A stretch of DNA of 46,017 nucleotides from Terrimicrobiaceae bacterium. GTDB taxonomy: Bacteria; Verrucomicrobiota; Verrucomicrobiia; Chthoniobacterales; Terrimicrobiaceae. The position numbers and the translations under genes were made by a program. Positions 1-46,017 of this stretch are shown piece by piece. The notes below the pieces were generated by a model that had not been told where the DNA came from, did not search any database, and worked only from the letters and a program-made list of their open reading frames with translations. The stretch spans positions 1-46,017 of the forward strand of contig JBIIPZ010000027.1 in the NCBI GenBank assembly GCA_044342325.1, written 5' to 3'. The stretch's first letter is position 1. Each line of letters starts with the position of its first letter.

Positions 1-13
1 AGAATCTCAATTC

Positions 14-250
14 TCATCGAGTCTCTTGACATATTTCTTTTTTCGCTCGTTCCCAATCACCTTGGATTGGTGACTCTTTTTCGGCTCGGCGCTCGACTTG
101 CCTTACGATTGGCCTGATGTCCGGTGCGTCCTCGATGGGATCATGGAGTGCTCCTTCAGGGTCGTTCAGGCACTGTTCGGCCTGGGCTTTTTCGATGCGG
201 CGAAGCAACTCGGGGTCCCGAATCGGTTTTCCATAGGCGTTGGTGTGCAT
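14..250 (-). CDS. Small hypothetical protein (78 aa), possibly truncated or degenerate
   Basis: ATG-start ORF with charged, protein-like composition (HDPIEDAPDIRPIVRQVERRAE); no assignable function. Confidence 0.45.
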   Translation of the reverse strand: MHTNAYGKPIRDPELLRRIEKAQAEQCLNDPEGALHDPIEDAPDIRPIVRQVERRAEKESPIQGDWERAKKEICQETR

Positions 251-515
251 GACTCAAAAAGAAAACTCACTCTGCCGTGCAAAGCGTCTTGGGAATTGAG
301 TCTGCGGACGAATGCAACGCACGGTTGCTCTAATGGCGGAAAGAATTTTGGTAGTCATTTCGAGGGAGATTCTATCAACCCCGGTCGGACATCCGCTGGG
401 GGATTGGAAAAAATTCTAAAAAAATTTTGTGATCAAATGGGGGCACTCTAGGACGCATGAAGGAGTGCAAAAGTTTCCTCGGGAAGCTTAGCCCGAGAAC
501 CCCGCGACCTTCTGA

Positions 516-1211
516 TCAAGTGCCTTTCGTGTTTCCGAACAGCCTAATGTGCAATCTGTCGCAGTAACGGTTGCCTCGCTTCGTGCACAGGCTCACGAGT
601 TCCATTTGGCGTGAGGCGATGTGTGCTTCATCGGTTCCCTCTGGCATCAGGAGGACTTTTGATGCTGGCACGAGGATTCCGACGGACTCGATCAGCGCAT
701 CGATTTCGATCAAGTCTGAGGTTTGGGTGTAAACGAACTTGAGTTGGTAATTTCCGGCCTCCAGCCAAGCTCGCAGAATCTCGGGGCGCAGGCGTGTTTG
801 CTCGTGCCGCTGAATCCAGGCTTGATCGATCTGGTTGGGACTGGGTGTGGAATTGGAAAGTTTTGGGCTCAGGGAGGCGAGGTCGCAGGCGATTCCCTCG
901 GGAGACATGGTGCCTGCGGTTTCGATGGTTATGTGGAGACCTTCCGCTCGGAGTGCGGCAGCGAGTTCTTTGATTCCTCGCGCAATCATCGGTTCGCCGC
1001 CTGTGAGAACGCAGTGACGGGCGGGATGTTTTTTTACTTCTTTGATGATGTCCTCGATGGACATCTCCTCGCCCTCAGGCTTCCAAGAGGCATATGGCGT
1101 GTCGCACCAGCGGCAACGCAGATTGCATCCCGAAGTGCGGATGAAAACCGTCGGCACGCCGGTGAGTTCGCCCTCGCCTTGGATCGAATAGAAAATCTCG
1201 GAGATTCGCAT
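516..1211 (-). CDS. queE: 7-carboxy-7-deazaguanine synthase (radical SAM)
   Basis: EIFYSIQGEG N-terminus, CNLRCRWC (CxxxCxxC), VLTGGEP, IETAG; directly downstream of queC. Confidence 0.95.
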   Translation of the reverse strand: MRISEIFYSIQGEGELTGVPTVFIRTSGCNLRCRWCDTPYASWKPEGEEMSIEDIIKEVKKHPARHCVLTGGEPMIARGIKELAAALRAEGLHITIETAGTMSPEGIACDLASLSPKLSNSTPSPNQIDQAWIQRHEQTRLRPEILRAWLEAGNYQLKFVYTQTSDLIEIDALIESVGILVPASKVLLMPEGTDEAHIASRQMELVSLCTKRGNRYCDRLHIRLFGNTKGT

Positions 1212-1215
1212 GGCG

Positions 1216-1917
1216 TCAGAGCGGTTTCGGAGGCAGCGGGGCGTTGCTGAGGTATTGCGTCGGATCCTTCAAGCCCGCCAACTGGAAGGCCTCGCGGCGC
1301 TCGACGCAGGTTCCGCACTCGCCGCAATGTGTTTCGCCTCCGACATAGCAGGACCAAGTCTGCGAAAAATCCACGCCCAGTTCATGTCCCCGCCTGGCGA
1401 TTTCGGATTTCGTCATCGAAATGAACGGTCGCAGCAACTCGACATCCGCGTAGGTTCCCAGACGAATCGCATCGCCCATCGCCTGCATGAAGCCCTCGCG
1501 GCAGTCTGGGTAAATCGCATGGTCGCCGGAGTGCGCTGCAATTACGACTCCCGTCGCGTGCCGACTCTCCGCAAGACCTGCCGCCACGGCGAGCATGATG
1601 CCATTTCGGAACGGCACCACAGTCTGCTTCATCGTTTCCTCTTCATAGTGCCCCTTGGGGATTGAGGCGCCTGATTTGAGGAGGTGGGATTCAAAGAGGC
1701 TCCCCATGAAATCCAGCGGAATCGTGAGGTGCGCTGTTCCCAACAGGTCCGCATGGTAAGCAGCAAAAGGAATCTCCCGGTCGTTGTGCTTCGATCCGTA
1801 GTGGAAACTCAGCGCCGCAACCACTTCGTGCTCTCTCGCTGCCGCGTGCAGCGCCACGACAGAATCCATGCCCCCACTGCAAAGGACGATGACGCGTTTT
1901 TTCAAGCTCTCAGACAT
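1216..1917 (-). CDS. queC: 7-cyano-7-deazaguanine synthase
   Basis: SGGMDS PP-loop, VPFRN, YPDCR, C-terminal Zn site SCY..HCGECGTC. Confidence 0.97.
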   Translation of the reverse strand: MSESLKKRVIVLCSGGMDSVVALHAAAREHEVVAALSFHYGSKHNDREIPFAAYHADLLGTAHLTIPLDFMGSLFESHLLKSGASIPKGHYEEETMKQTVVPFRNGIMLAVAAGLAESRHATGVVIAAHSGDHAIYPDCREGFMQAMGDAIRLGTYADVELLRPFISMTKSEIARRGHELGVDFSQTWSCYVGGETHCGECGTCVERREAFQLAGLKDPTQYLSNAPLPPKPL

Positions 1918-2039
1918 GGGAAAATCTTGTAACCAAGCCGTGACTCCGCCGCGAGCCTTGATTCTTCAGCAGCCAAAGCCTTCAGAGAGCTCTTCCGAAT
2001 TTGGTTTGATTGCCACGGGCACGCAGGGAAATTGATTCT

Positions 2040-3458
2040 ATGAATACAGCTGCATGGCTGAAGTGTATCGTTTCTTCAATCGGAGCGGTGGGTCTTATTT
2101 ATGTCCTGATCGTGCCTGCGCCTGCCGGGTTGCCGCTCGCTGGTTGGCACACCTTGGGCGTTGCGGTTCTCATGGCTTCGCTGTGGGTCTCGGAGGCGAT
2201 TCCTTTCGCCGTTACGGCTATGTTGCCGCTGGTGTTTTTTCCCATGCTCGGCATCTGCGGAATGGCAGGTGCGGCCGCGCCTTTTGCCAATCCCGTGATC
2301 TTTTTATTTTTAGGCGGTATGCTCATCGCGCAAGGGATGCAGAGTTGCCATCTCCATACCAGATTGGCGTTCTTCCTCCTGCGGCTCGCCGGCACGCGCC
2401 AATCGTCGATCCTAGGCGCCTTCCTTCTGGCATCCGCCCTGCTTTCCATGTGGATCAGTAATACGGCGGTCGCCCTCATCATGCTTCCGATTGCTGTATC
2501 GGCCATCAGCCTCTTTCGCGAGGGGAGTGAAAAAAACTTCGCAGCCGCGTTGGTTTTATCTGTCGCCTATGGAAGCAGTATCGGTGGCATGGCGACGCTT
2601 GTGGGAACGCCTTCGAATGCCATTTTTGCAGGGTTTATGGAGGAATCCTACGGCATCGCAATTAGCTTTCCGCTGTGGATGGCAATAACCCTGCCGATCT
2701 CTTTCATCTTGCTGATCTCGGCGTGGATTATCCTAACTCGCGGGGTTTTTCGTCTCGGCGGTCGGATGGCTGTGGGGGAGAACTTTCTGGAGCGAGAAAA
2801 ACTTCCGCCCCTCGGCTTTGGCGGCATCGGAGTTATCGTAGTATTTGCCATTTCAGCCGTCCTTTGGATTGTGCGGGGATTCCTTGAAACGCGTCTGCCG
2901 TGGCTTTCCGATGCGGGCATAGCCATGGCAGGCGGATTAGCGCTCTTTTTTCTACCAAGTGGTTCCCCAGGTGGAGGGCCTGTTCTCAAGGCGGAAACCT
3001 TGAAAAAAATTCCCATCGATGTGCTTCTTCTGATCGGTGGTGGGCTGAGTCTCGCGGCGGCGATGCAATCCAGCGGTCTCGCTACATGGATCGGTGGCCT
3101 TGGTGCCCATGTGGGTCATTTCCCACCCTCTGTGTTGCTTGCGGTGACATCCATCGTGACCATTGGTCTGGCTGAGTTTACCAGCAACACCGCAACCACA
3201 GCGGCATTTCTACCCGTCGCCAGCGCTCTGGCTGTGGGACTCGGTTACTCCCCCGTCGCCCTCTCCATGGCGTTGACCTTGGCGAGTAGTTGCGGATTTA
3301 TGATGCCCGTTTCAACTCCGCCCAATGCGATTGTTTACGGTTCAGGCTATGTGACACTGCCTCAGATGCTCCGCGCGGGCTTCCTGCTTAACCTCGGTGC
3401 CTGGTTCCTCATATCTGTCTGGTTTGGATGGTTTGTTCCACGGCTATTTGCGTTTTGA
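2040..3458 (+). CDS. DASS/SLC13-family Na+:dicarboxylate/sulfate symporter
   Basis: Many TM helices; two SNT motifs (WISNT, FTSNT), GTPSN and STPPNAI motifs; ATG at 2040 chosen as start. Confidence 0.9.
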   Translation: MNTAAWLKCIVSSIGAVGLIYVLIVPAPAGLPLAGWHTLGVAVLMASLWVSEAIPFAVTAMLPLVFFPMLGICGMAGAAAPFANPVIFLFLGGMLIAQGMQSCHLHTRLAFFLLRLAGTRQSSILGAFLLASALLSMWISNTAVALIMLPIAVSAISLFREGSEKNFAAALVLSVAYGSSIGGMATLVGTPSNAIFAGFMEESYGIAISFPLWMAITLPISFILLISAWIILTRGVFRLGGRMAVGENFLEREKLPPLGFGGIGVIVVFAISAVLWIVRGFLETRLPWLSDAGIAMAGGLALFFLPSGSPGGGPVLKAETLKKIPIDVLLLIGGGLSLAAAMQSSGLATWIGGLGAHVGHFPPSVLLAVTSIVTIGLAEFTSNTATTAAFLPVASALAVGLGYSPVALSMALTLASSCGFMMPVSTPPNAIVYGSGYVTLPQMLRAGFLLNLGAWFLISVWFGWFVPRLFAF

Positions 3459-3544
3459 TGGGGCGCCTTGCCTGGATTGTTTGACCGAGCGTCTAAAGGG
3501 TGGGCTGGATTCGAAAAATCGGCCAGTGTAGGTTGAGACATTCA

Positions 3545-6500
3545 ATGAAGAACGGACGGAGTAGGAAATTCTATCAATCGACGAGATTTTGGCTTGTCGC
3601 TGCTGCAGTCGTGACCCTCATGCTGGTGGGGCAGGGGCCGTTTTTGTCTTTTGTCGTGCGGCAATTTGTCGAGCGGGGCATGGCTCGGCAGGGGTTGGTT
3701 TTTCGTGCGGATTCGCTGCGTGCGGCTGCGTTTGCTCCCGTTGTGATCGAGGGCGTCTCGATTCGCCCGACCGAAAAGGGGCGCGGAGGGCCGATAGTTC
3801 ACATGGAACGCCTTGAGATCGTGTGGAGCGGGCCAGGCCGTTTCCTCTCGGGTTGGAGACACTGGGTTCACTCGGTGTCTGCTGAGGGAATGAATGTCGT
3901 GGTGGATTTGCGGCGCCCTGAGAAGTCCGTGCCGCGCGATCAGGCGGGATTTGATGACGCCGCCAGTGTGGTCGGGCTTTTCGCGCCCGGCGGGGCTTGG
4001 CCTTCCCTCATCGAAATCCGGAATGGATCGGCGGAGGTGCTGGGCGAAAATTTCCGCCATGTTCTCGATGGTTTGGATCTGTCTCTGAACTCCGAAGCGC
4101 ATGGTCGCATTCGTCTGGAGACTCTCACGGTGCAGGCTGGGAAGTTTAACAAGGTGTTCGGTCCATTCACCGCGCCGACAACATGGGAGCAGGGAAATGC
4201 GAGTCTGGCCGGCCTGGATTTGGTGCCTGGAATCACCCTCAGCGATGTCTCATTGCGTCTGGGCTCGTTGTCCGGTCCATCCCTGTCTTTCAGTGCCCGC
4301 GTTTTTGGCGGCGCGTTGAGAGGTGATGTCAATCTGAGCAAGGGGCCTCGCGGCAAGGTCTGGGATATCGCCGCCTTCGGTTCGAATATCGCTGTCGATG
4401 ATCTTCCTGCCTTACTGGATTTGAGTGGAAAGGCGAGGGGGACGCTGGCAGAAGGGCGCTTCACATTCCGGGGCGATGCCGAGCGACCGGTGGATGCTGA
4501 GTCCTCGCTGCGGGTTTTGGCAAAGGATTTTCGCTGGAATGACCGCGGTTGGGACTCTCTGGAAATCGGAGCCAGCCTCATTCATCGCCGCCTGCTCATT
4601 TCGAATTTCGACCTGCGTCAAAAGGAGAACAAGGTAACGGTGAACGGGGAAATCTCGCTTGCCGAGGGCTGGAGCAAGATTTCGGAGTCGCCATTCCTTG
4701 CGAACATCCGAGCGAATATCAAGGAACTCGATTCGTTGGCAGGTTTGCTCGGTGGCCCGCTGGGCCAAACATCTGGTCAACTCACTGCAGAGGGCTCTGT
4801 GAGTGGACGGCCTGGCTCGCTGGATGGATTCCTGGGCATTCGCGCCACCGGCGTCGTCTACCAATCTGTGCCAGTGGAGCGCATGAACCTCGAACTTCTT
4901 TTTAGGAAAAAACAGATCGATCTCGTCCGCTGCGAAATGGTCTCGGGCAAGGATGCACTCAATGCCAAAGGCACGGTGGACCTCGCCGCGCCCCACGCCT
5001 ACTCCGCGGAGTTGAATGCGACCCTCGCGGAAGTGGCCACCTATCTGCGTCCGTTTTACGACAAGGGCAGCGGCGCTGTATCCGGCGGCGCGATGGGAAT
5101 CCGCTGGAAAGGCAAAGGCGTTGCCAACGCGCATTCGGGTGAGTTCGATGTCGATTTATCGCGATTTGCCTCGTCGCTAACTCCGGCGGGATTGACCGGG
5201 CATTTCGTTGGTTTTTATTCGCCGGAGAGCCTGTATTTTTCGGACCTTGATCTGGAAAACGGCAATACGCATCTGCGAACCAGGGCGACTGTTTCATCCA
5301 CGGGCCTGACACTTGAAGGCTTGGAGTTGACCGGTGCCTCCAAACCTTTGCTGTCGGGTTCCGCCTTCTTGCCGGTGGATGCGCTCGCAATTCTGCGCGG
5401 TGCGGATTGGAAAGCTGCGGTGCTTCAGAGCGGGGACATGTATGTGCGGGCCACTACTCCGGCGGAAATCGACTTGCGCGATCTGCTGCGGCTCGCAGGG
5501 CAGGATCGGCCTCTCAGCGGCCTCGTGAAAATGCAGTTGGAGGCTTCCGGGCCGCCCTCACGGCCGAATTTCAATGCCCTCGTCAAGGGGCGCGAGGTCG
5601 CATTTGGCGGTGGTAATGTTCCGCCATCCACCGTCGAGATTGATCTGAAAACCCAGGCGGGCGATGCGACCCTCAATGGCAAAGTCGAGTCCGCAGGCAT
5701 GGCTCCGGCTGTTTTCAAAGCCACTTTCCCGCTCGGCCTCTCGCAGGACAAGGAGGGAACACTGCGTTGGATCGACTCCCAAGCTCCCTTTCAAGCCGAT
5801 GTCGAAATGCCCCGCTTGGATCTCGCGCTGGCCCGGCCGATCCTTCCTTTTCTGCACAAACTTCGCGGCGAGATTTCGGGGCACGCGAAGATCATTAATA
5901 CGAGTGATTCGTTGAAAGTTACGGGCGAGGCCGAGGTGCGCGGGACAAGTTTTGGTTTCGAGGGATTGGCTGCGGGTGTGGAGGCTCTGCACGGCAAGAT
6001 TGCCGTGGTTGATGGGGTTCTCTTGTTTCAAAATATCGAGGGAGAGGTTGGGCGGGGGCGCTTTGCTATGGAGGGAAGTTGCGAGTTTGCTGAGCCATGG
6101 AAGCCCAAGTGGGACCTGCGTTGGCGGGCGGATCGTGTTCCTCTGGCGAGCCATGCCGCTTTGGCGCTTCTGGCCACGGGCGAACTCCAAGCTGTGGGTA
6201 GTCAGGAAGGTGGTGCGTTGTCTGGAAGGATCGGATTCGAAGGCTCCCTGATTCATGGCGCATTTTCGCTCCAAGCATTGCTTTCACAAAAGCTGGCATC
6301 GGTTCCGAATTTCCCATCGGCAGCCCGGATTCTCTCAAAGCTCACGCCTTCGGCGGATTGGCTTCTGAATGTAAAAATCGACGGCGGTTCTGGCGTCGAA
6401 GTGCGAGGAGGCAAGTTCAGTGCCTTCCTTGCGCCTGATTTGCGCTTGCTTGGAACCGCAGGCCAACCGCTGCCTGTCGGGCATGTTCTGTTGTCGGGTA

Positions 6501-6943
6501 TCGATGCAGGAGGCTTCTTTATCGAATCTGGCGAACTGTTTTTCCTGGCTGATGATCCATGGAATCCCTTCCTCCTTGTCGAAGGCGAGGGCTGGTTTGC
6601 GAATCAATTGATACACGCCTTTGCATTTGGCCCTTTGAGCGAGTGCAAATGGATTCTCTCATCCAGCGAGGATCTGGGCCAATCGCCGCAGGATCTTTTT
6701 CTCGCGGTCGAGAAAGGCTGGTCTCCGGCGGTAACTGACGGCATGGCACCGCTCGATATGAAGCTCTACGAGGATTCTCGAGAGGGAGTCCACCGCGTCG
6801 TGAGTTCCCGAATAGAAGCGGACTCCGTCTGGCGAAATGGCGTGAAGTTCAGCGAGAGTATGGACTTCGCACCCGGAGCAGGAATTTTTCCGATAGACTC
6901 CTTCCGCTCGGGCTTCGAGTGGAGACTCGATCCGGTTTTTTAG
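3545..6943 (+). CDS. AsmA/TamB-like large beta-rich envelope protein
   Basis: Single N-terminal TM anchor followed by ~1100 aa of Gly-rich amphipathic beta-strand repeats; TamB-like C-terminal segment (DLRLLGTAGQP..G). Confidence 0.65.
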   Translation: MKNGRSRKFYQSTRFWLVAAAVVTLMLVGQGPFLSFVVRQFVERGMARQGLVFRADSLRAAAFAPVVIEGVSIRPTEKGRGGPIVHMERLEIVWSGPGRFLSGWRHWVHSVSAEGMNVVVDLRRPEKSVPRDQAGFDDAASVVGLFAPGGAWPSLIEIRNGSAEVLGENFRHVLDGLDLSLNSEAHGRIRLETLTVQAGKFNKVFGPFTAPTTWEQGNASLAGLDLVPGITLSDVSLRLGSLSGPSLSFSARVFGGALRGDVNLSKGPRGKVWDIAAFGSNIAVDDLPALLDLSGKARGTLAEGRFTFRGDAERPVDAESSLRVLAKDFRWNDRGWDSLEIGASLIHRRLLISNFDLRQKENKVTVNGEISLAEGWSKISESPFLANIRANIKELDSLAGLLGGPLGQTSGQLTAEGSVSGRPGSLDGFLGIRATGVVYQSVPVERMNLELLFRKKQIDLVRCEMVSGKDALNAKGTVDLAAPHAYSAELNATLAEVATYLRPFYDKGSGAVSGGAMGIRWKGKGVANAHSGEFDVDLSRFASSLTPAGLTGHFVGFYSPESLYFSDLDLENGNTHLRTRATVSSTGLTLEGLELTGASKPLLSGSAFLPVDALAILRGADWKAAVLQSGDMYVRATTPAEIDLRDLLRLAGQDRPLSGLVKMQLEASGPPSRPNFNALVKGREVAFGGGNVPPSTVEIDLKTQAGDATLNGKVESAGMAPAVFKATFPLGLSQDKEGTLRWIDSQAPFQADVEMPRLDLALARPILPFLHKLRGEISGHAKIINTSDSLKVTGEAEVRGTSFGFEGLAAGVEALHGKIAVVDGVLLFQNIEGEVGRGRFAMEGSCEFAEPWKPKWDLRWRADRVPLASHAALALLATGELQAVGSQEGGALSGRIGFEGSLIHGAFSLQALLSQKLASVPNFPSAARILSKLTPSADWLLNVKIDGGSGVEVRGGKFSAFLAPDLRLLGTAGQPLPVGHVLLSGIDAGGFFIESGELFFLADDPWNPFLLVEGEGWFANQLIHAFAFGPLSECKWILSSSEDLGQSPQDLFLAVEKGWSPAVTDGMAPLDMKLYEDSREGVHRVVSSRIEADSVWRNGVKFSESMDFAPGAGIFPIDSFRSGFEWRLDPVF

Positions 6944-6949
6944 TCTCCT

Positions 6950-7966
6950 TCAGCGCGTGCCGCTGATCAGTTCTACAAAACGGTGCCCTGAGTCGGTCAG
7001 GCGGGGCGAGCCTTTGGATCCGGCTATGATGCCCCGGGTGGCGGCATGGTAGGCGTAGGGCGTCTCCTTCACCCACTCGAGTCGAGGTTCCAAGGGTGGT
7101 TGGTTGGCTGCAACGGCTTTTACCGGGACGCCGTATTGGGTGAAGGAAACTGTCCAACCGCGCGGTGAGGCGGGCTCGCCATCGGGAACGATCCATGGGT
7201 AGTTGCGGATGATGGAAAGATTCGGCGAGTCGGGGATGGTGATTTGATAGGCTACATCTTGGTTGCGGATGTGCTCCTTGAGGCTGAATGCGGGATTTTT
7301 TGCTGATTCCAGGAGGATGGCTGCGGGCTCCATGCCGACCAGATTGAATCCATGGTAGATGCCGTGTTTGTTGGGGGAGCCTGAAAAGTAGCGGTGATAC
7401 CAGGTTTCGAAGTCCTCGTTCAGCAGGACAGCGATTTCCAAGTGGAGGTGGGCTCGCTCGCGGTTGATGCCAGCTCCTGTGAAGCCCATTTTTCCGATCA
7501 CTTCGCCTTGGGCGACTTTCTGGCCAGCTTGGGCGGAGATGGTGCTGAGGTGGGCATAGAGTGTGTAAATCGGGCTGCCTTCGATGAGGTGGCGGATCAC
7601 AACATAGCGGCCGTAGTTCGAGGCTCCTGCTTCATGGCTCACATGGACGACGGTTCCTGCGGCGCAGGATTTCACGTCGTCGAGAGGGTTGCCCGCCGCG
7701 TCGCGGTGCACGGGGGCGATGTCGATGCCCTCATGCAGTGTGCCATAGACGATTTCCGCCCCCACGCGCTTAGGACCGCGCACATAGCCATAGGAACCGC
7801 CTTCCCAGGGCTTCGTTTCGACGCCCTCGAAGTTCCGATCCACATACATGTAGAAGTCCTGTGGTCGGCCTTCTAGGAGGGCCTTGTTCTCCGTAGGCCA
7901 ATCGAAAAGCGCGGCGCAGAGTGGAGTGGTGGCAGCAAATAGAGTGAGGATGAATCGCGAGATCAT
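6950..7966 (-). CDS. M23-family metallopeptidase, secreted
   Basis: Signal peptide; HEGIDI, YAHL and HLHLEI Zn motifs. Confidence 0.9.
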   Translation of the reverse strand: MISRFILTLFAATTPLCAALFDWPTENKALLEGRPQDFYMYVDRNFEGVETKPWEGGSYGYVRGPKRVGAEIVYGTLHEGIDIAPVHRDAAGNPLDDVKSCAAGTVVHVSHEAGASNYGRYVVIRHLIEGSPIYTLYAHLSTISAQAGQKVAQGEVIGKMGFTGAGINRERAHLHLEIAVLLNEDFETWYHRYFSGSPNKHGIYHGFNLVGMEPAAILLESAKNPAFSLKEHIRNQDVAYQITIPDSPNLSIIRNYPWIVPDGEPASPRGWTVSFTQYGVPVKAVAANQPPLEPRLEWVKETPYAYHAATRGIIAGSKGSPRLTDSGHRFVELISGTR

Positions 7967-8487
7967 GGCACGGTTTCTTCTTTCGCCGGGCGGCGTGGCT
8001 TTTTCCCGAATTCGGATTCCCTTCCGATAATCGGGAATTGTTTTTGCAGGAGCAGGATTTCTTCGGGCTGGATGCCGCCTGGGACAAAGAGAATGCCATC
8101 ATTCACTGCGGAGTTGATCTTCATGTTTGCCACAATACGGCCGTTGATCAGGACGATCGCGGTGCGTCCCTTATCCTCCACGGTGAATTGCTGGAGCTTG
8201 TTCGCTCCATGGGCGTCGAGGCGGAAATAGGCTCCGACCTGCCCATCATTTCCAGGAAACGGGAAGAAGGCTTTGATGTCGCGCTCACTCGTCACCGGCA
8301 CATTGCGCATGAAAATTTTTACGGGCGGGTTGTTGAGTTGGACTTCGCTGGAAAAAGATGGCCCATCACTGGCGGTGCCCTCGCCATGCAGACGGATCGT
8401 CAATGTTGGAGATTTTTTGCCCCCCGCAAAGAGGAGGCTTGGGAGCAGAGTCGCCACGAGGATCAACAAAATGCCGGGTATTTTCAT
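7963..8487 (-). CDS. Secreted hypothetical protein with a SecDF P1-head-like segment
   Basis: Signal peptide; FRLDAHGANKLQQFT..KGRTAIVLINGRIV resembles the SecD P1 head; 4-bp overlap with the M23 gene. Confidence 0.6.
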   Translation of the reverse strand: MKIPGILLILVATLLPSLLFAGGKKSPTLTIRLHGEGTASDGPSFSSEVQLNNPPVKIFMRNVPVTSERDIKAFFPFPGNDGQVGAYFRLDAHGANKLQQFTVEDKGRTAIVLINGRIVANMKINSAVNDGILFVPGGIQPEEILLLQKQFPIIGRESEFGKKPRRPAKEETVP

Positions 8488-8576
8488 AAATGGAGGCAAG
8501 CCCGCCATGGGCGGCGTGAAGGTATTCGGATTGATAGGATTTGCAACCGCGCGCTTGCTTGTTTACGGATAAGATC

Positions 8577-9215
8577 ATGAATCGCCTCGTTGCTCTTCTC
8601 CTCCTTGCTCCAATGATTTTTGTTCAAGCTCAGGATGGATCATCTGCCTTTGCCGATACACCTCCGGATGAGTCGACCCCGTTTTTTGTTTCAGGGGGAG
8701 CACGGGCGGAGGAAGCGATTCAAACGGAAATCAGGAATTCGCCTGCGACTGGATATCCCCGTGTGAAAGAAGGCCCCGACTCCACTTTCGGACAAATTGG
8801 CAGCTTTTTCACTGGCTTGATCCCGCCAATACGCTTGGGCAGTGCCCAAGAGGCTTCTGAGTCGGCCTCGCTCGCAGTAAATTCCCAAGATCCGGTTTTG
8901 CAAAATCAGCGCGAATTGGGCGTCACTTACACTGTGCGGAACAATTCGAAAGAGATGACGAGGCTGGAGTTCCCGACCACGCAGCATATCGAGATTCTGG
9001 CGAGAAACGCATCCGGTGCCGTTGTCGAGCGTTGGTCGGACGATCGCGGATTCCAGAGAGACGAGGGGATTGTCGTCATCAACCCCCGCGAGCGTATCGA
9101 GTATCAGGAAAAAATTTCCACACGCGAACTGCGAGCCGGGCAAGCATACACTGTCGAAGCCGCTTTAAAAACCCAGCCCGATCACTCCGTCAGCCTGCCT
9201 GTAAATCCCCGATAA
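8577..9215 (+). CDS. Secreted protein with a BsuPI-like (Ig-fold proteinase inhibitor) domain
   Basis: Signal peptide; YTVRNNSKE..LEFPTTQHIEI..VVERWSDDRGF..VINP pattern recalls BsuPI. Confidence 0.65.
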   Translation: MNRLVALLLLAPMIFVQAQDGSSAFADTPPDESTPFFVSGGARAEEAIQTEIRNSPATGYPRVKEGPDSTFGQIGSFFTGLIPPIRLGSAQEASESASLAVNSQDPVLQNQRELGVTYTVRNNSKEMTRLEFPTTQHIEILARNASGAVVERWSDDRGFQRDEGIVVINPRERIEYQEKISTRELRAGQAYTVEAALKTQPDHSVSLPVNPR

Positions 9216-9239
9216 ATCTTAAAATCCCTCCCCTTTCGA

Positions 9240-9776
9240 TTGAAAGACCTCCTCCCCAAGTTTGCCCTGATTTTACTGCTTGTTCCGGCTTCCCTTCCTG
9301 CACAGCAGCAGGAAAAGAAGCTTCTCGAACGCATTAATCGTCCCGACATGGAGCTGGGAAGTCCCCTCCAATCCAAATCCTACCAAGGAGCGGCAGGCCT
9401 CAAAATTCAGGGTTCCCCGGTTTCGGATAAAACCTATGGAACGCCCCAGTCCCGCAATCTGAAAGAATTTCAGGGTTCGCGTTCTTTTCTTGGGATAAAA
9501 AACCCATGGTTCGGTCAACTGACCTACGATGCCAAGTCCGCATCCTTGTCGCCTCGCGGCGGTGCCGAACTCTCGAAGGCCTATTCGGTCAAACCCGCCG
9601 CGGTGACCTCCTATGCCGCCTCTTCTCGAAGCGCCAATTCATCGAAACCGCAAGTTCCCTTGCAGTCTTTTCTCGTTCAAGGCGAGGCCCAGGGTGCCAT
9701 GCAGCAGATTTCCGACAGGGTGAAAAAAGAAATGACAATTGACGATGTGCGCGAGTTGTTGAACAAACCCCGTTGA
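9240..9776 (+). CDS. Secreted hypothetical protein
   Basis: TTG start, signal peptide, C-terminal MTIDDVRELLNK; fills the gap between co-oriented genes. Confidence 0.7.
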   Translation: MKDLLPKFALILLLVPASLPAQQQEKKLLERINRPDMELGSPLQSKSYQGAAGLKIQGSPVSDKTYGTPQSRNLKEFQGSRSFLGIKNPWFGQLTYDAKSASLSPRGGAELSKAYSVKPAAVTSYAASSRSANSSKPQVPLQSFLVQGEAQGAMQQISDRVKKEMTIDDVRELLNKPR

Positions 9777-9788
9777 CCTATTTTTACC

Positions 9789-10952
9789 ATGTCCGATATC
9801 GATTTCCTTACCCGCGGTGCCGCCAAAGTCCTCAGCCTCGAAGAACTGGAGGCAAAACTGAAACTCGGCCGCCCGCTCCGCGTGAAGCTGGGCGTTGACC
9901 CCACCGCGCCGGATATTCATCTCGGCCACAGCATCGCCCTATCGAAGTTGCGGGATTTTCAGGATGCTGGACACGAAGCCATTCTCATCATCGGCGACTT
10001 CACAGCGATGATCGGCGACCCGAGTGGACGCTCGGTGACACGGCCCCAACTGACCCACGATCAGGTCATGTCGAATGCGAAGAGTTTTCAGGAGCAGGCA
10101 TTCAAAATCCTCGACCGCGAGCGGGCGAAGATCGTTTTCAACGGCGAGTGGTTCGAGGGCATGAGCTTCGAGGAGGTCATTAAGCTCAACAGCCGCGTCA
10201 CTCTCCAGCAAATGCTCGTTCGTGAGGACTTCCGCGACCGCCTCGACAAGGGGTTGCCCATCCGAGCCCACGAAATCCAATACCCCATCATGCAGGGCTG
10301 GGACTCCGTCATGATCAAGGCCGATGTCGAACTCGGCGGCACCGACCAGCTTTTCAACATCATGGTTGGCCGCGACCTCCAACGCGAGGAGGGCCTGCCG
10401 CAGCAGGTCGCCATGGTCATGCCGATTCTCGAAGGCTTGGACGGCCACCAGAAGATGAGCAAGAGCCTCGGAAACTACATCGCTCTCACCGACGCCCCGA
10501 CTGACATGTTTGGGAAAATCATGAGCATCAGTGATGAATTGATGGCCCGTTATTACGATGTTCTGCTCCACGAGAAGCTGCCAGCGGAGTTGCATCCGAT
10601 GGATGCCAAAAAATCGCTGGCACGCCGCATCACAGCTCGTTTTCACAGCGAGGAAGCCAGCAATAAAGCGCTCGAGGAATTCAATACCCGCTTCAGTTCC
10701 CGCGATCTCGAAGCCGCCGACCTGCCTGTCTTCATCCCCGCCGGGGCGCGGGATTTTCCGAGTATCGTGGTCGAAGCGTTTGCCTCCTGTTTTCAAACCA
10801 CGCGCTCCCGATCCGATGCCCGCCGCCTCATCGAAGGCGGCAGCATTCAGTGGAGGGGCGAAAAAGTCACCGACCCCAAGGCGCAGTTGCCGGCAGATGC
10901 CGAGGGAGTTCTCAAACTCGATAAAACCCGGGCTGTCCGGGTGAAGGTCTAA
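9789..10952 (+). CDS. tyrS: Tyrosine--tRNA ligase
   Basis: GVDPTAPDIHLGH, GGTDQ, KMSKS, C-terminal S4-like domain. Confidence 0.98.
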   Translation: MSDIDFLTRGAAKVLSLEELEAKLKLGRPLRVKLGVDPTAPDIHLGHSIALSKLRDFQDAGHEAILIIGDFTAMIGDPSGRSVTRPQLTHDQVMSNAKSFQEQAFKILDRERAKIVFNGEWFEGMSFEEVIKLNSRVTLQQMLVREDFRDRLDKGLPIRAHEIQYPIMQGWDSVMIKADVELGGTDQLFNIMVGRDLQREEGLPQQVAMVMPILEGLDGHQKMSKSLGNYIALTDAPTDMFGKIMSISDELMARYYDVLLHEKLPAELHPMDAKKSLARRITARFHSEEASNKALEEFNTRFSSRDLEAADLPVFIPAGARDFPSIVVEAFASCFQTTRSRSDARRLIEGGSIQWRGEKVTDPKAQLPADAEGVLKLDKTRAVRVKV

Positions 10953-10959
10953 ATGATCT

Positions 10960-12831
10960 GTGAGACCGGTTTTCTACCAACGAAGACTGCGACCTAATTT
11001 TGGAATAAATTGGTATTGGTTTTCGAGGCTCACAATCGCGGTCTTGGCTGTTTTTTCGGTCCATTTTTTGTGGAACTTCGCCCACAGCATGGTGGATGAA
11101 TACCGCGCTACTCAGTATCAAAAAGCAGCGGCAAGGCTTCTTTCTCAAAATAAAAATGACGAGGCGCTCATGAATGTTCAAAAGGCGCTTTTTCTAGTGC
11201 CTGATCACATTGCTTCGTGTCGGCTCATGGCGCGCCTGTTGGATGCTCAGGGGGATTCGCGGGCGCTGGAGTATTACCGCTTCGTTGCGCTTGAGGGAAG
11301 TATCCTGCCTAGTGAAATTCAACTTGTTGACGCTTCTTCCGATGCAGGAGCTTTTTTTGATGGGGGTGGGGATGTGCTTCGCAGCGGTGACAGATTTTTA
11401 GGAGTTAAAGAAGAAGTGGTTCTTTCTCCAAAAGCGACGCGCGAGGATGCCATGAATCTCGCTCTTGCAGCTGTGAAATATGGCCGGTTGGTTGTTGGCT
11501 GGGATGTTGCGAATTTATTGAGCCTAAAGTGGAAGGATTCGGTTTTTCCGCACCTCCTTAGAGCTTCAATCAATGGTAAGATGGGCGACTTAGCGGCTCA
11601 GGAGTTGGAACTGCGCTCCGCGCTCTCCAAATCTGAGAATCTGGAGACCCTCATGGCTTTTTATGAATTTCTTCTCTCCCAACCCCAGTCCAAGCCAAAG
11701 CGATCGGCGGAATTGGTTCGTGTCCTGGATCAAATCACGAAGCTGAATCCCAGTCGAAAATCGCTGGAGCTTTGTGCGAATACAATTTCCTCGGGGAGCT
11801 TAGAGACAGATGATGCACTTGGTCTTATTCAAATCATTCGAAGGCACCCGGCCTCCGATCAGGCGTCCTTGCTATTTGCCGACAAGCTTCAGCTGGATTT
11901 GCAACCAGACTCTCGTTCACCGATTCTTCAAGGCCTTGTCAAAAGGCTGTTGGCATTACCGCCGATGGATCGCCTTCCCGCAGTGGATTGGTTGATTGAT
12001 GTTCAAGAGCCTACGCTAGCACAGGCCGCCTTGCCTTTGCCCGATGCCATCGCAAGCCCGAAAACATTTGAGATGTGGATAGAGGCGACCATTCTTCTGA
12101 AGCAATGGAACACCATAGACAATGCGCTGGCTGATCCTGCGAATCCCTTGCCCGCCTACCGGACGCAGGCCCTCGAGGCCACAATTGCCGGGATTAAGGG
12201 TAATCCAGCCAAGTCCCGAGAGCTATGGAGCGCTGTTCTGTCGAAAAACCGGGACCGTCCTGATGTTTTTTTGGAACTCCTCATCAGTCTCATTCGCGTT
12301 GGGGAATGGAAGGTTCTCTATCAGGAAATGCCCGCGCTTTTGAACGACCAAAATTGGGCATTCAAGGCGGTGCAAACGCTCATTCCCATAGCCCGCCAAT
12401 ATCGTGACTCGACGCTCATGCTGGAATTTTACCAGCAGGCAATGAAATCTCTAATCATCGCGAATGAAGAAACTATAAAAGATCGCGCCGGTTACACTCG
12501 TCTCATTTTGGGTGAAGCCGTTCCGCTCGAGGCGCTGGAAGCGCGTTCAAGAAAAAATCCAGAGAACGCCTCTTTTCGCCTGACTTATGCACTGGGGCTT
12601 TTGAAATCAGGCTCAAAAGTGAAGGCTCTTTTTGAGCTGAAGGATGTGGAGCCTTCGATTCAGGTTGGTGCCCTCCTGCCACACCAAAAAGCGGTTTACG
12701 CTACCATCCTTGCTGCCAATGGCCAAGTCGAGGAGGCGCAGGGCATCATCAAAACGATCTCTTTTGGTAGCCTGACACGACAAGAGGAGGCACTCGTTTC
12801 GCCCCTCTCGGCTGCAAAGAAGGCCAATTGA
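10960..12831 (+). CDS. Membrane-anchored TPR-like alpha-helical protein
   Basis: 623-aa ORF with one N-terminal TM and TPR-like repeats (EALMNVQKALFLVPDH; YALGLLKSG). Confidence 0.7.
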   Translation: MRPVFYQRRLRPNFGINWYWFSRLTIAVLAVFSVHFLWNFAHSMVDEYRATQYQKAAARLLSQNKNDEALMNVQKALFLVPDHIASCRLMARLLDAQGDSRALEYYRFVALEGSILPSEIQLVDASSDAGAFFDGGGDVLRSGDRFLGVKEEVVLSPKATREDAMNLALAAVKYGRLVVGWDVANLLSLKWKDSVFPHLLRASINGKMGDLAAQELELRSALSKSENLETLMAFYEFLLSQPQSKPKRSAELVRVLDQITKLNPSRKSLELCANTISSGSLETDDALGLIQIIRRHPASDQASLLFADKLQLDLQPDSRSPILQGLVKRLLALPPMDRLPAVDWLIDVQEPTLAQAALPLPDAIASPKTFEMWIEATILLKQWNTIDNALADPANPLPAYRTQALEATIAGIKGNPAKSRELWSAVLSKNRDRPDVFLELLISLIRVGEWKVLYQEMPALLNDQNWAFKAVQTLIPIARQYRDSTLMLEFYQQAMKSLIIANEETIKDRAGYTRLILGEAVPLEALEARSRKNPENASFRLTYALGLLKSGSKVKALFELKDVEPSIQVGALLPHQKAVYATILAANGQVEEAQGIIKTISFGSLTRQEEALVSPLSAAKKAN

Positions 12832-12863
12832 CGCCTCCAGTCTCTCCGGACATCATCTCCGTT

Positions 12864-13931
12864 ATGAATTCCGCTAAGATTTTCGCCTTTGTTATGGCCG
12901 GCGGCAGCGGTGAGCGGTTCTGGCCTATGAGCCGCCAGAGCACTCCCAAGCACCTTCTGCGCCTGCTTGATGACCGCACGCTGCTTGAAACCACCGTGAG
13001 AAGGCTGGAGGGGCTCGTTTCCTTGGAGAACACCTTTATTCTGACCAACGCTGCTCAACTTGAATCCACAAAAGCGGCCGTTCCCTTTTTAGCCGAGAAA
13101 AACATCATCGCTGAACCTGCTAAACGCGACACGGCGCCTGCCTGCGCTCTTGCGACCGCCGTCGCCCGTGCGCTGGACCCGGACTCTGTGTGCATCGTTC
13201 TTCCGGCGGATGCCATGATCCATGATACCGCAAAATTCCGCTCCTGCTTGAGCGATGCGGTGGACCTCGCCTACCGCACGGGCACTATTGCCACGCTAGG
13301 CATTCCCCCTGCGTTTCCGGCAACCGGCTACGGATATCTGGAAACCTCAGAGCCTCTCCCTCAGGGACCGCAAGGCAGTTCCATTCACACTTTGCGGCGC
13401 TTTGTGGAGAAGCCGGAACTCGACAAAGCCCGCGAATACATTGCCGCTGGAAATTTCCTCTGGAACAGCGGCATTTTCATCTGGCGCACCTCCGCGTTCC
13501 TTGACGAGGCGCGGCGTCAGTTGCCCCCGCTCGCTGACTTCATCGAATCCATGCGATCCCTCGATGATCTCCCCTCGCACCTCGCAACACGATTCGCCTC
13601 CCTGCCGAAAATTTCCGTGGATTATGCCATCATGGAAAATGCGAAAAGTATCGCCACTGTGCTGGCCAACTTCGACTGGGATGATGTGGGAGCTTGGACG
13701 GCCCTGCCTTCTCACATTCCGCCCGACGCGGAAGGAAACTGCAAACGCGGTCCCGTCGTCCAACACGCCTCGCGCGATAATATTGCCGTCTCCAATGGTC
13801 GCCTCATCGCCCTCTGTGGCGTTGACAACCTCGTCGTTGTGGAAACTCCAGACGCAATCCTCGTCTGCGACAAAGCCTCAGTTCAGGATGTCAAAGCCCT
13901 GCAACCCCTTCTGCCAGCCGATTTGAAGTGA
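12864..13931 (+). CDS. manC: Mannose-1-phosphate guanylyltransferase
   Basis: MAGGSGERFWPMSR..PK, EPAKRDTA, FVEKP, WNSG, ISVDYA, WDDVG; no C-terminal cupin isomerase domain. Confidence 0.93.
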   Translation: MNSAKIFAFVMAGGSGERFWPMSRQSTPKHLLRLLDDRTLLETTVRRLEGLVSLENTFILTNAAQLESTKAAVPFLAEKNIIAEPAKRDTAPACALATAVARALDPDSVCIVLPADAMIHDTAKFRSCLSDAVDLAYRTGTIATLGIPPAFPATGYGYLETSEPLPQGPQGSSIHTLRRFVEKPELDKAREYIAAGNFLWNSGIFIWRTSAFLDEARRQLPPLADFIESMRSLDDLPSHLATRFASLPKISVDYAIMENAKSIATVLANFDWDDVGAWTALPSHIPPDAEGNCKRGPVVQHASRDNIAVSNGRLIALCGVDNLVVVETPDAILVCDKASVQDVKALQPLLPADLK

Positions 13932-13940
13932 TCAACTAAA

Positions 13941-13967
13941 CCCAAGAAGGCTGAGCCTTCATTTGGG
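13941..13967. terminator. Hairpin between convergent genes, probable terminator
   Basis: cccaa-gaaggc-tga-gccttc-at-ttggg; short T-rich tail on the minus strand. Confidence 0.45.
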
Positions 13968-13972
13968 AAACC

Positions 13973-15604
13973 TCAGGGGTTCGCCTTGTCGATGAGGTGC
14001 AATCGGAGAATGCGGCGTATTTCTTCGATTCCGTCAGGATCTTCGTTGGCTCCGTGGCCAGACGGGACGATTTTTTCGGATTTTGCGTTGGGCAGGTGCG
14101 AACTCCAGTAGGGCACGACTCCATCCGAGCTGTGCGGCGTGTCACCTTTGCCTTGGTCACCGATCACCGAGTGGTAGGTGACTTGTTTGGACATGGGGAG
14201 TTTGAGAATCGCGAGCAGGAGTGGGGACTTCGCCCGTAGGAAGCGTATGCTGTTTGCGGGGGCCACAAAAAGGTCGCGCAGGTGGCTTCGGATGGAGTTG
14301 ACCATCACAAGGCGGTCGAGCGATGTGCTGAGGTTTGGCAGGCGAACCAGATTCGAAAAGAAATCAGCCAGCGGGTTCATCGCAAGCTGACTGCCTTGGT
14401 GTGGTGTGGCCATGAAAATGACGCGGCGGATGTCCTCCCTGGGCTGGAAGTTAACGATTTTCAAAAGGTTTTCCTTTGCTGCGGGGCTGATTTTTAGCTT
14501 CTCCGGCGGGGTGTCCGTGAACTGCTTCCAGAGATCTTCCCCACCTTTTCGCACCATGAGGCTGGAAATGAGCCCCCCCATGCTATGGCCAACGAGCACG
14601 ATCTGATCGAGGTTCGGGTTTTTATGGCTGGGGTCCACCATCTCACGATACCGGTCGAGCTCGCTGCGAAGTTTTGCTGCCGACCACCAGACGGGAAGGC
14701 CCGTGGGGTAGAGGTAGAACCAGAATTGATAGCGTGAGCGGATTTTCGGATCGGCAAGAAGTTGGTTCACTGCCGAGGTCCAAGCTGCAGGTCGGCAGAG
14801 TAGGCCGTGCACAAAGACCACGGGAATTTTCTTGGTATCGTATTCGTCAATCTGGAGGAGGCCGGTGTTTTTAAAATTGGTATCCGAGAAAAACAGGGCC
14901 TGGATATCGATGGAACTATTCTTCCCCTGGCTGAGGAGGTAGGCGATCGGCGCCGAAAAATCGGCGGCCAGAGTTTCTTTCCTTCCATTGAGAACAACGC
15001 TCTCCGTCTGGAGGCGTCGGTAAAATGTGAGCTGCGGTCCATTTTTATCAAAACGAACGAGGGCCGTAGCTGGGATGCTCATGCCGGTCTGAGCCGCGCT
15101 GGGTTGTCCGGCCAGACCGGGTGAGCCTTTGGCGAACCATGCCACATACGCGACTCCTGCTCCTTCCACGGTCACTCGCTCGCGCAGGCCTTGGATCTTA
15201 ATGGAATGGGCGGCTATGAGCTTCGATACTTGCTGCGGGTCGACTGTGTTGATCGATGCCGGAGTGATGCGGATGGCGCTGTTTTGGAAATTCTCAGTAG
15301 CCAGAATTTCAACCAAACGAGCAGTCGCGATTTGATTCAGTTTTTGAAATTCTGTTCCAACTCGCGCGTTGGAGGTTTCGCGAAGGGCTTTGAGGAGAAG
15401 CTCGATGCGCTCGGATTGAGGTAGTGACTTGTCTTCGGTCTTCTGAAGAAGGGCGGCGGGTTCGCTTGTGGTGGCTAGCGACTCGACGGTGCGCTGGGCA
15501 GCCACGCTGGGAGCACGGGTTAGCTTCACATTCACAAGCGCGCAGCTTGTAAGCAAGGCGGGTGCAATCGCAGTGGCGAACACCGTGATCAAAAGTTTTT
15601 TCAT
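13973..15604 (-). CDS. Alpha/beta-hydrolase (lipase/esterase) lipoprotein
   Basis: Lipobox LTSC; VFVHGL oxyanion region, GHSMGG nucleophile elbow, SDGVVP Asp, SGH His. Confidence 0.88.
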   Translation of the reverse strand: MKKLLITVFATAIAPALLTSCALVNVKLTRAPSVAAQRTVESLATTSEPAALLQKTEDKSLPQSERIELLLKALRETSNARVGTEFQKLNQIATARLVEILATENFQNSAIRITPASINTVDPQQVSKLIAAHSIKIQGLRERVTVEGAGVAYVAWFAKGSPGLAGQPSAAQTGMSIPATALVRFDKNGPQLTFYRRLQTESVVLNGRKETLAADFSAPIAYLLSQGKNSSIDIQALFFSDTNFKNTGLLQIDEYDTKKIPVVFVHGLLCRPAAWTSAVNQLLADPKIRSRYQFWFYLYPTGLPVWWSAAKLRSELDRYREMVDPSHKNPNLDQIVLVGHSMGGLISSLMVRKGGEDLWKQFTDTPPEKLKISPAAKENLLKIVNFQPREDIRRVIFMATPHQGSQLAMNPLADFFSNLVRLPNLSTSLDRLVMVNSIRSHLRDLFVAPANSIRFLRAKSPLLLAILKLPMSKQVTYHSVIGDQGKGDTPHSSDGVVPYWSSHLPNAKSEKIVPSGHGANEDPDGIEEIRRILRLHLIDKANP

Positions 15605-15642
15605 AGTCTAAAAAAGTCTGGTTGAGCCCGTGCAGGGGAAGA

Positions 15643-16971
15643 TTATTTTCCAATGCAGAATCTACTGAAGATTTCGCCTAGGATGTCCTCGGTGTCAGTC
15701 GCGCCAACGATTCGTCCCAGTGCGTCAAGCGAGGAGCGGAGCTCCACCGCCGCCAGTTCCGGCGGGGCGCTGGTTTGAACGAGCTCGTCGGCAGCGCGCA
15801 GGGATGCGGCAGCGGATTCCAGAAGCGTCTTATGGCGGGCGTTGATGGCGGCAAGGGAGTCGCCCGTGCAGAGATGCTTTGCGCCTTTTGAGTTGGTCAT
15901 GGCGTCGAGAAGTGCGTCAAAGCCCGCGCCAGTCAACGATGAGACAGGGATGGCGCCGGTATGTTTGAGCGATTCTGGCGGCAAGAGGTCGCATTTGTTC
16001 GCAACCAGTATTTCGCGCTCATTCAAGGGTGCTGGCGGTGTCGTGGCGCTGGCATCAAAAATGTGCAGCACGAGGTCAGAATTTTCCATCGCGCGTCCGC
16101 TGCGCGCCACGCCCTCTCGCTCAACGGGGTCATTGGTTTCACGGAGGCCTGCCGTATCTGTGAGGCGGAAAAGGATGCCGCGTAGGCAGGCCGACTCTTC
16201 GATCGTATCACGCGTTGTGCCTGGAACCTCGCTGACGATGGCCCGGTCCATGCCGAGTAGGCGGTTCAAGAGGCTGGATTTCCCGGCATTGGGAAGTCCC
16301 ACGATAGCCACACGAATTCCTTCGCGTAGGATGCGGCCTTCATCGGCTGTGGATAGTAATCGCTCCGTGCGCTCAAGCGCGGCGTTGATTTTTGCCAGTA
16401 GATGGCGGCCGGTTGCCGGATCGATGCCCTCTTCGGGAAAATCAATCCAGGCTTCGATATGTGCAACGACCTCCAGCACAGTGTCACGCAGTGCGAGGAT
16501 TTCCTGGCCCAGCCGACCTTCAAGCTGGAGTGCCGCCGCCCGCAGTGCGGGTGCGGTGCGAGCGCGGATGATGTCCATGATCGCCTCAGCGCGGGTGAGG
16601 TCGATTTTGCCATTGAAAAATGCCCGTTGGGAAAACTCGCCCGCATCGGCCACCCGCGCACCGGAGCGAAGCACGGTTTCAAGAATGCGTGCGGCGAGCA
16701 GGATGCCACCGTGGCAGGTGATCTCGGCCATATCCTCGCCGGTGAAACTGGCTGGCGCTTGAAATGTCGTGACCAAAACCTGATCGAGCACCTCGTCGCC
16801 GTCGTGGATTTTTCCAAATGTCGCCTGGCGGGGGGCAAGGGTCTTGACTGAGGACTTGAAAATGCGGGCTAGAATGGGAGCCGCATCCGGGCCTGAGATA
16901 CGAACCATGGCAATGGCTCCTTCGCCAGGAGGCGTGGCGATTGCAGCGATTGTATCCGATGAGAAGCTCAT
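15643..16971 (-). CDS. mnmE: tRNA uridine-34 modification GTPase MnmE
   Basis: DTIAAIATP, GLPNAGKSS, GTTRD, DTAG, NKCD, terminal FCIGK. Confidence 0.98.
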   Translation of the reverse strand: MSFSSDTIAAIATPPGEGAIAMVRISGPDAAPILARIFKSSVKTLAPRQATFGKIHDGDEVLDQVLVTTFQAPASFTGEDMAEITCHGGILLAARILETVLRSGARVADAGEFSQRAFFNGKIDLTRAEAIMDIIRARTAPALRAAALQLEGRLGQEILALRDTVLEVVAHIEAWIDFPEEGIDPATGRHLLAKINAALERTERLLSTADEGRILREGIRVAIVGLPNAGKSSLLNRLLGMDRAIVSEVPGTTRDTIEESACLRGILFRLTDTAGLRETNDPVEREGVARSGRAMENSDLVLHIFDASATTPPAPLNEREILVANKCDLLPPESLKHTGAIPVSSLTGAGFDALLDAMTNSKGAKHLCTGDSLAAINARHKTLLESAAASLRAADELVQTSAPPELAAVELRSSLDALGRIVGATDTEDILGEIFSRFCIGK

Positions 16972-18095
16972 CAGGCAGTTTTGCCCGTTTTGAGCAGGCC
17001 CGTCCTGTGGAGAGTCTCAAGCTCTTCCATGAAGCGGCGGTTTTGTTCCATCGTTCCCACCGAGACGCGAATCCACTCGGGAAGTTTGTAGCTTCGCATG
17101 GCCCGGACTATAACGCCTCGCTTGAGGAGCGCTTTGAAAACGGCATCTCCATCACCCACCTCAACCAAAACAAAATTCGCAACGCTCGGCACAAAGGTTA
17201 GGCCCAATCTGGTGAACTCTGCTTCCAGATAATTTCTGCCTTCGTGTGTGAGATCACGCGTGCGCCGCATGTGCTCATCGTCGCGAAGACCCGCGAGAGC
17301 GCCTGCCTGGGCAATGCCATTTGCATTGAACGGTTGGCGTGTCTTTTGAAGCACCTCGGCGATCCGCGCAGGAGCAAGGCCGTAGCCTATGCGCAGGTTA
17401 GCGAGGCCCTGGATTTTTGAAAATGTTCGCATCACCACCACATTGCGATCCTCGCGCACATAGCGCAGGACATCCGGTGGATTATCAAGAAACTCAAAAT
17501 ACGCTTCGTCAAAAATCACCAACACATGCTCGGGAACCCGCTCCATGAAACGGTCTATCGCATCCTGCCCGACGAGTGTGCCTGTGGGGTTGTTGGGATT
17601 TGCGATGAAGAGTTGCCGGGTCTTGGGAGTAATTGCAGTCAGCATGGCCTCTAGGTCGTGCGTAAAGCCGGGATCGGGAACTTCAACGGTGCGGGCTCCG
17701 AAAAGTTGGGCCATGAGGCTGTAAACCGCGAAGGCATGGCCTGCCGTCACCACTTCGTCGCCAGGCTTCAGAAAAGCGTGGCCAATGAACTCGATGATTT
17801 CGTTCGAGCCATTCCCAAGAATGACATTCTCACGCTTGAGGTCCAATTTTTCAGCAATCGCGTTGCGAAGGGCCCACGCGCCGCCATCCGGGTAGAAGTG
17901 GGAGCGCTCGAGAGTGTCCCTCATGGCCTGAAGCGCCACAGGAGATGGTCCAAGCGGATTTTCATTCGAGGCGAGCTTGATGATTTGAGATGGCTCAAGA
18001 CCCATCTCTCGGGCGAGTTCCTCCACGGGTTTGCCTGGTTCGTAGGCGACGAGATCAAGGATGTGTTTGTGGGCGTTGGACAGGATGGATGGCAT
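16971..18095 (-). CDS. hisC: Histidinol-phosphate aminotransferase
   Basis: YEPGKP, KLASNENP, NPNNPTG, DEAY, RTFSK..GLANLRIGY; stop overlaps the mnmE start (TGATG). Confidence 0.95.
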   Translation of the reverse strand: MPSILSNAHKHILDLVAYEPGKPVEELAREMGLEPSQIIKLASNENPLGPSPVALQAMRDTLERSHFYPDGGAWALRNAIAEKLDLKRENVILGNGSNEIIEFIGHAFLKPGDEVVTAGHAFAVYSLMAQLFGARTVEVPDPGFTHDLEAMLTAITPKTRQLFIANPNNPTGTLVGQDAIDRFMERVPEHVLVIFDEAYFEFLDNPPDVLRYVREDRNVVVMRTFSKIQGLANLRIGYGLAPARIAEVLQKTRQPFNANGIAQAGALAGLRDDEHMRRTRDLTHEGRNYLEAEFTRLGLTFVPSVANFVLVEVGDGDAVFKALLKRGVIVRAMRSYKLPEWIRVSVGTMEQNRRFMEELETLHRTGLLKTGKTA

Positions 18096-18172
18096 TTTTA
18101 TGTTGAGGGTGTGGTTTTGTTCTCGGTGAAGAATTGCCTCTTGGGGCTCGGGATTCAAGGCGCGGTATGCAT

Positions 18173-19069
18173 TTACGCTTTTAAAATTCCGCGAGCGGTA
18201 TCCATGAGAGCTGAAACGCCCGCATGGTTGTATTGCCGCTCGCCGGTTACTACAAAAAGGTCGTCCTCGATTTCGCAGCGGAACGGAAGAGCAGTCAGAC
18301 CATAGCGCTTGCAGACATCCTTAAGGACCGGTTCGTGCACTGGAGCGGCTCCAAGGCCTCTTGCGGCAAGTTCCAGCATGGCGGCGCCATCATCGAACTC
18401 CGCTTTGATCAGGGGAGTGATGCCTTTCTCCGCCCACCACTGTTCGAGTTCGCGCCGCAGGATGGATTCACGGGCTGGTGCTAGGATCGGAAGCTCTGAA
18501 GGATCTCCTTTTTTTCGGTAGGAAGCGACGATCTTGGGGGATGCGGCAAAAACGACCCTCATCCTTCCTATGCGGATGCCGGGTGGAAGATTCATGCGTG
18601 TCGGTGGCGGAGCCTCGTTCGCCAGCACGAGATCGATTTGATGAGTGGAAAGCGCCCCCCACAATTCTTGGGGCAGACCCTCTCGCACAACAACGCGGAG
18701 CCCCGGTGCCTGTTCGCAGGCACGTTCGAGCAGGCGCGCCGCAAGCAGCTTGGGAACGGCATCAGCCACTCCGAGAAAAACGGTTCCGGGTCCGCTGAAT
18801 CCGCCGCGTTTCACGGAGTCGACCATCTCATCCCCCATGGAAAAAATCCTCTCCGCATAGCCCAGAAGGTGTCTGCCAGTCTCGGTGGGCGTCATGCGGC
18901 GGCCCTCGCGTCGGAAAAGTGTGGTGCCAAAGAATTCCTCCAAGTCGCGCACCTGGGCGCTCAGTGTCGGCGCCGAAACATGGAGCGCCTCTGCGGCGGA
19001 TGTGATGCCGCCGCAAGTCGCGACGGCGAGAAAATAGCGCAAATGATGGTAGTTCAGCTGTGTGTTCAT
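18173..19069 (-). CDS. LysR-family regulator, NhaR-like
   Basis: LNYHHLRYF N-terminal HTH and GVADAVPK / EFDD motifs typical of the NhaR subfamily. Confidence 0.9.
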   Translation of the reverse strand: MNTQLNYHHLRYFLAVATCGGITSAAEALHVSAPTLSAQVRDLEEFFGTTLFRREGRRMTPTETGRHLLGYAERIFSMGDEMVDSVKRGGFSGPGTVFLGVADAVPKLLAARLLERACEQAPGLRVVVREGLPQELWGALSTHQIDLVLANEAPPPTRMNLPPGIRIGRMRVVFAASPKIVASYRKKGDPSELPILAPARESILRRELEQWWAEKGITPLIKAEFDDGAAMLELAARGLGAAPVHEPVLKDVCKRYGLTALPFRCEIEDDLFVVTGERQYNHAGVSALMDTARGILKA

Positions 19070-19143
19070 GATTCTATAAAAACTAATGTAATATTTTGAA
19101 ATTCGTAATTCCCAAAACAAAAATCAAGTGCCAATGTTTCTCC
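19070..19143. promoter_or_regulatory. Divergent AT-rich promoter region with a candidate LysR box
   Basis: ttctataaaaactaa (19072-19086) is a T-N11-A type dyad next to the regulator start; second partial box ttcgtaattcccaa. Confidence 0.5.
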
Positions 19144-19839
19144 ATGCTACTACCAATCCTTTTATTCCTTGGCACACTGGGTCTCTCATTCTGGGCTTCC
19201 ATGCGCGTTAAGAGCGTCTATCGCAAATACGCGGCGGAGCCTTCACTCACTGGACTTACCGGCGCACAGGCTGCCGCCAGAGTTATGGAGGATGCCGGTG
19301 TTGAAGGTGTCACCATTGAATCCTGCCCCGGCGAACTCACCGACCACTACGATCCTTCACACCGCCGTCTCGTCCTTAGCGAGGGCAACTACAGCGGCAC
19401 ATCGATCGCTGCCTTGGCTGTTGCCGCCCACGAGGCGGGTCATGCCATCCAGCATGCACGCGCCTACGCTCCTCTCCACCTTCGCATGGCAGCCGTCGGG
19501 GCCACCCAGATCGCAAGCCAACTTGTCATGTGGCTTCCGCTGATCGGTATGTTCACCGGTTTTGTAAATTCACACACGGGCATCATCCTCATGGCAGCAG
19601 GTTGGGGTATCATTATGCTCTTTAATCTGGTGACCCTCCCTGTGGAGTTCGACGCATCGGCCCGCGCCAAAGCCGCACTCCGCCACTCCGGCATTCTGGC
19701 CGCCATGCATGAGGAGGACGGCGTGAACCGTGTTCTCAATGCCGCCGCGTGGACCTATGTCGCCGCCTTCATAACCTCACTCGCCTACTTCATTTGGCAT
19801 CTTCTCCCATTGTTGATGGGCCGAAGGGACGAGGAATGA
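19144..19839 (+). CDS. Membrane neutral zinc metallopeptidase (YugP / Zn_peptidase_2)
   Basis: LTDHYDP, AAHEAGHAIQH (HExxH), TLPVEFDASARA, VLNAAAWTYVAA. Confidence 0.93.
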   Translation: MLLPILLFLGTLGLSFWASMRVKSVYRKYAAEPSLTGLTGAQAAARVMEDAGVEGVTIESCPGELTDHYDPSHRRLVLSEGNYSGTSIAALAVAAHEAGHAIQHARAYAPLHLRMAAVGATQIASQLVMWLPLIGMFTGFVNSHTGIILMAAGWGIIMLFNLVTLPVEFDASARAKAALRHSGILAAMHEEDGVNRVLNAAAWTYVAAFITSLAYFIWHLLPLLMGRRDEE

Positions 19840-20273
19840 AGCCACTCACCCATAGAACTTCCATTATCGTGTCACCTTTGAATCCGCAAAAAGCCATATC
19901 CATCGACGAGTTCATCGAGGCGGAGCGGGCTGCTTTCACCGCGAAGAGCCTCATCAAGCTCGTGGACTTGATTCCTAACTTGCGGTCTAAAATGGAAACC
20001 GAACAGGCTCGAATCCACTATGATCTGATTCAAGGCGTTGAAACTCTCATCTGTATACTGCAGTCTCCCGATGTGTCCCGCAGCACTGATCCGCTACCAG
20101 TTCATCTCGCCGAGGCCGGTGTGGCTGCCTACTACATTCTCAAAGGAGCGGATATCATACCCGACTCCATCCCTGAAATCGGCCTTACGGATGATGCGCG
20201 CATTTTGGCCCGTGTCTTTGAAAGAAACGCCATACTTAGAGATTACAGCATGCCTCATGCTCTCAAGGCATGA
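19836..20273 (+). CDS. YkvA/DUF1232-family protein
   Basis: YYIL..DIIPDSIPEIGLTDD motif; ATGA overlap with the upstream gene. Confidence 0.8.
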   Translation: MKPLTHRTSIIVSPLNPQKAISIDEFIEAERAAFTAKSLIKLVDLIPNLRSKMETEQARIHYDLIQGVETLICILQSPDVSRSTDPLPVHLAEAGVAAYYILKGADIIPDSIPEIGLTDDARILARVFERNAILRDYSMPHALKA

Positions 20274-20917
20274 ATTGTGAAACGCCAATCGATGGGCGCA
20301 TTGATGCCGCCCTCGACCATTGCGCGGAACATGCGCGTGGGGAGGGGATTCAACTCTCGGAAGTCATATCGCGGATTGGATCGAACTCGTTCTGCTTCGC
20401 CGCTTTTCTTCTCGCTGTTCCTTTTGTGCAACCGCTGCCACTTGGTCCTTTGACCATGATTTGCGGGGCTACCTTTGTGGCACTCGGTTGGCAGATGGTT
20501 CGGGGCAAGAGTCGTCCGGAATTGCCTAAAGCGGCTGGCGAACTGCGCATTCAGGGCAAATTCTGGCTGGCTGTATTGGGATTCTCTCGAAAACTCCTCA
20601 AATTCTGTCGTATCTTCACCCGCGAGCGTTTGGAGTCCTGGATCAGCGGTGATCGTGGCCATCGCCTCGTCGGATGGTTGATTCTTGTAGGCGGAGCGTT
20701 GCTGGCCATTCCCCTCGCAAACCTTCCGCTGAACAATTTCTTCCCCGCTCTCATGATTGTTTTTGCCTGTCTGGGCTGGCTGGAGCGCGATGGACTCATG
20801 ATTTTGGTGTCACTGGCTTGGGGAGTGGTGACAATTATCTACTTCGCGCTTGTCACTCTCGCCCTCATCTTTTTCGGCAAGCAAGTCTTCGAGTGGCTGA
20901 ATTTTCTACCCAATTGA
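20270..20917 (+). CDS. ExoD-family membrane protein
   Basis: FLLAVPF.QPLP..LGWQM, IPL...NFFPA....LGWLERDGL; ATGA overlap. Confidence 0.85.
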   Translation: MNCETPIDGRIDAALDHCAEHARGEGIQLSEVISRIGSNSFCFAAFLLAVPFVQPLPLGPLTMICGATFVALGWQMVRGKSRPELPKAAGELRIQGKFWLAVLGFSRKLLKFCRIFTRERLESWISGDRGHRLVGWLILVGGALLAIPLANLPLNNFFPALMIVFACLGWLERDGLMILVSLAWGVVTIIYFALVTLALIFFGKQVFEWLNFLPN

Positions 20918-20920
20918 GAT

Positions 20921-21853
20921 ATGAACATTCCTGAAAACCTTGCCCAATCCACCGACGAGGCCCTGCTGTCCATCTGCCTGTTCGCAGCATTCTGCGACGG
21001 GAGCCAATCCGCCTCCGAGCGAAATGAGATCTCGCGCCTCTGCGAAGAAATGGGCTTGGGCGACCCCGGGCTGATCTCCCGCCGCATTCTCACCGGCCGC
21101 CTTGAATTGCCTGCCGTCGTGGCCGCATTGGCAAATCCCAACGAGCGCCTCCTCGCTTATGAAATGGCTCTTGGCGTTTGTGAGTCGGATGGTTCGCTTT
21201 CGGATGGCGAAAAAAAGTTTCTCCAAGAGTTGCAAGGGCAACTTGGCCTCAATCCCGGCGAAGCCCCGAAAGAAACTGCTTTGCCAGACTATCCACTCGT
21301 CCCGGTCGCTCCCGCAGCACCTGCGCCATCCGCTGTCGATAACAATGGCACAATTCTCAAATACGCGATTCTGAACGGTGCCCTCGAACTTCTTCCAGAC
21401 ACCCTGGCTACGATGGCGATCATTCCCCTGCAGATGAAAATGGTCCACGGCATCGGTCGCTCCTACGGAGTCGAGCTCGATCGCTCTAGTATCAAGGAAT
21501 TCCTCGCCGTCGCAGGCGTCGGCCTCGGGTCCCAAGTGGTCGAGGGTTTCGCCCGAAAACTCATGCGTGGAATAGGAAAAAAAGTCGCCGGCAAGCTCGC
21601 TGGCAAAGCCGCCGACCAAATCACCGGCTCCGCCTTCTCGTTCGCCTCCACTTACGCCCTCGGCCAACTGGCTGAAAAATATTATCAAGGCGGCCGTCGC
21701 TTGGACACCGCATCGTCTCGCCAACTCTTCACCAGCCTGCAATCCCAGGCCCGCGACATGCACACCCGCTACCTCCCGCAAATTCAGGAAAAGGCAAAGT
21801 CCATCAACCCCGCCTCCATCCTGCAAATGGTCACAGGCTCGAACCCTGTTTGA
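20921..21853 (+). CDS. TerB-like + DUF697/YcjF-like fusion protein
   Basis: N-terminal AAFCDG..ERNEI / CESDG..EKKFL (TerB pattern), Pro-rich linker, C-terminal IIPLQMKMVHGIGRSYG..ASTYALG (DUF697 pattern). Confidence 0.75.
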   Translation: MNIPENLAQSTDEALLSICLFAAFCDGSQSASERNEISRLCEEMGLGDPGLISRRILTGRLELPAVVAALANPNERLLAYEMALGVCESDGSLSDGEKKFLQELQGQLGLNPGEAPKETALPDYPLVPVAPAAPAPSAVDNNGTILKYAILNGALELLPDTLATMAIIPLQMKMVHGIGRSYGVELDRSSIKEFLAVAGVGLGSQVVEGFARKLMRGIGKKVAGKLAGKAADQITGSAFSFASTYALGQLAEKYYQGGRRLDTASSRQLFTSLQSQARDMHTRYLPQIQEKAKSINPASILQMVTGSNPV

Positions 21854-21900
21854 TCACACCCCGCCGCGAACAATTCCCATCCCTCGGCCTCAGTCGGGCA

Positions 21901-21928
21901 AAAAATTTGAACGATCGTCCAAATTTTT
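21901..21928. terminator. 28-bp near-perfect palindrome between convergent genes
   Basis: aaaaatttgaacgatcgtccaaattttt, one mismatched pair, A/T tails on both ends. Confidence 0.5.
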
Positions 21929-21940
21929 GGTTCAATCGAA

Positions 21941-22921
<981 letters not shown>

Positions 22922-22924
22922 GGG

Positions 22925-25426
22925 TCAGGACTTTTTCGTGATGCGGGTGAATCCACACCGCAAGGCAGCGTTTTCTACGAGGTCTGTCACGCGCCGCTGG
23001 AGGCGGCGGGCTCGGCGGACGAGGACCAAAACGAAGATGGCGTAGGGAACCCATGGCCACCAGTGGGCATTCGGGATGATCAGCTGCTGATAAGCTAAAA
23101 TCGCGAGCAGGATGAAATTCATCAAAATCGTGGTCGCCACCATGCGAAGTTTCAGGTGAACACGCGTCAGGCATTTCGGCCCGCCGTGGTATTCGGTGAC
23201 CGAGCGCATTTGAATGCCCCACCAGAAGCTGCCGTAGATTTGGACATCCCAGTCCTTCCAGCCTGTATCGATCGAGTAGTTCCAGCCTTCGCTTTCGAGT
23301 GCGCCGATTGTTTCCTTGAGCAGGAGCTCGCGTCCATGGCCATTCTCGCTCCAGAAGCGAAGGTTGCTGGTGCTGCCACGCGAGCGTTTGAAGTTCTTTT
23401 CCTGTGTTGCAATGACCGCCGGGGGAGTGCGCTTGAATTTGAGCCAAGTGAAATAGCGGGCCCATCCACGCACGAGCGGTTGGGCCAATGCGAGAAACGC
23501 AACCAGTAGGCGTGCCGGAACCGTGTCATGCTTGGCCTCCAAGCGCGCATGAATCATATAGGAGAGGGCTACGAGCAGGGTTCCTCCAAACATGAGGTAA
23601 GGCACGATGCGCAGGAAGGGGACTGGTATGGATGCCGCAAAGACCAATGCCGTCAGCGCGACCCACTCGATGCTGCTTAGGTAGGCGGCGACATCCGACT
23701 GCGGGGTGGGGTAGATGGATTGGAAAAGCCCCTCGCCAAAGATGCCGTGATAAATAATTGGCTTGTTGACGAGCCAAGTGAAGCGCGGTGCGCCGTAGAT
23801 CTGGCCCTTCCACTTGGCTGTGCCGGTGGGGCCGAAGAACACGAGGTGCTGGAATCGTAGCATGGATTCCGCTTCGCCGTAGCCTTCCTGCTGTTTGCGG
23901 AAGGCTTGCAAAGTGAAGCGCCGATAGTGCCAGACGATCGCGGCCGGGCTGAAGGCGATCACGCCGCCGCTTTGTTGCAGGCGCCAGCAGAAGTCCACAT
24001 CGTCACCCGCCTTGCGGTATTCCGGATCGAAGCCGCCAACTTGGTTGAACGCCCAACGGTGGAATGCCATGTTGCAGCCGGGAATGTGCTCGGCCACGAC
24101 ATCAGTGAGCAACACATGGCTCGGTCCACCGGGAGCTGCAGCCACGCAGGCTTGGACCCAGTTTTCCGCAGGTGGCGAAATATTCGGTCCGCCGACTCCC
24201 GCGAAGTCTCCGCTCAGCAGTGTGCCCATGAGATAGTAAAGCCAGTCTGGGTCTGCCATGCAGTCGCTGTCCGTGTAAACAATGACATCCCCCGTTGATT
24301 CATGGGCGCCGACATTTCGGGCGAAGCTTAGGCCTTTGTTTTCTTGGCGGATATTTTTGATCCAGGGATGCCGCGCCGCGATTTCCTGCGTGTCATCCTT
24401 GGAGCCGTCATCCACGAGGACGACCTCGTAGTTTGGATAATTGATGTCCTTGAGCGAGGTCAGGCAGCGCTCGAGCGTTTTGCCACCGTTGTAGGAGCAG
24501 ACGATCACCGAGGCTTTCGGATACTCGCGCAGCTTCACACGAGAGGTCATGGAGCCTTCTCCGAAGAAGAGGCCCTTCACGGTCTCGAAGGCTGGTTTTT
24601 TTGTGCGGTCGCGCCGCACCAAGCCGAATGCCCAGTCTAAAATTTCCTGTCCACCGCGGAACCATTCATCCGTCCAAGCATAGACAATCGTGCCGGCGAG
24701 ACCTCCGCGAACAACGCTTTCGATGTGCCAGCGCAGCATCTCCGCCTGCTCCTCCTCAGGATGCCGGATCGTATCCATGCCGAATTCACCGAGGATGAGC
24801 GGCTTGTCGTCGGCCAGATTTTGAAGGCGCGCCAGGTAGCGGTCGAAATCATCTTGTCGGTGCAGGTAGACATTGAATGTCACAAAGTCGCTATTCTGCG
24901 GCAGAAGATACTCGGTGGGAGGATAGCTGGCGTAGGAGAAAAGCGCGCGCGGGTCCTCCTCTCGGCCTATGTTGATCAGTTGCTCGACGAATTCCGTGAC
25001 CTGGCGCGCACCCAGCCATCGCACCATGGTCGTCGGGATTTCATTGCCGACCAGATAGCCAAAGACGGCCGGATGCCCAGCGTTTTTTCTGACCCCATCG
25101 CGAACAGCCTTCTTCGCCTCATTGCGGATTTTCTGGTTGTTAAGAAATTCGAGATGCTCCGCCCATGGAATCGAAATGAGGGCGCGAATGCCCCGCGAGG
25201 CGCACAGATCCAAGAACCAGCGTGGCGGCACATAGTAAATGCGCACGAGGTTCACGCCCGCCTCGACCATCATGTCGAAATCCTTGGCCGCCGCCTCGGG
25301 AGTCCCAAAGTGGTCGCCCTGCGCATCAGGTGCAAAAGGACCGTAGGTCACCCCCTTGATGAAAAACTTTTTATCCCCCTCGAAGAAAAACTTGGCGCGC
25401 ACGCGCACTGGCTGCATTTCAGTCAC
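22925..25426 (-). CDS. Fusion of a clan GH-A (GH2-like) TIM barrel and a GT2 glycosyltransferase with C-terminal TM helices
   Basis: VGNEIP and ILGEFG catalytic Glu motifs; GT2 DDGS, DSD, GDDVD, QQxGY; hydrophobic C-terminus. Start is GTG 25426 or ATG 25417. Confidence 0.88.
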   Translation of the reverse strand: MTEMQPVRVRAKFFFEGDKKFFIKGVTYGPFAPDAQGDHFGTPEAAAKDFDMMVEAGVNLVRIYYVPPRWFLDLCASRGIRALISIPWAEHLEFLNNQKIRNEAKKAVRDGVRKNAGHPAVFGYLVGNEIPTTMVRWLGARQVTEFVEQLINIGREEDPRALFSYASYPPTEYLLPQNSDFVTFNVYLHRQDDFDRYLARLQNLADDKPLILGEFGMDTIRHPEEEQAEMLRWHIESVVRGGLAGTIVYAWTDEWFRGGQEILDWAFGLVRRDRTKKPAFETVKGLFFGEGSMTSRVKLREYPKASVIVCSYNGGKTLERCLTSLKDINYPNYEVVLVDDGSKDDTQEIAARHPWIKNIRQENKGLSFARNVGAHESTGDVIVYTDSDCMADPDWLYYLMGTLLSGDFAGVGGPNISPPAENWVQACVAAAPGGPSHVLLTDVVAEHIPGCNMAFHRWAFNQVGGFDPEYRKAGDDVDFCWRLQQSGGVIAFSPAAIVWHYRRFTLQAFRKQQEGYGEAESMLRFQHLVFFGPTGTAKWKGQIYGAPRFTWLVNKPIIYHGIFGEGLFQSIYPTPQSDVAAYLSSIEWVALTALVFAASIPVPFLRIVPYLMFGGTLLVALSYMIHARLEAKHDTVPARLLVAFLALAQPLVRGWARYFTWLKFKRTPPAVIATQEKNFKRSRGSTSNLRFWSENGHGRELLLKETIGALESEGWNYSIDTGWKDWDVQIYGSFWWGIQMRSVTEYHGGPKCLTRVHLKLRMVATTILMNFILLAILAYQQLIIPNAHWWPWVPYAIFVLVLVRRARRLQRRVTDLVENAALRCGFTRITKKS

Positions 25427-25766
25427 ATCGGATGGTATAAATCGGCCTCAAAAAAATGCGAGAGCGTATTTTTAAGGCAATAAACTGCCGGAGAGCACGC
25501 GATCAACGGCTTCGCTTTGGACTCCCACCGTAGACACTTCGTCGTGTCACTCCGCACCTCATGCTTACGCGACAGCGCAAAACGCGACCTGCGGAGGGGC
25601 GTCCCCCGTTCGTCTCGGCCCTTTGGTCGGTCAACAGTTCGAGATTATCCCACAAAGGCTCGCGCCCATTTCTATGCTTTTTGAGTTTAAACTTTTTGTT
25701 CGTTCCAGCTCAGATTGTTTTTACTTCCCTCTTTCATGTCGGAGGAACTTCTGACAGTTGATCTTG

Positions 25767-26465
25767 CTATGGTGTAGGCTGAATCGATCGGGAACCGAAA
25801 ATGGCTGAACCAATCCTCACGATGGTCGCCCCCTCCGCAATGCCTTCCTCGAAATCCCCGCTCATTCCCATGGAAAGTTCCTTGAGCGGATGCCCACTCG
25901 CGGCAGAGAGAGCGTCGCGCAGTTTCCTCAATCCCTCGAAAACCGGCCTGGCGGACTCGGGATTTTCGGAAAACGGAGCCATCGTCATGAGCCCCTCGAT
26001 GCCAAGGTGGGGTAGGGGAAGAAGCTCCTCCAAGGCAGCGGATAGCGAGGTGGGAGTGAAGCCGAATTTGCTCTCCTCGCCGGAGACATTCACCTCGAGA
26101 AGGATACTGGCTGTAACGCCAAATTCCCCAGCGATGCGGTTCATTTGCAAGGCGAGGGCGGTATTGTCCACGCCATGGAATAAAGCAAAACGCCCGATCA
26201 CTTTGCGGACCTTATTGGTTTGCAGATGGCCGATGAGATGCCATTCCAGATCGGTTGGCAGGGCGTCGATTTTAGGCAGGGCGTCCTGGACGCGGTTTTC
26301 TCCAAAACACTGCTGACCGGCTTCGATGGCCTCCCGGATGATTTCCGGCGGATAAGTTTTCGAGACAGCCACGAGTTTGACCTCCTTGGCGGAACGCCCA
26401 TTCCGCTCTGCGGCGTTGGCAATGCGTTGCCTGATAAATTCGAGATTTTCAGCGATCTGGCTCAT
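25767..26465 (-). CDS. yggS: PLP homeostasis protein (YggS/PROSC)
   Basis: [46 protein letters not shown]. Confidence 0.97.
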
Positions 26466-26542
26466 TTCCGAAATTCTTACATGCCCTACCTATCGCCCGC
26501 GATGACTTTTGTGTATCATCTCATCCGAAATCTTTCTCCATC

Positions 26543-29131
26543 ATGCGTCCTGAAAAATTCACCATCAAACTTCGCGAGGCCCTGAATTCCGCCATGGAGA
26601 CGGCCTCGAAAAACGAGAATCCCGAGATCACCTGCGAGCACTTGCTTGCCGCTCTTGTCGCCCAGTCTGACGGTCTCACCCGCCCGCTCTGCGAAAAGCT
26701 CGGCGTCTCGGTGCCAGCCCTCGAAGGGCGATTGAAGGATGCCATTGCTGCGCTGGCCCATGTGCGCGGCGGTTCGCAGTCGCAGTTCTCGAACGAGCTG
26801 AACAAAGTGTTACAGGCCGCCGAGGGCGAGATGGCCATGCTCAAGGACGATTTTGTGAGTGTGGAGCATTTCCTCCTCGCCTTGCTCACCACCAATTACG
26901 CCGCCGCGAAAATGCTCAAGGACAGCGGTGTGACGCGCGACAAGCTCATGCAGGCCCTCGTCGCCGTGCGTGGCAGCCAGCGCGTCACCGATCAAGACCC
27001 GGAGGGTAAATACCAGACGCTGGAAAAATACGGCCGTGACCTCACCGCCGCTGCCCGCGCCGGCAAGATCGACCCCGTTATTGGCCGCGACGACGAGATT
27101 CGTCGCACGATGCAGGTCCTCTCCCGCCGCTCCAAAAACAACCCCGTGCTTATCGGCGAGCCCGGCGTCGGCAAGACCGCTATCGTTGAGGGTCTCGCCC
27201 GCCGCATCGTCAGCGGCGATGTGCCGGAATCCCTCAAAAACAAACGACTCATCGCGATGGATATTGGCTCGATGGTCGCCGGCGCCAAGTTTCGCGGCGA
27301 ATTCGAAGATCGTCTGAAGGCGTTTCTCAAAGAAGTCACCGCCAGCGAGGGCGAGGTCATTCTTTTCATCGATGAGCTACACACCATCGTCGGAGCTGGA
27401 GCCGCCGAGGGCTCAATGGATGCCTCAAATCTCCTGAAACCCCAGCTCGCTCGTGGCGAACTCCACACCATCGGAGCCACCACGCTCAACGAATATCGCA
27501 AATACATCGAAAAGGACGCCGCCCTCGAGCGCCGCTTCCAGCCAGTGATGGTCGGCGAGCCAAGTGTCGAGGACACCATAGCCATTCTTCGCGGACTCAA
27601 GGAACGCTACGAGGTCCATCACGGCGTGCGCATCCAAGATGCCGCCCTCATCGCCTCCGCCGTTTTGAGCCACCGCTACATCAGCGACCGCTTCCTGCCT
27701 GACAAAGCCGTCGATCTCATGGATGAGGCCGCATCCCGTCTCAAGATCGAGTTGGAATCCCTGCCGACCGAAATCGACCAGCTCGAACGCCAGATCATGC
27801 AGCTCGAGATGGAGCGCGAGGCCCTCAAAAAAGAAAAAGACGCCGCCAGCCGCGAGCGCCTCGAAAAGCTCGAGCGCGAACTCGCCGAGGTGAAGGAACA
27901 GGCCTCCACGCTCCGTGCCCAGTGGCTCAAGGAAAAAGAAGAAATCGGAAAGACCCAAAAAGTCGCCGAGCGTGTCGAGCAGCTCCGCGCCGAACTCGAG
28001 CAGGCCCAGCGCCGAGGCGACCTGCACCGCGCCAGCGAGATCCAATACGGACTCCTCCCCGACATGGAGCGCGAACTGAAAAAAATGGAGCACGCCGCGC
28101 CTGCGGGGGATTCCGGTATAAAAGCCACCGCCATTCTCCGCGAGGAGGTCACCGAGGAGGACATCGCCAAAGTCGTTGCCACTTGGACCGGCATCCCCGT
28201 TTCCCGCCTCCAAGAAGGCGAGCGCGCCAAGCTCGTGAAAATGGAGGAACGCCTTATGGAGCGAGTCGTCGGCCAGCAGCAGGCCATCAAAGCCGTTTCC
28301 AATGCCGTCCGCCGCGCCCGCGCCGGCCTGCAGGACGAGAATCGCCCCATTGGCTCGTTCCTCTTCCTCGGCCCCACAGGCGTTGGCAAAACCGAACTCT
28401 CCAAAGCTCTCGCGGAATTTCTCTTCGACGACGAAGGCGCCATCATCCGCCTCGACATGTCCGAATACATGGAGAAGCACACCGTAGCCCGCCTCATCGG
28501 AGCCCCTCCCGGCTATGTCGGCTACGAGGAGGGCGGCCAACTCAGCGAGGCCGTGCGCCGCAAGCCTTACTCGGTCGTCCTTTTCGACGAGGTGGAAAAA
28601 GCCCACCCCGATGTCTTCAATGTCCTCCTTCAAGTCCTCGACGACGGCCGCATCACCGATGGCCAAGGTCGCACGGTGGATTTCAAAAACACCGTCCTCA
28701 TCCTCACCTCAAATATCGGCAGCCAATACATCATGGAAGACTTGCCGAAAGAGGAGCGCAATCGCCGCGTGCAGGAATCCCTTCGGGGCCACTTCCGTCC
28801 CGAGTTTCTGAACCGCATCGATGAGACGATTATATTCGACAGGCTCGACGCCAGCCAGATCACCCACATCGTGGACATCCAGCTCCGCCGCCTCCTCGCC
28901 CGCCTCGCCAAGCAAAACATCACCCTCACGCTCGACGACTCCGCCAAGCTCTTCCTCGGCAAGGAAGGCTACGACCCCGCCTACGGAGCCCGCCCCCTCA
29001 AGCGCGTCATCCAGCGCCAAATCCTCGACCCCCTCAGCCTCGAAATCCTCGACGGCCACTTCGGCGAAGGCGACCACATCCAAGCCATGGAAAAAGATGG
29101 ACGTCTCCAGTTCTCAAAAACTCAGACCTGA
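26543..29131 (+). CDS. clpB: ATP-dependent chaperone ClpB
   Basis: Clp-N repeats, two AAA+ modules ([16 protein letters not shown]), long coiled-coil M domain, GARPLKR. Confidence 0.98.
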
Positions 29132-29174
29132 AAAAGTGACCTCTCAAAGCACCGCCCCTCTCCCAGGGGCTTAG

Positions 29175-30500
29175 CTACTCGAAGGTCAGGCCTTTGGGCA
29201 GTGGGGTTTTGATGCGGGCGCGGAGGCGGGTGAGGAGGCTGTAGAGCCCGAAAAATGTGCGGTTGAGGTAGATGGTGTCGGCTGAGCCTCTTTGTCCCCG
29301 GATGCCGCGGAGGGTGTCGTTTTTTCGATTTTCTTCGCCGAGTTCGTAGATGGCGGACATGAAAGTGGGGTCGCCGAAGTCGAATTGGCCTGTGCGGAAG
29401 GGGCGGGCGAGGAGTTCCAGGGAGGTGTTGCACAGGGCCGTGAGGTGGGCTCGTTGCGCGGGGGTGTCGGAGGGCAGTAGGATGGTCATTGACTCCATCG
29501 CGGCAGTGAGGCGCGCGGGGTTGGTTTCCAGCGCGGGATCGAGAAAGGCGAATTGTTTGGCATGGAAATCCGCATCGATCGATTTGGTGCAGCCGAAGTC
29601 GAGCACGCAAAGGTGGTCGCCGCAGATGAGGAAGTTTCCTGGGTGGGGGTCGGCGTGGAATGTCCGGAGGTTGTGGATTTGGTGGGCGTAGAAATCCCAG
29701 AGCGCTTGCCCGATGCTGTCGCGGACTTCTTGCGGCGCAGGTCCGTCGGCAAAGACATCGAATGGCTCACCGTCCATCCAATCCATCGTGATCACGCGGC
29801 GGTTGGAAAATTCTGGGTGGTATTCCGGGAAGCGGATTTGTGGGAGATGTGCGCAGGCGGCGGAGAGGCTTGTCGCGTTGGTGAGTTCCTTTTCGTAGTC
29901 AGTTTCCTCGAGTAGGCGGGTTTCGACTTCTCGGAAGTAGGCGGCCACATCGCGCTCTCTGAGGCCGAGTATTTGGAGGGCGATGGGTTTCACCACACCG
30001 AGGTCGCTGCGGAGGCTTTCGGCGACTCCGGGATATTGGATTTTTACGGCGAACGTGCGTCTGCCGCGCGTGGCGCGATGCACTTGGCCGATGGAGGCGG
30101 CGTGGGCGGCTTGGGGTTCGAAGGTGTCAAAAACCTCCCGGGGATCTTTCCCAAATTCCCTGCGAAATGTTCGCACGACGAGCGGGTAGGAGAGCGGCGG
30201 TGCGGAATACTGGGCGCGGGCGAATTGCTTCGCGTAGGCGGGTGGGAGCAGGGATTGGTCGATGCTGAGCATTTGTGCCAGCTTGAGCGGGCCGCCTTTT
30301 AATTCGCTGAAGGTGCGGAAAACCTCGCTGGCATTTCGTTCCTGGAGGTCATCCGCATCGGCGCGGCCGCTGATAGCTTGGCGTCCGTAGTGCTTGAGAT
30401 AGTTCATGCCGACGCGCGCCCCAGCGCCTGCGAGGGCGGCCATGCGGTCGAGGCGATGGCTGCGGATACTCTCCTGTGCGCTCAAGACATTTTCCCCCAT
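29175..30500 (-). CDS. ABC1/AarF/UbiB (COQ8-like) atypical kinase
   Basis: KLAQ (KxGQ variant), AASIGQVH, AVKIQYPG, HADPHPGN, DFG. Confidence 0.92.
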   Translation of the reverse strand: MGENVLSAQESIRSHRLDRMAALAGAGARVGMNYLKHYGRQAISGRADADDLQERNASEVFRTFSELKGGPLKLAQMLSIDQSLLPPAYAKQFARAQYSAPPLSYPLVVRTFRREFGKDPREVFDTFEPQAAHAASIGQVHRATRGRRTFAVKIQYPGVAESLRSDLGVVKPIALQILGLRERDVAAYFREVETRLLEETDYEKELTNATSLSAACAHLPQIRFPEYHPEFSNRRVITMDWMDGEPFDVFADGPAPQEVRDSIGQALWDFYAHQIHNLRTFHADPHPGNFLICGDHLCVLDFGCTKSIDADFHAKQFAFLDPALETNPARLTAAMESMTILLPSDTPAQRAHLTALCNTSLELLARPFRTGQFDFGDPTFMSAIYELGEENRKNDTLRGIRGQRGSADTIYLNRTFFGLYSLLTRLRARIKTPLPKGLTFE

Positions 30501-31123
30501 GCGGAGGGTGCGAGGAAGCGGGCGAGATCGAATGCGGAGTCGATCGCCTGCGTGCGGATGACATCGAAGGCAAAGGCGACGGTTTTTTCAATGAAGGCAT
30601 CGGTGCGCTCGAAGCGTTGGCTTTCATCCTTGAGGAGGAAAGCGATCACTGCCCGGAAGTGGATGTATAAAACAGCGGGATAGAGGGCTTGTAGTGGTCC
30701 GCGGGATGCTATTTCGCCTGTTGAGAGGCCGTGGTCGATGATGTCTGATGCGAAGGTTTTGAAGTGCTCCTCGAAGGCTTTGAGGAATGGTGGGGAGGCC
30801 ACGGGCGCGAGGTGGCTGAAGCGCGAAATCATGAGCGAGCGCCAGTCCAGCGAGGATTCCGTGAAGGCAAAAAGAAATGTCAGATAGCGATGGCGGGCTG
30901 AAAAATCCTTCCAGTCGGCCCCGCTCGAGACTTTGGCAGCCAGTCCCGAAATCCAATCGCCCCAGATCGCGCTTTCGACACTGTCGAGGGATGCGAATTC
31001 TTGAAAAAAATCCCTCTCGGAGAGGTTGAGCGATTTGCAGAAGGCGTGCACGGTATGTGGTGGCGTGCCGTGTTCACGGAGGTGTGTGGTGTAGGCTTCG
31101 ACGATGCGGGTTCGGTTTTCCAT
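30482..31123 (-). CDS. TetR-fold protein with a degenerate HTH
   Basis: N-terminal TVHAFCKSLNLSERDFFQEF HTH-like segment; C-terminal FLLKDESQRFERTDAFIEK; overlaps the kinase gene by 19 bp. Confidence 0.75.
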   Translation of the reverse strand: MENRTRIVEAYTTHLREHGTPPHTVHAFCKSLNLSERDFFQEFASLDSVESAIWGDWISGLAAKVSSGADWKDFSARHRYLTFLFAFTESSLDWRSLMISRFSHLAPVASPPFLKAFEEHFKTFASDIIDHGLSTGEIASRGPLQALYPAVLYIHFRAVIAFLLKDESQRFERTDAFIEKTVAFAFDVIRTQAIDSAFDLARFLAPSAWGKMS

Positions 31124-31219
31124 GGTTTCTTAGAATACGCCCTGCGTAGGCAGATCGATGCGCCGTGAATGTAAAATGATTTGGCTCTGGCCCAGTCGAG
31201 TGAAGGGAAATCCGGAGGG

Positions 31220-31295
31220 TGGTGGAGCCTAGGGGATTCGAACCCCTGACCTCCTCAATGCCATTGAGGCGCTCTACCAACTGAGCTAAGACCCC
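31220..31295 (-). tRNA. tRNA-Ala (GGC)
   Basis: 76-nt cloverleaf GGGGTCTTAGCTCAGTTGGTAGAGCG..TGGCA..GGTTCGAATCCCCTAGGCTCCACCA; G3:U70 pair; encoded CCA. Confidence 0.98.
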
Positions 31296-31337
31296 GTGAA
31301 CGGGAAAGGCGCATACTCGGCGAAAGCTTTGGGAAGA

Positions 31338-32081
31338 TCAAGCGGGAATCTTTGCCAGAAATGCCGCGCCGATAATGCCGGCGTCGTTCTGCATTTTTGC
31401 CGGCTGAATGAGGACATCGGTTTTCGCGGTGAGGTAGGGGAGGAATTTATCGGCTTTTTTGCTGATGCCGCCGCCTATGATGAAAAGCTCGGGGGAGAAA
31501 AGCGTTTCAAGAGTGTCGAGGTATTCGCTCACGATTTTCGCCCATTTTTTGTAGGACATTTCCTTCTCCTCGCGAACCCGCTCGGAGCAGCGTTTCTCCG
31601 CGTCCTTGCCACGGAGTTGGATGTGGCCAAGTTCGGCATTCGGAACGAGGACGCCGTTGTGGAAGATGGCTGAGCCAATGCCAGTGCCGAATGTGAGCAT
31701 GATGACGACGCCGCGTTTACCCTGTCCCGTGCCGAAGTGCATTTCCGCAATACCTGCGGCATCGGCGTCGTTGACGACCGTGACAGGACCGCCGAGGTGG
31801 CGGTGGAAAAGTTTGGCGGCATCCACCTGCAGCCATGAGTGGTCCACATTGGTGGCGGAGTAGATGACGCTTTTTTTTACAATGCCCGGAAATGTGACTC
31901 CCGTGGGGCCTTTGTATTTAAAGTGGGAGGCGATCTGGCCCACCACATCGGCAACCGCATTTGGCAACGCGGGCTTGGGCGTAGGAATGCGGAATCTCTC
32001 GGCGAGGAGTTCGCCAGTGGCAACATTGACCGGCGCGCCTTTGATGCCGGTGCCTCCGATATCGATGCCAAGGACGGTCAT
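31338..32081 (-). CDS. ppgK: Polyphosphate glucokinase (ROK family)
   Basis: [50 protein letters not shown]. Confidence 0.88.
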
Positions 32082-32087
32082 GGTATT

Positions 32088-32654
32088 TTAGATTTCGGTT
32101 CCGACAATTTTGCGCAGTCTCACCATCCCGCGATGGATGCGGGCCTTGACGGTAGAGAGTGGCTTGTCGATGCGGTCTGAGATTTCTTGTTGGGAGAGGC
32201 CGCTGAAGTAGAGCATTTCGATCACTTCGCGCTGGTCGGGATTTAATTTCATCACAGCCGTGCGGACGAGTTCATTTTTCTCACTCGCACGCAGGCTCTG
32301 CGCCGGGGTGCGGGTATCCATCGACTCGGGATTCTCAAGGCGGACCTCATCCTGGAGGCGCAGGCGGCGCTGGAGGGATCGCAGGCGATCGATTGCCTTA
32401 TTGCGGGTCATTGTGACCAGCCAAGTCACGGGCCTGCCTCGGGAAATGTCATACATGGGGGATTTTTCCCAGAGCATGAAGAGCACTTCCTGGGTGACAT
32501 CCTCGGCATCGGTGTCGTTGTTAAGAACCCTGTGAGCTGTCGAGTAAATGATGCCGATGTGGCGTCGCTGGAAGATGGACAACGCCTCTGCGTCACCTGT
32601 TCCCATGCGCTGGATCAGGTCGACATCGCTGATTTCCGGAAGAAGATCGCTCAC
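32088..32654 (-). CDS. ECF sigma-70 factor (SigK-like)
   Basis: [24 protein letters not shown], region 4 [18 protein letters not shown]. Confidence 0.93.
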
Positions 32655-32797
32655 GATGGGCTAGAATAAGTGTTGTCTTCCGACATGGCAACCCTTTGTC
32701 GGTTGCACACCTCACATTCCCTCACCCTCAATGCAAATTTGGCCTGGGCCCTATCAAAGCCATCAATGCCGAATAATAGCTCTACGAGAGAGGTTCG

Positions 32798-32833
32798 AAA
32801 AACTCAGACCTCAAAATGGAGCCTGAGTTTTTT
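32798..32833 (-). terminator. Intrinsic terminator downstream of the ABC-F gene, possibly bidirectional
   Basis: aaaaactcag..ctgagtttttt inverted repeat with T-runs on both strands, ~35 bp past the stop. Confidence 0.7.
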
Positions 32834-32867
32834 GTCATGCACACGCGTGCGTGTAATTTCAAAATTG

Positions 32868-34724
32868 CTACTCGCTCGGCTGAGCCTCGCACTCGGCCGC
32901 GCTGGCGAGCCACTCGGAGTTGGCTTTTTCCAAGGCGTCTCCCACATCCGCGAGTTCACGGTTTATTCGCATCGCGATTGTGGGACTGTCATGGGTCTCC
33001 TTCTCCTCCATCTTCATTGTGAGTTCACGCTGGCGTGCCTCGAGAGTTTGGATCTGGACCTCAAGCTCAGCCACACGCCGTTCCCGGGCGCGTTTTTCGG
33101 CGGCCTCCGCCTTGCGGGCCTCCGCTTCGGCGCGGCGCTGGGCCTTGATTTCCTTGAGCCCCATTTTCGGCTGGTCCGAGGTTTTCGAAGGCGTGCTCTC
33201 GGGCTGGAAATTTCCCAACGAGGCAACCGTGCCCGCCCTCACACTGCCGCCGGCGCAGGACTTCTCACGGAAGTAATCGTAATCGCCCGCATACGGGGTG
33301 AGCTTGCCGGCTTGGACATGGATGACCGAAGTCGCGATGGCTCGAATGAAATGCACATCGTGGCTGACGAAAAAGATCGTTCCCTCGTAGGGTTGGAGTG
33401 CCCGGATGAGCGCATCGATGCTCGGCATGTCGAGGTGGGTCGTCGGCTCGTCGAGGAGCAGGAAGTTCGGGGGATCGAGCAGAAGTTTGACCAAGGCCAC
33501 GCGGCTTTTCTCCCCGCCGCTCAGAACGCCGATTGGCTTGAAGACATCATCTCCGCGAAACAAAAACGCTCCCAGCACAGTGCGGGCAGCCTGCTCAGGG
33601 ACGGGGCGTGCGATGGACTGCACTTCGTCGAGCACCGAGCGTTTGGTGTTGAGGCCTTCAGTGCGGTGTTGGGCGAAGTAGCCGATGCCGCAGTTATGCC
33701 CCGGTGTGCGTGTGCCAGCTTGGAGTTCGAGTTGGCCGCCGAGTATTTTGAGTAAAGTGGATTTGCCCGCGCCGTTCGGTCCCACCAGCACGGTGCGTTG
33801 GCCTTTTTCAACCTCCAGATTCAAATCCTCGTAGATTACTTTCTCCCCATAGGATTGGCGTATGCCCTCGAGAGCGATCACTCGCTGCCCGCCTCGGGGA
33901 GGCTGTGGAAAACGGAAACTCACTGTTGCCTCGTCGGACTCTGGTGCCTCGATGCGAACCATGCGGGCGAGTTGCTTGATGCGGTCCTGCGCCTGCGCGG
34001 CTTTACTTGCCTTGGCGCGGAAGCGGTTGATGAAATCCTCGAGGTGCGCGATTTCCTTTTGCTGGTTGCGGTAGGCGGCGAGTTGCTGCTCGTCACGGGC
34101 TTTCTTCTGAATCAAGCAGGCGTCGTAGTTTCCGTTGTAGCGAATGAGTTTGCGGTGCCTGATTTCCACAATGCCACGGCAGATGAGGTTCAGAAATTCC
34201 CGGTCGTGTGAGATCGTAAGAATCGCTCCCGGATACCCCACGAGATGATTTTGGAACCAGCCAAGCGTCTCCAGATCGAGATGGTTAGTGGGTTCGTCCA
34301 GCAGCAGTAAATCCGGCTCCTCGACAAGCAACCGCGCCAAGTGCGCTCTCATGATCCACCCGCCGCTCAACTCGCGCAGTGGACGGTGGAAGTCGCCCTC
34401 GCGAAATGCCAACCCCGCTAAAATGCGCTTCGCCATGGCCTCGGCCCGTCCGTCGGCCTCGTGCCCCGCAGCCAACTCCATCACCGTATCATCGCTCACT
34501 GCGGCTGTCTCCTGAGGCAGGAAGCCAACGCGAGTTCCTCGCTGAAGCGTAACCTGTCCCTCGTCGGGTTCGTCATTCCGCAGAAGAAGCGAAAAGAGCG
34601 TTGATTTCCCTGCGCCATTAGGGCCGATGAGCCCGATACGGTCGCCCGCGTTCACTTGTAGCGCCGCGTCCTCGAAAAGAACCCGCCCGCCAAAAGATTT
34701 TGTCACCTGTGAAAGAGTCAGCAT
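32868..34724 (-). CDS. ABC-F family ribosome-associated ATPase
   Basis: Two NBDs (GPNGAGKST twice, LSGGW, LSGGE, LDEPT twice), PtIM linker, C-terminal coiled coil, no TM. Confidence 0.95.
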   Translation of the reverse strand: MLTLSQVTKSFGGRVLFEDAALQVNAGDRIGLIGPNGAGKSTLFSLLLRNDEPDEGQVTLQRGTRVGFLPQETAAVSDDTVMELAAGHEADGRAEAMAKRILAGLAFREGDFHRPLRELSGGWIMRAHLARLLVEEPDLLLLDEPTNHLDLETLGWFQNHLVGYPGAILTISHDREFLNLICRGIVEIRHRKLIRYNGNYDACLIQKKARDEQQLAAYRNQQKEIAHLEDFINRFRAKASKAAQAQDRIKQLARMVRIEAPESDEATVSFRFPQPPRGGQRVIALEGIRQSYGEKVIYEDLNLEVEKGQRTVLVGPNGAGKSTLLKILGGQLELQAGTRTPGHNCGIGYFAQHRTEGLNTKRSVLDEVQSIARPVPEQAARTVLGAFLFRGDDVFKPIGVLSGGEKSRVALVKLLLDPPNFLLLDEPTTHLDMPSIDALIRALQPYEGTIFFVSHDVHFIRAIATSVIHVQAGKLTPYAGDYDYFREKSCAGGSVRAGTVASLGNFQPESTPSKTSDQPKMGLKEIKAQRRAEAEARKAEAAEKRARERRVAELEVQIQTLEARQRELTMKMEEKETHDSPTIAMRINRELADVGDALEKANSEWLASAAECEAQPSE

Positions 34725-34960
34725 CCAGTTTTGAAAAGCCAGAGAAGTTGGCGAAGCGAAGCCACGCCGTCCAACGCAATTTTCAAAATTCCACGGTTTT
34801 CGCCGCCGGCCTCTTTTCTCGGAGTCATGTGGTTCACATGCACCAAGTCGAGGTCGACAGAGAACCGGGGCATATCGCGTATAAATTGACGGATGTCCGC
34901 GCCACCTTTGAGCGCGAAGAATTTTCCATCAAAAACATCCGGCACCACCCTGGGCGGGAG
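34718..34960 (-). pseudogene. N-terminal relic of an AbiEii/AbiGii-family nucleotidyltransferase toxin (type IV TA)
   Basis: RVVPDVFDGKFFALKGGADIRQFIRDMPRFSVDLDLV matches the AbiEii LKGG..RxSxDxD motif; similarity fades after ~50 aa; in-frame TGA just upstream. Confidence 0.75.
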
Positions 34961-35087
34961 TCCTCGCCCTCATGACCCAAACTTCAAGCACGGAAGACGC
35001 TTCAAGACAGGATTTACAGAATGAGGGGAGAAAATCGCCCTCTCCTAACTAACAAGTCACATCATACTACAGGAAAGAATAATATAA

Positions 35088-35262
35088 AACCACTGATTAC
35101 TCGGATGAACACGGATATGAAGAAATGGGCACGAGTGCATTCGCTGCGCGAATGGGGCAGGGTAAAACAAAAACTCTGCAAGCAGGCTTGCAAGATTTTT
35201 GCTTTTTTCTGCCAATCCCAGCTTGATGGGATCATCCGTGCCCATCTGAGAGATCCGTGGTT
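35088..35262. repeat. Nested imperfect inverted-repeat element
   Basis: Outer 29-bp arms 35088-35116 / 35234-35262 (23/29 match); inner 28-bp arms 35156-35183 / 35186-35213 (21/28). Confidence 0.75.
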
Positions 35263-35410
35263 AGTTCTTCTCCAACCGCGCCCCGCCCGTTGGTTGCTGA
35301 GAAAGAAATACAAAATCTGGTGGAGGTAAAAGAGAAGCGCAGCTGAAAATGGGTCATGCGATGACTATTAAACGCCAAGGTTCATGAATCGCGCGGCAGC
35401 GCGCCAGTCC

Positions 35411-35481
35411 CCCCAAAAAATGATTTTGCTGTCCATGATTATGTCAAAACACTTCCGGCGCTCGTAGCGACGCCGCTACAG
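35411..35481. repeat. Direct repeat copy A flanking the rpn gene, containing a GTAG-type REP (35456-35480)
   Basis: ccccaaaaaatgattttgct..gccgctacag; core matches copy B at 51/61 positions. Confidence 0.85.
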
Positions 35482-35564
35482 AACCCGCCCGGCACCTTAA
35501 TATTGTCAAAATCGTCACATTCCACCCGTTGATGCGATAAAGCCCTTTTCCGAATCCTTTCGCC

Positions 35565-36572
35565 ATGCCGTCTCGCAAGACCACGATTCACCAGCCCCAC
35601 GACAAATTGGTCAAGTCGACCTTTTCGGACCCGGACAACGCCCGCATCTTTTTCCAAGCTCACCTACCGCGCAAGCTCGCCCGCCGAATGGATTGGAACT
35701 CGTTGAGTCTTGTCAGCGGCAGTTTCATCGACCCGGAATTCGCCGCCACCTCGAGCGACCTCCTATTCACTGCGAAAATCGACGGCCAACCTGCCTTACT
35801 CTACATCCTCTTCGAGCACCAGAACCAGGAAGACCCTCTCATCGGCCTGCGCCTGCTCACCTACATCGTCCGCATCTGGAACAACTATCTCCGCAACAAT
35901 CCCGGCGCTACGAAACTCCCTCCCATCCTGCCGCTCGTCCTCGCGCAGGACAACAAACCCTGGAAAAGTTCCACCTGCTTCGCTGACTTGATCGACATTC
36001 CCGAAGGGGCAGGGGAGGACATCAAAAAACACATCCCCGACTTTGAATTCCATCTCGTGGAGTTGTTCCGCATGCCGTATGAAAAAATACTCGGCACGCC
36101 GATGGGGATTCTCACCCTGCGCGCCTTGAAAGCCGAAAAACTCCAAGCCCTGCTTGATGACTCCGTCTGGGACGAATCGCTGTTGATCCAGTTGCCATCG
36201 GCCTCTTTCGAGATGCTGATGCGCTACATCCTGGACCGAGACCTTGACAAGCCCGCCTTTCGCAGGAGACTAAAAACATTACGCAACCCGAAACTCAGTA
36301 AAAACGCCATGTCACTCGCCGAACAATTCCGTCAAGAAGGTCGCGAAGAAACGCGTTCACTCGCCGAACAATTCCGACAAGAAGGCCGCAAAGAAGGTCT
36401 GGTCTTCTCGAAGCAACAAGACATCCTCGAAGCGCTGGAAATCCGTTTCGAACGAGTTCCGGAGGGTCTGCGCGAGGAAATCGAGTTGATCGCCGATACT
36501 GCCAAGCTACAAGAATTGCACCGCGCTGCAATCCGTAGCGCCACGCTCGAAGAATTCGCAGCCGAACTTTAA
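35565..36572 (+). CDS. Rpn/YhgA-family recombination-promoting nuclease (PD-(D/E)XK, Transposase_31)
   Basis: HQPHDKLVK, SFID, SDLLF, YILFEHQ, LPPILPLVL, and a C-terminal MSLAEQFRQEG tail with a DUF4351-like end. Confidence 0.93.
   Translation: MPSRKTTIHQPHDKLVKSTFSDPDNARIFFQAHLPRKLARRMDWNSLSLVSGSFIDPEFAATSSDLLFTAKIDGQPALLYILFEHQNQEDPLIGLRLLTYIVRIWNNYLRNNPGATKLPPILPLVLAQDNKPWKSSTCFADLIDIPEGAGEDIKKHIPDFEFHLVELFRMPYEKILGTPMGILTLRALKAEKLQALLDDSVWDESLLIQLPSASFEMLMRYILDRDLDKPAFRRRLKTLRNPKLSKNAMSLAEQFRQEGREETRSLAEQFRQEGRKEGLVFSKQQDILEALEIRFERVPEGLREEIELIADTAKLQELHRAAIRSATLEEFAAEL
36309..36572 (+). CDS. Candidate in-frame small Rpn protein (intragenic antitoxin, 87 aa)
   Basis: In-frame ATG at MSLAEQF, equivalent to the M-T-I-A-E internal start of characterised Rpn proteins; A-rich upstream context. 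Confidence 0.5.
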   Translation: MSLAEQFRQEGREETRSLAEQFRQEGRKEGLVFSKQQDILEALEIRFERVPEGLREEIELIADTAKLQELHRAAIRSATLEEFAAEL

Positions 36573-36941
36573 GCCTACGCTGCCCGGCAGACCCACGCGG
36601 CAGCCCGCAGACCCTTGGAGGGGGCACCTTTGCCTTGCTCGCGCCCAGCTCGCTTCGCCCTTCGGGCGATTTGCGATGTGCTTCCTCTGCACCGCCCGGG
36701 GCTTCGGTTGGCATGGTCCAAATATTCCCACGAAAGCTGCCGAATCACTCCCGGACACTTCCCTGCCCAAAAAGCTCCCGTTCCACACCCAGCACCAGCT
36801 CGCTTGATACTGCCATGCACCTCTCGGACGCCGCTTCTCTCCGGCCCAGGGCGTTACGAGCTGGAAGCGCGCCTGAAAAATGGTCAAGCGAGGACGATGA
36901 ACCCAGTGTCACGCCGTAGCCGCGAAGCGCGTAGGCGGATT

Positions 36942-37013
36942 CCCCAAAAAAATGATTTTGCTATCAATGATTTTGTCAAACCACCCCCGGCGCTCATAGA
37001 AATGCCGCTACAG
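36942..37013. repeat. Direct repeat copy B flanking the rpn gene, containing a REP (36988-37012)
   Basis: ccccaaaaaaatgattttgctatcaatgattttgtcaaaccacccccggcgctcatagaaatgccgctacag. Confidence 0.85.
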
Positions 37014-37054
37014 GAGCCGCGCCTGAACTAGCAGCGATCCAGTTGAACTCGCTC

Positions 37055-38206
37055 TCAGCGGGACCAAGAAGGCTCGGAGACTTTGCCAAGGCCTGAGATG
37101 ACCGGAGTGCGGCGGCCTTTGAGTGTGTCGAGGAGCATGATGGACGATCCGTCGCTGTAAATAACATGGCGGGAGTCGGCTCCCCAAGCGGGATCTTGTC
37201 CTTCCGCGACGATGCGTGCTGCGCCGGTGGCGAGGTCCATCACCGCGATAGCGAAGCCGCCTTGGCGGACTGTGAAGGCGATTTTTTTGCCATCGGGCGA
37301 CCAGCTTGGCTCTGTGCAGTAACCAAAGCCGGTCGGAACGAGTCGTCCCACGCCGCCGGCGGCACTGATGCGGTAAAGTTGGGGGCCGCCGCGTTCGTCG
37401 GAGGAGTAAATGATCTCTCCGCCGTCTGGTGACCAAGATGGCGAGGACTCGACGCCGCGGGTGCGGGTGAGACGGCGTCCACCGCTGCCGTTCGCAGCCA
37501 CGATGTAGAGCTCGGGGTTGCCGTCTTTGCTCAGCGTGCAGGCGATGCGGCCACCTTCGGGTGAAAAGCTGGCGCCGGAGTTTGTGCCGGGGAAGCTAAG
37601 GATTTTCGAGCGTGCGCCTGAGGCGATGTCGACATTGTAGATATCCGCGTAGCCGCTCTGGTAGCCGGTGTAGGCGAGTTTGGAAGCGTCGGGTGAGATG
37701 GCGGGAGCGACGCTGATAGCCTTGTCCTGCGTGATCTGGCGTTGGTTGGCGCCGTCGTAGTCTGCAGAGTAGATTTCCTTTGCGCCACTTCGGTTGCTCA
37801 CGAAGACGATCTTGGAGTTGGCGATGCCTTTTCCGCCTGTGAGCGTCTCCACGATATCATCCGAAAATTGATGCGCGGCCGTGCGAGTATTGGCCGAGTA
37901 GTTTTTCTGGAGAACCACGCTGCCGCGGTTGTCTGTCACTACGCCTTGCAGCGAGCCGCCGGAGGCCGTCGCACTCACGACGAAGTTCGCCCGCTCTGGG
38001 ATTCCGATGGAAAAAAGCCCGGAGAGGTCGAGATCATTACCTACCACTTTACCGGCAATGGCTGCATCAGGACCAGCGAAGGGTTTGATCGAGATGTTCA
38101 GGGTGTCGCTCTTCTTGACGGTGATGGTGGCTTCTTCCTGAGCCTGAAGGAACGGGCTGCAGAGAACGAGGGCGAGAATCGTTGAGAGGGTGCGGATGTA
38201 TTTCAT
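37055..38206 (-). CDS. tolB: Tol-Pal beta-propeller protein TolB
   Basis: Signal peptide, TolB-N (DLDLSGLF; AHQFSDDIVETLTG), PD40 repeats (SPDAS, FSPEG, WSPDG). Confidence 0.88.
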   Translation of the reverse strand: MKYIRTLSTILALVLCSPFLQAQEEATITVKKSDTLNISIKPFAGPDAAIAGKVVGNDLDLSGLFSIGIPERANFVVSATASGGSLQGVVTDNRGSVVLQKNYSANTRTAAHQFSDDIVETLTGGKGIANSKIVFVSNRSGAKEIYSADYDGANQRQITQDKAISVAPAISPDASKLAYTGYQSGYADIYNVDIASGARSKILSFPGTNSGASFSPEGGRIACTLSKDGNPELYIVAANGSGGRRLTRTRGVESSPSWSPDGGEIIYSSDERGGPQLYRISAAGGVGRLVPTGFGYCTEPSWSPDGKKIAFTVRQGGFAIAVMDLATGAARIVAEGQDPAWGADSRHVIYSDGSSIMLLDTLKGRRTPVISGLGKVSEPSWSR

Positions 38207-38248
38207 AAGGATGGTGTTTTTCTGTCAAAGGCGGTGGCTTTTGACAAG

Positions 38249-39073
38249 TCAGGATCGGAAGCGCTTGCCCAGTGGAAAGGTGCCGAGAATCGAGATCGAA
38301 CGGGCTTGGCGCTTGGCCAGTTTCAATGCATGCGCCACGCCGGGATCGCTCTCCGCGCCCTCGACTTCGATGTAGAATATATAGGTCTGCGGTTGGCCAG
38401 GCACGGGGCGCGAGACGATGCGAGTGAGGCTGACCTTCTGCCTTGCAAACGGACCGAGGAATTTATGGAGGCTCCCGCATTGGTTCAGCAGGGTGGCAAC
38501 GAGTGCCGTTCGGTCTGCTGGGACCCCTGAAGCGGGCTTGCGGGCGATGGTGAAAAAATTCGTCACATTGACTTCCTGTCCGTCTGAGGGCGTGGCGAGG
38601 ATGTCTAGTTTGTAAATGCCGGCCGCGCCTGGCGAAGCGAGGGCTGCAGCCTTGGGATCGGCGGCGGCCCGCTCGGATGCAGTAGCCGTGCTTGCCACTG
38701 GCACCAAGGTCGCTTCGGGATGGTGGATTTTCAGCCACTCGGCGTGGTGCTTGATCTGGGTGAAATGCGAATAAACCGTCTTGATTGGCGTCCCCTTGCG
38801 GCCGAGGAGGGCGATACGGATATCAAGGGCGAGTTCCTCCAAAATATAAATCGACCCCGCATGGCGAATGAGCAGGTCGATCGTATCGTAAACCGTGCCT
38901 CCCGACGAATTCTCGACCGGCACAAGCCCAAGAGGCGTTGCGCCGCTCAGAACGCTCTCGAAAACCCCCTCGATTGCTGTGCTGGCGATGAGGTCGGCTT
39001 TTTTTCCGAATCTTTGGCGGGCGAGTATGCCCGAGAAGGTTCCCTCGGGTCCGAGATAGGCGACTTGGCTCAT
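38249..39073 (-). CDS. pheA: Prephenate dehydratase with ACT domain
   Basis: VAYLGPEGTFS, VPVENS, NVTNF (TRF-like), IVSRP; no chorismate mutase domain. Confidence 0.9.
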   Translation of the reverse strand: MSQVAYLGPEGTFSGILARQRFGKKADLIASTAIEGVFESVLSGATPLGLVPVENSSGGTVYDTIDLLIRHAGSIYILEELALDIRIALLGRKGTPIKTVYSHFTQIKHHAEWLKIHHPEATLVPVASTATASERAAADPKAAALASPGAAGIYKLDILATPSDGQEVNVTNFFTIARKPASGVPADRTALVATLLNQCGSLHKFLGPFARQKVSLTRIVSRPVPGQPQTYIFYIEVEGAESDPGVAHALKLAKRQARSISILGTFPLGKRFRS

Positions 39074-39179
39074 GTGTGCGTGATTAAACCACAAACCGCC
39101 TGCATGGCGCAAACTCAAGACAGGCGGCGTGGGATAAAAAAGGCTTTCGCAGATGGTCGCACCTGCTTTAGCTCATGGC

Positions 39180-40580
39180 ATGACCCTTCTGTTTTTGCGC
39201 CGTCTCGAGCGCTTCCTCCCCTGCTTGGCACTAGTTTTTCTGACATCCTGTAGCAGTTTCAATCCCCTCGGTCCCGATTCCAAAGGCCCGGTGCCGAGGC
39301 CCCCGCGCCCAATCGCTCATACAGACACGAAGTTTGCTTGGGGTATTTCCACGGCCAGTTACCAATATGAGGATCCTGCTGTGAAACTCGGCGATGCGGA
39401 CTATTTTTCCACGGATTGGGACATCATGGTTTCAAAGGGTGGCGCTCCCCAAAAAGGCAATGCTCTCTATTCTTGGAGCCACTTCGATAAAGATTTGGCC
39501 GCTCTAAAAAAGACGGGCGTCACCCATTACCGATTCAGCCTTGAGTGGGCGCGCATCGAGCCACGCATGGGTGATTTCAACGAGGAGGCGCTCGATCGTT
39601 ATGTCGAGATGGCCCGCCGACTTAAGGCCGCCGGCATCGAGCCGGTCGTCTGTCTCTGGCACTTCACATTCCCTGATTGGCTCTACGATCAAAAAAATCC
39701 CAAGGCCTCGAACTGGCTTCACCCGAAAGCCCGCGAGCGCTGGCTTGTGTATCTCGATAAGGTTCTGCCCCGCCTCGCGCCTTATACGAACTACTTCGCT
39801 CCGCAGAATGAACCTAATGGCCAGATCACGACCGCCTACATCGCTGGTCAGTGGCCGCCTGCCATGACGCTTGCCCTTGGCACCTATTGGAAGGCGATTG
39901 ATGCCAGCACCGGGATGTTCCGTGACGCTGCCGCGCGGATCAAAAAGGTGAAAGCCACCGCCAAGGTCGTCTCTGTCGAGGCCCTGCCATGGTGGAAACG
40001 CTCGTTCCTCGATCCGGGCGGACTTTTCTACAACACCATGATCCATGGAAATATCGACCACCTCGACCGCGTCTGGGATGTTTGCGACATCATCGGAATC
40101 AACTACTACTACTCCCAAGTCGCCAGCCCGACCTCCTTCATCGCCGAAGCGTGGAGGAGGGGGCATAACTACACCATGATGGGATGGCGTATCAACCCGA
40201 ACGGCCTCTACAACGAGATCCGGCGCGTTGGTGACCGCTACGGCAAGCCCATGATGATTACCGAAAATGGCATCGCCACATCGAACGACTCGAAGCGCAT
40301 CTGGTATATGAAAAACCACCTCGCCGCCATCGGGCGCGCCATCCGCGATGGCTACGATGTGCGAGGGTATTTCAGCTGGTCCCTCGCCGATAACTACGAG
40401 TGGCACTATGGCTACAAAGCCAAGTTCGGCCTCGCCACGATGGATTCTAAAACCTACGACCGCATCTTGAAACCATCCGCCTATTACTTCCGCGACACCA
40501 TTCGCTCCACCAAAACAAGCGGCGATGTCACCAAGCTCCAGCCCTCGGACAGCTTTCAAAAACTGCCCAGCAAGCCATGA
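39180..40580 (+). CDS. GH1 beta-glycosidase, predicted lipoprotein
   Basis: WGISTASYQYE, YRFSLEWARIEP, QNEP acid/base, ITENG nucleophile, WSLADNYEW; lipobox LTSC. Confidence 0.92.
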   Translation: MTLLFLRRLERFLPCLALVFLTSCSSFNPLGPDSKGPVPRPPRPIAHTDTKFAWGISTASYQYEDPAVKLGDADYFSTDWDIMVSKGGAPQKGNALYSWSHFDKDLAALKKTGVTHYRFSLEWARIEPRMGDFNEEALDRYVEMARRLKAAGIEPVVCLWHFTFPDWLYDQKNPKASNWLHPKARERWLVYLDKVLPRLAPYTNYFAPQNEPNGQITTAYIAGQWPPAMTLALGTYWKAIDASTGMFRDAAARIKKVKATAKVVSVEALPWWKRSFLDPGGLFYNTMIHGNIDHLDRVWDVCDIIGINYYYSQVASPTSFIAEAWRRGHNYTMMGWRINPNGLYNEIRRVGDRYGKPMMITENGIATSNDSKRIWYMKNHLAAIGRAIRDGYDVRGYFSWSLADNYEWHYGYKAKFGLATMDSKTYDRILKPSAYYFRDTIRSTKTSGDVTKLQPSDSFQKLPSKP

Positions 40581-41077
40581 ATAAAAGCCGTGCTATTTAT
40601 CCCGGAAGCTTCGATCCCGTGCACTTCGGCCACCTCGATGTGATCAGGCGCTCCACGCATTTATTTTCGGATCTCATTATCGCCGTGGCGGCCAGTCAGT
40701 CGAAGGGGCCGCTTTTCAGTGTCGAGGACCGCATCGCCATGCTGCGCGAAACTCTCGGCGATGACCCGGCGATCACCATTTTGCCACTCGAGGGCTTGCT
40801 TGTGGATTTTGCCCGCGAGCATGGAGTTTTTACCGTCATTCGCGGACTGCGCGCCGTGTCGGATTTCGAGTTCGAATTCCAAATGGCCCTCATGAATCGC
40901 AAGCTGGAGCCGCGATTGGAAACGGTCTACCTCACGCCCAAGGAGGACTACACCTACCTCAGCTCCCGCATCATGAAGGAAGTCGCCCGATTTGGTGGCG
41001 ATGTGAGTCAACTCACGCCGTCCTGCGTGGCCGAAAGGCTCGCCCGGATGCGTGTTCGGAGTCAGGACGCGGAGTAG
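40577..41077 (+). CDS. coaD: Phosphopantetheine adenylyltransferase
   Basis: YPGSFDPVHFGH, RGLRAVSDFEFE, SSRIMKE; ATGA overlap with the GH1 gene. Confidence 0.97.
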   Translation: MNKSRAIYPGSFDPVHFGHLDVIRRSTHLFSDLIIAVAASQSKGPLFSVEDRIAMLRETLGDDPAITILPLEGLLVDFAREHGVFTVIRGLRAVSDFEFEFQMALMNRKLEPRLETVYLTPKEDYTYLSSRIMKEVARFGGDVSQLTPSCVAERLARMRVRSQDAE

Positions 41078-41204
41078 CGCTCTTGGCTCCGCTTGGGGCA
41101 ATAGCACTTCCTGTCTCCACTACAACCAGTGCTATTCTAATTTCGTTGTGAGACGGGCTGTGGAGAGGCTTGAATTGTCATTTCCTTTGTCCTTTTCTCA
41201 CTTC

Positions 41205-42164
41205 ATGCGAATCCTCCTCACCACCACCTCTCTTCAAGACACCCCCGGCACTCACCACGATTTGCTGGCGAGCACCGGATTTGAAATCATCCGCGAGCGC
41301 GGACCGCTTAGCGAGGCTCGCATGCTCGAGTTGGCGGGGGATTTCGATGCCTTCCTCTGCGGGGACGATGCCATTACTCGCAAGGTTCTCGAGAAGTCCC
41401 TTCCTCGCCTCAAAGTCCTCGCCAAATATGGCATCGGCCTCGATAAAATCGATGTCGCCGCCGCCACCGACCTCCGCATCCCCGTCACTTTTTGTCCCGG
41501 TGTGAACCACACGACCGTGGCTGAGCATTCCTTCGCACTGCTCCTCGCTCTCTGCCGCAATCTTGTGGAGGAGGCGAATTATGTTCGCTCCGGCAACTGG
41601 AAGCGCATCACGGGCCATGAACTCTATGGAAAAACCATGGGTATCGTCGGGCTCGGCCGTATCGGTTGCGAGGTGGCCATCCGGGCTAAGGCGTTCGGTA
41701 TGCAGGTCGTCGGCTTCGGCAACCACTGGGATGTGGATTTCGCTGCCAAACACGGTGTCGAGCGAGTGGCCTCGCTGGATGAACTTTGCTCGCGGTCGGA
41801 TGTCATCTCACTCCACACGAAGCTCACCGATCAAACCCGCCACATGCTTGACGCGCGCAGACTGGGTTTGACCAAGCCTGGCCTGCTTCTTGTCAATTGC
41901 GCCCGTGGCGAACTGGTGGAAACCAACGCGCTGCTGGAGGCGCTGCGCTCGGGTTCCCTGGGGGGCTATGCGGCGGATGTCATGGATGAGGAACCGCCGC
42001 CAGCAGACCATCCGCTCCTCACCGCACCTCGAACTGTCATTACGCCTCATATCGGCTCCCGCACGCATGAGAATGTCGTTCGCCAAGCCACGATGGCCGT
42101 TCAGAACATGATCAATGTCCTCGCCGGTCGCCCCGCGCTCGCTCAAGCCAACAAAGTTTCCTGA
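41205..42164 (+). CDS. D-isomer-specific 2-hydroxyacid dehydrogenase (SerA-like, no ACT domain)
   Basis: GIGLDKID, VAEH, GLGRIG Rossmann motif, NCARG, DVMDEEP, TPHIG. Confidence 0.9.
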   Translation: MRILLTTTSLQDTPGTHHDLLASTGFEIIRERGPLSEARMLELAGDFDAFLCGDDAITRKVLEKSLPRLKVLAKYGIGLDKIDVAAATDLRIPVTFCPGVNHTTVAEHSFALLLALCRNLVEEANYVRSGNWKRITGHELYGKTMGIVGLGRIGCEVAIRAKAFGMQVVGFGNHWDVDFAAKHGVERVASLDELCSRSDVISLHTKLTDQTRHMLDARRLGLTKPGLLLVNCARGELVETNALLEALRSGSLGGYAADVMDEEPPPADHPLLTAPRTVITPHIGSRTHENVVRQATMAVQNMINVLAGRPALAQANKVS

Positions 42165-43267
42165 TGAACAATCCCAACGAGTATTTTGTCGTTCCAGCCG
42201 AGCTCCATGATGACCTAGTGCGCCGTGCTTACATGAAACGCGGCTACACGAACGAGGAAGCTACCGATGCCTCGCGCTTCTGCCACAGCGCCTCGCGCCA
42301 TGGCATTCGCACTCACAATGGTCTGAAGGCTCTTCACCTGGATGACCTCTTCGGCAGCAAGGTTGGGGGATGGGTCCCCGGCGCGGAGATCGAGGTTCTA
42401 CCATCCCGCTTCGCCGCTGCGGAGATTTGGGATGGACACAAAAAACTTGGCCAGGCTGTGGCCTACAAAGCCATGGAGCGCTGCATGCAGTTGGCCGATC
42501 AATACGGCGTCGGCATGGTGAGCGTGGACAACGCCACCCACTACTTGTGGGGTGGGGGATATGTGATCGACGCCGCCCAGAAGGGCTACATCGCCTACAC
42601 AAATTGCACCTCCGCGACTTCGGAAGTCGTTCCCTTTGGAGGAAAGACCCCGACCATGGGCACGAATCCTCACTCTTGGGGATTCCCCACGCAGTCAGCG
42701 GTAGGCTTCCCCATCGTCATCGATTGGGCCACATCCACCGTGGCCATGGGCCGCGTCCAGCAATTCGCCCGCGAGGGAAAGGAACTCGCTCCCGGTTGGG
42801 CGGTGGATGCCGAAGGTAAACCCACCACCGATCCCAAGAAAGCGACGGCACTTTTGCCTTTTGGTGCCCACAAAGGCTACGGACTCGGGCTCGTGGACGA
42901 ACTCTATGCCGCATTCATCGGCGGCTCCCTGCCTTCGATTCGCGGAACAACTCGTGGGCCTGCCTCCGAGAAACGCGGCTCCACTTTTTTCTTCCAGTGC
43001 ATCCACCCCGAAGCCATGCGGGGCCATGACTACGCACTCGGGCGCACGCAGGAGGAAAATCTCAAAATCTGCCTCGCCGATATCCTCGGTCAAGGCAACG
43101 AAGCCTGCATCCTGCCGGGTCAAATCGAGGCTCAATCAGCCAAACTCACCGATACCCACGGTGGACTTCTCTTCACCAAAGCCGAGATCGAAGGCTTCAC
43201 CCACATCACGGATGAGCTTGGCGAACCCGCTTGGAACATTCAGAATTTTCCGTCAATTATTCTTTAA
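42164..43267 (+). CDS. Ldh_2-family oxidoreductase (malate/L-lactate/diketogulonate-type)
   Basis: GIRTH, H..GGGY, MGTNP, DWATS, PTTDP, GAHKGYGL; TGATG coupling with the upstream gene. Confidence 0.88.
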   Translation: MNNPNEYFVVPAELHDDLVRRAYMKRGYTNEEATDASRFCHSASRHGIRTHNGLKALHLDDLFGSKVGGWVPGAEIEVLPSRFAAAEIWDGHKKLGQAVAYKAMERCMQLADQYGVGMVSVDNATHYLWGGGYVIDAAQKGYIAYTNCTSATSEVVPFGGKTPTMGTNPHSWGFPTQSAVGFPIVIDWATSTVAMGRVQQFAREGKELAPGWAVDAEGKPTTDPKKATALLPFGAHKGYGLGLVDELYAAFIGGSLPSIRGTTRGPASEKRGSTFFFQCIHPEAMRGHDYALGRTQEENLKICLADILGQGNEACILPGQIEAQSAKLTDTHGGLLFTKAEIEGFTHITDELGEPAWNIQNFPSIIL

Positions 43268-43279
43268 TCCCTACCCATT

Positions 43280-44377
43280 ATGTCACTCACACTCCGCGAT
43301 CCATCCACCTGCCTCTACGATCAAATCTCCCTCGGCGAAGTCATGCTGCGCCTCGACCCCGGTGAAGGCCGCATCCGCACGGCGCGTCAGTTCACCGCAT
43401 GGGAAGGTGGCGGCGAATACAACACCTCGCGCGGTCTGCGCAAATGCTTCGGCCTACGCACAGCCGTCTGCACGGCTCTTGTGGACAATGAAATCGGACA
43501 CCTCATCGAGGATTTCATCATGCAGGGTGGGGTGGACACCGAGTTCATCAAATGGCGCGAGGACGACGGGATCGGCCGCTCTGTTAGAAATGGCCTGAAC
43601 TTCACCGAGCGAGGATTCGGCATCCGTGGAGCCGTTGGCAATCCCGACCGTGGCAATAGCGCCGCCTCGCAGCTCAAACCCGGAGACTACGACTGGGATC
43701 ACATCTTCGGCCAACTCGGCGCCCGTTGGTTCCACACCGGTGGCATTTTTGCCGCTTTGTCCGAATCCGCCGCACAGATCACCATCGAAGCGGTCACCGC
43801 TGCCAAGAAGCACGGCACGATTGTGAGCTACGACTTGAATTACCGACCCTCGCTCTGGAAATCCATCGGCGGTCAGGCCAAGGCCCGCGAAGTGAACCGC
43901 GAGATCGCCAAGTATGTCGATGTCATGATCGGCAACGAAGAGGACTTCACGGCATCCCTCGGCTTCGAAGTTGAGGGAGTGGATCACAACCTCAGCACGA
44001 TTGAGACCGAGGCCTTCAAGCGCATGATCGAAACCGCCGTGAAGGAATATCCGAACTTCAAAGTCGCCGCCACGACCCTCCGCCGGGTCATCACCGCCTC
44101 GCGCAACGACTGGAGCGCCATTTGCTGGCACGATGGAGCCTTCTACGAGAGCCGCAAGTATCCCGAGCTCGACATCCTCGACCGCGTCGGCGGCGGTGAC
44201 AGCTTCGCCAGCGGCCTCTCCTTCGGATTCCTTTCTCAAAACGATCCACAAGCGGCCGTCGATTACGGCGCCGCCCATGGTGCCTTGGCTTCCACAACGC
44301 CCGGCGACACCTCCATGGCCACACGCCAGGAAGTCGAGAAACTCATGAAGGGCGGCGGCGCCCGCGTGGTGCGCTAA
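43280..44377 (+). CDS. kdgK: PfkB sugar kinase, 2-keto-3-deoxygluconate kinase-like
   Basis: LGEVMLRL, GGGEYN, YDLNYRPSLW, NEED, DRVGGGDSF. Confidence 0.8.
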   Translation: MSLTLRDPSTCLYDQISLGEVMLRLDPGEGRIRTARQFTAWEGGGEYNTSRGLRKCFGLRTAVCTALVDNEIGHLIEDFIMQGGVDTEFIKWREDDGIGRSVRNGLNFTERGFGIRGAVGNPDRGNSAASQLKPGDYDWDHIFGQLGARWFHTGGIFAALSESAAQITIEAVTAAKKHGTIVSYDLNYRPSLWKSIGGQAKAREVNREIAKYVDVMIGNEEDFTASLGFEVEGVDHNLSTIETEAFKRMIETAVKEYPNFKVAATTLRRVITASRNDWSAICWHDGAFYESRKYPELDILDRVGGGDSFASGLSFGFLSQNDPQAAVDYGAAHGALASTTPGDTSMATRQEVEKLMKGGGARVVR

Positions 44378-44392
44378 GCGCTCATCGCCCTG

Positions 44393-44476
44393 CGGCGTGA
44401 CAACGCTCTGTCACGGCGTGACAACGCTCTGTCATGGCGAGACAACGCTCCGTCACGGCGCAAAGAAGCTCTATTA
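44393..44476. repeat. 21-bp tandem repeat, about 4 units, degenerating to the right
   Basis: cggcgtgacaacgctctgtca twice, then tggcgagacaacgctccgtca and cggcgcaaagaagctctatta. Confidence 0.85.
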
Positions 44477-44562
44477 TCCGAAAATTTGGGAAACGGCATT
44501 TCGTTCAAAAAAGTGCTCATACCAATGGCTGTGGTTTTAAATTTTCGCGAGCCATCTTGACT

Positions 44563-44623
44563 TGTAGCGGCGTCTCTATGAGCGCCGAATCGTTGACCAT
44601 CGGCGGTCGCAAACCGCCTTCTA
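44563..44623. repeat. GTAG-type REP pair in inverted orientation (REPIN-like)
   Basis: tgtagcggcgtctctatgagcgccg (44563-44587) plus degenerate inverted partner cggcggtcgcaaaccgccttcta (44601-44623); first copy matches each rpn-flanking REP at 23/25. Confidence 0.7.
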
Positions 44624-44681
44624 TCAGCATGCCCCCAAAAGTATTCAGATTTTTGTATCAAAAAGGGTTGAGCTATTTCCG

Positions 44682-44900
44682 TTAACCTTCTGGCAGCGAC
44701 TCCAGAAACAACCTTACCGCAACTTCCGGAATTTCGCTTGACCCCGCACCCGCGCTCCGACAGAACTTCAGAAACCGCTCCAAGTGCACGCTCCACCAAT
44801 ACAGCGTCTTCTCCGCAACCTTCAACCCTCGCCCTCCCACCATCCGCACCACCCACGCCTTCGGATGCTGGGCAACAATTCTCTCTTTCCCCTCGCTCAT
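44682..44900 (-). pseudogene. Truncated N-terminus of a putative integron integrase
   Basis: 72-aa fragment (AEKTLYWWSVHLERFLKFC..VRLFLESL) resembles an integrase N-terminal SAM-like domain; divergent from attI and the cassettes, where intI should lie; no catalytic domain follows. Confidence 0.5.
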
Positions 44901-44959
44901 ACCTCTCATACTGCAAAGCCCGCCCGAATTGTCCACTTTTTTATCGCCTTTCTGGTTAA

Positions 44960-44992
44960 TTTGGAAATTTGTGTGACCAAACAACGTTCGCA
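44960..44992 (+). other. attI-like integron recombination site
   Basis: ccaaacaacGTTCGCA (G at 44986) resembles attI1 AAAACAAAGTT; no attC stem upstream; complementary to the R'' box of cassette 1. Confidence 0.65.
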
Positions 44993-44998
44993 AAGAAT

Positions 44999-45334
44999 AT
45001 GAGCCTACATCCCTACTTTCCACCAAGTCTGCTATTTTACTTTATGGTCTGTGTGGCGATAGGCTTCATTTCAGTTGTTCTACTTTCGAGAAAGTTCAAT
45101 CCCTTCTGGATATATATTTGTGCCGCTACTTCCTTTTTGCCGACAATATTGGCAGGAATATGGCTTTTCTGGGCATTCACGACGTTTGGCAACAGTGGTT
45201 ATGTTGGCGCTCGTGATCCCCAAGAAATATTCGCAGCGCTATACAGGTCATTTTTACAAGGTGCCTTTTCTACATTTGTCCTGCTTATTCTCGATGGTTT
45301 TATCGTCTGGAGAGCACAACAGACAAATCGCTAA
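44999..45334 (+). CDS. Integron cassette 1: 111-aa protein with three TM helices
   Basis: ATG 13 nt after the GTT crossover, AT-rich, three hydrophobic helices, followed by attC. Confidence 0.8.
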   Translation: MSLHPYFPPSLLFYFMVCVAIGFISVVLLSRKFNPFWIYICAATSFLPTILAGIWLFWAFTTFGNSGYVGARDPQEIFAALYRSFLQGAFSTFVLLILDGFIVWRAQQTNR

Positions 45335-45354
45335 GTGATTTCTTCAAAACAAAA

Positions 45355-45468
45355 TGCGAACAGGGCCGTGCACCGAATCACCATGCCTTCGGCACTTTTG
45401 GCATTTCGCCTGCGGAGCAGGCTCGGATGCCAAAAGCAAGTGGTGATCGGTGACGGCGGACGTTCGCA
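45355..45468 (+). mobile_element. attC site 1 (114 bp)
   Basis: R'' TGCGAAC and R' GTTCGCA; gccgt(g)caccga(a)tcacca pairs with tggtgatcggtgacggc leaving two extrahelical bases; inner stems cttttggcat/atgccaaaag and gcctgc/gcaggc. Confidence 0.88.
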
Positions 45469-45474
45469 GAAAAT

Positions 45475-45900
45475 ATGCGCTCTCTACTGACCATTCTTCT
45501 TTTTGTGGTGTCTTGTCACGCAAGCGAAGTGAACGATCCAATCAATGAGTTGCGTGCAAATGACGGTATTTGGAAGATCGCTGGGGCTGACTCATTCAGT
45601 GATGGAGGGTCATTCTGTCTGTCATTCCTCTCCCAAAGCGGTCGCGTTCTTCATCTCTTTATGCTGCCAGATAGCGCGCGTAAGAACGGGAAGTTGGTAT
45701 TTCAGCTGAAGCGGAATTACGACGACCCCGATGCCATTACGATTCAAGAAGGCGACGCCAATCAAGACGCCATGATCTGGCTTCTCAAGAATTACCAAGA
45801 GAGACCAGAAATTAGGATCGAGAAGGCATTTACTCAGCGGCTTTCCCACGCTTTGATCAACCGCAACGATCCATTTCCCACCTTGCCAAAAATCCAATAA
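45475..45900 (+). CDS. Integron cassette 2: 141-aa exported protein or lipoprotein of unknown function
   Basis: ATG 13 nt after GTT; signal peptide with possible lipobox VVSC; stop immediately followed by R''. Confidence 0.8.
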   Translation: MRSLLTILLFVVSCHASEVNDPINELRANDGIWKIAGADSFSDGGSFCLSFLSQSGRVLHLFMLPDSARKNGKLVFQLKRNYDDPDAITIQEGDANQDAMIWLLKNYQERPEIRIEKAFTQRLSHALINRNDPFPTLPKIQ

Positions 45901-45964
45901 TGCGAACGTTAAAGGGTGTAGCGGAGGCGAGGCACGAGCCCTCCGACTGCACCCATTGTTGAAC
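45901..45964 (+). mobile_element. attC site 2 (64 bp)
   Basis: R'' TGCGAAC; stem gggtgtagcggagg / cctccgactgcaccc; R' GTTGAAC. Confidence 0.78.
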
Positions 45965-46017
45965 AAGCCCGGTTTGTAAGGGGGAGGCGGGGCGTATGCG
46001 GTTTATGTTTGAAACGG

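Follow-up and report, generated by a model that had tools for sequence, protein, structure and literature searches.

The window, by which we mean the whole stretch of DNA analysed (46,017 nucleotides), is contig C46 of a bin of 78 contigs that is 86% complete, with a stated contamination of 0.28%. Its end holds an intI stump, an attI site and two cassettes, which adjoin a kdgK-like gene. The features are as follows, with a slash within a motif marking a crossover or junction point.

43280–44377, plus strand: kdgK-like gene for a PfkB-family, 2-dehydro-3-deoxygluconokinase-like kinase (Pfam PF00294, 67.1 bits)
44393–44460, no strand: 21-nt tandem repeat, 3.2 copies, outside the integron
44516–44664, no strand: dispersed REP-like repeat of ~145 nt, between kdgK and the intI stump
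44682–44900, minus strand: intI stump, 72 codons plus TAA, corresponding to residues 1–73 of the 466-aa IntI of contig C30
44925–44992, plus strand: attI, a conserved block of ~70 nt (from alignment) ending ...AACGTT, crossover G/TT at 44986–44988
44987–45462, plus strand: cassette 1, with ORF 44999–45334 (111 aa, hydrophobic, no family) and attC, boxes TTCGCA and TGCGAAC
45355–45468, plus strand: attC of cassette 1, type 1, 114 nt
45463–45907, plus strand: cassette 2, with ORF 45475–45900 (141 aa) and the R'' box TGCGAAC (45901–45907) only; homologues in metagenome contigs L149 and L150
45908–46017, minus strand: end of element U, 89–100% identical in 14 other places

The kdgK-like gene has KDG-kinase models as its best NCBIfam matches, all under cut-off; it is 73–96% identical in nucleotides within the genus and marks the orthologous locus in relatives. 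An earlier reading, made from the letters of the window (the sequence-only reading), had described an integron remnant here, pointing to GTTCGCA at 44986–44992 and 45462–45468, each with an ATG (44999 and 45475) 13 nt past the G, to TGCGAAC at 45355–45361 and 45901–45907, and to a GTT at 45958, GGGGAGG at 45981–45987 and an ATG at 45996. All of these letters are present as described, and the cassettes are indeed AT-rich, with a GC content of 0.43–0.50 over 44850–45899 compared to 0.57–0.65 over 42000–44399. Counting both strands, the window has 16 copies of the box 7-mer, against 9.0 ± 3.5 in shuffled sequences; four of these fall within the final 1,032 bases, alternating + − + −, and the other 12 are spread across 45 kb. 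This enrichment is mild window-wide (5 of 100 shuffles reach 16), and Rfam, searched over 44300–46017, gave one match, to a miRNA and below threshold, at the tandem repeat, which we dismissed as chance. Both results would suit a locus with no integron at all, where the motifs are chance and the stems are those of terminators or REP elements downstream of small genes. We consider that such an explanation has practically no prospect of being correct, given the homology to an intact intI–attI platform, the covariation and strand-specific model score of the attC, the same attC family beside intI genes of other families, and the presence of cassette 2 in other arrays, as documented below.

The intI stump matches the IntI of C30 with 85% identity (E 2.3e-36, query residues 1–73, in a tblastn-type search), and 44690–45006 is 84.5% identical in nucleotides to C30:1787–1471; these homologies are observed directly. 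The sequence-only reading had advised a search of the genome for an intact intI, and one is present, on C30. Its product is a true integron integrase, scoring 415.9 bits against TIGR02249 (cut-off 265) and aligning end to end with VchIntIA (2A3V), extra domain included (E 2.4e-78). An intI with the integron-specific additional domain, as in a complete platform, is found on C30 and not in the window. The counterpart of the stump in the C30 protein is an N-terminal extension that precedes the recognised integrase domains, and the stump has no Pfam or NCBIfam match because this extension has none either. An ancestral intI, convergent with kdgK, would have lost everything past about codon 73, with the attI and the array surviving. 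The frame of the stump is intact, that of its orthologue in genome G015 is broken, and the dN/dS of the stump against C30 is 0.146. An intact frame and a low dN/dS are not predicted for a long-dead pseudogene, and this counts against a reading of decay.

The attI of the window aligns with the attI beside the intact intI on C30, with those on C68 and C11, and with that of the G015 orthologue. There are four attI copies in the genome, and a 17-mer of the attI core, allowing up to three mismatches, is found at the four cassette loci and at two chance places in 2.9 Mb. As judged from the sequence, the site appears to be a proper attI: it is divergent from intI, the first cassette starts at the G/TT of 44986, and R'' mirrors the junction. 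Each cassette would then be a circularly permuted unit, starting at G/TT and ending in an attC whose R'' box mirrors its own start box. This mirroring, to which the sequence-only reading had drawn attention, holds for both cassettes here and for 14 of 19 boundaries overall. The general description of a truncated intI divergent from attI, followed by genuine cassettes of ORF plus attC, is upheld.

Both cassette ORFs are open. Scans of the stump and both ORFs against protein families gave nothing significant, the sole match being Imm-NTF2-2 (E 0.048, under cut-off). The cassette 1 protein has homologues in three metagenome protein clusters at 63–97% identity, and its ORF has no DNA match in 40 other genomes of the genus. 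The cassette 2 protein has a signal-peptide-like N-terminus and no family; it has 11 homologous clusters at 79–99% identity, and cassette 2 lies between other cassettes in L149 and L150, as expected of a mobile cassette. Both cassettes appear to be mobile, the homologues of cassette 1 being at the protein level. The integron reading would have been in difficulty had no attC matched the covariance model and had relatives carried the ORFs in synteny; attC 1 is matched, and in relatives neither ORF is a fixed gene in synteny, cassette 2 occurring in none of the 40 other genus genomes. A promoter scan of the cassettes found no sigma-70-like sites where 1.4 are expected, and is uninformative either way for this phylum.

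An attC is an imperfect inverted repeat of 57–141 nt, bounded by R''...AAC and GTT...R', with an unpaired spacer and extrahelical bases on the R''–L'' arm; the consensus boxes are RYYYAAC and GTTRRRY. In the attC of cassette 1 the R box is 7 bp long and there is a spacer that does not pair; two bases bulge from the stem on its R''–L'' arm, and the tip is branched. Folded as DNA, 45355–45468 gives −41.0 kcal/mol (z −7.4), a value equalled by none of 200 shuffles. A covariance model (R1), built from 13 attCs of the genus with the window's attC among the training rows, scores it at 129.2 bits on the plus strand and 19.9 on the minus strand, five untrained controls giving 40–117 bits. Outside its training set, R1 also matches attCs that adjoin an intact intI in two other families (61.6 bits in L025 and 40.6 bits in L024), and one in the orthologous locus of G015 (117.4 bits). 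RNAalifold recovered only six pairs from the 13 attCs because the central part of the attC aligns badly, and was replaced by imposing the fold of the window's attC. With this fold, 80.6% of cells are paired, compared to 29–44% with the partners slid; compensatory changes are present in 17 of 39 pairs, and the observed score is reached by none of 500 shuffles. In length, fold, R1 score and covariation 45355–45468 is a canonical attC, complete and with the orientation for bottom-strand recombination. Sedentary chromosomal integrons have family-like attC repeats, as in the Vibrio VCR type. The attCs here resemble these in being long (113–127 nt), alike across cassettes and species, and in having two bulges on the R''–L'' arm, and the ORFs likewise start a fixed short distance past the GTT; unlike those of the Vibrio type, they stand in short arrays dispersed among several loci. 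The boxes (TGCGAAC and GTTCGCA) depart from the consensus outside AAC and GTT.

Of the two attCs that the sequence-only reading had described as folding into stems, this first one stands. The second, 45901–45964, folds weakly (−13.9 kcal/mol, z −3.0) and is not the attC of cassette 2: it has no R1 match (best overlap 3.9 bits, E 3.9), and in the forward orientation its bulge is on the L' arm. L149 and L150 each carry a homologue of cassette 2 that begins at GTTCGCA and, past TGCGAAC, passes into a type-1 attC (104.7 and 68.1 bits). The alignment of the window with these two contigs holds through ...AATAATGCGAAC and breaks at the very next base, and contigs from runs X2 and X5 equal 45414–45907 with no differences and then continue with 49 and 311 letters unlike the window. 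The breakpoint is thus directly observed: the apparent second attC is a chimera, of which only TGCGAAC at 45901–45907 belongs to cassette 2, and U begins at 45908. The remainder of the attC of cassette 2 would lie past U, off the contig. A true integron remnant can be recognised from R-box symmetry alone; the symmetry can also mislead, since the stem behind an R'' box need not be the attC of that cassette.

The end of U in the window consists of a 50-nt hairpin (45908–45957), GTTGAAC (45958–45964) and a non-coding end of 53 nt, where the contig stops; among the contigs of the bin, none overlaps position 46017 besides repeat copies on C36 and C68. Taken on the minus strand, the hairpin shows the attC-like boxes GTTCAAC ... 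G/TT. In C68 and in G024:C364, U runs on into two genes, one for an IS91 transposase and one for a tyrosine recombinase. U is found as a single block behind 15 different left flanks and lies at cassette R'' boxes in 15 of 15 copies. It is inserted exactly after the AAC of R'': the preceding triplet is AAC in 14 of the 15, the last four bases of these 14 flanks being GAAC (7), TAAC (4), CAAC (2) and AAAC (1). At the far junction, GTTCAA/C is followed by the body of a type-1 attC and GTT in both of the two copies that have that end on the contig. Empty-site alleles are seen directly, one cassette (X) having a normal attC in G048 and TGCGAAC/U in G013. This pair, together with L149 and L150, ruled out the possibility that the 45908–45957 hairpin is an ordinary short attC common to many cassettes.

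The sequence-only reading had suggested that the array continues past 45958 with a further cassette ORF behind GGGGAGG and ATG; the sequence there is instead the end of the element carrying the IS91 transposase and the tyrosine recombinase. In the corresponding alternative, the locus is an ordinary three-cassette array with 45901–45964 as the short forward attC of cassette 2 and a third ORF at 45996, frozen for want of IntI. It can appeal to TGCGAAC mirroring the start box of cassette 2, to GTTGAAC fitting the GTTRRRY consensus, to a stem that does fold, and to a frame from ATG 45996 that is open for at least about 50 codons in 9 of 13 copies. We nevertheless judge it very improbable. It is contradicted by the L149 and L150 alignment, by the stem and the sequence downstream moving together from flank to flank, by a bulged base on the wrong arm for the forward orientation, and by the intact IntI on C30. 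We find no support for a gene start at ATG 45996: most differences between copies in this frame alter the residue, a stop interrupts one copy, and three carry deletions.

We conclude, with a probability of roughly 80%, that the end of the window is a decayed chromosomal integron platform in a freshwater Terrimicrobiaceae ('Spartobacteria') bin, in which the attC of cassette 2 is split by U. As an integron remnant the locus is unremarkable; the element that invaded it deserves more attention. In the C68 copy, where the gene is wholly outside the window, the U transposase passes the NCBIfam IS91 model (NF033538, 153.7 bits, cut-off 125) and matches PF04986 (Y2_Tnp) and PF14319 (Zn_Tnp_IS91), as expected of an IS91-family Y2 HUH transposase with a zinc-binding domain. 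The gene is frameshifted and split over two frames, so this copy of U may be dead. The tyrosine recombinase is most like integron integrases (TIGR02249, 165.4 bits, under the cut-off of 265), and is IntI-like without the integron-specific insert.

We infer that U enters by site-specific recombination, between its own attC-like hairpin and the GTT on the strand complementary to R'', and we lean slightly towards this mechanism. The same structure could arise if U arrived by IS91-type rolling-circle (HUH) transposition, with the hairpin as an IS91 end rather than an attC mimic and with the ori end next to a short target, by coincidence the AAC of R''; this is possible, but we would place it clearly below even odds. 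IS91 targets GAAC/CAAG without target duplication, and in its relatives the ori end lies downstream of the transposase gene. The rolling-circle mechanism is consistent with the IS91-family transposase, with the hairpin lying ~300 nt downstream of the transposase gene, the place of an IS91 ori end, and with the GAAC flanks, which make up 7 of 14. The other seven flanks argue against it and weakened an earlier candidate, a plain IS91 insertion at GAAC. A target of 3–4 nt would in addition not by itself place every copy at a cassette R'' box, the mirrored boxes GTTGAAC and GTTCAAC stand at both ends of U as in a cassette, and the second gene of U is nearest to integron integrases. U resembles IS91-family elements that have an upstream integrase gene in having the same two genes and a transposase that passes the IS91 cut-off, and differs from IS91 in that half of its flanks lack the IS91 target. 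In the full-text literature searched we found no rule that such elements target the R'' of attC.

Known elements that invade attC sites include the IS1111-attC insertion sequences and the group IIC-attC introns (PMC9229058; PMC3001079). U is like them in having a single position and a single orientation within attC sites, and unlike them in its genes (an IS91/Y2 HUH transposase and a tyrosine recombinase), in inserting after the AAC of R'', and in having ends with cassette-like mirrored boxes. U would be a third kind of attC-invading element, combining IS91 with a recombinase, one exact attC base and empty-site alleles; we found no description of such targeting in the literature searched.

The sequence-only reading took the remnant to be frozen unless IntI is supplied in trans. 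That it is frozen is doubtful, since C30, another contig of the bin, has an intact intI that seems to offer such a supply. In a comparison of the kdgK-adjacent locus, which that reading had recommended, the orthologous platform of G015 has a different first cassette and the same truncation. Because sister species that share the truncation hold different cassettes, we infer that the C30 IntI still acts in trans on the stump platform. The differences between species at attI could, if the truncations were independent, predate them. C30 and C46 may not share one cell, the genome being an incomplete bin of many contigs. If the two contigs came from different organisms, the platform would have no IntI in its own cell and would be frozen; the closer nucleotide match of the stump to the G004 and G014 platforms (92–93%) than to C30 would fit such a binning artefact. 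We find this unlikely, since G023 and G007 likewise have one full intI and one or more stumps, the stated contamination is low, and the orthologous stumps hold different cassettes.

Taking these together, we tentatively suggest, at a little short of even odds, that U is a selfish integron cassette with inverted entry at the AA/C of R'', and that one IntI serves many attI platforms. U would be a 2.8-kb unit with boxes GTTCAAC ... G/TTGAAC and its own 60-nt attC, carrying the IntI-like recombinase and the IS91 transposase in sense orientation, and would land upside-down at the R'' of a resident attC; it would split the upstream cassette from its attC and so immobilise that cassette. The several attI platforms without intI (among the four attI here) would keep swapping cassettes through the one intact IntI. 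If this is true, the integron in this lineage is a distributed system, with one enzyme and many docking sites.

A CALIN is a run of at least two attC sites that has no intI close by. Before the contig end, the window has one complete attC and one reduced to its R'', and R1 matches at least eight times at the orthologous locus of G048. The name stands for clusters of attC sites lacking an integron integrase (PMC9229058; IntegronFinder paper, PMC4889954). The locus is like degenerate chromosomal integrons and CALINs in having an attI and cassettes ended by attC, an intI pseudogene remnant beside them and no working intI adjoining, and in cassettes of lower GC with no assigned function. It is unlike them in that one complete and one split attC are visible before the contig end, in a stump that keeps an intact attI, in a total of four attI loci for a genome that includes a complete integron, and in that what remains of intI is a lineage-specific N-terminal extension rather than the catalytic body. 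Truncated platforms may not be dead, as suggested by sister species that combine the same truncation with different cassettes and an intact paralogous IntI, and their activity bears on the origin and turnover of CALINs.

Joints in contigs aligned to the window at 44990 to 45903, 44994 to 45896 and 44997 to 45381 have short sides and probably come from other attI loci. A joint at 45352 to 45899 (run X2, side 21) could represent U at the R'' of cassette 1 in another strain, and is too weak to use. Copies of the REP-like repeat that are 78–82% identical occur on C40, C38, C59, C2 and C42, with shorter pieces on C9, C57, C13, C78 and C19; the repeat is not present at the orthologous locus of G015. 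The 21-nt tandem repeat is also found on C41 and C53, and its copy number differs at the same locus in relatives.

The end of contig C46, which in its complete length is the window, carries a true integron remnant of a well-known kind, in which an attC-targeting element with an IS91 transposase and a recombinase interrupts the last recombination site in view. Only the terminal 110 nt of this invading element, which we call U, lie in the window. The bin (G000) consists of 78 contigs and 2.93 Mb and is 86% complete. Close relatives of its integrase are found in bins from lakes and freshwater that bear the labels Spartobacteria, Terrimicrobiaceae or Chthoniobacter, and the stretch itself was detected in lake and freshwater metagenomes from 14 studies.

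Features of the remnant and related sites on other contigs of the bin
C46, 44682-44900, minus strand: integrase stump
C46, 44925-44992: attI block
C46, 44999-45334: ORF of cassette 1
C46, 45355-45468, plus strand: attC of cassette 1
C46, 45475-45900: ORF of cassette 2
C46, 45901-45907: TGCGAAC of cassette 2
C46, 45908-46017: end of U
C30, ~1485-1560: attI-like block adjoining the intact intI
C30, residues 154-453 of IntI: SAM_4 and Phage_integrase domains
C68, ~2938-3005: attI-like block
C11, ~5040-5115: attI-like block, degenerate

All the motifs and coordinates listed in the sequence-only reading are present in the sequence. The heptamer GTTCGCA/TGCGAAC is mildly enriched, with 16 copies in the window against 9.0 ± 3.5 in shuffled sequence (5 of 100 shuffles were equally high); four of the 16 lie within the final kilobase, in alternating orientations. 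The cassettes are also AT-rich relative to the backbone, as had been noted, at 43–50% GC compared with 57–65% upstream.

The minus-strand frame at 44682-44900 has no match in Pfam or NCBIfam; its identification as a truncated integrase is nevertheless borne out by its correspondence to residues 1–73 of the N-terminal extension of an intact IntI on contig C30 (85% identity, E 2.3e-36). The C30 protein scores 415.9 bits with TIGR02249 (cut-off 265) and aligns with VchIntIA (2A3V) across the entire core, integron-specific insert included (E 2.4e-78). Its 150-residue extension (1577-2035 of the C30 locus) belongs to no family; it has a weak similarity to the SAM-like domain of the same protein (32% across 71 residues, E 2e-6 in a single comparison). 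Terrimicrobiaceae-type bins share such an extension, which is weakly like a second core-binding domain of the SAM-like kind, and some Opitutaceae bins have part of it. The stump is an unbroken 72-codon frame, with dN/dS of 0.146 and dS of 0.50 against C30. At the DNA level the similarity to C30 is 84.5% over 317 nt and continues through attI, while intI homology ends at ~44690, to the left of which lie two repeats, a dispersed one of 145 nt and a tandem one with 21-nt units. The former (~145 nt, 44516-44664) has copies on 10 or more of the bin's contigs and in many genomes of the genus; the latter (44393-44460, 3.2 copies) directly follows the kdgK stop codon, also occurs on C41 and C53, and differs in copy number among species and among metagenome runs.

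The assignment of attI holds as well: the block of ~70 nt ending in AACGTT matches the site adjoining the intact intI on C30. The same block is found on C68 and, in degenerate form, on C11; its 27-nt core is identical between C46 and C68, and the flanks differ. There is no trace of intI remnants beside the blocks of C68 and C11. The bin therefore contains one complete integron and three intI-less attI loci, with cassette-like units after each, and one full intI together with stumps is also seen in other genomes of the genus (G023, G007). In the second attC of the complete integron (~590-650 of the C30 locus) the 3′ half is missing and two cassettes are fused, the R″ box GGCTAAC being followed by ~45 nt and then the ATG of the next ORF. 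In another genome, G048 (contig C81, 7072-7137), an attI core 92% identical to window 44932-44997 is embedded midway along a long attC array and has no piece of intI adjoining it.

The kdgK-adjacent locus was compared among relatives. G015 has the same truncated platform with a different cassette at attI: kdgK is followed by a frame-broken stump, which begins within a few bases of the stump position in the window, by attI with GTTGGGC, and by a two-gene cassette ending in a type-1 attC with R″ GCCCAAC. The ~145-nt repeat is absent from this locus, and entered between kdgK and the stump after divergence from G015. Four genomes (G048, G001, G047, G050) keep the repeat and have the stump reduced to 44690-44766, with an array next, which in G048 has at least eight matches to our attC model R1. 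In G041 the stump is missing and the attI-like block is degenerate; in more distant species kdgK is followed by other genes, which are syntenic among those species. The truncation of intI is thus old and common to relatives, yet the cassette at attI differs. Because attI and attC lack mutual homology, a precise swap of the first cassette requires an integrase. The sequence-only reading held the remnant to be frozen unless IntI is supplied in trans; an intact IntI is indeed in the bin, and the frozen state is doubtful, given that cassettes differ between orthologous platforms. We infer that stump platforms are served in trans, which would fail if the truncations were independent or C30 misbinned. 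Stump homology in the four reduced genomes ends in every case at window 44766 (after CAGAAC), and an abundant contig of run X5 departs there too, with a different continuation; breaks may recur at this position, where the complementary strand reads GTT.

The proposed attC of cassette 1 is confirmed as a stem. As DNA it folds with −41 kcal/mol (z −7.4; complementary strand −41.1, z −8.2) into a structure in which a 7-bp R box is followed by an unpaired spacer and then by a stem, branched at the tip, whose R″–L″ arm carries two bulged bases. BLAST found similar units, two on C30, one on C11 and others in relatives. Thirteen attC-like units were aligned and the fold of the window's attC was imposed: 80.6% of cells were paired, compared with 29–44% when partners were slid, and 17 of the 39 pairs had changes on both sides. 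In none of 500 shuffles did the share of paired cells, the number of compensatory cells or the covariation score come up to the observed value. Rfam has no family for this type of attC. R1, a covariance model that we built from 13 type-1 attCs of the genus, gives the site 129.2 bits in the plus orientation, as against 19.9 in the minus; the site is a training row, and untrained sites serve as controls. These include the orthologous locus of G015 (117.4 bits), a site on C71 (73.9 bits), five sites in two metagenome contigs (48.6–112.1 bits, with a weaker sixth at 35.4), and sites adjoining the intact intI of two other families of the order (L025, 61.6 bits; L024, 40.6 bits), each in the strand orientation that a divergent array would have. 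The C71 site (94521-94641, minus strand) is solitary and follows genes of ordinary appearance; its R′ has decayed (GAT in place of GTT), and it is probably a fossil cassette.

As had been claimed, R″ is the reverse complement of the cassette's own start box in both cassettes of the window, which is predicted by recombination at G|TT of a circular cassette. Over 19 examinable boundaries (from the window, C30, C68, G015, G048, G015:C81, G041:C78 and the metagenome contigs L149 and L150, with one C30 boundary judged by eye) the mirroring is exact in 14, holds at five or six of seven positions in three more, and fails in two, both weak R1 matches. In the window (cassette starts at 44986-45001 and 45462-45477) and in relatives, each cassette ORF begins 13–14 nt past the G of GTT; its leader is A-rich, as in AGAAATATG, and lacks a Shine-Dalgarno motif. 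The ORFs are not fixed syntenic genes: the cassette 2 protein is in none of 40 other genomes of the genus, and a DNA search of 41 genus genomes matched neither ORF, finding only kdgK, the repeats, stump, attI, attC and terminal block. In metagenomes, cassette 2 has 11 full-length clusters (79–99% identity) and cassette 1 has three (63–97%), neither with a family. Two metagenome contigs carry cassette 2 as a complete unit amid other, different cassettes (84% and 81% protein identity).

The second site, 45901-45964, had been taken as the attC of cassette 2, and this does not stand. It has no R1 match even with filters off, its stem is weak (z −3.0), and its bulged base, on the L′ arm, is misplaced for an array in this orientation. 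Nor is what follows 45958 the continuation of the array that had been suggested: 45903-46017 is a repeat, matching the start of C36 at 100% and C68:2458-2571 at 97% identity. Further along, the C68 copy carries two genes, each encoded on the opposite strand from the array: an IS91-family transposase gene, broken into two frames, and one for a tyrosine recombinase. The genus has 14 further copies of the terminal block (89–100% identity) with 14 different left flanks, and six copies of the U hairpin without the rest of the block. Copies differ in completeness: the lengths that match the C68 copy are 2,566, 1,494, 1,468, 765, 397, ~270, 211, 195 and 121 nt, some being cut by contig ends. With the window included, 14 of 15 copies have AAC at the end of the left flank, and the flanks resemble R″ boxes; the preceding base is G in seven, T in four, C in two and A in one.

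From GTTCGCA up to and including ...AATAATGCGAAC, the window can be aligned with L149 and L150; at the next base the window enters the U block, while L149 and L150 continue into type-1 attCs (104.7 and 68.1 bits). For another cassette, G048 shows a normal attC at the place where G013 has TGCGAAC plus the U block. From three empty-site comparisons it follows that only TGCGAAC belongs to cassette 2, and that U was inserted exactly after AAC. The remainder of the attC should lie beyond U, off the contig. In both copies with the far end on the contig, U ends in GTTCAA|C, followed by a type-1 attC body (different in the two), GTT and the next cassette ORF. In the third comparison, contigs of two other runs are identical to the window over 45414-45907 and then depart from it, continuing for another 49 and 311 letters; a contig of run X1 spans 45399-46017 and extends 315 letters further.

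Read on the minus strand, the U hairpin has R″ GTTCAAC, a bulged T on the R″–L″ arm and a G|TT junction, past which the sequence varies from copy to copy. The other end of U starts TTGAAC, so that U has mirrored cassette boxes, with both genes in sense orientation. Its recombinase scores best with the integron-integrase model (165.4 bits, below the cut-off of 265), in two stretches that omit the integron-specific insert. On the strength of the boxes and this recombinase, we favour entry by site-specific recombination of U's own hairpin, with a probability of roughly 55%: the folded hairpin would recombine with GTT on the complementary strand of R″, so that U would enter upside down. A less probable alternative is that the IS91 transposase encoded by U inserted it by a rolling-circle mechanism. 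A full-text literature search covering main texts found no paper giving a target rule for elements of this kind. A hybrid site, its 5′ half like the U hairpin and its 3′ half a type-1 attC, occurs on G048 contig C81 (3315-3385) and also in G001 and G047; on C81 it ends in GTTAGGC and is followed by a normal cassette ORF.
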